Positions 1 to 64,000 of a stretch of DNA of 64,000 nucleotides are shown here, in pieces. The position numbers and the translations under genes were made by a program. Below the pieces are notes generated by a model. It made no database searches and had not been told where the DNA came from. It saw only the letters and a program-made list of their open reading frames with translations. Position 1 is the stretch's first letter. The number at the start of each line of letters is the position of its first letter. The stretch lies in assembly GCA_965112155.1 (NCBI GenBank), contig OZ218109.1. The stretch is one strand, 5' to 3'. This DNA is from Podarcis liolepis (Eukaryota).

Positions 1-681
1 TCAGCACAGGACAAGGTACAGGGAGAAGGTGAGGAAGCAGCAAACTTTTAATTCACCTAGGGCAGCAACAAACCTTGGGCCTCCGAGTGGAATTCTAGGC
101 ACGATTTCAGGTCAGCAAAACAATTTACAATCAAGGCTAGACTCCAAAATGACTATAATCAAATCCGCAGTGCACTGCCATGGCTCTTTTGGAGGAGGAC
201 GTTCGTTGTTGATCTGCAATGCTTACCATCTCTGGGTCATGGGAATTGTCAAATTAACTTGACAGCACAAACACGTTTATAGCCAATTCCGAAGTCCAGA
301 AATAAAGGCTTAATTGTAGTCATACTTCTTTTGTGCTGTACAGCTACACTAGCTGGAACCCGCTGATGTCAAATATTCATTTAAGAACTGTACGTTTTCT
401 CTCTTTCAAACACAACACTGTGGGCTCTCTTTCATTATAAAAATCCAGGCCTCATTCTCTGCTCAGTTCGGTTCTTTTACAAATAAGGAAGTGTCAGGCA
501 GTTTTAATTGAGTTGGAGATGCTACACTTAAGTTTTCCATTTAGGCTACCACCCCTTCAAATGTCTGTTTCATTAAATGTCAATCTTCTAGTGATAAGGA
601 CCCTTCTTGTTGTCTGAGACTGTCTTTCTAAATTCAATGGTGGGTGGAGAAAAGGGTGCATTGGACAATAAGGATTCTTAC

Positions 682-761
682 CTGCTGCTTTGGCAACATC
701 GGCTGTGGTGATATTGAAGACATTTGAGTGCACTTTGAAGGTCACAGCTGGCCCCAGCATG
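682..761 (-). CDS. PTPRN2: PTPRN2 coding exon (human exon 11 equivalent), SEA-like ectodomain: (N)[26 protein letters not shown]
   Basis: Acceptor ttttgtag and donor gtaaga on the minus strand. 80 nt, phase 2 to 1. Matches human [26 protein letters not shown] as recalled, with the N-x-T sequon kept (NIT). Confidence 0.95.
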
Positions 762-1261
762 CTACAAAACAGGATGTGAAACAAGAGGTTCGTAACTAAG
801 GAACATAACATACAATATATATTCGAGGATAATTTATCATCTCCAGTGTGTTTTATTAGGCTCAGCTAGACGTTTATAATCTCAATATCAAAGTAAGGTG
901 CATATTGATTTAGTTATGAATGAAAAACTCAACCGAACATTTTGTAAAAAAAGTACAATGAAAGTTGAACCAACAAGTACCAAGAGTAATGAATGGGTAC
1001 CAATGTATTGCTTTTATTATTCCAGTAATGATCAATATCCATTCATCATTCCCAAACCTGAAGATTTATTGCTACTTGGGTGGGCAAGGTCTGGAGAATG
1101 TGGATTTTTTATTTTGTTTTTTAAAAAGGATGTGATTGTCACTTTCTTCCCTTCTGTAATATCCATGTATATGACATGACAGGGAAGTTCTTTTTTTATC
1201 TTATGATGCCCCCCATCCAATCTTAATGCCCACTTCCAGAATATTAGGGGCTCATGCAAAT

Positions 1262-1342
1262 CTTTCTCCCCCTCTCTGGTTCCTTCCCTCTCTCCCTCCC
1301 TCCCTCCTTCCCTCCCTCCCTGCTTCCTTCCTTCCTTCCTTC
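1262..1342. repeat. CT-rich / (CCTT)n simple repeat
   Basis: Visible ccct/cctt tandem units. Confidence 0.9.
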
Positions 1343-1409
1343 CTTCCTTCCTTCCTTTCCCTCACTCGATGTTTTGTGGCTTTTCAATATTCCATAAGTA
1401 CCTGAAGTC

Positions 1410-1410
<1 letters not shown>

Positions 1411-1453
<43 letters not shown>

Positions 1454-1588
1454 TTATTATTTATACCCCGCCCATCTGGCTGGGTTTCCCCAGCCACTCT
1501 GGGTGGCTTCCAAAAGAATATTAAAATACTATGATACATCAAACATTAAAAGCTTCCCTAAACAGGGCTGCCTTCAGATGTCTTCTAG
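1411..1588 (-). mobile_element. L2-clade LINE 3' end with (TAA)n tail
   Basis: ccccgcccatctggctgggtttccccagccactctggg is shared with the 3' end of the long L2 copy at 46564-47458. Confidence 0.85.
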
Positions 1589-2336
1589 GTTATTGTTTGG
1601 AATTTGGGGGGGGGGGGTTCTGTACACACAGGAAGTCTACAGAGTAGGCAGAAATATCTTGCTTTCAGGTAGCTCCATTTCACTTCCAAACTGATAGGCA
1701 CAGGAGCACTGAAGTTTGATTTTAGAGGAGTAATGATACAAGTGATGTGCATGTTCTTCTTATATAATTCATTGCATTAATGAAAAACATCTTAAATTAC
1801 TGCAAAATAAGCTACAGGATCATTCACAAATAAGCATTCAGAACTGAAGCCTGAGTCAAAATCCACAATTAGGTCATGTGTCCCTTTGTCCAGACCACCT
1901 GGCATTATGTTAAGTAGCAGCTGATTTTTCAACTAGGGTTTGGCACTAAAGACCACATTAGGAACTTATGATGACTCCAAGCCAGAGGTCTATGCCTCAT
2001 TTACACATTTTAGCTACAGCTAATACTTTTTCTGCATCATTTGCATCAACATAGTGGTTAGGAAGGCACAGCTAGTCAGTGTCTTCTTATCATTCTCTAG
2101 AACTGAAAACAAAAGAACCAAGAGGTACTTGTCTATTGAAATGTTATAGATCTAATAAGCAGCAAGACACCTCAAATAGTAAAATCAAGTCAGCACTCTT
2201 TAAGTTAAAACATACACTCAATATAAAGGACATGTTTATAAAGGACATGTTTGAATTGCTTATAATCCAATGACAAGAAGTTCTTTATGAAAAGAATTAG
2301 TGTGCACCAAATTCATGTGGAGCCATCAGTTTAACT

Positions 2337-2490
2337 CAGGGGTAGGCAACCTAAGGCCCGTGGGCCAGATGCGGCCTAATTGCCTTCTCAATCCGGCCTG
2401 CAGACGGCCTGCATCAGCGTGTTTTTACATGAGTATAATGTGTGCTTTTATTTAAAACGCATCTCTGGGTTATTTGTGGGGCATAGGAAT
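2337..2490 (+). mobile_element. Truncated hAT (Charlie-like) MITE, same family as 59121-59377
   Basis: Begins caggggtaggcaacctaaggcccgtgggcc, the reverse complement of the right end of the 59.1 kb element. Confidence 0.8.
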
Positions 2491-3278
2491 TAATAATAAT
2501 AATAATAAATTTAATTTAATTTAATTATTTTATTTATATCCCGTCCTCCCCAGCCCACCACCTGTCAAAGATATAATGTATTTTATGATATAATGTATTT
2601 GGGTGGGGGGGAATCTTTGTGCCTTGAATCATCATCAGTTTCAAAATCCATCCAATTCTTGAGAACTGGATGTCAGAATTCTATAACAAGATTGTTTCTT
2701 ATATAGACAGACAATTCCTTATCTAGAAAAGGGGGATTTAAATTGTGAAACTTGTTGGTGTAGCTCCTTAAGCAAGATGGTTGTAGGTGAAATCTTACTG
2801 TAGTAATTGTCCCATGTGGACAATTAATAACATTTTGACACTTTAGAAAAAGCTGCCTTTTCTTCTTTATTATCCAGAGGATGGAACACAGAAGAAGGTT
2901 TGTTCAATATTTTTAATTGCTGGTTACCTTTATCTTTTTATATCCAGACAAATTTAGCAACATGGTAACAACGTAATTTGGGAATTCCACAACTTCCTTT
3001 AGAACATGAGGCTATGTACACATTACTGGCTTAAAACACAGCTAGGTTATTCTTTTCCTCAATTCAGATTGAAGCTGGTTTGGGGGGGAAATGTAGCAAA
3101 ATGCAGTATTTCATTTAACAAAAACCTACAGGGTAGGTGTGAATTGTAGCTAACATTGTGTGAAACTGTTAAACGTTTGTGGTGGAAAAGGAAATATTTT
3201 TGGTCCATTTCTTCTCATACCATGTTATCAACACTTATAACTTTGGTGCCACTATAGCTAGTAAAGGTATCAAAGAAA

Positions 3279-3530
3279 TTGTTGTTTAGTCGTTTGGTCG
3301 TGTCTGACTATTCGTGACCCCATGGACCAGAGCACGCCAGGCTCTGGCAGTCTTCCACTGCCTCCCGCAGTTTGGTCAGACTCATGTTTGTAGCTTCGAG
3401 AACACTGTCCAACCATCTCGACCTCTGTCGTCCCCTTCTCCTTGTGCCCTCCATCTTTCCCAACATCAGGGTCTTTTCCAGGGAGTCTTCTCTTCTCATG
3501 AGGTGGCCAAAGTATTGGAGCCTCAGCTCC
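3279..3530 (-). mobile_element. BovB (RTE) LINE 3' fragment
   Basis: Encodes LRLQYFGHLMRREDSLEKTLMLGKMEGTRRRGRQ. (CAA)n tail. TSD atcaaagaaat on both sides. Confidence 0.93.
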
Positions 3531-4437
3531 AATCAAAGAAATAGAAATATACAAATGAATAGGTCATTCATTTGCGGTGCTATCCTGGACTCTGCTACCA
3601 CTAACACACATACAAAGGGAAGCAAACCTTGCTTCCTGAAAAAAATATGTTCATTTGGAGTCATTAAATATATCTTCCTAGAATGAGGTGGAGAAAGGAC
3701 TCCCGGAAACAAAATGGCGTAAAAGGTAGATATTTGGTCTGATCTAGCAAGACTGTTCTTACATTCTTATGGGAATAGATCCCATAGCAATTTGTATAAA
3801 TGCAAAGTTTTTTTCAATGGAGACCATATCAGCAGTGAAATCTATACCTGTCCCATTATGTGCAGACCTCCTTCACATGAATTCTGCCCATCAGTTTTCA
3901 TTATCATAACCTATCCATACTTTTATTCTGTATTGGATATGTTGGAAACTGACTGAGTAGAAAAGTAGCAGCTCATAAAAACCATTTCCCCCCTGTTTGT
4001 TTGTTGTTGTTTTTTAAAGCAGCTAATAGAGCCCCAAACTCTTATTGAATAAACATTTCAATAAGAATGTGTGTGCACTAGGGAAAATTGGACTTTTCAT
4101 TATGTGCAAGAGAAATATAATACCACAAAATAAAAAGTAATAAATGATAACAACAACGAATATTGATCGCATTGACTTTGGGAGGGATTCTGCCACTTTG
4201 GTATTCTGTACAGGGCCTTGCCTACTGTTGGTGGTATTGGTAAATACATGCCAAGCGGCAAGATTTATTTGTTACGTTTACATCCCACATTTCAGCCAAG
4301 GAGCTCAGAGTGGCAATTTGAGCCACACAACCAACCTCTGAGTAAAGTCAAGCAAATACAGCGATATGTCCATTTGGGGAACTCAATAGCAGAGTTATTC
4401 AGCCTACATTTCCCACAGTCAAGATCAGCACACTATT

Positions 4438-5492
4438 TTGTTGTTGTTGTTTAGTCGTTTAGTCGTGTCTGACTCATAGCTGTCAACTTACAGATTTGAA
4501 AATAAGGGACCAGCAGCCAAAATAAGGGACCTGCAGCCTCACCTGTTCCAGGCACTCCAGTCTTCCTGTCCTCCTGCAGTCTGATCAAACTCATGCTGGT
4601 AGCTTCGAGAACACTGTCCAACCAACTTTGTAACCAGAAGTTAAACTGACTAGAATCTGAACCACATGCACTACAAGGCCTATGCAGCCTCAACTTACGA
4701 TGGCTCCCCGGCCTGGCTTTGCACTGCAAAGTTTGCAGCAGCACGTGCAACAAAATGGCGTCCAGCATTCAAAAAACCCCTCAGCTTGCATTAACTAGCC
4801 ACACCCAAGGCATGCAAGCTCCACCCCCCAGTCGTTGTTAGACTTCTTATTGGGTGAGCAACACAGCCAAGCAACACAGTTGGAGCCTCCCTCCTCCCTG
4901 GCCAGCAGGGAGAGGAGCTGTTTCCTTTGAAATTTAAGGGACATCATTTAAGGGACATTTAAGGGACATCCATCAATAAGGGCCAGCAGTGGGACATGGC
5001 GCTGGAATAAGGGACACCTGACAGCTATGGTCCGACTCTTCGCGACCCCATGGACCAGAGCATGCCAGGCACTCCTGTCTTCCACTGCCTTCGGCAGTTT
5101 GGTCAAACTCATGCTGGTCGCTTCGAGAACACTGTCCAACCATCTCGTCCTCTGTCATCCCCTTCTCCTTGTGCCCTCCATCTTTCCCAACATCAGGGTC
5201 TTTTCCAGGGAGTCTTCACTTCTCATAAGGTGGCCAACATATTGGAGCCTCAGCTTCAGGATCTGTCCTTCCAGTGAGCACTCATGGCTGATTTCCTTAA
5301 GAATAGATAGGTCTGATCTTCTTGCAGTCCATGGGACTCTCAAGAGTCTCCCCCAGCACCATAATTCAAAAGCATCAATTCTTCGGCGATCAGCCTTCTT
5401 TATGGTCCAGCTCTCACTTCCATACATCACCACTGGGAAAACCATAGCTTTAACCATACGGACCTTTGTTGGCAAGGTGATGTCTCTGCTTT
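4438..5492 (-). mobile_element. BovB LINE 3' fragment interrupted by a hAT element (4475-5029)
   Basis: Tail at 4438-4474 resumes at 5030. ORF 5155..5475 is the BovB ORF C-terminal region (VKAMVFPVVMYGSESWTIKKA..RIDAFELWCW). Confidence 0.92.
4475..5029. mobile_element. Non-autonomous hAT DNA transposon
   Basis: 11-bp TIRs catagctgtca / tgacagctatg. 8-bp TSD gtctgact (4467-4474) / gtccgact (5030-5037). Repeated aagggac motifs near both ends. Confidence 0.88.
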
Positions 5493-7767
5493 ACTTTATG
5501 CTATTTGTGGGACTAGCAGCATTTGATTGACGCATATAAGAAGGTGTAGCCAGCAGGAAAAAAAGAAAAAACCAGTAAATTAAGATGCAGAAGAACCTTC
5601 CCCCTCCCAAGACTTACTGAGAAAGATTTTGATGCCAGCAGTAGTGACATATGAGATATTGCTCTTTCATTCAGTTCACCACACCTCCTTGAAGCTTGGC
5701 TAATATTAACCACAATTGTTTTGACACCACTCTTAAATACTAATTCCCACTGAAGGGCGTAATGGTGTTTATGACCTGATGCATTTCATTGCAAACAAAC
5801 TGTTCTCACATATCACCCATGATCTGGCTGGTGAGTAAAGAACATTGCCTCCTTTGGGGCAGATTACATCACACACAAATTCAACAAACTGTGCAAGATG
5901 AAAAAGAGGTCATAAACATAAAAACACCAGAGCCCAGCTGGCCAAATGAATCAAAACGCCTGAGAAGCATGGCACTGCTGCGAATCTTCGGTGACTAGAA
6001 AAGGATCTTAATCATAGAATTGAGAATTAGATCACACCGTCAGTTGCATTCATGCACATTTTCAATAAAGCATTTTGGTTATCCTGGATTTACATCCATT
6101 TAACAACGCAATTGTATATAAAGGTGATTGCACAGATTGAGGATAGTAAGACAGCAGCCCTAATCCTATTCAAAACAGTGTTTGCTTGATCAAACAAATT
6201 ACTTGAAATGTACAGACTAATTACCCCCTAAGTCGGTGGAATTTCTGCTGGTTTGTTTTGGGGTTTTTTAAATTCAGTAGTGCTACTTTCATATCAGCTA
6301 TGTACTGGATTTAAACAAAAACCATCAGCCTCTGAACAACGTCGCAGACGGTTATCATCATTTATGGTGGGTTCCAGCCAATTTGTGAAGGATGACTTGA
6401 TTCCATGTTAATGATATTATGTTCCTCTCCCCATTTTTTACCCTTGCCACACACGAGGAACAATTTTTTATCTTCAGAATTATTATTATTGCTCTAATTC
6501 CAAGCATATGATTTCACATCAATGAATTTTCAAACTGAAAGCCAGAAAGAGAGAGGTGCAACATTATCAATACAGCAGTTCCTGCATCACTTTCAGTTGC
6601 AGGCTACAATTACTTTTATAAATGAGGCCATTTAAATTCTTATAGATTGTGGACTGAACTTCATATGACCACACTTCTTTCCCTCGTAGGTACGGTACTT
6701 ATTAGGGAAACATAAAAGGAAGATCACAGGGAAGTGAAGTTACAGTCTGCCATACCCCCTAGTGGAAAAGTATTTGAGAAGCAAGTGCTGCTGGTGGCAT
6801 AGGAAGCAACAAAGCATGGAGCTGACGGCAGAAGGAAACAGTTTTGTGGCTCTGAAAGCATGCCTAAGAAGTTCGAAACTATATGTACAGGAGGACAGGG
6901 TTCCTGTGCCTTTCGGAGTTGTATAGAAAGCATTTCCTCTTCCCTGAAACATACCCTTGTTCTACATAACTGTTAGATACTGGCGTCTTGTCCTCCTTTG
7001 CAGCTGGTCACACTATTCACAATGTGCTAAAGCACTGAGGTACAGTGATCAAATCAATGTACTTCTGGCTAAGGCCAGTCTCCTGTCGGTCCTGAGGATT
7101 AGGTCCCTAAGAAACACGGGACAAAACAATGCACTTTGATAATTATTTATTTCTGGAACACTAAGCGATGGAGCTTGAACAATTTAAGTGGTATACATTT
7201 AGGAAAACGCACCAAAATAATTTGGTCTATGATGTGTTTTGGCTTTCGGGTGCGATGCTGTTGAATGAGTGCGATGTTGCATTTTTACTTTGAGAGCTAT
7301 CCACCGGCCACATTTCGGCAGCACCAATACTTCTGTGCCAACATTGGGCATGATCCGCTTGATGCTTTCTGCATGGCAAAAGGGGGCTGCTGGCTCACAC
7401 TCCCCAAACAAGCACAGCTGGGAGGTGGCAGGAGAGGAAGGTTTGTGGAAGGGAGATCCTGTATACAGAACAGAGCACACAGGAAAGGGAAATAAGGATG
7501 CAATGACTGACGGAAGGATAACCTTATATTTTTAACTTAAAATGAATCGCAAGAGCAGATGGTAGTTTAGAATATGGTGGGTGTCAAGGAGCACACAGTT
7601 AGCAGATAACAAAGGAGTCAAAACTAGATCATTTAGATGAGATTGTGGCTATCATAATAATTTATTTTACGAAATTCAGAAAATGGGATGAGTACCCAGA
7701 CAGACCCTAATTTGGACTTGCACTTTAATTGGCTTGTATCCAGGTCACCAACACACAATGTTCCTTC

Positions 7768-8243
7768 CATAGAATCATAGAGTTGGAAGAGACCACAAGG
7801 GCCATCGAGTCCAACCCCCTGCCAAGCAGGAAACACCATCAGAGGCCTCCTGACATATGATTGTCAAGCCTCTGCTTAAAGACCTCCAAAGTAGGAGACT
7901 CCACCACACTCCTTGGCAGCAAATTCCACTGTCAAACAGCTCTTACTGTCAGGAAGTTCTTCCTAATGTTTAGGTGGAATCTTCTTTCTTGTAGTTTGGA
8001 TCCATTGCTCTGTGTCCGCATCTCTGGAGCAGCAGAAAACAACCTTTCTCCCTCCTCTATATGACATCCTTTTATATATTTGAACATGGCTATCATATCA
8101 CCCCTTAAACTCCTCTTCTCCAGGCTAAACATGCCCAGCTCCCTTAGCCGTTCCTCATAAGGCATCGTTTCCAGGCCTTTGACCATTTTGGTTGCCCTCC
8201 TCTGGACACATTCGTTTGTCAGTGTCCTTCTTGAACTGTGGTT
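7768..8243 (-). mobile_element. CR1 LINE 3' fragment
   Basis: ORF 7932..8186 (GLETMPYEERLRELGMFSLEKR..RGDMIAMFKY) is typical CR1 ORF2 C-terminus. Tail catagaatcatag. Confidence 0.92.
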
Positions 8244-8785
8244 CCCTTCATTACCCCATTCCCTTCTTCCAAATTAACATGATGACAGGTCAGGGGTGGC
8301 AGCAAGTTCTTCCTCTGTTCCTCACCCCTTCCCTCATTCGTCCCCCCCCCCAATCTTTCCAGTGCCCACAGTGCCATGGTAACAAGGTGCAGGAAATCCT
8401 GAAGAAGCATGTTCTCCAGGGCTGCTTGCAGCTAGGACACTACTAGATTCTAGCATTCTAGATGCTAGAAGAATAGCAGGGAGCAGAGGGTGAGAAAAGG
8501 AGAAGAGCCTATTGCCATATAAATTCCCCCCACCAAGTGTTTGGAAGGAACTATTACAAGAAGTGAGTGGAAATCTAGGTGGAAGAAGAAGAAATTCCTC
8601 ATCACACATACAGGCTTGACTTTGCCTTGTGGAGGTTTCCATAAATAATTTTGAATGAGCACATATGGAAATAGATAACATCAATACAGAGCCCAAAAAT
8701 AATGCCTGGGGTTTAAAATTGTGCCCTGTGGAACGTGTCTTTCAGTGAGGTCGAATTCTTCCACTAATACCTGCTCCCATTCTTA

Positions 8786-9141
8786 AAAGTAAAGGTAAAG
8801 GGACCCCTGACCATTAGGTCCAGTCGTGGCCGACTCTGGGGTTGCGGCACTCATCTTGCTTTATTGGCTGAGGGAGCCAGCATACAGCTTCCAGGTCATG
8901 TGGCCAGCGCAACTAAGCTGCTTCTGGCGAACCAGAGCAGCACATGGAAATGCCGTTTACCTTCCCGCCGGAGCGGTACCTATTTATCTACTTGTACTTT
9001 GATGTGCTTTCAAACTGCTAGGTTGGCAGGAGCAGGGACCGAGCAATGGGCGCTCACCCCGTCGCAGGGATTCGAACCGCCGACCTTCTGATCGGCAAGT
9101 CCTAGGCTCTGTGGTTTAACCCACAGCGCCACCCGCGTCCC
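8786..9141 (-). mobile_element. Sauria SINE (POM/Squam1 type), full length
   Basis: tRNA-like head with B box ggttcgaatccc, (ACCTTT)n tail, TSD gctcccattctta. Confidence 0.92.
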
Positions 9142-11648
9142 TCCGCTCCCATTCTTACTCCCAGGTTAAACTTGAAAGCCTGCTCAGGTCCTCTAAATGA
9201 AATGAGGAAGAAAGTGGACCTCAGACAAATCTTGAACTATCACAAGGTACCATGTTGCACATATAGATGGGGGATCTCCTGCTTTAAGTCATGCATACTG
9301 GGGGGTGGGGGCTTAATTCTACACAAAGGCTCATGAGGTCTGAACTGGCAATGACTGACTAGAAATTAAATCTTGACTTGATATAGGATAGCTTGAAGAA
9401 GATGCTGCAGCAGCAAGTGGGCGATTTCCATGTTAGGGATCATTGGGGAAAGGGATTGAACATAAAGCTGCCAATTTTATAATGCCATTGTACAAATATA
9501 TAGTGTGACCTCACTAGTTCTGGTTGTTTCACCTTCAAGCAGTGCTGGAAAAGGTTCGCAGTCAACATTATAAAGGGGTGTGGCAACTCCCCAGTGTGAA
9601 ACATGAGGTGGCTATCATGACACAGTAGATTTATTAGATCTTTTCATGGAGAAATTCCAGCTACAAGTGTAGAAATTAGAGAAGTCTAATCTGTTAGATG
9701 CTAAACAGCAGCCATCTTCTAACCTTGCTTCATTCAGTGACAGGCCCTCAGGACAGTAAGTCTGAATTAATTACCAATCTTCCTTATATCTGAGATATCA
9801 CTTGTTTGGGGACTTTGATATATGTTTGTCAGATGTAAATGAAATTCTCCTGCAGGATAATTACCCTTCACTGGTTCAACCTTCCTTTGAAGGGCTAACC
9901 AAGATATCCTGTTAGTTCTGTTAGAATTCTAATTCTGTATATGAAATTAAGTTTTAAGATCTACATAGTAATTGGATTTTAGCTCCTGAGGAAATCTATT
10001 TTTCTACTCACATGTTTTGGAAAGTCAGTTACTTTTTTAGAAAAAAAGTCATCGTTTAGAAGATGAGGGATAAGGAAGTTGGAGAACACAGACATTTGGT
10101 TCTTGATGAATTTATTTTGGATATATGGGAAAGGCAGGAATGGTATGGAAAAGGCTGGCTTCAAGAAGTGACGTAGATTTACAGCTCAGAAACTATGCAA
10201 ACTTCACTTGAACCTTGGTATATCAAATAAGTAATTCCTTGCAATTAAGACTGGCTAAAATGCTATTTATTTTTAAGTACCTGTAAATCTTACCTTTGCC
10301 CTTTATTTTCCTTCTTTCTGAAATATTTCTGGGTTCTGTTTTTGTTTTTCCAATTGGATTTTGTCTTCCCTGTGTTCATAAAACAACCACTGGACACGCT
10401 ACTAAAACGTACTTTTATATTACAGGTTTGGGTTCTTTACTGTTTTAATAAGAAGCTGGTGGCAGTTCCGTAAAAGTTTATAAATTACATAATCTCAACT
10501 TTTGCTCACTCTGAAGTTTTTTTCTGTAACCTATCATAGCTAGGCAGTGGCGCAGTGTCAAATTTTGAAGTGCAGGAATTAATAATGGCAGCCCTCACAG
10601 CTGTGCCCCAAGAACAGTCCAAAAATGCAGAAAGATGCTTTTGACTCAGGAGACCTGGGCTTGCCTCCCAATTAACCATGTGGCATGAATACAATCCTGT
10701 GCTATGCATGGTTACCTGGCAGGAAGCAGGGCTGCTTATCCCTGACCGTACAGGTTTGACTTGTAAGACTCATTGATAAAAGATTCTTAAGTCAGCTCAG
10801 ATGCAACTTTTAGCTTCAAACTAGAAATGCAAACAATATTGCAGAGAAGTGTTACCAACTAAATTGCTAGCATAGAGTAGATGCACCACCAAGGAAAAGG
10901 AAAATATTCAGGCTCTCAAATTCTCTTACTTCCTGTATTACCATCTGCGGCAATAATAAAAACCTCATTATCAATTCATTGATTTGCCAGAGCAAAGAGA
11001 GTCCACCAACTGGTCTGCAGATTTGGCAGATGATGCCATAACTTCTGGTCTGAAAAAATGAGAGCTGTGCTCCCCCCCCAAAAAATTAGCCTACAATTAG
11101 CCAGGTACTGCATGTACCTGGAGAGAGGAGACAGCCTTATTCTGAAAGACACGGCATCAGTCTGGGCTGAACACAAACACCAAATAGCTGCACATTAGAA
11201 AGTAACTGCAGCATACCCAAATTGTGCAAGATTTGGCTTAGATTCAACTAGGATTACCAAGCGAATTTGCATGCTGAGTTAAATATACCTATTTCACACC
11301 GTTCTGAATCGAAGCTACTCATAATTTCCTTAGATGTTCACCTTTACAACCAACGCATGCCTTGTGTCATAACCTATCAGCATGATGAAGTGGAAACACC
11401 AAGTTTCACAGCAGTGTTTAGGTTCTGGATGAGTAGGTTTGATTAAATGGCTGATTGGGTTTTTCAGGTGGTATCAATATAACAGGAGGAAACAAAGAAA
11501 AACCACCACCAAAGGCTTTAGCCTTCAATTTAGCAAAACTACAGCTGACATGCCAATTCAGGTACATACAGCTCTTTCACATACGATCAGGAATGGGAAA
11601 GGAACTGAAGTGTAAGCTCCTTTGCCATGTTAGTCACTAAGACTAAAT

Positions 11649-11783
11649 CAGAGTTCCCAAACTTGGGTCTCCAGCTGTTTTTGGACTACAACTCCCATCA
11701 TCCCTAGCTAGCACGACCAGTGGTCAGGGATGGTGAGAATTGTAGTCCAAAAGCAGCTGGAGACCCAAGTTTGGGAAACCCTG
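11649..11783. mobile_element. Palindromic hAT MITE (~135 bp)
   Basis: Near-complete hairpin (ggactacaactcccatcatccct...agggatggtgagaattgtagtcc). 8-bp TSD gactaaat/gaccaaat. Confidence 0.88.
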
Positions 11784-12168
11784 GACCAAATGGATCATTT
11801 TGATATGGCTTCTCACCCATTTCCTAAATGCATCTACTTAAATGAAACCTCCTGTGATTTAAATGGGAAATCCAAGTTAGCACTTCTTAGGGTATGATTA
11901 TATGTGACTTGATTTAGTCCTCTTCATAACAGGTGAGTTCTGTGGGACAGGACTCAGGAGATGCAGAAGAGGAGGGCTATAACCTGGTTTTTCAGACAGG
12001 AAAATACACTTTGCTATCACTGGTTTTAAATTTGACTTGTTCCTAGGTGCTGATGTGACTTCTCTCAGAAATTCTGCACTTGAGGAAGTAAAATATGTTT
12101 CTGCACAAGTGCTGTACAACAATCACTACAAGTCAATTTGGAAAAACCAAACCATTCTCCAAAAATAT

Positions 12169-12315
12169 GCTGGGATAGCTCAATCAGTAAAGCATGATAC
12201 TCTTAATCTCAGGGTCATAGGTTTGAATCCCATGTGGGGCAAAAAGATTCCTGCATTGCAGGGGGTGGGACTAGATGACCTTTGTGGCCCCTTCTAGGAT
12301 TCTCAGATTCTATGA
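12169..12315 (+). mobile_element. tRNA-Lys(CTT)-derived SINE with CR1-like tail
   Basis: Head tagctcaatcagtaaagcatgatactcttaatctcagggtc resembles tRNA-Lys-CTT. Tail gattctatga. Confidence 0.8.
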
Positions 12316-12941
12316 CTGCCTATGACTGTTGGCTCACTTCTGAATTGAGCTAAGGGGACTTCACATGACACTAAAATATGCTTGGATTTACATTAGCATT
12401 TCAAAATGAACCTCATCAATGCTGAAAAACTAAAGATTTCCGAAAAGTTACGTGAAAAAGGACCAGATGAAGACATTTTGTTGCCTCAGACAGAACAGCC
12501 AATGCCACCCCCCTGAATGGCAGACTTATTTTGGCACCTGAGGCAAAAACTCCCACAAGCATCTCTAGCAGTAAAAATGCAAAAATAAATGAAATAACTG
12601 ACACCCCAAATGCGCTGCCTTAGGCTTCCCTAGGATTCCTTCCCAGACCAGATGATGAGACAGGCAGAAAGTGGACAGAGCTGGGTGTGCCATGCAGCCT
12701 TTCATCCCCAAAGCTACCTTGCTGCCCTCAGGTGCACTGAAAGATACTGTCTCTTTGCCAGTATTTAAGGAAGATTCAGCTGCCAGTCTCATCAGCGCCT
12801 ATATTTGGAAGTGGGGAGAGGTGCCTTCTTGCCCTTCGTCTTGGGTAGCAAAGCATCTTTGACCAATACTGCTGGTAAGCCCTGTTTTCAAGTTGTAGAT
12901 ACAGGCTTTACTCGAACATTCGCTGAACTCCTATGCCTTGG

Positions 12942-12988
12942 GTTGTTGTTGTTATTATTATTATTATATTATTATTATTATTATTATT
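12942..12988. repeat. (TTG)/(TTA)n microsatellite
   Basis: Visible trinucleotide run. Confidence 0.9.
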
Positions 12989-14200
12989 GGTTTGTCTCAT
13001 ATATTTCAATTTACTCTACCATTATGCTTCAGGATACAGAATAGAATTCCCAGTTAAAATAAACCCATGGTAAGTAAGGTCTAGCAAACTACAAATACGC
13101 AAAATAGATTATTATTATTTTTTGAAAAAGGAAACAGATTGTACCTAGATTTACTTCAGGTTGGTTTGCTATATAGAAGCTCATTATATGATAATTAAGA
13201 GAGGAGAAACACTCAGAGGAAAGACATTGGTGTGTGTTCACATTACCCGCTTAAAACACAGTGAAGTTGCTTTTTTCATCATTACATTTCACAGCTCTTT
13301 CCCACCTATCTGTTCACACCAGCACAGCTTCCTTCATTTCTGCTTGTGTGTTTGCACCAGGGGCGCTGTTGGGGGAAGTGCGTCTTCGCCCTGTGCCAAG
13401 GGGTGCACAACTTGGCTAGAAATTAATTGGGAATGGCTCCAATTGTTGCGAAGCTGGTTTAAGAAACATCAAGCGCTAGTATTTTGTGTCAAAAGTTTAG
13501 GATACCTATATGGTTAGGATAATGCCATGTAAACAAGGATTAAAAACCCAGCACTGGAAACGCAGTAAACGAGAATGTGAACACACCCATTGTTGCAAAA
13601 CACATTTGTGGTAGAAACAACGACACACGGACTAACAGAATGCCTATTGATGTTGCCACCCACTTTCATCTCCTACGATATTGGTCCAGCAATCAATCAC
13701 CAGAGGCCACAGACACTCGTAATTGGATTATAAAATCAAACTTATCATTTTGTGTCTGCTTGCATAATTATTCTGGCGCTTTAATATTCTTTTAATGATC
13801 CCTAATGATGTAATACAAAATAATGGAATTTGTTTCACAGCTACATAACCATTAACAAAACAGATTAACCATAACTAGTACTTTCATAAAAGATCAAGAA
13901 GGCAGCCAGAACAACAAGCTGAAATGCCTGCAAGCTGAAATGCCAAACCCTTGTTTTCATCATCTTGTCTTTGCAATTCTGTACTCCGCATGTCGAATGC
14001 CACATGTGCTACAGAAACCGTTCGGATAACTTAAGTGTAATCACGGGTAGCATGCTATTGGCACTGCACCCGAGACTATATAGATTGCAACCTTAAACAT
14101 ACTTACTATAAGTAACAAGAGCAATCCGAATTCTGAATCCCTAGTGTAGGAGGAGGTTTGGATGCATCAGAGATGTCCCTTTAACCTGCCCTGCCTGATT

Positions 14201-14461
14201 CTCACTCCGAGAAGCAAAGCTACAGGGAACCAGGCAGAGGGCCTTCTTGGTAGTGGCGCCCGCCCTGTGGAACGCCCTCCCATCAGATGTCAAAGAGATA
14301 AACAACTACCTAACATTTAGAAGACATCTGTTCAGGGAAGTTTTTAATGTGTGACATTTTTATGTATTTTTAATCTTTGTTGGAAGCCACCCAGAGTGGC
14401 TGGGGAAACCCAGCCAGATCAGCGGGGTACAAATAATAAATTATTATTATTTATTATTATT
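14201..14461 (+). mobile_element. L2 LINE 3' fragment
   Basis: Reverse-complement match to the 46.6-46.85 kb part of the long L2 copy. (TTA)n tail. Confidence 0.87.
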
Positions 14462-14518
14462 CCACCAGTCTCCTCCGGCAGGGAAGCTCTGCCACTGAGA
14501 AGTATAGTAATGCACCTA

Positions 14519-14759
14519 CAGTGGTACCTCGGGTTAAGTACTTAATTCGTTCCGGAGGTCCGTTCTTAACCTGAAACTGTTCTTAACCTGAAGCACCACT
14601 TTAGCTATGGGGCCTCCTGCTGCCGCCGCGCCGCCAGAGCCCGATTTCTGTTCTCCTCCTGAAGCAAAGTTCTTAACCCGAGGTACTATTTCTGGTTTAG
14701 CAGAGTCTGTAACCTCAAGTGTATGTAACCTGAAGCATATGTAACCCGAGGTACCACTG
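14519..14759. mobile_element. Tc1/mariner (Tigger-like) MITE
   Basis: TIRs cagtggtacctcgggtta / taacccgaggtaccactg, TA TSD. Confidence 0.88.
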
Positions 14760-15993
14760 TACTCAAATGGTGGGCATGAGTTACCGCAGCAGAAACCCCC
14801 AAAACGGGGCCTTGGGGGGGGGAGGCAGAACTAGCTTAGAACGCAACAGACCCAGCACAGACCCTGTGCATACTGTTGAAAAATCCAAATGAAACAATCC
14901 CTCACTGCCTTGGGGTTACAAATCTGATTCCCACCATCGCTGCCTCGCTCTTGCAAAAGTAGTGCTGTTTGCAAACTATACACACACACACACACACACC
15001 ACTTTGCACACCCCGGAGGCTGTAATGGCAGCACATACATCAGCTTTATAAAACTGTATTTAATATGGAGGTCATGCACAAGGCTGTACAATTGTTTTCA
15101 TCAGCTGTAACAAAGAAGAGGAAAGAAAGAGGCCACTGTGGACAGATGCTGCTGGCAGAGATGGCGGCTGGCCTTTGTTTATTTATTGATCTATTTATTT
15201 ATTAAAACTTTTAAAAACATAACAATCTCCCTCCCCCCCCTCCAAGCTGTCTCTTAAACTCACCCCCCCTTCCCTCTTGTTCTCATGCAAAACTGAAAGA
15301 AACAGACTTCTTCCTTTTTGTCCCTTGCCTAGCTAGCCTCACCCACAATGGCTGAAGCCAAACCTGCAAGTGACCTGCTTCTTCTGGCATAGGCATAGCA
15401 TTTGTTCAGGGATGCAATTTTTATTTTCAACAGCTGTTCTTCTTATATATTTGCCCCATCACTCCCCCCAACCACTAAGTGTTTTGTTTTATTTTTAAAA
15501 AATACAGTACGTTCAATTTTTGTGCCTAATCTCCCCTCCCTCAAAAATAAATGCTATTTAGGAAAGCGAAACATCCCCTTCCGACCCAGTACTGCCTGCA
15601 ATACTGCTGGGTTTCTATAGAATGATCCATTTTTTTAAAAACTGGAAACTTTTGTTCTAGACACTGGAGTGGGGAATAAAGGCGCACTTGTGGACATTTT
15701 CTGCATGGCAGGCGCACAGAATGGGGAAAGGTAGCATGGCAGCGATTGAGAGGAGAGACAAAACTAACAAGTTTGTCCAGTGGCAGACTAGAAATGAAGA
15801 TCTATGAGGGATAAAACAGAAAATACAGAAGCTAGTGTGCCAATCCTGCACACAGAAAAATCTGCTTGGGCACAGCCTCAGTTCCAGTACTGACACTCTA
15901 TTGCACTTCTACACACACACAAACACAGATGACATGACTTCCAATGATGTGTGGGGAGGGAACATGCTTGAAGCATGTTCTTAGCTCCTACGG

Positions 15994-16130
15994 CAGTGAT
16001 GGCCAAACTTGGCCCTCCAGCTGATTTGGGACTGCAACTCCCATCATGCCTAGCTAACAGGACCAGTGGTCAGGGATGATGGGAATTGTAGTCCCAAAAC
16101 AGCTGGAGGGCCAAAGGTTGGGGATGCCCG
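15994..16130. mobile_element. Palindromic hAT MITE (same family as 11649, 44596, 51001)
   Basis: Same hairpin core. TSD not recognisable. Confidence 0.82.
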
Positions 16131-16654
16131 GTTTAGAGTGCAGGTGAATCACCTGTACTTGTCCATTTACTTGACATAAAAGAACCAAGAAATCTCAAAG
16201 CAGTTTACAACGCATTAAAATGTTGCATAAAAACAATCCAGAGTAAAATAAATTCATGCTACAAGGAAAATATTTCAGGTCCTTCTTCTAAGTGACATTT
16301 TGCTTCGCTTTATTTATTTATCTACTTAATTTATATTTAGCAGTCTCTCTACAATCAGAGCCATAGGGCTGGAAGAGGGTGGTCCTTGAGAGACAATTCA
16401 GGCTCAACTTTAAAATGAAAACTTTATTGTAATTCTCATGACTAATAGCTGTTGATAGACCTATCCTCTGTGAATTCGTCTTAACCTTTTTTTAAAAAAG
16501 ACAACCATAGATAATGGCAGTAAATTCTAAGGGTTAATTAGGCATTGTATGAGGAGGCACCCTGTTTTCTATAACCTGAGCCTACTGCCAACCAATTTAT
16601 TGGGTCTCCCCCCTCTATTACGAAAAGGGGAGTAAAGCATGTATCAGCAATGTA

Positions 16655-17009
16655 CAGTGGTGCCCCGCAAGACGAATGCCTCGCAAGACGGAAAACTCGC
16701 TAGACGAAAGAGTTTTCCGTTTTGGAGGTGCTTCGCAAAACGAATTTCCTATGGGCTTGCTTCGCAAGACAACAATGTCTTGCGAGTTTCTGCTGGTTTT
16801 TTCCCCTCCTCCGCCCTTTTTCTAAGCCGCTAAGCCGCTTATCAGCTGATCCGATCAGCAGATAAGCCGCGATAAGCCGCTAAAAGTCGCTAAAAGCGCT
16901 AATAGCGCTAATCCGCTAATCCTTCAATGGGCTTGCTTCGCAAGACGAAAAAACCGCTAGACGAAGAGAATCACAGAACGGATTCTTTTCGTCTTGCGAG
17001 GCACCACTG
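16655..17009. mobile_element. Tc1/mariner (Tigger-like) MITE, cgcaagacg-repeat family
   Basis: TIRs cagtggtgccccgcaagacgaa / ttcgtcttgcgaggcaccactg, TA TSD, internal (aagccgct)-like repeats. Confidence 0.88.
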
Positions 17010-17124
17010 TACCTTAAAACAATTCAGAACCATTGCATTATTGTGGCAGAGGATGGGCGTTAGTGTTGAAGCAATCTAGGAATTAAGATGAGATTAATAG
17101 AAGGGCTGGACTTTGTGCACATAC

Positions 17125-17211
17125 TTGATATCAGCAAAGGCCGTCATCTGCAGCTTCAGCTGGGCAGCAACTTGCTTTATTAACTCCAGACCCTTTTCCT
17201 CGCTCAGAGGG
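17125..17211 (-). CDS. PTPRN2: PTPRN2 coding exon (exon 10 equivalent): (D)PLSEEKGLELIKQVAAQLKLQMTAFADI(N)
   Basis: Not in the ORF track; read by hand. Acceptor tttcaacag, donor gtatgt. 87 nt, phase 2-2. Similar to human [29 protein letters not shown] and joins both neighbouring exons in frame. Confidence 0.93.
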
Positions 17212-17753
17212 CTGTTGAAAGAAAGCAAGAATACACAGCATTACGAAAAATGAAACTCATCAATACTTGAGAGGCTAAAAGCCCCAAAAGAGTTATCACC
17301 TTGGAACGGTTAGGTGGTTCGAAGCCGACGCTTAACTGTATTCCTGTCACATAGCAATTGCGATATCGAGGGAAATGGGATCAGGTGCTTCCTCAGGCAT
17401 GATGAATCACCTGAATTTTCCAGCAATAAGACAAACAATAAGGTGTAAATGGAATTGTTAGGAAGTGTAATGGGCCCAATGATGCAGCGACCAGTTCATC
17501 TTGGTCCTCAATGGAAAGGGGGAAAAAGTGGGAGGGAGGAAGAGAGCCAGATGAGGTTGGAAACAAACAAATGAATGTCAAATTACAGGACTCTATGAAG
17601 TGGTCACGGGAAGACATTTCTTCTTCAATTCATTTGCTTCTGAAATGAATTCGTGCCCAGCAAAAGGAGGAACAAACATTATAATATTCAAGAACAAACA
17701 ATAGTGCTAACTACACTGTCCTGAAGAGTGGCTGAGGGTATGGAAGTTAATTT

Positions 17754-17798
<45 letters not shown>

Positions 17799-17869
17799 GT
17801 GCTCAAAAAACGTGTCTTTGAGCCTTCTAGTCTTCCTCAATATCATGCTTTTTAATTATATTTTTAATT

Positions 17870-18078
17870 GGAAACCAGGAAGAGGACCTTCTCGGCAGTG
17901 GCACCCTCCCTGTGGAACACCCTGCCATCAGATGTCAAGGAGATAAAGAACTGCGCAACTTTTAGAAGACATCTGAAGGCAGCCCTGTATCGGGAAGTTT
18001 TTAATGTTGGACGTTTTATTATGTTTTTATACATACTGTAAGCTGCCCAGGTGCACAAGGTATTATTATTATTATTAT
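17870..18078 (+). mobile_element. L2 LINE 3' fragment
   Basis: ccctgtggaacaccctgccatcagatgtcaagg...agacatctgaaggcagccctg followed by (TTA)n. Confidence 0.82.
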
Positions 18079-18145
18079 TGATAGAAATACTTTGCTACCA
18101 TCATTTGAGAAACAGATTTAGCTGCAAATCAAGATTATAAAGTTA

Positions 18146-18413
18146 CAGTGGTACCTCGCAAGACGAATGCCTCGCAAGACGAAAAACGCGCAAGACGAAA
18201 GTGTTTTCCGTTTTTTGAGTCGTTCCGCAAGACGAATTTCCCTATGGGCTTGCTTCGCAAGACGTTTCGTCTTGCGAGTTTGTTTCCTTTTTCTTAAAGC
18301 CGCTAAGCCGTTAATAGCCGCTAAGCCGCTAATAGCCGTGCTTCGCAAGACAAAAAACCACAAGACGAAGAGACTCGCGGAACGGATTAGTTTCGTCTTG
18401 CAAGGCACCACTG
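18146..18413. mobile_element. Tc1/mariner MITE, same family as 16655-17009
   Basis: TIRs cagtggtacctcgcaagacgaa / ttcgtcttgcaaggcaccactg, TA TSD. Confidence 0.88.
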
Positions 18414-20579
18414 TACAGGTTTGGTCAGTATCAGCACAGATATCTTCAGTGAATGCTGTTAGTTACTGAGGTTGCTGGGAGACACCAGTTTAGCTTCCAG
18501 CAAGTGGCAACATATACCAGAAAATAATGACACTCATAAATTTTGTTTGGGATTGTCAATATTCAATCTGACCCCCACACATTATTTACCTCCATCTATT
18601 TATTTACGCAACACACACACGTACTTTCAAATGCAGGGCTGGCTGTATTAGTAAATAATCAGTTTTATTTTATTTTTAAAAACCCTGATTGATATCCATC
18701 AATCACTACCCTCCATAATCTTACATTCAGACATCACCTGCAATCATTCTCTTCAACACAGAAGTGTAAGTCCAGAAAACTACTTTGTATGACTCCTTCA
18801 GTTGCAATATTATTGCACTTCCCAAAATTAACATAAAGCAGTCCTTAGGAAATTTATACTTTATAACTTTATCTCATGTATGGCATCAGACGTCAGAGAA
18901 CACGACTTAAAAATTCAGTGTAGTGGTATTAAGAGTTATATCTGAATTTCATAATAGATTGAAATAGAATACCACAAAGAAAACAAACAGCACTCGTAGA
19001 TATCACTCAAGTAAATAACCCATTGGGAGAGCTGGGGTCAAAATAAAACACACAAACATCCCAACACACTAGCCCATCCAGGTTCTTATTTTTAATTACT
19101 GCAATACAAAAAATTTCCCACATCACCACCAACCTATTATTAGAAAACAACATAGATTTTAAATCAGTAGTGTGATGTACAAGTTGCATATTATGCTGAA
19201 GAGCACTGCTCTTCACATTTTGTTTAAAGTACCTTTGAATAAACGTGTGCAGTACTCTGAGGGAATATAATATAATAGCTTCTTTGGACCCCAGCTAGGA
19301 AAGTAATATTTCTTAAATTCTTCCAAACCTCATGCATCTGCTCCCCAAAAATAATTCAAGGGACACTGTACCATAGGTGGCACTCCCTCTAGGCTAGTAT
19401 TTAAATATAGGGTTTTTCCAGACGTGTAATACAATGATGTTTCCGTTTTTTTGTTTTTGAAAAGGGTTATTTGAGTATTTCCACAGGGAGGGCAAATGCT
19501 GTACCTAGGTTATTCATTAAAAAGTCACCCTTGAATTTCAAGACTAGGTACTGGGGTAGAACTCTTGATTCTTCACAAGTCGCAATGAAAGCAGGGCTGT
19601 CACAGGAACTCGGGGGCTTGTGTGTTAATTAGATCCTTCACTCCCGAGGACAGTGGTTCAAATGTGTGTGAGACAAGAGGTGTCAGAAAGTGGAGTGGGC
19701 TTCTTTCTCTGCCTCTCTCTCTTTTTAACACTGTAATATTATTTTTGCCCAGAGGTGCAAGAAAAGTCATACAATACGTTGCTGGCATTTCCTTCCTATC
19801 ATTTGTACGCATAAAACTGTAATATCTCTGCAGGCTACAAAATCAAAACTGAATGTCAAAGCGAGTTGCAAAAGCAACCGTACCAAGGCTGATCAGAGCA
19901 TTTCGGTGCTAATATCCAGCAGCGTTACAAACACCCTCAGGAAGGCGAGAGGCAGAAATGAACACAATATTGTCATTACACTAGCCTTAATTACTTTTCT
20001 GGAGCACAGGTAAGCCCAAATTAAACAACCACACACCAATATACACACACACACTCTCCCTCTCATTGCAAAAACCCACACAAGAGAAAGAACTATCGCA
20101 GTCTTTCAGTGATGGGCAGAAAACCTCAGAAACAATTCTGTTGCGTTTAGTAACGAAACAGAAATAAAATCCTCATTATGTGTTTTTATTGTGGCTGTGT
20201 CTAGGGGGTCCTGTTGGGGGCTCTTGCTATTGGTGTTACTGCCCCAACTGTTTACAATGCTTTAAACGTTTTTAAACGGCTTTTAATCTATGGGTTTTTA
20301 AATTTGGGTGTTTTTTTTCTTTTTCTTTTAAGGTGTAGAATGTGCCTTGGAAGAGAGGGAGAGCAACAGGGGAGAGCAAGGGTAGGCTAGCAAAGTGGTT
20401 CAGAGTAGGGAAAAGTATGGCGTAGCGGGTGGGCACGTTGGGTAAGGGGCACAAGGCAAGAAGGAAGGTGAGGACAGGTGACCTCACCTAGGCCCGAAGT
20501 CACACCCCCCCCCCAAGCAGGCTCAAAGCTCTTCAAAATCATTTTCTCAGCAGCTAAGCATCAGAAACATTCCGCTTGC

Positions 20580-21046
20580 TGTAACTAAAAAGATTGCAAC
20601 AAGGTAGAGAACAGAGCCCATTGTCTTCTCAGGCCTTTCTCAGAACCACATTGCAACTTGCTTTCTCTCCGGGAACCATGCCAAAGCACAAGAATGAAAC
20701 AACGGGAACACTCTGGAAACCCCCTCACCCCCTTTCCTGCCAAGAGTCCACAATAGTCCCAAGACAGCTTTCTGTACATGCTCAGGAACCTCAACATGGG
20801 GCAGGACTCCTGAGGGAGGAGAAAGGAGGAGGGAACTGGAAAGGGGTATATATGCTTGTGCACATGACTGTGAACTTCGTGCGTGCTTTTTGTGACTTAT
20901 CACACTTGCTCCTTCTACCAGTTCATGGATGGTAGAAATAAAAAGCCTTTTCTCCGAAACTATTCCTTGAGTGTCTGTTGACTCCCACTTCCCTTTCCCA
21001 GGCACAATATTTTTCCCACCCGAGGGCAAAGCCTCATAAGACTACA
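20580..21046 (+). mobile_element. Possible solo LTR (boundaries uncertain)
   Basis: TG start, TATA-like box at 20847, AATAAA at 20937, ends ctaca. No TSD found. Confidence 0.35.
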
Positions 21047-21429
21047 GGCACAGGCAGTTGGTGACTGTGCCATGTGCCTGACGCACAGCGTAAATTAATA
21101 ATGCAGAGTTTTAAAGAATTAAAGCTTTACTGAGTTAAAATAAACTTCTTCATAAACAACATGGTTCCAAACAGTTTGACTGAGATTACATACTGACTCT
21201 GTTCACAGCTGAGGCAGACATACTCTCATGAAATCTTACAGAGAGCACATAAAAAAACCTGGCTGGCTAAGTCACATGTCAGAGTGACTCAACACTTAGC
21301 AGTTAGGCCTGAATAACTTTAGTAGGCCCAAATGACTGTGCAGGCCCAGCACTTCCCAGCCTGCTTTGCTGCTTCTGCTCTCATGTGTCTTTGTCACATG
21401 ACAGTGCCTACCTGTGCTCCAACCTGGCG

Positions 21430-22130
21430 AATTTTGGGTCAGCCAGTCCTCGGGTCTGCAGCTGTTGTTGTCAAATGCCAAGTCAGCTCATAGTAAGACC
21501 TTCCTCACCCATGTTCTGATTGTGGATGAGGAGACCGATCTGGTCTGTATCACCGAGACCTGGGTGGATGAGCAGAGTGGGTTGGTCTCAACCAGCTATG
21601 CCAACCTGGGTACTCGGTGCAGCATCAGGGCAGACTTAAGGGTAGGGATGTGGAGTTGCTGATATGTATAGAGACTTGACATCTTTCCGCAGGGCCTGCA
21701 AGACAGAGCTGTTCCACCAGGCCTTTGGCCAGGGCACAGCCTGACTCCCTCCCTCGGCAATCTTCGCGGAGCTCTGGCCCAATGGTTGCCAGTGGCCTGA
21801 ATTAATTAATTTTATAATGAATGATTTTAGAGTGTTGTTTATGCTACACTTTTATACTGTTTTATTGTTGTTAGTCGCCCTGAGCCAGGCTTTGGCTGGG
21901 GAGGGCGGGATATAAATAAAATTTATTATTATTATTATTATTCTCTCTCTCTCCAGGCTCTCTGTCCAGAGTGTTCCTGGCATTGGGCAATTGGGACAAC
22001 TTACAGATTCTCTTGGTTTACCGCCCGCCTTGCTGCCCAGTAGTCTTCCTGCCTGAGCTGACAGAGTTGGTCTCAAGAGTCGGCGTTGAGGACTCCCAGG
22101 CTGCTGGTTTGGGGAGACGTCAGCATCCAT
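21430..22130 (+). mobile_element. Decayed LINE (L2/CR1 group) APE endonuclease fragment with a nested L2 3' end (about 21672-21940)
   Basis: Translates to LLLSNAKS..K...DLVCITETW and LLVYRPP..FLPEL, both APE endonuclease motifs. The insert encodes SFRRACKTELFHQAF and ends in (TTA)n. Confidence 0.78.
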
Positions 22131-22541
22131 GTGTATGTGAGCAATTCAAACTGATCTTGGAAATTTCCATCTGTACTTTTACAGCTGCACTGAAATACTA
22201 TCAAACTCAGCAACAACAGCATACGAGTCATATGCATCTGCTCTTTCATTCACACACAAAAGATTTAATGAAACAACTTATCAGGCAACCATGCGTTTCC
22301 TCCACACTCCAAAACCTCAGAGTCTGGGTGAGCAGACATTATATTTTTATTCTCAGACCTTATATTTTCAAAATGTAAGAGCTGTCTTCTACCAATCCAT
22401 TACCCTGGAATTCATCAGCCATTGTGCTTCTTAATCCGTCAATGTATTTAAATCCACGTGGAATTTTAAATCCTCCACATACCCTTGGGGTAACTCGCTG
22501 GGCACTTATTCATGCTCTGAGAAGTAGCCTTTCATACATGA

Positions 22542-22543
<2 letters not shown>

Positions 22544-22583
<40 letters not shown>
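22544..22583. repeat. (CT)n microsatellite
   Basis: About 20 CT units. Confidence 0.95.
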
Positions 22584-22587
<4 letters not shown>

Positions 22588-22965
22588 CATTAAGAACCAG
22601 TCTGTAAGTCATAACAAAACTTTGCCCTTTGTGGAAATTTACTTTCCCCAAAACAAAAACAAAAACATGTTTTGCCAAGAAGTGAACTTACAACTTGGAG
22701 AGAACAGACTTAGTGGGATTTCCCTAGGTGCAATCTGCAGACTTGTTTTACTCAATATTTGCTTTTGCGAGATCTCTCTTCAAGCGAATGCCACTGTACA
22801 AGCCATTGTTGAGAGCTAATTTGGAATGTTTTCTACTTTGGGCCATACTTGCTTTGCAAAGGAAGAATGAAGCGTAAAGTTGAGCAGCCAACCACAGTGA
22901 GACTTCCCTTCCCCACCTGCATTGTGTTACTCTTTCTGGTATATGTCACACACAAATTGGGTTGG

Positions 22966-23038
22966 ACCCAATGCCCGGGATTTGAACCTGAAACCTTTTG
23001 CATGCAAAACACAATTACTAGCACTGAATGACAGCCCC
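22966..23038 (-). mobile_element. Old tRNA-derived SINE head (tRNA-Ala-like)
   Basis: Reverse complement ggggctgtcattcagtg...ttgcatgcaaaaggtttcaggttcaaatcccgg has a B box; degenerate. Confidence 0.5.
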
Positions 23039-23800
23039 ATATCTCCCTATATACAAATGGATACCTTTTGCCTGTATAGAATACAGCCTTGCGACTTGAA
23101 CTCTAATTCGTGAATCATTTAAAATTAAAATGTAGACGAGTTATTGCATGCAGCAACCCACGTGTAAACAGGATTTGTGCTTCGTAGCCATGTTGTGGCA
23201 GGAATGGATCCTGCAGAGTTACCTGAGAGCTCAAACAAGCCTGTGGTAATGATTATTAAGAACACTGCAATTTAACTTCAGCTGGCTCCAATCCATTTCC
23301 CCCAGCCTTGTTTCCTCTAAGGCTTTATTAGCTACTGAACATTCATAAGCTTACTTCTGTTTTGACAAGACAGCAAATCTCTGCTTGCCACATTTTGCGC
23401 ACCTACCTTCCTTCTCTTCCTTCCCCACCGCAAATAGGTGTGAAATTTAAACCTTTTAACTCAAGACAGATTCAAGTCCAGACCAATTTATAAAGCAGAT
23501 GACACTTTGCAAAAATCAATTTTGGTGGTCAGACTATGAAGGTCAATGGAAATTACATATCATGAGAAAGGTAACAGGAACGTAGGAGTGAAGAAGGGAT
23601 CCGTTCGCAGGGGCTATTATGGAAATGTGACACCAAATAAGGCTTTAGTAGGGGGGTGGGTCTCATTTCAAATACTTACTGGCTCCACCCACAACAGAGG
23701 CAATAAGAGAGTGCTTCCTTATCAGAATTTGCCTTTGCCTGTGATTTATACGACACTTCCGTAGTGTTTCCATACTAAATGGAAAATATTCATACATTTA

Positions 23801-24271
23801 GTTATTGTTTAGTCGTTTAGTCGTGTCGGACTCTTCGTGACCCCATGGACCAGAGCACACCAGGCACTCCTGTCTTCCACTGCCTCCCGCAGTTTGGTCA
23901 AACTCATGCTGGTAGCTTCGAGAACACTGTCCCACCATCTCCTCCTCTGTCGTCCCCTTCTCCTTGTGCCCTCAATCTTTCCCAACATCAGGGTCTTTTC
24001 CAGGGAGTCTTCTCTTCTCTTCTCATGAGGTGGCCAAAGTACTGGAGCCTCAGCTTTATGATCTGTCCTTCCAGTGAGCACTCACGGATGATTTCCCTAA
24101 GAATGGATAGGTTTGATCTTCTTGCAGTCCACAGGACTCTCAAGAGTCTCCTCCAGCACCATAATTCAAAAGCATCAATTCTTTGGCAATCAGCCTTCTT
24201 TATGGTCCAGCTCTCACTTCCATACATCACTACTGGGAAAACCATAGCTTTAACTATACGGACCTTCGTTG
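23801..24271 (-). mobile_element. BovB LINE 3' fragment
   Basis: ORFs 23809..24081 and 23988..24332 give BovB C-terminal peptide, with a frameshift at a tcttc duplication. Confidence 0.93.
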
Positions 24272-25451
24272 ACCATCCACAATCGAGCAGGGCGGGGGGT
24301 GGCCAAAAAAATAAAAGACTTCCTGGGACCATTTGCTTCCTTTAACTTAATCTGGAGTCACCAGGCACAATGGGAAGAGGATCAGAGGCAAAAGTAAAAT
24401 AAGGCTGTAGAGAGTTGTGTGCTTTGGAGCAACAAAAGCATGAATAGCACTGTAAGGAAGCAGGACCATCTGCAATCTCTTAAATGCCTACGGATGCAAC
24501 AGATGGTGAAAGCATATAGACCTGGTGAGTGTAAATGTTATTAATTTTTAAACCTCTTTAATAGCGAAGTTGTTTTATGATGGTTTTATAACCTCTACTT
24601 TGGAAGGGTGGGGGTATGAACTAGATAAATACAGAAAAACTAGGGAAATTTTAATCAGTTATTTTCGGGGTTTGGAAGGTTCACTACGGATTTGGAACCT
24701 GTAAGTCTATAACTTCCAATTTCCCCCAAAGCTTTGCAAAGATTCTGCAAAGTGTTGAGGTTGAAGCGAATCCCATCCTTTCCCCAGAAATTCAGAAATA
24801 TATGAGCTCTTCCTACTACATGCTACAGATGGTTATATAAGGTTTCGTTGCTGCTTCTTTGGCTCTGTAATAAGTGTGGATTTGTGGGGGGTGGGTGGGT
24901 TAAGTGGCTTTATTTTCCCACTATTAAAACACAGCCAGGATTTATTTAGCCAGAAAATATCATAGCTCTAAGTAGACATCTCTGCCGATTCCTAGAAAAC
25001 AAGAGATGTGAATTCAAAGGTTTCGTAGAATCAATGTGTGACCTTCAACCTTCTTTACTTCTGCGGCCTCCTGATCATGTGCTTCTCCCCTCCGTATCAA
25101 TTTTCTCTTTCCTTCTTCACCCCAGTCTTCACCCTTTCCCTCACTGACCTGTATCACCTTCCTCCAGTCTTTCTCTTTGCCCTTCCTTGATCCATTTCCT
25201 TTATTGAGCTTTTGCCTTCTCCTTTCATATACCCCTGCCTTTCCTACCCCTATTTTCCAAGGCCTTTCTGCCAATAATGCCCCTAGAATAAGTACAGATA
25301 TGTGCAGTACGAGTGGAATTTAGCCTGCCCACCCCAAGTTATTAATATACATTGCTGACTGAGAGGATACCTTTGGAACTAACAATGAATTGCCATGGTT
25401 GAATTTTAATATTTCAGTTTGTTGTGTTGTTACCACTCTTTCTTAACTCCT

Positions 25452-25990
25452 TGTCAAGGCTGGAGTCAAACATGGGTCAGCAAGCAAGAAGCAGAGTTTG
25501 TCAGAGAAGTTATTCAAAGAAACAGCATACTGCTCAGCAACACTTCCCAGCAAGTCTTGCCCCTATAGAGCAGTTGCCAGGACTGACGATCTCCGCCTCC
25601 AGCTCCCTCTAAGGCTCCTCCTTTCTCAGATGTTTCCTAAGCAGTCTCAAACTGTGTCTGGACAGCTCTAATATCTGTTCTGCTCGATGCATCACTCTGC
25701 TTGTCCTTGGAGAGAATCAAGGAGAGGCAGGCTCCCTGTATTATTCTGAAGGCTCTTGTCCCCACTCCTCTGCTTCATCCTCTGAGTCTGAAATGCTCCC
25801 TGTCACAGGCTCTCCCTGTTGCCCCTTCAGCATCCAACAATTTTCCCTACACTTCTCCCTCTGACCTCTCCTTGGTGTTCCACCACCAATCCCAGGGCTC
25901 TGAGCCTTCCTCCTCTGGGGTTTCCCTTGAGGGTTGCCTGGCTGCTGCCTCCAACCACTCCTCATCCATCCAGCCAGCCAGTCCCTGACA
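25452..25990 (-). mobile_element. Solo LTR, related to 36564-37080
   Basis: TGTCA...TGACA termini. Reverse complement shares gaggaaggctcagagcc..ggattggtggtgg with the 36.6 kb copy. TSD not clear. Confidence 0.72.
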
Positions 25991-26419
25991 CGTCAGTGGA
26001 GGCTAGTCGATTAGGGTGTGTATTTCTATCCCAATGCCCTTCACTGGTGCCAAGCTCTGAGCTTTCATTTTTTTTTAAAAAAGTCTCTAGCTCTTCTGGA
26101 AGGAAAGTTATGGAGAATAACTTATGCACATTTAACCTGTATGCTTTTGGATTTACTATAGGGGATTGTGTAGCATCCATATCATGGACTGAGATCAAAT
26201 TCTGCAGGAAGGACCAGCATACAGGGAAATTATCCGTTTTGAACACTTTCCACCCAAAATAAAATGCTGAAGCAGCACCTGAGAGGATTTGCCAGACAAA
26301 TGTCTATACTGAAACTGTTAACTCAGCCCTAAGATTAGCACCAGTGATTACTATGGATCAGTACAGGTCACTGAAAGGTCACTCAACAAAAAGCAGGAGT
26401 GACCTATTTGTTCTAACTA

Positions 26420-26599
26420 CAGTGGTACCTCGGGTTAAGAACTTAATTCGTTCCAGAGGTCCGTTCTTAACCTGAAACTGTTCTTACTGCCACCGCGCAA
26501 TTTCTGTTCTCATCCTGAAGCAAAGTGCTTAACCCAAGATACTATTTCTGGGTGAGCAGAGTCTGTAACCTGAAGCGTCTGTAACCCGAGGTACCACTG
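26420..26599. mobile_element. Tc1/mariner MITE, internally deleted version of 14519-14759
   Basis: Same TIRs, TA TSD. Confidence 0.88.
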
Positions 26600-27639
26600 T
26601 ACTGATAAGCAGGCTGCCATTTTGACAAATCTTCAAAACTATCACAAATCACTTCTTTGGGAACTTTTGAGGAAAATATTTGTCTCTGCTCCATGACAGA
26701 ATTAAAATTCCTGGTCTTCACAGTACAGTGAAGCAATTTCCTTGAATCAAGGCTCTGGAGCCAACAAAAACACACACACACTGAGAATCCAAGTGTGAAT
26801 GAATCACCTCTGACATATTTCTAACCATACTGCTGAGTGCAATCCCCCCCCCAGTTACATCTGAAATCGCAAAGTGAAAAAGAACTCCAAGCTATTAACC
26901 TCTGTGCATGAATATGCAAGACCCCTTTTACCAACAGAGGGTTCGTTTCTGCTGAAAGGATTTTGTTCCTTTATTATAACCACTTCGGCTAATAAAATTC
27001 TGACAAGCAGCAACCACAATGTACAGTTTCAATAAAGCAAGAGATGATTATAGGAATAAACGGTATTAAAAATAATAAAAAGCTTTAGACTCCAGGTATC
27101 ATTTTTAGTTGCGTTCTATTGCTTTCTTTATCTCTCGCGAGCTGTGTTTTTGTTTTTTTGTTTTAAAAGAAAAAAACTTGCTTACAACTGCATAGCTTTG
27201 ACATCCTTGAACTATGAAAATGTCAAGAGTGTCTATGTTACATATATTTCCATAATTCAGAGAAATTAAGCCTTTACCAAATTTCAGCTGGGGAATTGGT
27301 CTTGATAATAAAGGAATAAACTTTGCTTGCTCCAGGCCTCTATGCTGCAAACCTCTCTCTCTCTCCACTCTCTATTTAATCTTAAGGTCCTTCTCCAAAC
27401 TGACACTAACCATTGAATGTAACTTAACCTTACAGCTTCTCTTCCAGCTGCCTGTGCTCTAGGCTCTACCACCATCCTTCTTTGCGTCTTGCTATCACAC
27501 TGCTCCTTTCCGCATATCAGAAAGAGCAACTGGACCACGACAGACCACTTGGCCCCATAATCTACCAGCTAACTCATCTCTGTTATCATCTCCCTCCATT
27601 CTTTTACTCTCCAGTCAAAACACGCCCTCTTCAAATCCA

Positions 27640-28096
27640 TGTCCGACTCTTCATGACCCCATGGACCAGAGCACACCAGGCACTCCTGTCTTCCACTGCC
27701 TCCTGCAATTTGGTCAAACTCATGCTGGTATCTTCGAGAACACTGTCCAACCATCTCGTCCTCTGCTGTCCCCTTCTCCTTGTGCCCTCCATCTTTCCCA
27801 ACATCAGGGTCTTTTCCAGGGAGTCTAGTCTTCTCATGAGGTGGCCAAAGTATTGGAGCCTCAGCTTTATGATCTGTCCTTCCAGTGAGTACTCAGGGCT
27901 GATTTCCTTAAGAATGGATAGGTCTGATCTTCTTGAGGTCCATGGGACTCTCAAGAGTCTCCTCCAGCACCATAATTCAAAAGCATCAATTCTTCAGCAA
28001 TCAGCCTTCTTTATGGTCCAGCTCTCACTTCCATACATCACTACTGGGAAAACCATGGCTTTAACTATAAGGACCTTTGTTGGCAAGGTGATGTCT
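27640..28096 (-). mobile_element. BovB LINE 3' fragment (tail missing)
   Basis: ORF 27631..27954 encodes BovB peptide. Confidence 0.92.
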
Positions 28097-28136
28097 TAAG
28101 GCTACTTTGTGCTTAAATTTAGAGCATACAGTAGCA

Positions 28137-28286
28137 GCTGGGATAGCTCAGTTGGTAGGGGGCATGAGACTCTTAATCTCAAGGTTGTGGATTTGAACCC
28201 CACCTTGGGCAAAATATTCCTGCATTGCAGGGGGCTGGATGAGATGACCTTCGTGGTTCCCTTCCAACTCTACAAATTCTATGATT
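28137..28286 (+). mobile_element. tRNA-Lys-derived SINE with CR1-like tail
   Basis: gatagctcagttggtag..gcatgagactcttaatctc head; cccttccaactctac..ttctatgatt tail. Confidence 0.82.
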
Positions 28287-28615
28287 TGGTGTACGACTCT
28301 GAAACGTATGGAGGGGTGTCTACACATTTCTTTCTGATGAGAAGCAGGGGGTCAATCATGGTTCCTAGGTGGGGGAAATTATATGGACCTACAGAAAAAT
28401 GAGCTAAATAAATAGAAGTTCTTGTTAAGTGCATTCAGCACACCCCCTTGGTAGGAATAGGGAACCTGCAGCTCTCGAGTTGTTCCCATGTACTTCACGC
28501 AGCATGGTCTGTGGGCAGAATCATAGGAGTTGTGGATCAGCACCATCAGGATGTCCACAGGTGTCCTGGCCCTCCACCATAGTTAGAAAAAACCATATGT
28601 TTCCAGTCCTTCATG

Positions 28616-28720
28616 GATTGGATAGCTCAGTCTGTAGAGCACAGTATTCTTAATCTAAGGATTGTGGGTTTGAGCATTGCAGCGAAACTTGTGGTCCCTT
28701 CCAACTCTACAATTCTATGA
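28616..28720 (+). mobile_element. Internally deleted copy of the tRNA-Lys SINE
   Basis: Same head and tail as 28137-28286. Confidence 0.7.
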
Positions 28721-29639
28721 GTCTAGGTTTTCTGCTCAGAAGGTAAACAGGGCATTATTAACACACCCAGAAGTTTTATCTTCTTTTATTTTTTAAAGGA
28801 CTGAGGAAAAACTTGGACAAGCTCAATGGTTTACTTAAAATATCCTGGTGACAACTATCTGTTCCGGTGTCCCTTTCCCCCAGCAGCCTTACATTACAGA
28901 GCACAGCAGCATGTATTAAATTGTTCAGGCAGTGTTTCTGGAAGCCAAGGTACAATAAGCAAACTCGAATTCCACAACCTATCTGCCTATAAACAGAAGA
29001 ATGTTCCCAGCACAAATTGTATCAGCACCACACTGACCAGGGCTCAACTGCTTAAATGAAGAGATGCACACAGCCCAATCCTAGATATATTCAGCAAGAA
29101 GAAAGCCTTGATGAGTTCAGTAGAGTTTACTCCTAAGTACGCATTTGATTTTAGCATTTGTCTCGCCTACAACAGCAGTGCTGCTTCCAATATTTACCAC
29201 AGGAAAATTGGGCCAAGAATCCTAATGTACAACATTCATCATATTTTGCACTGTGAAGCCTAATATTCAAAGAGCACATCTGTAAAACCATTAATACTGC
29301 TACTAATGTACTCTGCAGTCCACAAGGCCACCAAAGGACAGTGTAGGAAGTAGATAAATGGCCTTCATTTTATGTATTTTCACAGGAAATGTGGAAGCTC
29401 TGGCTTTTCTGTCAAGGCAGTTCAGGGAGATAGTAGCTAACAAAAAAGCATTTGGGTGACTTTGTTTTTTAAAAAAAGTTTTTAAAAGATATCTCACTGA
29501 TAAGGTCATTTTAAATTTTACTCTTAGCTTTGAAATGGATGCTGGACATTATTTGCTGTTCTAGTATTTTGAACTACAGACACTGTTTCTTGGATGTTAC
29601 TGTGAGCTGCTTGGATATCTAGCAGACCTGGGGGCACAT

Positions 29640-30079
29640 TTGTTGTTGTTTAGTCGTTTAGTCGTGTCCGACTCTTCGTGACCCCATGGACCAGAGCACG
29701 CCAGGCACTTCTGTCTTCCACTGCCTCCCACAGTTTGGTCAAACTCATGCTGGTAGTTTCGAGAGCACTATCCAACCATCTCGTCCTCTGTCGTCCCCTT
29801 CTCCTTGTGCCCTCCATCTTTCCCAACATCAGGGTCTTTTCCAGTGAGTCTTCTCTTCTCATGAGGTGGCCAAGGTATTGGAACCTCAGCTTCACGATCT
29901 GTCCTTCTAGTGAGCACTCAGGGCTAATTTCCTTCAGAATGGAGAGGTTTGATCTTCTTGCAGTCCATGGGACTCTCAAGAGTCTCCTCCAGCACCAGAA
30001 TTCAAAAGCATCAATTCTTCAGTGATCAGGCTTCTTTATGGTCCAGCTTTCACTTGCATACATCACTACTGGGAAAACC
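29640..30079 (-). mobile_element. BovB LINE 3' fragment, about 120 bp from the exon 9 donor
   Basis: ORF 29650..29979 ends VHGVTKSRTRLND; (CAA)n tail. Confidence 0.93.
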
Positions 30080-30198
30080 CAGTACATACATTCGAAAAAT
30101 TAAATAAATATTTCAGTATTCACAAATAACCTATTTTAACCATTCTATATTTTAAACACACATATATGCACACACATACACAAAAAAACTATACTTAC

Positions 30199-30590
30199 TC
30201 TTTCTCTGTCACAATGTATCCATATTCATCCTCTTTGGAAGGCTTGGCATCCAGCTGAAGGCCTTCTCCCAATTTTTTTTGAGTTTCTTCATAGACTGTT
30301 TTATCCTGAATCAAAGTATTCTTAATCCAGTGATGAAGCTCAGTCAGCTCTTGAGAGCTAGGTTCCGACTCAGCTTTCTTTTCAGCTATCAACTCCCTGG
30401 AGAATGTTTCGCTCTTCACATTTTCAACCCCAACCTTCACTTCCTCAGAGGAAGAGGAGGAGAGATCTAAATCCTCCGACTTCTTCATTTCTGATTTAAA
30501 AGATTCTTTGGACATAGGCTCCCTAAGAAGACTTTCAGTTGCGATATCCTCATTCAGGAAATCAAGCAGTTTTTTACTCAAATGGTTCTC
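30199..30590 (-). CDS. PTPRN2: PTPRN2 coding exon (exon 9 equivalent), includes KK|SE dibasic processing site (30474-30485), GVENVKS and EGLQL..GYIVT motifs
   Basis: Overlaps ORF 30195..30581. Acceptor ttttgtaatatag, donor gtaagt. 392 nt, phase 0 to 2. Motifs match phogrin (GVENVKSQTYS, EGLQLEVQPSEEEARGYIVT as recalled). Confidence 0.95.
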
Positions 30591-31260
30591 CTATATTACA
30601 AAAACAAAAACAAACAGCGTAATTCATAACAATTTTGAACACGCATTAATGGGGTATCTATGTGAAATTCAAGGGCACAAAATTAATAGAATCCTGAAGC
30701 TATACTTAAGTACATGAGTAGACACTGTTGTCCACTTATGAAAGATGAAAACTAGAAATCACTTTAGCCTGGGGTGCAACTTTTGACAGCTCTTAGATTG
30801 CAGCTTAGAAAATGTTGCCTGTATTTTCCCCGAAACTGCTTTTCTCTTCTTAAATTTGACTGATCTCAAGAGGCTTCATCTTTTGGAAGCACTGAAGTAT
30901 GTCTAAACCTAAAGCATTATCATTAATTTCTTTTTGCCCAGCCTTATGTTACACGAAGAAGCCCTAGACATCCCTGTTTGACTCAATTCAAGTCTTCCTG
31001 CTGACAGTGGCATGAGGCCACCAAGTCTTTCCACCAAGTTATGATTTCAAATTCTGGGTCTTTCAAATCAGCTAGCCTTGAGATCTAGAAACAGCCCCAT
31101 CACTTAGTCTAAATTCTTAACTCTTTGGAGGAGGGAACTGTCCAAGACCAAATTCTGGATTCCTCTTCTGCTTTACGTTTCAGAAACATGACATGAAATT
31201 CAATTAAAATCTGCTGTGAAGTTCCATTCCCATGCAACTTGTTAGTTGGTGTTAAGAGCA

Positions 31261-31638
31261 GGGACACGGGTGGCGCTGTGGTCTAAACCACTGAGGCTCT
31301 TGGGCTTCCTGATCGGAAGATTGGCAGTTCGAATCCCCGCCAACGGGAGTGAGCTCCTGTTGCTCTGTCCCAGGTGCTGCCAACCTAGCAGTTCGAAAGC
31401 ACACCAGTGCAAGTAGATAAATAGGTACCACTGTGACAGGAAGGTAAATGGCGTGTCCGTGCTATTTGGCCTACGTCACGGTGTCCCGTTGCGCCAGAAG
31501 CAGTTTAGTCATGCTGGCCAAATGACATGGGAAGCTGTGGATAAATGCCAGCTCCCTCGGCCTGAAGCGAGATGAGTGCCACAACCCCATAGTTGCCTTT
31601 GATTTGACTTAACTGTCCAGGGGTCTTTTACCTTTACC
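31261..31638 (+). mobile_element. Sauria SINE, older and longer variant
   Basis: Head gggacacgggtggcgctgtgg, (ACCTTT) tail, TSD ttaagagca. Confidence 0.88.
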
Positions 31639-32383
31639 TTAAGAGCAGCACAGAAAGCCTGGCCCTACTCACACAAGCCATAACTGGGTCCCAAATCATT
31701 TCCTGCATTACTGTAAAACTGTGTAACCGAGACCAGGTCTATCTCCTTCTTCATTTCAAGCCCCATACACCTTAATTTTTCATGCATGGAAATCTTAAGT
31801 CAGGGGATGCCTGGGAGAAATCCAAGCCCCTATAAACTCTTCTGGGAAGGTAAGCTCATTTCTGTTTACACCCCTTTTCTGTAAAATCAAGGGCACATAT
31901 CATAACTTCAATAACAGTGTGTACAGTCCACATGAACCAAAGCTGGATTTTAAACAATGTTATTATTGTTTAGCTGTAGTGGTTATTGTGGTGGCACCTG
32001 TACTGTGGAACTCCCTGCCTGTAGACATTAGGCAGGTACTATCACTGCATTCTTTTAGATGACTGCTGAAAACATTTATGGTTTGGTGGGCCTACCCAGA
32101 TACATGATTTGGTTATATTTGCTTCAGATGTTTTATTCTGCTTTATTGGTTTTTAAAAAAATATTTTAAACAGTTTATTGTTTTAAGATATCTTATATGC
32201 TTTAATTGGTTATTTTTTAAAATAGAAATGTGTTTTAGGCGCATCCAATATGTGCACGGCCGTACACACGTGCATTGCGCCAAACCCAGAAGTGACCTGA
32301 AAATGTCATAAAGATGTCACAAAAAGGTGCGGAATAGGGCGGGGCAGGGCTGCCTTATGTTTTTGCCCCCATGGGCAGCATAT

Positions 32384-32462
32384 AAATTTAATAAAGGAAC
32401 AAACTAGCAAATTTAATAAAGGAATAAACTAGCAAATTTAATAAAGGAACAAAGTAGCAAAT
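32384..32462. repeat. 25-bp minisatellite, 3 copies (aaatttaataaaggaacaaactagc)
   Basis: Three near-identical tandem units. Confidence 0.9.
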
Positions 32463-32813
32463 TAATCATACGGTTTTTAGAGGTGAATGAAAATGCTACT
32501 CTGAATTTTGCTGGTGCATTCACAGGTGGTGAATTGGAGGGGGTGGCATTCACTGATTTTGAGGAGTAAAGGAGCAATACTGGCGAGTGACAAAACAGAA
32601 AATTTCCCCTGCTAGCTGCTGCTAACTCCCCCCCACTCCCACTGTCTGAAATCCACTGATGGTTGCAAGTGCACCTCCGTCTGTGTTCCATTGTTGTCAC
32701 TGTGTTGTAAACTGAACCTCAATTATTTTTATTACATTATATTTAGCATCTCTCGTATGACGAGCATTTGGTGCGATGGATTGTCGATATTTATATTTAA
32801 ACATGCAATTTAC

Positions 32814-32854
32814 CTCATTTTTAGTCCTGGCATCTTCATTCTGTGCCCCTTCAT
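32814..32854 (-). CDS. PTPRN2: PTPRN2 micro-exon (exon 8 equivalent): (D)EGAQNEDARTKNE
   Basis: Acceptor ttcccacag, donor gtaaat. 41 nt, phase 1 to 0, which bridges the phases of the flanking exons. Same length as human exon 8 as recalled. Confidence 0.85.
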
Positions 32855-33909
32855 CTGTGGGAACATTGAACAAGCATGTGTTGTGGGACATTATAGAACA
32901 TTACGTGTGTAATGCAGGCACTGCTGTACTGGCTTTGCTTTCCTATAGATTGTGGTGTTATTTACTGTACATTAAACATTAAGATGTTGCCGCTGAAAGG
33001 CGAAAGTAAAAGCATAGATCAGGTTTGTCACTTTGACTCCATTTGGACAGCTTGCTAATGGAAGATCAATGGAGGCAGTACTGTAAAAGTGCATTATATT
33101 AATTAGTTCAATAGTATGGCGACGAATTTACCTCTGTTTACCAGTGCCTTTTAAAAAAAAAATCAATACCATGCTTTCTGCTAGCATAGAAATAATGGCT
33201 AGAGTAATAAATGCAGAAAGGCAACAGATTTACGTTTCAGGCACTTTTCAGGGAAAAATGGATTTCATGTGCTCATCTAATCCTTTATTTTAATAAAGTA
33301 GGCACTTCAAAATAATGGTTTCTCGGTTATTGTGACTACTCAGAGGTAAATACAGGATACCAAATTGCCTGTTTTAGGATAGGAACAGGAAGCCTTTGTG
33401 AGGCTTATAAGCATGAAAAACAGATTTTTGTGCATCTTTCACATAAGTCACAAAATGACCTAACAATGGACCTGTTCACATCTCATTTTTATCCACAGCA
33501 ATAAACTCAGACACTTTTAAATGATCCACATGTAAATCAATGTGCTGTTTACATGTTTCCTGTCACATGCATCTGCATGCACCTATTTGATCAATGAACA
33601 CGAGGGGCTGTAAGGCTGTAAGAGGACTAATTACCTGTGTGAGAGTGGGACGAGGAAACTGAATTTGGGAACACACAGGCCAATCTTACTGGATGGTACA
33701 TGTTTTTTTTATCAGGCCTCAAAACTATGAGTTCTCCAAAACAAATCAGTACCATGTCTGCCCTACTTTTCCTGAATGGGTCATAGAATCATAGAACCGT
33801 AGAGTTGGAAGGTACCATGAGGGTAATTTAGTTCAAACTCCTGCAATACATACTGGTGGCTAATTATTTTAGCAGGTCATTTACCTAAATGCAGTGCCTG
33901 GTTCATGAG

Positions 33910-34203
33910 CAGTACCAGATTTACATATAAGCTAAACAAGCTATAGCTTAGGGCCCCACTCTCTTGCCCCCCAAAATATACTTCTTCTTAATTGTATTTC
34001 ATATCAACAATTACTTTGATAAAATACATATTTTGTTATGTGCAAATGGCTTTAGATACCTATTAGGTCCATAAATTACCATATAGCATATATTCAACAC
34101 ACAAAAAACAGTGACGATTTGTTGTTGACAAAGGACAGCTGGACATATAAAGGGCCCCATTACCTTCAGTAGCTTAGGGCCTCATCAAACCTAAATCCAG
34201 CTC
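33910..34203. mobile_element. Probable hAT-type non-autonomous element
   Basis: Degenerate TIRs cagtaccagattta / taaatccagct; repeated agcttagggcc / agggcccca motifs near both ends. Confidence 0.5.
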
Positions 34204-35246
34204 ACGAGGTGCATCTAAATTGTTTACAACAGTGCTATCAGTTAACCAAGTGAACAATTAAGCATCATGAAAATGCAGCTGTATCTTAAGGCAGCAGTGG
34301 TGGAATGAGTTAATTGCATCAGTTTGTTGCTTAGGACAAGGGTGGGCAATGCACAGGACTCCAAAGCCCAGTCACCTTTTCCTACAATCAGCCATCAGCT
34401 GGGTGTCCAGGAAGAGTGTACTGTTCCCACACTGCTAATAGCAACAGTAATATCGTGTAAATATGAAACACTGGGGAGCAGGCTTTAACCTACCCCCCAC
34501 AGTACTCCCAATCCAAGGAGGTTCACTGCCCCTATGTTGATAATAGCTGCATAGAGACAGCAGTTTGCAGTTTTAATGGGGAGGTAGATGTGTGGGAATT
34601 ACAGTCCCTAAACAGGTATCTCCTCCTTTAAATCATGGAGCAACCTGCACTCACCTAATTGCCCACAGCAAGTTGGGATTGCGTGAACAGCACCCATCCC
34701 ACCCTCTGAACACAATATAATCATGGCAGGAGAAAAGGGAAGCTACATGAACGGCCCTACTATTGGGCAAAGTGGCATAATCTCCTCAGGGAACAGATGC
34801 TGTGGGGCAGCAGTGGAACCCCCCTGCATGTTCCTCCTAAGCCCCTGCCCCCTGGGACCGGTCTCATCTGTTGGAGGACAGAATTGTGGGTTACACAACC
34901 TGTCCCTGTCCCCTAAACTAGCTTGCTGTGGTGTTGGCTGCTGTCCTGCCACTAGTGCTGAAGTAAGATTCGGCAGCCAGGCTGTTTGACTTCAGTATGT
35001 GGAATGGGCCAGGGAGGAGCCATCTTGTCCTTCACCTCAGGCAGCAAAATATCTTGGTCTGGGAAGCTAACGGTAAGGCAATGATAAGTGGAGGGGAGCT
35101 AGCAAGCAGCAGGGAGAATAGGGCAGTGAGCCGGCAGTGGGACAGGTGAGCAGGTAAGTTCCTCCTCTTTGCATCTTTGTGCAAGGCTGTCTTAAGACTG
35201 AATTCCTTTAGAGAGGAAAGGAAAGCTGCCATGGCGGATAAAGTAC

Positions 35247-35492
35247 CTTGTAAAGGGTAACCGGCGCTCATTAATCCCATCTCATAATCATCTTTTCCTT
35301 CGGCATCCACTCTCTTCTCTTCTGCCTCTCCTCCAACCTTCCCAGCGGCATTCTTCTTTTCTTCATCTGCATCAACAGCTTGAATGGCATCAGCAATGAT
35401 ATCTGCCATCTCGTCCAGCTCTAGCGGGCTCAACTTATCTACATCCACATGATGTTTCTTCAGGTCCCTCAGAACATCCTGAATAAATATTT
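35247..35492 (-). CDS. PTPRN2: PTPRN2 coding exon (exon 7 equivalent): (E)IFIQDVLRDLKKHHVDVDKLSPLELDEMADIIADAIQAVD...GYPLQ
   Basis: Acceptor cctttcccaag after a long pyrimidine tract, donor gtactt. 246 nt, phase 1-1. Resembles human [29 protein letters not shown]. Confidence 0.9.
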
Positions 35493-36563
35493 CTTGGGAA
35501 AGGAGGGAGGGAGGGAGGAGAAACTTGATTACTTATGAAAAGTCTGATGGTATGTGCAAGGAAAAGAGAAACAAAGCATTGTAGTCTCTGCTCCAGTCCT
35601 CAGTAGGAGCTATTTAATTATCTATGAAGTCTCGACTACATTATTCTGTGCTAATCTGTATTCATAAATATAGCCTTGGTAATGTTTTTTTCTCTCTCTC
35701 CTCTTATTCAAATGTGTTTATTGAATAGTTTCAATGTTACTAATTCATGGGATTATCTTCTTATTTGAATCAGTAATTAGATCACTTTTCTCACTGGACA
35801 TGCCTTGCCCTACTGAAACAATTGATTTGGGATAAATTAGTGGCGAAACTTTTCCCAGACCAATATGGCTTATCCAGGAAGGCCTGTATCCCGAGGACAA
35901 AAAAAGTATTTATTTTATCACGTTAGTGGTCTCTCCCTCCCCTCCCCATTACAAACCCTATATCAAGACTTCCTAACAAAATCAACTTATGCTGTACTAA
36001 AGCTGCTTAACTATAGAAATAAATTATGATTACACTCAGTCAACCATAATGTAGTTTTTGCAGAGTAAAAATAGAGGACATATCAATACAATTACATATA
36101 AGAAACATGCAGTCTGCTGAAAAAAATAAAAGGACCAAAGCTATTTTTCTACTAGGTGTCCCCAAAAGAAGCAGAGACTGTAAATAAATCACCACCACTG
36201 AATTATGAAGCAGCAATATCAATTTGACTTACCCAGTCATGTAAAGGGCTTAACTGGAGGGTGGGGGAGGCAATGGGGAGATCTCAAGAGTTTCATGGCC
36301 CATTCCTGTGAAGTCTATCCAGTACTGGCCATGAAACAGAGAGCTCTCATTGGAATCTTATCATTCTACCCGACACAAATTCCCAGGTGGAGCTTCCCAC
36401 AGTCTCCAAACAGGACAGGTGGTTCAAATATCTACAATGAACCAATCAAAATGCAAGGTGCACCAGCCAACAAAATTGCCTTAAAACTCTCCACTCTCCA
36501 CTCAGAAGTTCCCAACTTGAAGAGACAAGGAGCATCACAAGGAGCAGCTCAGAGTTTTAAAAC

Positions 36564-37080
36564 TGTCATGGACTGGCTGGATGTGGAGGAGTGTGGGAGG
36601 CACCAGCCAAGGAACCCCCAGGGGAGGAAGGCTCAGAGCCAGGGGATTGGTGGTGGGACAACGATGAGTTATCAGAGGGGGAAGGAGCAGACAGGGAGGA
36701 GAAGGTGACAGAAGCAGAAGAGGTAACAGGGTTTAGTGAACAGGAAGAAGCTGCAGCAGAGCACAGTTCAGTCTCTGAGCAGAATCCCGGGAGTCTCGCT
36801 CTCCTGCTGTGACCAGCTCCCCTCCCTTCTGGTCTCCTAGAACACACAGAGAAATGAAACAGGAAGCGTAGAGGGTTGCTGTGCACAAACGAAGCCTGAG
36901 ACTGTGTGGGAAAGACCCTGGAAAGGAGGAGTCCTACTGCAACTGCTTCATCGTGGTAAGACCTCCTGGAAACCACTAGGCTGAGTTGTGGTTTGTTTCC
37001 CTGAATAAAGAGTTAACTTCACCGACCTCGGGTGCATTATTGCTTTGTTGGCGACCTATGCCTGACTCCCAGCCCTGACA
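36564..37080 (+). mobile_element. Solo LTR (Gypsy/ERV type) carrying a decayed acidic reading frame
   Basis: TGTCA...TGACA termini, aaac TSD, AATAAA near 37004. Confidence 0.8.
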
Positions 37081-38142
37081 AAACTTCCTATAATTTCAGT
37101 TTAAGCCCTACAGTTTTCAGCCACCAACATGCTTGCCCCGATTATATTTGAAGTCATATTGCTGCTGCCAACAGAATTCGCACATACAGATATTCCAGGT
37201 GCTGCTCACTGTGGTACTTGCTAAACAACCATTCAGAATTAACCGAGCTACTCACTACCAGATAAGCCAACTGCTTGGTGGGGCTGACCTGTCTTGTATA
37301 TGCAGGCTCCTGCCTGCCTGGAAAGGACAGTTATTTTTTGTTGCTGAAATATAATTTAATATCTAATGATATATCCGTGCTAATTTACATTTATAATAAT
37401 AATTTATATTTTTATGACCTAATCTTCATCAATATCAGGAAATAAATATGCCATTGGCTTGTCTTTTAACACAAGCACGCTGATCTCATTTGTTTATGCT
37501 ACAATACAAAATGTAAATAAATGTTTTCTGAACTATATTGGATCTTCTGTCTGTTCAAATGAGAGTTCTAGCTGTGTTTTGTTCTGATGTATGTCAGATG
37601 TGGACAGAGTAAAGGAAATGAGTTTATCAATGACCCCCAAAGAACATAAATGGAAGATGACATCTGAGGCAAGATGAGAAAAAGCAGAGATTTCTACAAA
37701 GAAAATCAAACAACAGACTTCTAAATGTGTTATTAACAGATGTTTTCAAAGGAGAGAATATTAAAAGATATTGGAGATGAAAAATACATAAAGTAAACAA
37801 AAGTAAGTGGAGGAATCTGAAAAGAGATAGCCAACAGTGCCAAAATATAGGTAATAGACTGAGAACATTTTTGCCCAGTCCAGAATGAAAAGTAACCCAT
37901 TGTTTCTTGTTACGTAAATAAGTCTGCATGAGCTTGGGGTGGTCACTAACTCCCCTCCCCTCCTCTTTTGTGAAATGAGAAGACCGCACACAAATTATTT
38001 TAAAAAGCATATCCACTTCCACTTTTGAACTTTTTTTAAAAAAAATCTTTAAAATTGTTGTTTTTCATTGGTTTATTCTTTTTGTAAACCACTTGGAGGT
38101 TTCTGGGGGGGGGTTACAATCAAGCAGTATATAAATATTAAA

Positions 38143-38504
38143 AAAGGTAAAGGGACCCCTGACCATTAGGTCCAGTCGTGGCCGACTCTGGGGTTGCAGC
38201 GCTCATCTCGCTTTATTGGCCGAGGGAGCCGGCGTATAGCTTCCAGGTCATGTGGCCAGCATGACTAAGCCGCTTCTGGCAAACCAGAGCAGCGCGCGGA
38301 AACGCCGTTTACCTTTCCGCCAGAGCGGTACCTATTTATCTACTTGCACTTTTGGCGGCTTAGTCATGCTGGCCACATGACCTGGAAAAACTGTCTGCGG
38401 ACAAACGTTGGTTCCCTCAGCCAGTAAAGCGAGATGAGCACTGCAACCCCAGAGTCATCTGCGACTGGATTTAACTGATAGGGGTACCTTTATCTTTACC
38501 TTTT
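38143..38504. mobile_element. Two Sauria SINE 3' halves fused in inverted orientation
   Basis: Minus-strand part 38143-38353 and plus-strand part 38355-38504; both tails point outward. Confidence 0.85.
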
Positions 38505-38511
38505 ATTCGGT

Positions 38512-38647
38512 AATAATAATGTTACTATTTATACCTTGCCCATCTGACTGAGTTGCCCCAGCCACTCTGGGTGGCTTCCAACACATATAAAAACACAATA
38601 AAACATTAAACATTTTTTAATATAAAAAAAACCTTCCCTATACAGAT
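38512..38647 (-). mobile_element. L2 LINE 3' end
   Basis: gcccatctgactgagttgccccagccactctgggtggcttcc motif shared with other L2 ends. Confidence 0.8.
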
Positions 38648-38668
38648 GGCTTGGGGATCGGATAACTC

Positions 38669-38849
38669 CATACTTTCCAACATTTCTCCAATGAAAATAG
38701 GGACATCCTACCATAGCTTCCAGCATTACTCCGATTAAAATAGGGACATCCTAAGGAAAAGCAGGATATTTTGGGATCAAATTAGAAACTGGGACAGCTT
38801 CTGTAAATCTGGGACTATCCCTGGAAAATAGGGACACTTGGAGGGTCTG
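38669..38849. mobile_element. Decayed hAT element with aatagggac repeats
   Basis: Ends catactttccaa / ttggagggtctg. Repeated aaaatagggaca motifs, similar in style to 4475-5029. Confidence 0.55.
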
Positions 38850-38922
38850 AGTCTGCAGGGAAGGACTACCTTATCTTGTAATGTATGCACAGCACCCAGA
38901 AACAATGTAGGCACTTATAAAT

Positions 38923-38967
<45 letters not shown>

Positions 38968-39409
38968 CTATTCCTGGTAGACAAACCCAGAATGAGTTGT
39001 TTATCTTTTTGTTACTTTGGGGGATTTGTGCCACTTTTAAAATATATATATATTTAAAATGGTTTAAAAAATTACTATAATGAGCCCTATTCATTTGAGA
39101 CATGGTGGGATAACATTTAAATGAATGAAACATTTACATTAACAGCCATAATTACATACTTCTATACAAAAGCACCCCATGGTGCAATCAAGCTTGCAAA
39201 TATAATCACAGAAGCTAATGACCCACAAGCCTAAACTTATCTACTTTAGTCATCTGTGGCCTAAATGCTGTGGGGCAGGTAGGAAGAACTGTATTTTGCA
39301 AAACGTCTGTCACTGGTCAGAAGCAAACTTTTTTTTTACTTGACTTGGGTGGGCTGCTATTTGCAAGTCTGGGGTGAACTCTGTTGAAAAACCAAGTGGG
39401 TCGTGCCAT

Positions 39410-39845
39410 GAGAAACCCCATGGTGGATGAATGCTTTTTGCCCAGAAGTGGAAGGGAGAGGAAGTCCCAACCAAGGAAGAGTGGATAACCAAGATGATGG
39501 ACTATGCCGAAATGGCAAAGATGATCGTGAAGAGCAGACACCAAGATGATAATTTTTTTAGTAAAGAGCGAGAAAAATCTATACAGTATCTTAAAGATCA
39601 CTGTCGATATTTTAAAAGGTTAGCAGGATTGTTATAACACTTATAATGTAATAAGACTAAAGTTAAAAAAGGATACAAAATGAATTTGAAAAATGTAATT
39701 AGATGCAACAGAAACAATAGATAAATATCGGAAACCAGGGGACGGTGGGGGGAAGTCCAGGGATTCAAGTAATCTCAGATGCGCAAAAATTGAAAATGAT
39801 TTAAATGTATAAGAACAAAAAATGAAAATGAAATATTTTTTTAAA
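39410..39845 (+). mobile_element. L1/Tx1-like LINE 3' fragment
   Basis: ORF 39431..39637 (AQKWK.EEVPTKEEW..K...YAEMAKM) resembles non-mammalian L1 ORF2 C-terminus; A-rich tail. An older similar piece lies at about 37600-37930. Confidence 0.65.
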
Positions 39846-40454
39846 AAGAAACCCCACGGTACAGCTGTAACGGCATAGTGGGGCAGGTTAGCTGAAAATA
39901 ATGCCATTATATCTGGCAACCAATGCACCCCTTTGGTTTCAGATAGTATATGGGTAGATGAGTCTAAAATGCCCAGGACACAAATTCTCATGGCCCTGTA
40001 GCAGCTATGGTGGCTCATTTACCAGAAGTAATGTATTTAGCATTAACTCTAGAAGTGTATAATTGATTCTGATCAAACATAAGAAACACCTGCTGGATCA
40101 GGCCAATGGCCCGTCTAGTCCAGCATCCTGTTCTCACAGTGGCCAACAAGGATTTGTCTGTTCTATCCATTAAGGTCTGGAGGTAAGCAGATTGCAGGTC
40201 AGTAGGCAAGTTGGGAAACAGACAGGAGAGCAGTCAAGTAGACAGGCCATCAAAGCAGCCAGCAGATAAGTGGGAATGGATGGCTGGAAAGCAGCTCAGT
40301 CCGCACCTGAGTGACAGGTTGCTCAGACTGAAGAGCTTCTAATCCTAGAATTAGAAGGAGTATTAGGGTAATCTTGCCTTTATGGAGCTGGTAGCTGAAA
40401 TGTCACCATCTGGCCATTGGCAGTGGTGGTGTTTAAGTAGAGCAGAGAGCATAC

Positions 40455-40722
40455 CTGAAGGACCGTCTCCACCCCCCATTCAGTGCCTGGAGACTGAGGT
40501 CCACCTCCAAGGGTCTTCTGGTGGTTCCTTCACTGCGAGAAGCAAAGTTACAGGGAACCAGGCAGAGGCCCTTCTTGGCACTGGCGCCCTCCCCATAGAA
40601 CGCCCTCCCATCAGAACGTCAAGCAGAACTACACAACTTTTAGAAGACATCTGAAGGCAGTCCTGTATATACGTGCTGGAAGCCACCCAGAGTACCTGGG
40701 GAAACCCAGCTAGATGGCTGGG

Positions 40723-40771
<49 letters not shown>
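40455..40771 (+). mobile_element. L2 LINE 3' fragment with (TTA)n tail
   Basis: Matches the long L2 copy (gaagcaaagttacagggaaccaggcagaggcc). Confidence 0.85.
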
Positions 40772-42246
40772 CAGCAGGTGCTCCCTCCAATGAGAAGCTA
40801 CCACAATGGCACAGAGATTATGTCCTGAGGACCAGAGATCCCAGTTTGAGATCCTTAGATATTTACATAGCCTATTTTAAACCCCTATAGCGTACAATTG
40901 AACAGGTCAATTATAAGCTCAGTATAAAGCACCATGTAAGTTTAATATTGCTGTCTGGTGGGCTTTCCCCTCCCTCCCTGCAAATTGGGATCAATCCAGC
41001 GAAAACCAAGACTGCTGAATAAAAAAAACCCTGTTGATAAAACCTTTCCATTTCAGTTTCATTTGTTTTCAACTCATTTTCTTTTCTTTCATTCTATCAT
41101 GTCTTATCTCCCTAGTTCCCTTCCCTGGGTTTCACAGTCTATAGGAAAGCACAGCCGTAATCTCAAGCAAAATGAAAATAAGGGGGAAAGAAATTCAACA
41201 GGAGAAAATGAATGGCCAGCAGCCCCACTCCAGAGTCCACTGAAAGACATTTGGCAGATCTTTCTGGTTCATTAAATAAAGCAAAGATAGAGAAATGGTC
41301 TGCATTCTGTGAAGTGTGTTGTTTCTCATACTGGGCAGTCACTAGGATGCTAGGAATACCTCCTGAAGATAAGCTTCTTGTTAGAGGAGACTGACATCTT
41401 AAGGAAAACTAAGCCGAAAATACGAAGCATTGCTACTGCCCGACAACCACTGAAGATAGAAGCCAAGAGCAATCACAGGCACAATTTGAAAAATATGGCA
41501 TGAGCATATTGGAAGATTCATTAGAAAATGTTTGACTGTTGGCAACAAGCTAAGAAAACGCTTGATTTGTGAACAGATATTAAAGAGAAAGAAACTATTT
41601 GGAGGGTGGGAATGCCTTTCTTCAATGGTCAACATTTGTCCCTAAACATGTTGCTCTGCAATGTTATGCCTGCGGAAGCCAAACTGTTAAAATCCAATGC
41701 ATTTTGCAGCATATTGTTCCCTGTACGTTTTAAGTATTTCTTCTCTGCAGATTCCTGCTAAGAAAGGTGAAACAGGGCAGTGCATGATAATGAAATCAGC
41801 ATGGACCTAGTTTGCTCTAGCAGCAGTCCTATTCCAGATACGTGCAAGGCCACCTGGACTTGCATTTACATTAAAATTTGTTTTTTGAAACCTATTATCA
41901 GGCAGCTGCCTCACCATGAACCCTGTCACTTTGGGCATGTACACACTGGGCTCTCTCCTGTCTAAATAGCAACACTTCAATAGTGTATGGGATTTGGGAG
42001 CAAAAGAAAAACACGAAGGAGAAGACTGAGAATATGTAAAAAACACAGTATGTATAATGCTTCAGGCTTCTACGAAGGAAGGATCCTGGCCAATGGTCAG
42101 CAATGATGGGAGCTGTCATCCAAAACACCTGGAGAGAACCAGGTCGGCAAAGGTTGCTCTACACACCAACATTACCTACCCTCCATTAATAGAAAACTCC
42201 ACCTAACCCTGCATATACCTCCCCAGGAGGGCTGTCAATGATTACA

Positions 42247-42571
42247 CCATATTTTTTGCTCTGTAAGACGCACCCGACCATAAGACGCAACTAGTTTTTA
42301 GAGGAGGAAAACAAGAAAAGCCAGCAAGAGCCGCAGACACGCGCACCCTATCTTTAAAGATAGAGTGGCTCTTGCTGGCTTTTCCAGGAGGTGGGAGAAG
42401 GGACTGATGAGCTGCCCTCCATCCCTTCTCCCACAAGCTGTGCAGCTCTCCCTCTTGCTGTGCTGGCTTCAGTGATAGCTGCATAGCCTGCATTCGCTCC
42501 ATAAGACGCACACACTTCCCCCCTTACTTTTTAGGAGGAAAAAAGTACGTCTTATGGAGCGAAAAATACGG
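42247..42571. mobile_element. Tc2/pogo-like MITE
   Basis: TIRs cc(a/g)tattttttgctctgtaagacg / cgtcttatggagcgaaaaatacgg; internal ataagacgca repeats. Confidence 0.75.
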
Positions 42572-43032
42572 TACCTATTGTGATGTTGCAGACTCTGCCA
42601 AATTAAATTCACAAGAGCAAAGACACTGCTACCCACAAACACATGGTCCCAATTCCAAGGCCCCCCCCACCCCACCCTTAGCATAGTGGGGTCCCTGCTT
42701 TCACATCCCAGCACTCCCGTTGGCCGTTGTCACACAACAAACCTTTTGTTTTGCCCACCCATCAGCAAATGATGAGTGCCTGCAGCACTCCTACCACCAG
42801 CTGCTTCACATCACAACTTGCAGCCACAGCTGCTGAGCTGCGCATGAGCACTGGCCTGTTGCAGCTGAGGAGCAGGAGGAGGAAGCAGCCACTTGGGCAG
42901 CTGCTACGACTACACATAGTCCTCCCTGTTCTGCTTATTGCTGCTGTGTCTTCATCGTGCCTGTCTGCAACTCTTCACATGCAGAGAACATCACAAAGCC
43001 ACAGGGAAGCGAGCCAGCTTCCCATAGGAGTT

Positions 43033-43330
43033 AACATAAGAGAAATAAGAACATAAAAGAGCCTGCTGGATCAGGCCAATGGCCCATCTAGACTAACATC
43101 TTGTTCTCACAGTGGCCAACCAGATGCCTGTAGGAATCTCCCCCACTGTGGTTTCCAGCAACTGGTATTCAGAAGCATTACTGGTTCTGGCCATGGGGGG
43201 TAAGAGAATAGTCAATATGGCTAACAGCCATTGCCAGCCTTACCCTCCCTGAATTTGTCCAGTCGTCTTTTAAAACCATCCAAGTTGGGAACCATCATAG
43301 CTTCCTAATGAGACCGGGTACCATTGTTTA
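43033..43330 (-). mobile_element. Old CR1-type LINE 3' end (second piece at about 40076-40150)
   Basis: acataaga tail plus ctgctggatcaggccaatggcccatctag, shared between the two copies. Confidence 0.65.
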
Positions 43331-43539
43331 ACTATGTGCTGCCCAAAGAGTTGGTTGCACTTCTGCAGCTCCTGTTCAATCTCTCCAGCATCAGCAACAA
43401 ACCCTGTTTATCAAGGTTGGAAAACTGTGCATGCTTTGCTGTAGTGTAACAGGAGTGGAATGTAGCAGTCAAATCATGGAGAGGGCAGCAGGGGGTGCCT
43501 GCTTTCCTGGATTTGTGGGTGTGCATTGCTCTCTCTAGA

Positions 43540-43894
43540 GGGACGTGGGTGGCACTGTGGGTTAAACCACAGAGCCTAGGACGTGCCGATCAGAAGGTTG
43601 GCGGTTCGAATCCCCGCGACGGGGTGAGCTCCCGTTGCTCGGTCCCTGCTCCTGCCAACCTAGCAGTTCGAAAGCACCTCAAAGTGCAAGTAGGTAAATA
43701 GGTACTGCTCCAGCAGGAAGGTGAACGGTGTTTCCATGTGCTGCTCTGGTTCACCAGAAGCAGCTTAGTCATGCTGGCCACATGACCCGGAAGCTGTACG
43801 CTGGCTCCCTTGGCCAATAAAGTGAGATGAGCGCAGCAACCCCAGAGTCGGTCACAACTGGACCTAATGGTCAGGGGTCCCTTTACCTTTACCT
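43540..43894 (+). mobile_element. Sauria SINE, full length
   Basis: Head, B box and ACCTTT tail; TSD ttgctc(tc)tctag. Confidence 0.92.
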
Positions 43895-44595
43895 GTTGCT
43901 CTCTAGTCTACTGAATGCCCCATTACATTTTTATCTTGGGTCTCCTGGTCTGGAACTTTAAGCACTACACCATGTGGAGTAGTGGGGGTAGGAGGCAGCC
44001 CCCCTTTTTTGCTTGCAATATACTGAATAGGTGGTGGTGGTGGGATATTCTACAGGTACCTCCTTGATGACAAAAGTGGGGCTACTCCCCAAATGAAGTT
44101 GCAAAAGGGAAATTAAGCCAGATCTTGTGATGAGGATACTCAAAATTCATACTGCATACTTCACAGTTATAAAGTATTAATGTTACACTTAAAGAGGGGG
44201 AATGTAAGCCTGGGTCCTAAAATTACCTAGATGCACTGCTGCTCAAAAGCTTGCAGGCATCTTAATAACTTCAGATTATTCTTCCTTTGACTACAACAAT
44301 ATATTTCAATTTTTATTTTTATTTTCAGGTAATTTCACATTGACTTCTCTGCACAACCGTCACAGAACTTGCGCGCATTGCAGCGGATTATGGGGAGTAA
44401 TTTATTGCTTATAAAAGGTGCACTGTTCAGGCCTGAGCAGTCTGAACTGAATCACATGTTTCTCCTCCTCTGCAGCTGTGCATTGCATGGGACAATCAAT
44501 GGTAGAGAGGGGACATGCCAAGACTGACCTTCTCATTGACAAATCCCTTGATAAACTTCTAAGGAATCCCGGTAGATGAAACTACTGGTCTAGAA

Positions 44596-44731
44596 CAGGC
44601 ATAGGCAAACTCGGCCCTCCAGATGTTTTGGGACTACAACTCCCATCATCCCTGACCACTGGTCCTGTTAACTAGGGATGATGGGAGCTGAAGTCCCAAA
44701 ACATTTGGAGGGCCTAGTTTGAGGAAACCTG
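44596..44731. mobile_element. Palindromic hAT MITE 50 nt from the exon 6 donor
   Basis: Hairpin core and a perfect 8-bp TSD gtctagaa. Confidence 0.9.
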
Positions 44732-44781
44732 GTCTAGAACAATAAGTGAGCACTCATACGAAGATGAAATGGATTCCTTAC

Positions 44782-45235
44782 CGTCTACTGGAGTTAGAGG
44801 GGCCTTTGTATTGCTCTGGACAGAACCAGGCACCAGTCCAGATCCAGGCCTCCTTATGAATGGTGGCCTCATCTCAATATCTCCTGGTTTCTCTTTCAAC
44901 ATTGTTCCATCAAGATGGTCAGCCTGAGGAAGCTTGAGCCGATTGGTATAGGGAGGAGACACTTTAGTCCTACTAACAGGAGAGCTCCCGTCAAGATTTT
45001 TTGCCGCAACTTTCTGAGAGATATATGCATTTAATGCCGCCAACAGAGCTTTTCTGTCAAATCCGTCATTTGGCTTTAGTGGGAATTTATCTCTCTGTGG
45101 TTGGCTGAAGGTTCTCACTGGGATGTTCTCAGTATATTTTGAATGGGCTGCTGCTGAATGGGTTAAAGCAGGAGCTTTTCCTTTGGAGTTCTGCACCATG
45201 TAGTTGATGATGGTGTCAGGTGGAACGTTATCAAC
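44782..45235 (-). CDS. PTPRN2: PTPRN2 coding exon (exon 6 equivalent): VDNVPPDTIINYMVQ...FDRKALLAALNAYISQK...PLTPVD
   Basis: Acceptor tttccttctag, donor gtaagg. 454 nt, phase 0 to 1. FDRKALLAALNAY resembles human VDRHHLMAALSAY. Confidence 0.92.
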
Positions 45236-46200
45236 CTAGAAGGAAAGGGAAAGTTGTATTAGAATCGGTCTTATGCCAACCCCTTCTAATTAGCCAACAT
45301 GGGAACTCCATAAGAATACATAATGGTGTGTTTCCTGCTTTAACTTCATGTTTAAGCAGGGTGGGAGGTAGCCCACATTCCCTATGCAAATCAGGGCTGG
45401 ATTCTGAATCATATATCAATTATGATGCACATTTACCTAGGTCTGTTTATTTTGTGCTGCTGCAAAGGGACACTTTGTTTATCTGTTTCTCCCTTATATA
45501 AGTTGCTATGATAGCATGGAAACCCTAGCATTGGAGGACCAATAATTTATCAACCCATGCTTCCGTTTCTGAGGTACACAGGGCATTTTCTGTATACCTC
45601 AAAACTGATATTTCTATTCACAAGAGCAGGATACTTGCCTTTAAAATATAATGAAACATGATTCTTAGATCTTTTATAAAGAGACAGGCTGTGCGCAAAC
45701 GCACGTTTACATGCTATGCCTTAAACTCCCACTGCTGGATTGGGAAGCTGATGATTATTTGTTCCATTTATTTAACCCAAAACTACTTAGTTGTAATAAA
45801 ACCCTTAAGCAGTTTACAAGAAATATTAAAATTATCATTTAAAACAGTTCGAAACAATTAAGTATTAAAAAAATAATTTTTATTAACAATAACAAAGATA
45901 ATATCTCATCAATGCCCACTCATCCTGATAAGCTTGCCTAAACAAAAATGATTTAAGCAGGTGCCGAGAAGAGAGACTCCTTGATGTAAATAGATAGGGA
46001 GTTCCAAAAATACAGGTGCTGCCGCACCAAAAGATCCATTTCTCACAACTGCGGGGTATTATCCAGCACCTGTAGCAGAACCAGTTCTGCAGATCGGAGC
46101 ATTCAAGTGAGCAAACACGGGATAGGGAGATCCAACAAGTACACACAACATTTAGTTGTCCAGTTGAAGCTGTTTCTGGGGTGTGGACACTGTCACATGC

Positions 46201-46562
46201 TGCCAGGGACTGGACAGAGGAGGAATGGTGGCGACCGCCTCCTCCCCAGCCTGAACCTTGCAGAGAAGAGGAAGACAGTATAGATTTACAACAGTGGTTT
46301 GCGGGAGGTCACAGCTCAGAGGCAGATGAGGGGCAAAGTTGGGAGATAATGGGAGACACGTCATCACTAGAAAGCATTCCAGACACCCCTTCCCCCAGAA
46401 CGCGATGAGCATTGGAAGTAGGAGAGCAAAGAGCTCGAAGACAAATGGCCCTAAGCAGCCACCATAAGGTGGGTGGGGCTGCTGACAACTGAGGAGAGAA
46501 GGGGGTGTGCCTGGAGATTACTCAGAGCAACGCCATTACTCCAAGAGGCTGCAATAAAAGAC

Positions 46563-46609
<47 letters not shown>

Positions 46610-47532
46610 TTATTTGTACCCCGCCCATCTGGCTGGGTTTCCCCAGCCACTCTGGGCGGCTTCCAAAAATACAGTAAAATATCACAGATTAAAAACTTTC
46701 CTGAACAGGGCTGCCTTAAGATGTCTTCTGAATGTCAGGTAGTTATTTATCGCTTTGACATCTGATGGGAGGGCGTTCCACAGGGCGGGCGCCACTACCG
46801 AGAAGGCCCTCTGCCTGGTTCCCTGTAGCTTTGCTTCTTGCAATGAGGGAACTGCCAGAAGGCCCTCGGCGCTGGACCTCAGCGTCCGGGCAGAACGATG
46901 GGGGTGGAGACCCTCCTTCAGGTATACTGGGCCGAGGCCGTTTAGGGCTTTAAAGGTCAACACCAGCACTTTGAATTGTGCTCGGAAACGTACTGGGAGC
47001 CAATGTAGGTCTTTCAAGACTGGTGTTATGTGGTCTCGGCGGCCGCCCCCAGTCACCAGTCTAGCTGCCGCATTCTGGATTAGTTGTAGTTTCCGAGACA
47101 CCTTCAAAGGTAGCCCCAGGTAGAGCGCATTGCATTAGTCCAAGCGGGAGATAACCAGAGCATGCACCACTCTGGCGAGACAGTCCGCGGGCAGTTAGGG
47201 TCTCAGCCTGCATACCAGGTGGAGTTGGTAGACAGCTGCCCTTGATACAGAATTGACCTGCGCCTCCATGGACAGCTGTGAGTCCAAAATGACTCCCAGG
47301 CTGCGCACCTGGTCCTTCAGGGGCACAGTTACCCTATTCAGGACCAGGGAGTCCTCCACACCAGCCCGCCCCCTGTCCCCCAAAAACAGTACTTCTGTCT
47401 TGTCAGGATTCAACTTCAATCCATTAGCCGCCATCCATCCTCCAACCGCCTCCAGGCACATTGGTAAGAACTTGTCTATTCCTGGCAGTCTACCATGTGG
47501 GGGGGGGGGGTCGGATTCCCTGATGCCTGACA
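46201..47532 (+). mobile_element. Solo LTR split by an L2 insertion
   Basis: Starts tgccagggactgg, ends cctgaca. Perfect 5-bp TSD catgc (46196-46200 / 47533-47537). AATAAA just before the L2 insert. Confidence 0.8.
46564..47458 (-). mobile_element. L2 LINE 3' fragment (~0.9 kb), apparently young
   Basis: ORFs give WMAANGLKLNPDKTE, RSLGVILDSQLSM and LQLIQNAAARLV..HITPVLKDLHWLPV, all L2 ORF2 motifs. (TAA)n tail. Confidence 0.95.
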
Positions 47533-49494
47533 CATGCTGGCAGCTTCTAGGAGACTTCACCCCCAGAGGTGCACTCCATTGTCTCTTGAGACAGATGGAT
47601 GCCAACAATAAGACAACATTAGTTACAATCTACCTTGCAATTTGAGAAATGCTAAATTTTGATGAATTCCCCCCACCCCCCAAAAAACCCCAGCTTCAAT
47701 TTAATAAGCCTTATGGAGACATCTGCGCCCCCTTCCCTGCCCACTGGTATGGAGAGACAGCAGGTGACTTGGAAACACACCCGATCTTGATGTGTTTGAT
47801 CAGACCTACAATGACGTGCAAATGCAATTTGAAACACAGTGGGCGGAAATGACCTTGCTGCATTTTAAGCCGATAATGTGTACACAGCCACACTTGCAGA
47901 GGAATCGAGCGCCCGTGGGATGCCACGAAAGTGAACAGGAGGAAGACTGGTCCTCAGCTCGGTTGCACAGCTCAGTTATGCAGTGCAATGCTTCCTGATG
48001 AAATCGAAAAGCACCCATACCGACTCGGAATCCTAATATCAGCGACATTTGTTCCCCTGCGCCAGTGCTAGGAACCTTATGCCAAAGAATATTTCTACTG
48101 CCTTATTATACTGAGCAAGTTCCTGGGGAATTGGCATTCATGCAAAGCATCCTGTGAGCTATTATTATGATAATGATAAACCATAAATGGCTTAAGATAA
48201 TAACCTATTCTTCTCAAGCCCTTTAAGATTCATAACTCCTTTATCTGTATCCACAATTGTTGTTCAACAATTGGATGTTACTGTACGTCCATAAAATAAG
48301 GGAGAAATAAACTGAATTGCAAGGTGCTACTTATGCTGTACATTGAATTTGAGCAAAGTGATGTGGAAATCGCAAAGACAAAGAGGCATTCATATGTTGC
48401 TGGTTTTTTTACAAATGCAAAATAGTTCTTGAAGTCTAAAGAACAGAGGTCGCCCAAGGAGCAACACAGAGAGTTGCACATACACAACTAAAGATTTCCC
48501 TCCCAGGCCCATGAAACTCCATGCTCCCCCACCTAGGCTCCTGAAAGTCAGAGACCCTCTATAATGCCTGGCTGTGGGGAAAGGAAAATCACTGTCCTCT
48601 CTACCTGTAAGCAGTCTTTGGACGTCAACACTGTACTCTGAAAACACAACCAAATTCAAACAGCCAACAAAAGTAATGAAGACCCTTTCCTTTATACAAA
48701 CCTTACGAGACAGTTTGCAAAAAGGTTGACCCGGATAATCAAAGGTGGCTTTTTTTTAAAAAAAAACCTCACACAGCTACTCGAAAAGTGCCTGAACACT
48801 CAAATATTGAAGAGGATTTGCGATTTCCCTGAGTCTCCTGTAAACAAACAAGCCCATCAAGATGAAGAACACAGACACTTCAAGCAGCCTTATACAAATT
48901 GGGTACAAGTGTCAATCGCAGGCTAAGCTGGTATCAGGAGAGGACCAGCAGTCTCTCAGCAGCTTGACAGGTCACAACACTGGCAGACCGGGATGCTCTT
49001 TGGAAATTCCTAATTAAAAATATGGCATCAACAGCAAGTAAGCCTATTTTGAAAGCACCCTCATTTCTGACAACAAATGTAAAGTCAAAGAGAGAGAAAA
49101 AGACTAGAGCCACATACAGCCTGAAGTTCCAGTATTAACGTTAAAACCATCTTTGACCGTGATTCACTATGGATGTAGACCTGCATTGCCCTGTTTTTGG
49201 CATCTTTGTGATGAATTGTCTCTGTACTTTCCATTGGAAAACAAGAGAGGAAAGTTAATTCTATGTTATACTGGAAGTGCCGGGATGGATTGCACTGGAT
49301 TGTATCCCTTGACGAAAGCTTGCCAGGTCTGATTTTAGTAAAGAACTTTAGACCAGGAGATAAAATCTAACGCAGTCCTTCTTGGTACTTCTCACCCTTG
49401 TTTCATAGCAAGCTTCTACAATCGTCAGGTGGGGGAGAAATTCCTAGCAATAAATGGAACGCAATAGGTCAGGATATGTATGCACAACAGAAAG

Positions 49495-49903
49495 GTTGTT
49501 GTTGTTGTTTAGTCGTGTCCGACTCTTCATGACCCCATAGACCAGAGCACGCCAGGCACTCCTGTCTTCCACTGCCTCCCACAGTTTGGTCAAACTCATG
49601 CTGGTAGCTTCGAGAACACTATCCAACCATCTCGTCCTCTGTCATCCCCTTCTCCTTGTGCCCTCCATCTTTCCCAACATCAGGGTCTTTTCCAGGGAGT
49701 CTTCTCTTCTCATAAGGTGGCCAAAGTATTGGAGCCTCAGCTTCATGATCTGTCCTTCCAGTGAGCACTCAGGGCTGATTTCCTTAAGAATGGATAGGTT
49801 TGATCTTCTTGCAGTCCATGGGACTCTCAAGAGTCTCCTCCAGCACCATAATTCAAAAGCATCAATTCTTCGGCGATCAGCCTTCTTTATGGTCCAGCTC
49901 TCA
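49495..49903 (-). mobile_element. BovB LINE 3' fragment
   Basis: ORFs 49642..49830 and 49444..49626; (CAA)n tail. Confidence 0.93.
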
Positions 49904-51000
49904 GTACAAACTGAAAACCCAGTTAAGACTTAGCACAGGTAAATAATGTAGTGGCAGAATTATGTGATCTTAGAAAAGAGCAATCCCAAGTCACACAACT
50001 ACTATATTAAATAGCACCAGGATAATTTATTCCATTTTCTGTGAAGAGGAGGATGAGGGAGACCCACTCCATGGAACTTAGCTCTTCCTAATGTATGTTT
50101 TTAATCAAAGAATTAAGTTCGTTTGTGCTACCGCCATTTTATCTAGTCTTTTTATTCTTGCCGAGTACCTCTGGACACTACTAACCTGCCTCATTTAAAA
50201 GTAAAATGAGTTTCACAGGGTAATCCCACAGCAGAATATCTTATTTATTTATTTTTGCAAATCTAATTGCTATTAATGACAGGGATTTGTAAATTCACTT
50301 TGCTGGCAAAATTAGCTGTATGGCACAGGAAATAGCTAGCAAGGGATAAGAGGGCAAAGAAAGAGAGAGCTGGAGGGGGCAGGCTGGGAAAAGCAACAAC
50401 ATGAACATGCATCAAATGAGGTTTGATATTTGAGCCAGAGAGTAATTACATCTGACAACAGTTGGAAAAATGCGGAATAGGCTTTATCACATTGGAACTA
50501 CTCCATATGTGACTTGCGACTGCAAGCTATACTTGCCTGTTAAATAGTCATGACTTTGCTCAAATACAATTGATTTCAATGGGAACTAAGTGTGCCTAAA
50601 TGGGTAGCTACCCTGGGGCTGCTTAGCTAGGTAGAGCCACCATCTAATCCAAATATCTTCTGGCTCTTGCCACTAAGGATCGGAGCGCAATTTCTCCTCC
50701 TCCTCCTCCTTCTTCCTGTACCAGCTCCAGGCTGGCACAGCAGAAGGGCCTGAACAAGCCCCCTCAACAACAAATGACCCAGCTTAGGATCCAGGAGATC
50801 CTTGGCTCTCCTTGCTCTGCCCCTGAAAAATCCCATTTTGGAACCCTGTGCTTGCTACAGTGGGAATGCCACTGCCAATAGCTCCATAGCAGCTTCTGCA
50901 ACAGTGGAACCACCTGCTAGCGGAGTCTGGTGAAGGGACACCTCTGCCATATGCCATCGCCCGCTCCTTGAGCAATTAGGGAGTTAAGATTGCTCCAGAC

Positions 51001-51138
51001 CAGGCAATGGGCAAACTCAGCCCTCCAGATGTTTTGGGACTACAACTCCCATCATCCCTAGCTAACAGGACCAGCGGTCAGGGATGATGGGAATTGTAGT
51101 CCCAAAAACATCTGGAGGGCCGAGTTTGCTCATGCCTG
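51001..51138. mobile_element. Palindromic hAT MITE
   Basis: Hairpin core and a perfect 8-bp TSD ctccagac. Confidence 0.9.
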
Positions 51139-52698
51139 CTCCAGACCATTGGTTCTTCTTAAAATAATGGCAAGCTTTGCTAGTGCATGACACATCAGCC
51201 GTTCTGAAACTAAGTCGATCTGGATGGGTCAATGCCAAACAGTAGGCTGTCCAAGAATCCCATGCATGTCGCCTTAAGTTCCATGATGTAATAAAAAGTG
51301 ATGTGTGAATATAAAATAAAAGATGCATTGCTCAGGCGAAGGAACTACTGTTTTATCAGATTTTGTCACGGTCTTAAGATTTTGTTAACTTTGAGTCATC
51401 CCTGTCTTTGCAGAGGATGAGCTTTAAAAATTTTTATTCTAAAGAACAGTTCACTTGACCCGTCGTGGATGGTGCAGGTGACCTAGATAATACAGGATGA
51501 ACAATAAAAAAGAAAATAAATTGCTTTGAAACATGTACATTAACTTAAAGTCAGGTTGACTATGACACACTGCTCACTACGATTTACTTAAGTAACTGAC
51601 CCTTCAGAAAGAAATGTCACAGAAGTGCACATTATTTTATCCTTTGAAGACTCTTAAAATATTAGACTAGCCACATCTAAGTGAGGAAAAATAGTTTTTC
51701 AGCAGCCGTCAAACAAGATTATGGTGCACTAGATAAAAACTGTTATTAACAATAGCTGAACTATTTGAAGGCTCCACAGACCACTCAAGATAACACAATC
51801 CCACCAAAAGTAACAATGATTACAAGGGTAAGAATTCCTTGACATCGGAGGCTTCTGAGCGAAGGGGCATGCAGGCTCCAAGTCCAGCGTTCTCTGAGCA
51901 TCCTTGGACAAGATGACATGAAAATCTGCTAGACATACCTTTACTTCAGGTTAAGAACTGGACATGAGAGAATATCAATTGCATTCCTGCATGTATCTTT
52001 ATTTTACTGAACAGCTGCCACGATGACAAGAACTATACCTCGTACAGTTCATGACATGTTCTCCATATCCATAGATACACAGGGAAAAAATCCTGATTGT
52101 GTGAACTAGCCTTAACTAAATTTTAATTAAGATGATCTTCTATTCTCTCTAATTATTTCATGCAAGCTTCAGGGAACGCTGTAACATTAAACAACCAGCA
52201 GTCATATTGAGTGATGGCAAGAGGGAGATCATTAATATATCATGAAACCACCAGTGGCTTGGCAGAGAAGATGGATCATCGTAGTTAAGGATCTTACGTA
52301 ACCTTTTCCTGTCTGAGATACGCTGAAGCTTTGAAATAGTTTCAACATCTACTTCAGAGGAAACCTGCATGAGGAAGGTTGTTAATTAAAACCCTCTAGT
52401 TAAAAGTGCCACACTGCATATAGATGATCAAGCAAAAAAATTGGTCCAAAGACTCTCTTCAGATCAAAACTGGTAATAGTTTTGCCTGTGAAGCCTGACT
52501 GTGCAGTTGCCACTTGAATGGACAGACTGGAGGCTGAATAAACAGCCACTCTGCTGTAAAGTGCATCTTCTGCAAACTGCCTGTTCTATCATGTGTGTTA
52601 TGGGAAGGAAACCTGGACAAACAAAAGCAGCTGGCTTTCTATGGAGTTTAGTATCTCAAGCTTCATTCTCGACTGGAAAGCCAAAATGCCCCCTAAAG

Positions 52699-53172
52699 TG
52701 TTAAGTTGTGGGTGAACATATCAGACGACACAGCGATTCTTCAAACAGCTCTTGTTTATTCGCAGGCCAGAACAGAACTGAACTGAAGGGTTCAGCCAGC
52801 CTGCTTATATAGAGCTCCACTAGAACGCAACAGTAACCATTTTCTGTAACTATCCAATCACTGAATGTCACTTTCAATTCCTTATTTGCATATGTGGACC
52901 TGAGTGAAAACTATCTACAATATCCCCCTGCTGGCCCAGGGTGAGAACTTCAGTACACAACACCCCTCCCCACCGAGATAAGGCGTTAGTTACAATTGTA
53001 ATGGTTTCCTTATATACAGCACTACATGTAATGGTTCAATTAGGCACAAAAGCATATCGGTTACATTTCACCTACTTCCATTAGACTGACAGTATTTGCA
53101 TATGTGGACCTGAGTGAAAACTATCTACAGTATCCCCCTGCTGGCCCAGGGTGAGAACTTCAGTACATAACA
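52699..53172 (-). mobile_element. Internally deleted LTR retroelement (complete 3' LTR, PPT, short internal piece, first 80 bp of 5' LTR)
   Basis: 80-bp direct repeat 52883-52962 / 53093-53172 with 2 mismatches. PPT ggtggggagggg (52963-52974, minus). TATATAA and AATAAA on the minus strand. TGTT...AACA ends; flanks taaag/aaaag. Confidence 0.8.
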
Positions 53173-55034
53173 AAAAGCTTCCCCTGCTACTTTTATAACA
53201 TCCTAGAATCTCTGCACCACTCAAGCTTCTCTGAATATCAAGGGCCATAAGTTACGCACTGAACTCTTACTCATTGCTGGCTCCTTCCTGGCCATACATA
53301 CATTTTTTTTCACTGCAAAATATATTTGCTAAGTGAAATGTGCACAGTACCAAACTCTAGAGAGAGATTTTATATAGGACTTACATAATCACTAGAGCAA
53401 TGTTTCTCCATCACGGGCGGGGAGGGGTGTATGCAGTTCTCGGGTCTGTGTGTGTCAGCTTCCAAAAAATATGTACTAAATATGTATATATATATAAAAG
53501 TTAGAATATTAAAATATAAAAGTATGATGTGTTATGTTGGGAACACGAGAAACGTATATGATCTTCATGTCATCACAGGTGCACAGAAGTTCAGAATTAT
53601 AATATGAGGGGCATTGCGTACCATGTGCGCAGCAGTTCATCAAACACAGTGAAGTTAATCAATTGCTTATTTATTTGGGCTGTTCATTTCCAGTAATTCT
53701 GAGAACGTCAAACATCACATGTTACTGCTATTACATATCCAATAGTGCTCAGTTTAAGGCAGGGGATTTTTAGTGTGCAGTTGGATGCAAAATGTTCATT
53801 TGGGGGGGCGACACTGTGCATTTGGTGGGGCGGAATTGGAAGAAAACTGGACACACTAGGGGTTTGTCTTTATTAACCACTTAAATGACAATGTCAGGCA
53901 CTACGTAAGCAAATTAGATGAACTCAGTTGCCATTAGGAAACTGCCCAAACAACATTAAAACACCTTGTTCTTTTTTGGCAGAACTTCCTTCATCTTTGG
54001 GCAAGTAACACTTGGTTACATCCTCCTAAACACCTTTAAAATACTCCTGGCTTTGCTCCTTAGGTCTCTCTCACTATTCAGCCACAACCATTGCCTAGAC
54101 AAAAGAACTGGTTTGGCAAGCTTGCTCTCATACTTTCTACCACAACAGATATAGGAACCCAAAAACTGGAAGGGGCTCAGGGCATCATGGAGTCTGACCT
54201 TCCCCAAAACCCACAACATGAATGCTCATTGCTCACTGTAGCATCAACCACTGAAATGTAGGTGTGAACAAACCACCACAGGTTAAACGCTATAGATGAT
54301 GAAAAGAAAAAAGTATACGCTAGTCAATTTTTATTTTTATTTTACTTATCTGCAAGGTTATGAAAAATGGTACCCTACTGCCATCAAAATTCCTTTCAGT
54401 AGAAAGTTGAAAAAGAACTTTTTGTCCAGCCATACCTATTAAGCAAATGATTATAATCCATGTCAGAGGGTGGGTTATGTTCAGTTCTTTTTCTGGGGAG
54501 GAAAGGGGGAGCTGCATAATTGCAAATTTCAGCCATTTATCACCTCTCAAGACCCTACTACTAATTTAGGCAGGTGGTATCCTGTAAAAATGTAAAGTAA
54601 GCCATTACAGTTGAACACCATCTAGAGAACTGCTGTTTGTTAATTAGGTGGCACTTTTAATCAGTGCCCTAAGCTAATACTTACCATACTTAGGCTTGCC
54701 ATAGCACTTTGTCTTCGAAACACTTAACAAAATGTTATCACCGCTCCTCTACATACAGGGTAGCTGCTAAACAGTTATACACCAGAGGTGTCGAAGTTAG
54801 GTCAGGTAAGTAGGTCAGGGTCTTCTGATAGATGCCTGGGTGATTTGCAATAGATCAACAAAAGTTTCTGGCTGCTAATTGTTTAGCAACAACATGGCGA
54901 CTTTTCCTACCTAAGGCTGCTAAAATGAAGAAATCTAAAAGGGATGGACTTTTATGTGAAATGATTGTGAGCTCAGTTCAGTTCTGGTCTAGAAAACAAA
55001 TTTCCAGACTCAGAATGTGCTCAGAGGCATCCTG

Positions 55035-55542
55035 TGTCAGGAACGTGCCCCCCCCCCGAGCACAGGATAGGAGTCAGACTCAAAAATTGAGCGAAGTGAA
55101 TGAGGGACTGACTCTGCAAATGATAGCTGGCTGACAGAGTCAAGAAAGGGCAGCTCAACCCCCTTCCCGGGGAAGACTCTGTTAGCTCTCAAGAAGAAGA
55201 AGAGTTGGAAGGCAGCCAGAGCATTGCTAGGCAATCAGCAGATAAGCAGAGGTCTGAGACTGTGTCAAATAGAAGTGGGAAGGGTGGAGGCCAGCCTCTC
55301 AGTCCCTGTTCTAGGAGACTGGATAAGATCAGAGGGCAATGGAAGGGCAAGAGGGGAAAGGCGGGAGTTTGGCGTCCTTCCTAATGTGGGAGGGACGAAG
55401 ATTCAGACTGACCAACTATCATCAGTGCGAGCAGGCGAGAAGCCGTGCTCTGGATGTGTTTTTCTATAAATAAACGTACATAAAACTGCCGGAGAGTCCT
55501 TAATTCTTATCGGGGCTTGCTTGCCTGCCAGAGATCATTACA
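55035..55542 (+). mobile_element. Solo LTR, antisense to PTPRN2, about 230 bp from exon 5
   Basis: tgtca...ttaca termini, flanks tcctg/gcctg, AATAAA near 55469. Confidence 0.68.
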
Positions 55543-55774
55543 GCCTGTTCTTTAATTAATTATAACCAGCAGTGGTCAGTCTGGTGGAGCAGAGCAATCA
55601 CAGAAGGAGAATCAGTAACACTGTTTTGCATTAACCATTGGCCAGAAAACTAATGACTGCTGTGAGATTGCCTCCTAGGAAGAATATCACAAAAATGGCA
55701 AAGTCTAACAGCAAAGAAAAAGAAAAAGAAATATTTGAAGGAAGAACAGGAGGAAACAACAACAACCACCGTAC

Positions 55775-55937
55775 CTTAAGAGAGGCTTTGTTGCCCCTTA
55801 TCTTTGAATATAAATTTGGAATTGCAGACTTGGAGAGAATGTCCAAATAGGCAAGGTATTGCTGAGGAGACTTGGCAAAGTTCACATCCTTTTCCAGACC
55901 TAAATTCCTGTTGCTTTCAGCTTTCTGCTTTGTGGAC
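55775..55937 (-). CDS. PTPRN2: PTPRN2 coding exon (exon 5 equivalent): (R)STKQKAESNRNLGLEKDVNFAKSPQQYLAYLDILSKSAIPNLYSKIRGNKASLK
   Basis: Acceptor ttcaacttgcag, donor gtacgg. 163 nt, phase 2 to 0. Lies within ORF 55631..55981 and resembles human LANALRRHLPFLEALSQ. Confidence 0.88.
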
Positions 55938-56352
55938 CTGCAAGTTGAAATAAAGTTAAGCAACGTTACATTATAAAACATGCAATGGACTCAGAAATTA
56001 ACCAACACCTTTGAATATTGAGTATATAGTCCCCAGCAACATATAACTAATACTTTTGAGAGGTGAAATACACTAGAATATTTTGAAATAACAATGTTTC
56101 AGTAAAAAGACACAAGCTCAATAAGATATATTCAGAAATGGTTAATAATTGGGTCCCTCTGCTGACAGAAAGCTCTTTGATCCAACAGAGATTTCCATGA
56201 ACTGAAAGGAGAGCGTGATTTTCACGCTCCTCCAATCTGTTGCACCTCCCTCCATGCTGTTACAAGGGGTCCCCAACCCCCTTGAACAGATCTGGGAGGG
56301 GCACAGGGGCAGCCGAAGGAAAGTGGAATCAGCAAAAACTCCCTCTCTGCCT

Positions 56353-56475
56353 AAATAAAAAAATTCCTTCCAGTAGCACCTTAAAGACCAACTAAGTTAG
56401 TTGCTTTAAGGTGCTACTGGAAGGAATTTTTTTATTTTGACTATGGCAGACCAACACGGCTACCTATCTGTAACT
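56353..56475. mobile_element. Penelope-like element terminus with inverted repeat
   Basis: 34-bp perfect inverted repeat (56353-56386 / 56404-56437) followed by ggcagaccaacacggctacc, a terminus I recognise from reptile Penelope-like repeats. Confidence 0.65.
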
Positions 56476-56649
56476 GTCCCTCTCTGCCTGTTCGCTAACA
56501 GAAGCTTCCACTGGATCAAAGGGCTGTGGAAGACCAAAACAAGCCCGTTGTTTTTATTTTTACTTAGTATTGGTATGGATGCCTGGGATGGAGGGATGCA
56601 ACTATCTGGAGCATTACAAAATTCCTGGTGGGAATTTGGCCTGGCCACC

Positions 56650-56745
56650 AAATTCTGCACCAGTTGAAGTTTCCAAACCATCTTCAGAGGCAACCCCACA
56701 TATAATGCATTGCAGTAATCTAACCTAGAGGTTACCAGATCATAG
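56650..56745 (-). mobile_element. Old L2 ORF2 fragment
   Basis: LVTSRLDYCNALYVGLPLK..KLQLVQN in ORF 56460..56786. Confidence 0.8.
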
Positions 56746-57223
56746 ATGACAGATAAAGTGAAAATGTGTACATTTATCCTGATCAAGTGTCACTTCCATT
56801 CAATCTTCTGTTGATCCCAATATGATTACATCTCTTTTGCCCCATGATTGACAGGTTTCCCTTAATCAGCAACTAACTGAACAAGAGGGTCTTGACTTTC
56901 CAGAAAGAATTAAGAACAGGTTGAGCTAGAAGTGTTTCCATCACTTTTAATAGTAAGGCTTTGGGCCAAGTATAGGTTCTCTTTGGTCATAATAACCATT
57001 AACTTACCTTGTACAATGAAGAGAATAGGGGTGGGGAATAAAAGGTCTTGCCTATTTATAGATGCTGCCAAATAAAATCATATTTTGAAGGAATGTGCCA
57101 TTCATGTGACTGTGATGTCATACGTTTAATAAATAACCCTGAATTGGAGGTGAAATCAAAAGCAACAACATCACATGAACCTGACTTTTACATGTCAGTT
57201 TCTCTGAGATAGCAATGAACATA

Positions 57224-57388
57224 CTGTATTTTTCCGTGTATAAGACTATATTTTTTCCTAATTTTTTGAAGTTTAAAATAAGAGGTCGTCTTATACATGG
57301 ATAGTACATAGTGCATTTTCTTAATTTTGGGTTAAAAAAATAGGGGTCGTCTTATACATGGGGATGTCTTATTGACACAAAAATACGG
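57224..57388. mobile_element. Tc2/pogo-like MITE
   Basis: ta|c(t/c)gtatttt...aaaatacgg|ta ends; internal gtcgtcttatacatg repeated twice. Confidence 0.72.
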
Positions 57389-57429
57389 TAATTTTCTTGA
57401 ACCAGTTGCTTACGTATAGCATGAAGCTT

Positions 57430-57700
57430 CTTTCCAGACCTGAGCAATCACTAATGGAGCAGCTACTAGATCTACAATTAACTGTTTACATATAAGATCT
57501 GCCCTACCTTTATCAATAGCAGACAAAATACATAGTGAAGGATCCAGGATCACATTTTCACCTGTAAGTGTACAGATTTCTGTATTCACTTGTTTCCAAA
57601 ATTCATGAACTTTGGTGCAACTCCACCACATGTGCCAATAAGATCTCCGCTTCCTACTGCCCCGCCAGTACAAGGGAGATCCTGAACTTGTAATGTGAGC
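57430..57700 (-). mobile_element. L1-like ORF2 C-terminal fragment
   Basis: HMWWSC.KV.EFW..V..EI and IAQVWK motifs in ORF 57410..57781. Confidence 0.65.
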
Positions 57701-57800
57701 CAAACATACCAGTTGTTTAAATAAATAAATAAATAAGATTTTCATCTCCCATAATCGAGAACATAAGACATTATGATACATAAAATGCCTGGGTATTTAC

Positions 57801-57918
57801 CTCTGTGCATCAGGCTCTTCTGATGAGAATGCCTCAGGGTGCCAATCATGAATCTTATGGAGATATGAGACTTCACGGGCAATAACATGCTGTGTATAAT
57901 CATCTTGCCAGGTAAAAC
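57801..57918 (-). CDS. PTPRN2: PTPRN2 coding exon (exon 4 equivalent), RESP18-homology region: (G)FTWQDDYTQHVIAREVSYLHKIHDWHPEAFSSEEPDAQ(R)
   Basis: Not in the ORF track; read by hand. Acceptor ttttccag, donor gtaaat. 118 nt, phase 1 to 2. Contains the hallmark GFTWQDDYTQ. Confidence 0.95.
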
Positions 57919-58764
57919 CTGGAAAACAGTTGTGCAAAATACAGTTTTAGAAACTCAGTACTTTGACAGAGCAAAAACAAAACAAAACGGGACATCTCAA
58001 TCTTGTGTTACGAAAGCAATTATAATGAACAGAAATTTCAACTTCTGCAAGATTTTAAACAAACTTTCTACTTGTTACAGCTGCAGATTTCCTTCCCCTG
58101 CAAAAATCACTGTGGTAATCAGACCTTTCTCGTGAAATACTGAAGCCTTTTAAAATGCTTTCTTCTAAGAAGACGGTGGGTGTTACGATGAGATTTAAAA
58201 GGGAGATTAGTCTTAGAATTTTAGTGTTTCTTAGTCACTATGGACCTATACACCAGCTTTACTGTATAAACAGTATTTACTGCTTTGTTACAAAGAAGAG
58301 GTGTTTGACAATAAGTGAGTCAAAAATACAAGTCATGCCAAGTTTCAAAACTAAATTGTAGCATATAATGGAAAGTGGCTTTTCAAGGAGGACTGCTATC
58401 TCACCAATCTCACAATATATTTTCCATAAACCTTTCCTGTGACCTGCTCAGGAAAAGGTAGGCACACCCAGGTATGAATAACACTGATCTAGCGCTAACT
58501 ATTCTAATGGACAGTGGAATATTATATATGAAGACCAATTCATGTTTTATTTACACTCAACTGTTGCAACAGAGACCTTTAAACAAGGGCAAGGTGTCAC
58601 GGTAAAAGCAAATTCCATGCAATTATGCATTAATTACATGCACTACTGATCACACAATAATTATACAACTCCAAGAATAATTGTTAGATTTGTAAATGTT
58701 ATGATTAACACTTTTAATTTATGTAGGCTTACCACCTGGAGTTATATGTAATTATTCAGTATCT

Positions 58765-58802
58765 GAGCCCGGTTCTGGCTGGGGAGGGCGGGGTATAAAT
58801 AA

Positions 58803-58857
<55 letters not shown>
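58765..58857 (+). repeat. L2 3' tip plus (TTA)n microsatellite
   Basis: ggctggggagggcggggtataaataaa as at about 21895, followed by about 18 TTA units. Confidence 0.8.
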
Positions 58858-58860
<3 letters not shown>

Positions 58861-59120
58861 CCATCATCATCAACGTATCGCATCCTGGCAATTATTGACA
58901 TTTAGCTTCCCCAACCTAAGTCCACCTACTGAAATACTATCCACTAATACAGATATTGTTGAGTTGTGAACACATCTGTGATAACAATTATTACTGTATT
59001 AAAACTCCCACCAATCACTTTTAATTGAACTTCAGGTGCATCTCAAATCACTTGGGAATGCATCCTATTCATTGGAACATGTTTCCATTTGATCAAAAGA
59101 CAATTCTACATGTGCTAGAC

Positions 59121-59377
59121 CAGGGGTCAGCAACCTTTTTCAGCCGTGGGCCAGTCCACCGTCCCTCAGACCATGTCATGGGCTGGAATATATTTTTTTT
59201 GGGGGGGGGGGAGAATGAACAAATTCCTTTGCCCCACAAATAACCCAGAAATGCATTTTAAATAAAAGCACACATTCTACTCATGTAAAAACACGCTGAT
59301 TCCCGGACCGTCTGCGGGCTGGAGTGAGAAGGCAATTGGGCCGCATCCGGCCCACGGGCCTTAGGTTGCCTACCCCG
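59121..59377. mobile_element. hAT-Charlie-like MITE, complete
   Basis: TIRs caggggtcagcaacct / aggttgcctacccc(t)g; perfect 8-bp TSD tgctagac. Confidence 0.88.
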
Positions 59378-59530
59378 TGCTAGACCATAACATGGCAATT
59401 TCATAGCGTAAGGCGCATGTGCAGAAATTCAGGCAATAAACAAGCACTAAAATCAATGGAGGTCTATTTCAGGGGCATAAGTTTGTTCTAAAACCATAAT
59501 GAATGCACCCAAATTCATTCAACATCAAAA

Positions 59531-59730
59531 TTGTTGTTGTTGTTGTTGTTGTTGTTGTTATACCCCACCCATCTGGCTGGGTTTTCCCAGCCACTCTGGG
59601 CAGCTTACAGCACATAAATAATTGTAAAACATTAGACATTAAAAATTTCCTGATACAGGGATGCCTTCAGATGTCTTCTAAAAGTCAGATAGTTGTTTAT
59701 TTCCTTGACATCTGATGTCAGGGCATTCCA
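59531..59730 (-). mobile_element. L2 LINE 3' end with (CAA)n tail
   Basis: ccatctggctgggttttcccagccactctggg...ttgacatctgatg shared with other L2 ends. Confidence 0.83.
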
Positions 59731-61662
59731 TGTTCATATTCAAAATGAATATGAAAAATAAATTTTCATTTCCAAATTAGTTTTACATTGGAATCATTGC
59801 CTCAGATTTTGGGTCTGTGAGTCTAGGAGTCTTTGTCCAATGGCAAATCTGATATTCTGGAGAAAGGAGGTGGTAAAATGCCTGAGATTTCAATGCCACG
59901 AGATGGAAAACACAAAATGTACAAGCAGGAGAAGGGTAGCAAAAGACAGGTTGGATCTCCATTAAAATAAAAAGGAAGAGGAAAAAGAAAGATAAAATGA
60001 AAATGAGTACAATTAAAATAAAGGAAAATTAATGTGATTATGTTTTAAAACATAAACTGAAATGAATGTGGTTTTTAAAGAAAGCAAATTGAAAAATCAG
60101 ACACCTTTAATTTATTTTCTAGAAAATGTGTTTCAGATTAAAGGTTTAATCCATAACTCCTTTTAAAATGCTGTGTTTGGGGATAAGTCACTGGGAGCAT
60201 ATTGGAACGGCTTTTGGAGCTACAGTATCTTTAACATTGTTATCTCCAGGATTAATATTTAATATTTGAAAATGCTATAATATTTTTTCTTCAGGTTCTT
60301 TTTTATCCTGCTCTTCCTTTGAAGAGGTGAGTTTTGTGCATATTTGTTAATATTTTAACAGTTCTAAGAGGTAGGTTAGGCAGGGAGACGGTGCCTCATC
60401 CATAGCTTTCTGGTTAAAACAATGATCTGGTGCAGGCCTTCCTAGCAATCCATCACTATGCCAGACTGGCTGGCCTCTGGCATTAAGCTGCTCACCCCAA
60501 TCCAAAACATCTACAGGAGTCAAAAATCTACATAAAAGTATTTCAAGATTTTTAAAAGTGCACATCTGTATTGCAGCTGTCGGTTCAGGAAAAAACCAGA
60601 ATATATTTTTGCTTCTGCAAGTCTTTCCAGCTGGATGAAAAGCTGTTCATGTCAAAACTTTTGGACTATTTTTAGCTGCTTTTACGATAACGTTTGCAAT
60701 TCGCCTCGAAACAGGTGCAAAAGGTGATTCATAAATTAACAAGTGATAATAATTTTACTTGCCACACATCAGGTTATTACTTTTTAAAATGATTACTTTT
60801 ATGCTGATTTATAAACTTGCTTCTAAGCGCACTGGTTCTTTATAGCCTACTATTCAACACGTTACATGGGGAAAGTGTCACTAAAAATATAACTAGTATT
60901 GCCTAAAACAATCAACTGCATCCTTTCACTGTTTTATTTTGGAAAGGGGGGGGAATCTCACCCACACGGCCCGCAATAAAACAGCTCACACAACAGCACT
61001 AATACCAAGCTGACAATTGCAATCAAAATTAAGACTGAGCAACAGCAAATGACGCTACTAGGCAATTTCCTGTCCCTTTTGTCTACGCAGCCACACCTAC
61101 TGGCTTGCTCCTGGCCCACAACTCAATTATAACAATTTAACACCGATGGCTGAGCAGGATCACAGTCGTTCCGTTGTACACATATTATTTCCATGTCACT
61201 AATGTGGAACTGTATGGTGGGACACACAACTACCAATTATCTATCCCTGCTGGAGCTCTGCCTACACTGTACATATTTCCAACTGGGAATTCCCACAGAT
61301 GGGCAATGCAGAACCGCATTCTTCCATTGAGGGATCTAGTTAAGACAATGGAGCCGACAAGTTATCACTTGAAGCCAACAAAAATATGAACTGAAATGCT
61401 GCATGATTTAAGTAGCGATGCTCGGGGAAGGAAGACTAGTTTGAGAAAGAGAATGGATTTTGTAAAATTGTTTTTGAGAAGCGCGTGCGTGCATGTGCGA
61501 GCGCGAGCGCGCACACACAGAGAAATTAAGTATGAATTCTGCAAGCACCTTGGCATGCCCAGCAACTACGCATAATTTCTCTCCCTCTCCCTCCAAATCC
61601 AAGCCTGAAGCAAACATGGAAAGAGAAAATTGTATTACTGTAGTCCAACATTTCTCCCTGTA

Positions 61663-61765
61663 CAGTGGTACCTCTGTTTACGAAGGCTTCTGGTTATGAA
61701 CGCTTCAGGTTACGAGTGCCGCTAACCCGGAAGTAGCTTCTCCTGGTTGCGAACTTTGCACCAAG
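61663..61765. mobile_element. Truncated Tigger-like MITE (left end only)
   Basis: ta|cagtggtacctc TIR with ggttacga repeats; no right TIR found. Confidence 0.6.
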
Positions 61766-64000
61766 TAAAACTAACCCTAGTTGTTCCAGAACTGAAATTG
61801 GGCGAAGGAAGCAGGAGCAGCCTAACATTAGGCAAAGTGAGTCAGCTGCTTCAGGCAGCAGATACTGGGGAGTGGGCAAGGATAGAGGTGCTGAAGAACA
61901 ACTTTGTATTCTACACAGCCTGGCCTGCACTCCCCAGGCTTGCATGCTGCCCCCCAGGTACAGTGGAAGATACTCTCCAATTAACTGGGTTGAAGTAAGA
62001 TTCAACTACCAGTTGAGTTAAGATCCAGAAATAGAAATTGGAGGCGGAGCACACGATCTGGTTTGCCTCAGATAGCAAGACGTATTGGGCCAGCCCTGGA
62101 GGGGCTTTGTTTCCTCCTCTCTGGTAGGTCTGCTGCTGCAATGTGATGAGCCATAGAGGAAGTATCAGTCTCCAGCCTACAGCATTAGTCTTTTATTTGC
62201 ACTTTTATTTGAAGAGGTTCTGATTAGTGACCTACAAAGACAGTGGAACATGATAGACTTACCAAGTTCCTAAAAGAGTTTACCATTTGAGAACCTTACC
62301 CATAAAAAGCAATTTCCGCACAAAATTATTGCTACTATTTTTATTTCATTTATATACTGCTCATATGACAAAATTGCTCCGAAGCGGTTTGCAACTATAA
62401 AATCAATGCATAATTAAAATACACACAGTAACAAATCCATTGGGGCATTACAATAATTAAGCAGTTCACTTATTTCAAACATGTATGAAATAAGTGGGGT
62501 TACAAATAAAATAGCATGAATAAAACGGAAAACTAACTGCTGTGTGCATTGTTTGAGCCCATGTATCCCATAACCCAAAATCCACAGTAAAAAATGAACA
62601 CAATTGTGTACTGCCATTTACCAGTGCACTGCTGTGTCTTCCGCTTCTGTAACAAAATATTACATGTTCCTTTTTACTACATGGCTCCCTTTTTCAAGCT
62701 GTGCCCTAAGATTAGTTTCAGCATACAGAACGATGATATGTTCCATTTTCTCTAAGTTTTTTCCCTATGCCCTCCTGCTTCTTTAGCCTACTATTTTATT
62801 TCAGTGAGGAAACTCTTCAGTGTGATTCTTGGATATTTGCAGCCCCTGTGTCATGTGTGCTGCAAATTGCTAATGCCTCTGTTAGCTGTCAGAATGTCTG
62901 CAGAATTGTATGTGATTGGCTTTCTTCTCTTGTTTTCACAACTAACAGGTCAACATATAGATGTGACTTTCCGCAGGCTGCCTTCCCAGACTCCCTAGAG
63001 AAGGAGCATTCGCTCTCCTTCCCATTCCCCATTTTCAGAGCTTAAGAACAACAAATCAAACGAGGTTCACATGTTTTAATAGATGACTTGCTCAAAAAGA
63101 AGAAGAAAGCATCTCTTTTCTATGTTAGATATTTATCTATGCACCAAAGATAAGGCCTTTCTTGTGGCTGATTTTAGCACCCATCAAAACAAACTAAATT
63201 GTCATTGTTTCTAATATTTCCCAGCAGCAATACTTTCATTTTAACCCTCAACACAAGCTGAGGGCTACAATAATAATTATGGGGGAGCTACCCATCCTCC
63301 ATCATAGAGGGCAACTGCTCAGATAAACAGGAATGCTATTTACACAGGATTACATGGGAAGAGGATTAGCATGCAGGACACAAAGTCAATCTTGATAACA
63401 AGATGTTTTGAATAACCAAGCTGCAGATAATAGGGAATTCTACCGTCTACTGTTAATAGTTCCTTCCAGTTTCCATCAGGCTGCTTTATTTAAGCTCTCC
63501 TGTCACTTCGGCATAATATCTGCCAGCTTTATGCGATACGTAATAGAGAAGGCTTCTGCGCAATTTGTCGGCAGTCTTGAGTTACCACTCAGCATAAAAT
63601 TATCCTAATTCGAAATACTGACCTTTGCATAGCATGGCTTTGCATTCATTTGGGAAAGCGAGGGGAAAGTGTATGCCCTGCTTGAGCCCACTTATTTTGT
63701 TGATGGGTGAGCAGCCTTGTGCTCACCCTGAGAAAAGAAAAAAGCATTTGCCCCCCTTGAATAGTAAAATGGAACATGTGTAATATGTGTATTGATGGGG
63801 GCTCTGCAGGAGTCTCTCCAAGTCTTTGATGTAACGCCTGAAAGCCAAAATGCCAACCTCAGGTTGTGCCAGAGTTGTAGACAGCAGCAGTCAGAGAAGT
63901 CAGCAAGTAGGGAGCCCAGCTTATGCTCAGGAATGAGAGCTAGGAAGTGTGCATTATTGCTCAGGCAAACAAAAACCTCCTTGGATAACCCAGTGGCCAG

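Follow-up and report, generated by a model that had tools for sequence, protein, structure and literature searches.

What protein, if any, do the solo LTRs of a lizard genome spell out? The window analysed here, a stretch of 64,000 nucleotides of Podarcis liolepis (contig OZ218109.1, assembly GCA_965112155.1), contains an LTR at 36564-37080 in which a preliminary description had read an acidic peptide with SPRT and SLRL blocks, and for which it had offered two origins, an accessory ORF in U3 or a C-terminal extension of Pol/integrase. Taken jointly, it is very probable that the peptide in the window LTRs is the C-terminal tail of an integrase, read through the PPT into the 3' LTR, and that these LTRs are dead fossils of old Ty3/gypsy chromovirus lineages. 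The peptides and codons that had been read by the preliminary description were present where it placed them, with two frameshifts and one stop codon. The features of the window were as follows.

36564..37080, plus strand: solo LTR of family A, TGTCA...TGACA, 517 bp, flanks AAAAC / AAACT
36565..36937, plus strand: decayed frame from LTR nucleotide 2, likely the U3-encoded end of an integrase
36568..36570, plus strand: in-frame ATG, likely an internal Met and not a start codon
36833..36844, plus strand: SPRT motif, common to families A and C
36887..36904, plus strand: KRSLRL basic motif (SLRL at 36893), a candidate HMGN-like nucleosome-binding motif
37004..37009, plus strand: AATAAA polyadenylation signal, which fixes the orientation of the LTR
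25452..25990, minus strand: diverged LTR of family-A type, beginning TGTCAGGG in the same frame, no ATG
46201..47532, plus strand: solo LTR of the sister family C (RDWTEEEWW...SPRT), perfect TSD CATGC
3279-3531, 5030-5485, 23794-24271, 27640-28096, 29636-30079 and 49489-49903: six copies of one retroposon 3' fragment, 91-96% alike, within 47 kb

The flanks of the LTR at 36564-37080 match as a target-site duplication at 4 of 5 bases. Its frame reads VMDWLDVEE at 36565-36591 and is disrupted by a frameshift near 36592, with WEAPAKEPP... beginning at 36594, by a second frameshift between about 36800 and 36833, and by a stop at 36869-36871; the register is identical to that of the pol read-through in young relatives and in family C. 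The diverged minus-strand copy has SPRT at 25713 and SLRL at 25653, its flanks (TGACG / AGGAG) form no target-site duplication, and it matched the family-A DNA profile, which itself contains this copy, with E 1.6e-105. The copy at 46.4 kb, which had been taken to hold the same peptide, does have SPRT (at 46391), but it belongs to the sister family C and is without SLRL. A later insertion of ~900 bp splits this LTR at about 46565-47457; it is a minus-strand 3' fragment of a non-LTR retroposon with a (TAA)n tail and a weak RVT_1 match (E 0.026), and it lies just past the family C AATAAA. Exon-like open frames of a host gene were also seen on the minus strand (44714-45235, 35032-35532 and 30195-30590); they gave no Pfam match and presumably resemble the N-terminal part of receptor phosphatases of the IA-2/phogrin type. 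Relative to that gene, the two LTRs at 36.5 and 46.2 kb would be intronic and antisense.

The peptide in the window LTR is beyond chance, as 435 exact genomic matches were found to its first 17 nt and none to the control. Family A is large and old, with 3780 first-look DNA candidates genome-wide, 40 of which were scored. The same acidic, Trp-rich frame is readable in many copies, and one of them (L028) retains an unbroken frame of 176 aa from ATG to stop. In 14 aligned copies, the S, P and T of the SPRT motif never varied and its R hardly did. The spacing of exactly 16 residues between SPRT and SLRL was true for the two copies first compared but is not fixed family-wide: among 58 family-A loci it was 15 in eight, 16 in five and 17 in one, and unreadable in 44. 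Family C comprised 2606 candidates by DNA and 6511 by protein. Among 142 oriented loci (a few fetched twice), 31 were complete at both ends, carried an AATAAA-like signal and were flanked by a 5-bp duplication in which no more than one base differed, 13 of these duplications being perfect; these 31 loci are solo LTRs. Because the LTR termini form an inverted repeat of 12 nt, DNA transposons (a MITE or a Ginger type) were weighed as well, and were rejected on the AATAAA, the PPT and the upstream integrase. At five unrelated sites, directly 5' of family C LTRs (L250, L251, L256, L283 and L285), ~24 nt of LTR start and ~25 nt of internal end with the PPT precede a whole LTR. This looks like repeated deletion of the entire interior where the LTR start shares a short homology with the stretch preceding the PPT, a modified route to a solo LTR.

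Young elements, with LTR pairs 96.6-100% alike, were obtained by a gypsy integrase search of the genome. Of 20 fetched, 17 in which the PPT is followed directly by TGTCAGG formed the junction set, and three were excluded (one without an LTR pair, one tandem duplication and one mis-parsed). The frame from LTR nucleotide 2 was open for 99-221 aa in 16 of these 17 young chromoviruses, and in 13 it was continuous with at least 526 aa of pol, which answers the question, raised by the preliminary description, whether pol runs in frame into the 3' LTR. The data showed that in young full-length relatives pol crosses the PPT and runs about 100-220 codons into the LTR from nucleotide 2. The order PR-RT-RH-IN-SH3 was seen in all three pols scanned, and Chromo scored in two of them. 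In one young family (VMAW), the LTR begins with TGTGATGG and has an ATG at nucleotide 5, as in family A; this ATG lies inside a continuous pol of 1270-1564 aa (L320-L323). A Podarcis muralis pol in UniRef, automatically named, contains the whole VMAW tail with 87% identity.

Young elements (13 of 15 and 3 of 3) have, just after the 5' LTR, a self-complementary primer site of 9-11 nt that pairs with a site inside the LTR. Measured in unbroken copies, this internal site precedes the pol stop by 18-38 nt in three types, whereas in the VMAW type it follows the stop by about 40-45 nt. In Tf1, the self-primer site marks the start of the RNA. By this precedent the frame would lie upstream of the transcription start and take up almost the whole of U3. 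Because U3 would then be present only at the 3' end of the full-length RNA, a solo LTR would be unable to express the peptide from its own promoter, and the tail would be translated solely from the 3' end of the full-length RNA. Self-priming is known for the Tf1/sushi group (PMC6317226). RNA matching the internal part and 3' LTR of a young family amounted to 71-189 reads per raw run (three raw runs and one contig set); the reads were mostly 90-99% alike and, in two bulk runs, mostly sense over pol, the runs coming possibly from a related species. No RNA data set was listed as containing this family. Among these 71-189 reads per run there was no read joint into U3, at a depth too thin to count.

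The genome is rich in young LTR elements with open frames, including chromovirus families, copia elements and endogenous retroviruses with gag, pol and env. Several young chromovirus families have from tens to more than 100 listed copies each, and contig C20 is enriched in young LTR elements. One short element (L134:3028-6624) has 411-bp LTRs 99.5% alike and a single frame of 943 aa that starts right after the 5' LTR and extends 19 codons into the 3' LTR. In a frog (Leptobrachium), a pol known as protein alone (P0013) continues ~100 aa past the chromodomain through a GRGVMS junction that resembles a PPT-LTR boundary, hinting at read-through in amphibians too.

Integrase remnants were found directly upstream of family C LTRs with a pattern of PPT plus LTR start, and a chromodomain query confirmed them. 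The chromodomain was fused in frame via the PPT to the LTR peptide on C18, on C21 and in a duplicated C7 cluster, and the junction was frameshifted or interrupted on C4, C12, C14 and C20. At one locus (L290) the chromodomain ends ...RPKPPGWEEEGSGEGAD and is followed across the junction by VRDWAEEE, with no frameshift, and at another (L274) RH-IN-chromodomain is retained upstream of a family C LTR. All family C parents were dead, with no 5' LTR in the fetched stretches. Related dead lineages (L329, L308, L312, L313 and L318) had the same PPT-LTR junction, and a chromodomain tree of 66 columns, with weak resolution, grouped the dead DW-type parents (93/80). On C7 at 78.8-79.8 Mb, ~20 near-identical decayed chromovirus 3' ends lie 30-90 kb apart (L246-L249, L292-L310 and L317); this array is a large tandem segmental duplication. 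A second cluster with an LTR-like start lies on C7 at 93.5-94.6 Mb.

No family-A LTR was found beside pol, either in four PPT pattern searches (0, 22, 54 and 8 matches) or in the flanks of the 142 oriented loci. The early patterns missed the GTGA-ending tract of family C, which a later pattern caught; 42 of the 54 matches were examined, and the remaining 12 all fall in the C7 cluster at 93.9-94.6 Mb. Two sets of candidate parents were rejected. On C2, two family-A LTRs separated by 2 kb were considered as one element but proved to be two insertions 71% alike, and twenty loci from an rve search were retroviruses, copia elements and one unrelated element, none with these LTRs.

The link from family A to family C was examined with profiles. 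The profiles of the two families matched with a probability of 93% (E 2.8e-7, 84 columns), and the families have the DW start and SPRT in common. A bridging copy (L253) scored 16.9 bits on A and 14.2 on C, with none of 100 shuffles as high. Protein homology between single copies was weak: family C copies gave 2.6-9.5 bits, beating all shuffles in five of seven, and the C profile exceeded all shuffles in only one of seven A copies. These comparisons indicate that families A and C are homologous. The fusion is seen in C; by this homology family A, of which no parent was found, would have the same order of chromodomain, PPT and LTR in one frame. The preliminary proposal of a Pol/integrase extension thus holds directly for family C and the young relatives, and for family A by homology only; for family A specifically, we hold it with high confidence that the peptide would be an integrase tail. 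The family-A profile did not recognise the tails of young families, so that what is shared with them rests on register and layout, not on sequence. A likeness noted by eye between SEPGDWWWD in family A and SEPSYWWD in the tail of L173 gained no support from the profile test. At L325, L328, L330 and L333, EEWW...P-like motifs were seen by eye upstream of the PPT, whereas in A and C they lie inside U3, as though the border of the LTR had shifted relative to the coding frame; homology of this motif across lineages was unsupported by the profile test.

Selection on the frame was measured by pairwise comparison of real copies, without a consensus and with transitions weighted; plain NG86 values were discarded because transition bias depresses them in every frame. 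The sample for family A was 49 of 66 copies, 37 of them in groups, with 17 dropped as truncated or too diverged, the window's copy at 25452-25990 among these; for family C it was 37 copies, 32 in groups. The net dN/dS between subfamilies was 0.42 (0.21-0.76) for family A and 0.32 (0.19-0.54) for family C, subfamilies having been clustered on the same columns as those tested. Within subfamilies the values were 0.82 (0.71-0.96) for A and 0.92 (0.71-1.19) for C, and the other two frames gave 1.5-3.3. In a weak indel test, the increase per pair between groups was 0.63-0.80 for frame-keeping indels, compared with 0.42-0.44 for those that break the frame. Since the extra divergence between subfamilies reflects the source elements, the frame was coding in the parents, under moderate constraint. 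The data showed that it was under purifying selection between source subfamilies and decayed near-neutrally after insertion, so that selection on protein in the parent elements, which had been suspected from synonymous codon differences, was borne out in both families and in this frame only. Among young copies, 12 of 13 pairs gave the U3 tail a dN/dS of 0.11-0.59, where the pol core had 0.08-0.16; the exception was one close pair with 1.13 on four changes. Three close VMAW pairs gave 1.05-2.1 on five to seven changes.

It is conceivable that the read-through is real and the tail has no job, pol having lost its stop, the frame needing to be open no further than the following stop codon, and the composition following that of a purine-rich U3. 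The tails of distant lineages do not align, they contain internal duplications and range in length between about 100 and 220 aa, and their dN/dS exceeds that of the pol core by a factor of 2-5; past the chromodomain there was no solved-structure match, and the tail gave no Pfam family above cut-off and no Atlas match. However, a stop right behind the chromodomain would be free for an idle tail, and the long frame is nevertheless kept in the old lineages and in 16 of 17 young elements; amino-acid changes are suppressed in the tail, and by eye one lineage after another shows an acidic stretch and then an Arg-rich end. We regard an idle tail as unlikely, though as a serious rival.

The other origin first offered for the peptide, a separate accessory ORF in the U3 of family A with its own ATG and expressed from spliced RNA, is very unlikely. 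Its models, HIV nef and MMTV sag, are retroviral protein-coding sequences inside U3 and separate genes with their own start. Coding inside U3 is the likeness to them; in contrast, the lizard frame is continuous with pol (in family A, by homology, it would be), and the parents are chromoviruses, not retroviruses. Most family-A copies do have an ATG at LTR nucleotide 5, L028 runs from such an ATG to a stop, the frame was selected, and no parent of A was found to exclude a separate gene. However, the homologous family C has AGG at that codon and is fused to the chromodomain, AGG is also present in copies of A type (L020, L213 and the copy at 25452-25990), and in the VMAW family pol runs straight through this ATG. 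Among the 1017 and the 1813 candidates of protein searches with L028, not one was a stand-alone homolog, and nothing came up at near or longer lengths; ten profile matches, all single-member clusters, look like gene predictions over decayed LTRs. An ATG that is not conserved, that is an internal Met in VMAW and that is replaced in a pol-continuous family C speaks against the nef/sag type of ORF.

A DNA-level explanation of the conserved blocks, as promoter or enhancer motifs with an illusory peptide, is extremely improbable: U3 is the promoter, and the final codons of the L173 and L181 types coincide with a TTAAG/TATTAAG box that lies ~33 nt ahead of the self-primer site, but the synonymous excess is confined to one frame, pol is physically continuous with that frame, and the frame-specific dN/dS largely rules out the nucleotide-level motifs that the preliminary description had named as its own counter-explanation. 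The extreme end of the L173/L181 frame is probably dual-use, serving as coding sequence and box.

In the integrase-tail reading, the pol frame would run from the chromodomain across the PPT into the 3' LTR, and the tail would be an acidic, likely disordered spacer ending in a Ser-Pro site and an Arg-rich motif. Across lineages the layout of acidic spacer, Ser-Pro site and Arg-rich end was read by eye. In family A the basic motif occurs as KRSLRL, RRSLRL, RHSLRL, RCSLRL and QRSLRL. The motif was read 29 times in the 58 family-A loci, two of these reads being chance hits; literal RRSLRL accounted for three of the 29, and the other codons at the second place were mostly Arg codons or one CpG-type transition away. 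The VMAW tail ends RRSARLKA, with RRSARL in six of seven copies. RRSxRL is not general, since family C and the L173, L181 and L185 types lack it and have Arg-rich ends of other kinds. A match of the tail to the Pfam family YL1 was below cut-off and probably compositional.

HMGN proteins have the consensus RRSARLSA, arginine-rich relatives of it in Dsup and Dot5 bind the nucleosome acidic patch, and the three motif arginines of Dot5 are required for nucleosome binding (PMC13347269). The RRSARL of VMAW and the R-x-S-L-R-L of family A resemble these motifs, the likeness to HMGN being a six-residue match only and probably convergent. No paper pairing 'HMGN-like motif' with 'integrase' was found in the literature searched. 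From this likeness we put forward tentatively, as a possibility with somewhat less than even prospects, that the tail is a second chromatin tether or a nuclear import signal beside the chromodomain; in lineages with RRSARL or R-x-S-L-R-L, a tether would most likely act via the H2A-H2B acidic patch. More doubtful is the fuller proposal that U3 serves vertebrate chromoviruses as a second coding layer for a fast-evolving integrase tail, in which, in at least two lizard lineages, a terminal HMGN-type RRSARL/RRSLRL would clamp the integration complex to the nucleosome acidic patch under the control of a phosphorylated Ser-Pro site nearby; such a second targeting module would be a vertebrate counterpart of the plant CR motif.

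Among known systems, the V-clade (Tf1/sushi) is the nearest in structure. Its chromodomain at the integrase C-terminus was seen in the family C parents and the young relatives, and its TG...CA termini with a 5-bp duplication are perfect in the window copy of C and 4 of 5 in that of A. Sushi-ichi and Amn-san share the chromodomain and PR-RT-RH-IN with the lizard elements, which on structure are putative members of the clade. In contrast, a U3-encoded pol tail of 100-220 aa was not found described for vertebrate chromoviruses in the full-text literature or in the available portions of PMC3601003, PMC6317226, PMC4131045 and PMC2774666, although older Tf1/sushi papers or Repbase may mention it. 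The preliminary description had known of no account of coding LTRs of this kind; within the literature searched this stands for vertebrate chromoviruses, but LTR coding as such has precedents in plants. In CRM group A, gag-pol runs through the PPT into the 3' LTR and the LTR-encoded part is a putative targeting domain (PMC3059260), and several Bingo elements of Beta vulgaris extend gag-pol into the 3' LTR (PMC3605345). The frame crosses the PPT there as it does in the lizard elements. However, in CRM the CR motif replaces the chromodomain, whereas in the lizard elements a Pfam Chromo lies upstream of the PPT and the LTR adds an acidic-to-basic tail; host and clade differ as well. The lizard elements are CRM-like in layout and are not members of CRM. 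Within the literature searched, there appears to be no account of such read-through in vertebrates, of its spread over several lineages of one genome, of the selection on it or of the HMGN-like motif, and a look-up by sequence was negative too.

The integrase-tail reading explains why thousands of supposedly non-coding lizard LTRs resemble broken genes, and accounts for 'hypothetical proteins' in Podarcis annotations. Orphan solo LTRs become assignable to chromoviruses from the reading frame alone, and a record of integrase-tail evolution is kept for families whose internal parts are nearly gone. The layout of plant CRM elements, with the integrase end in the LTR, is extended to vertebrates. 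If it is true that the Arg-rich end binds the acidic patch, this would give a simple answer to how vertebrate chromoviruses choose chromatin.
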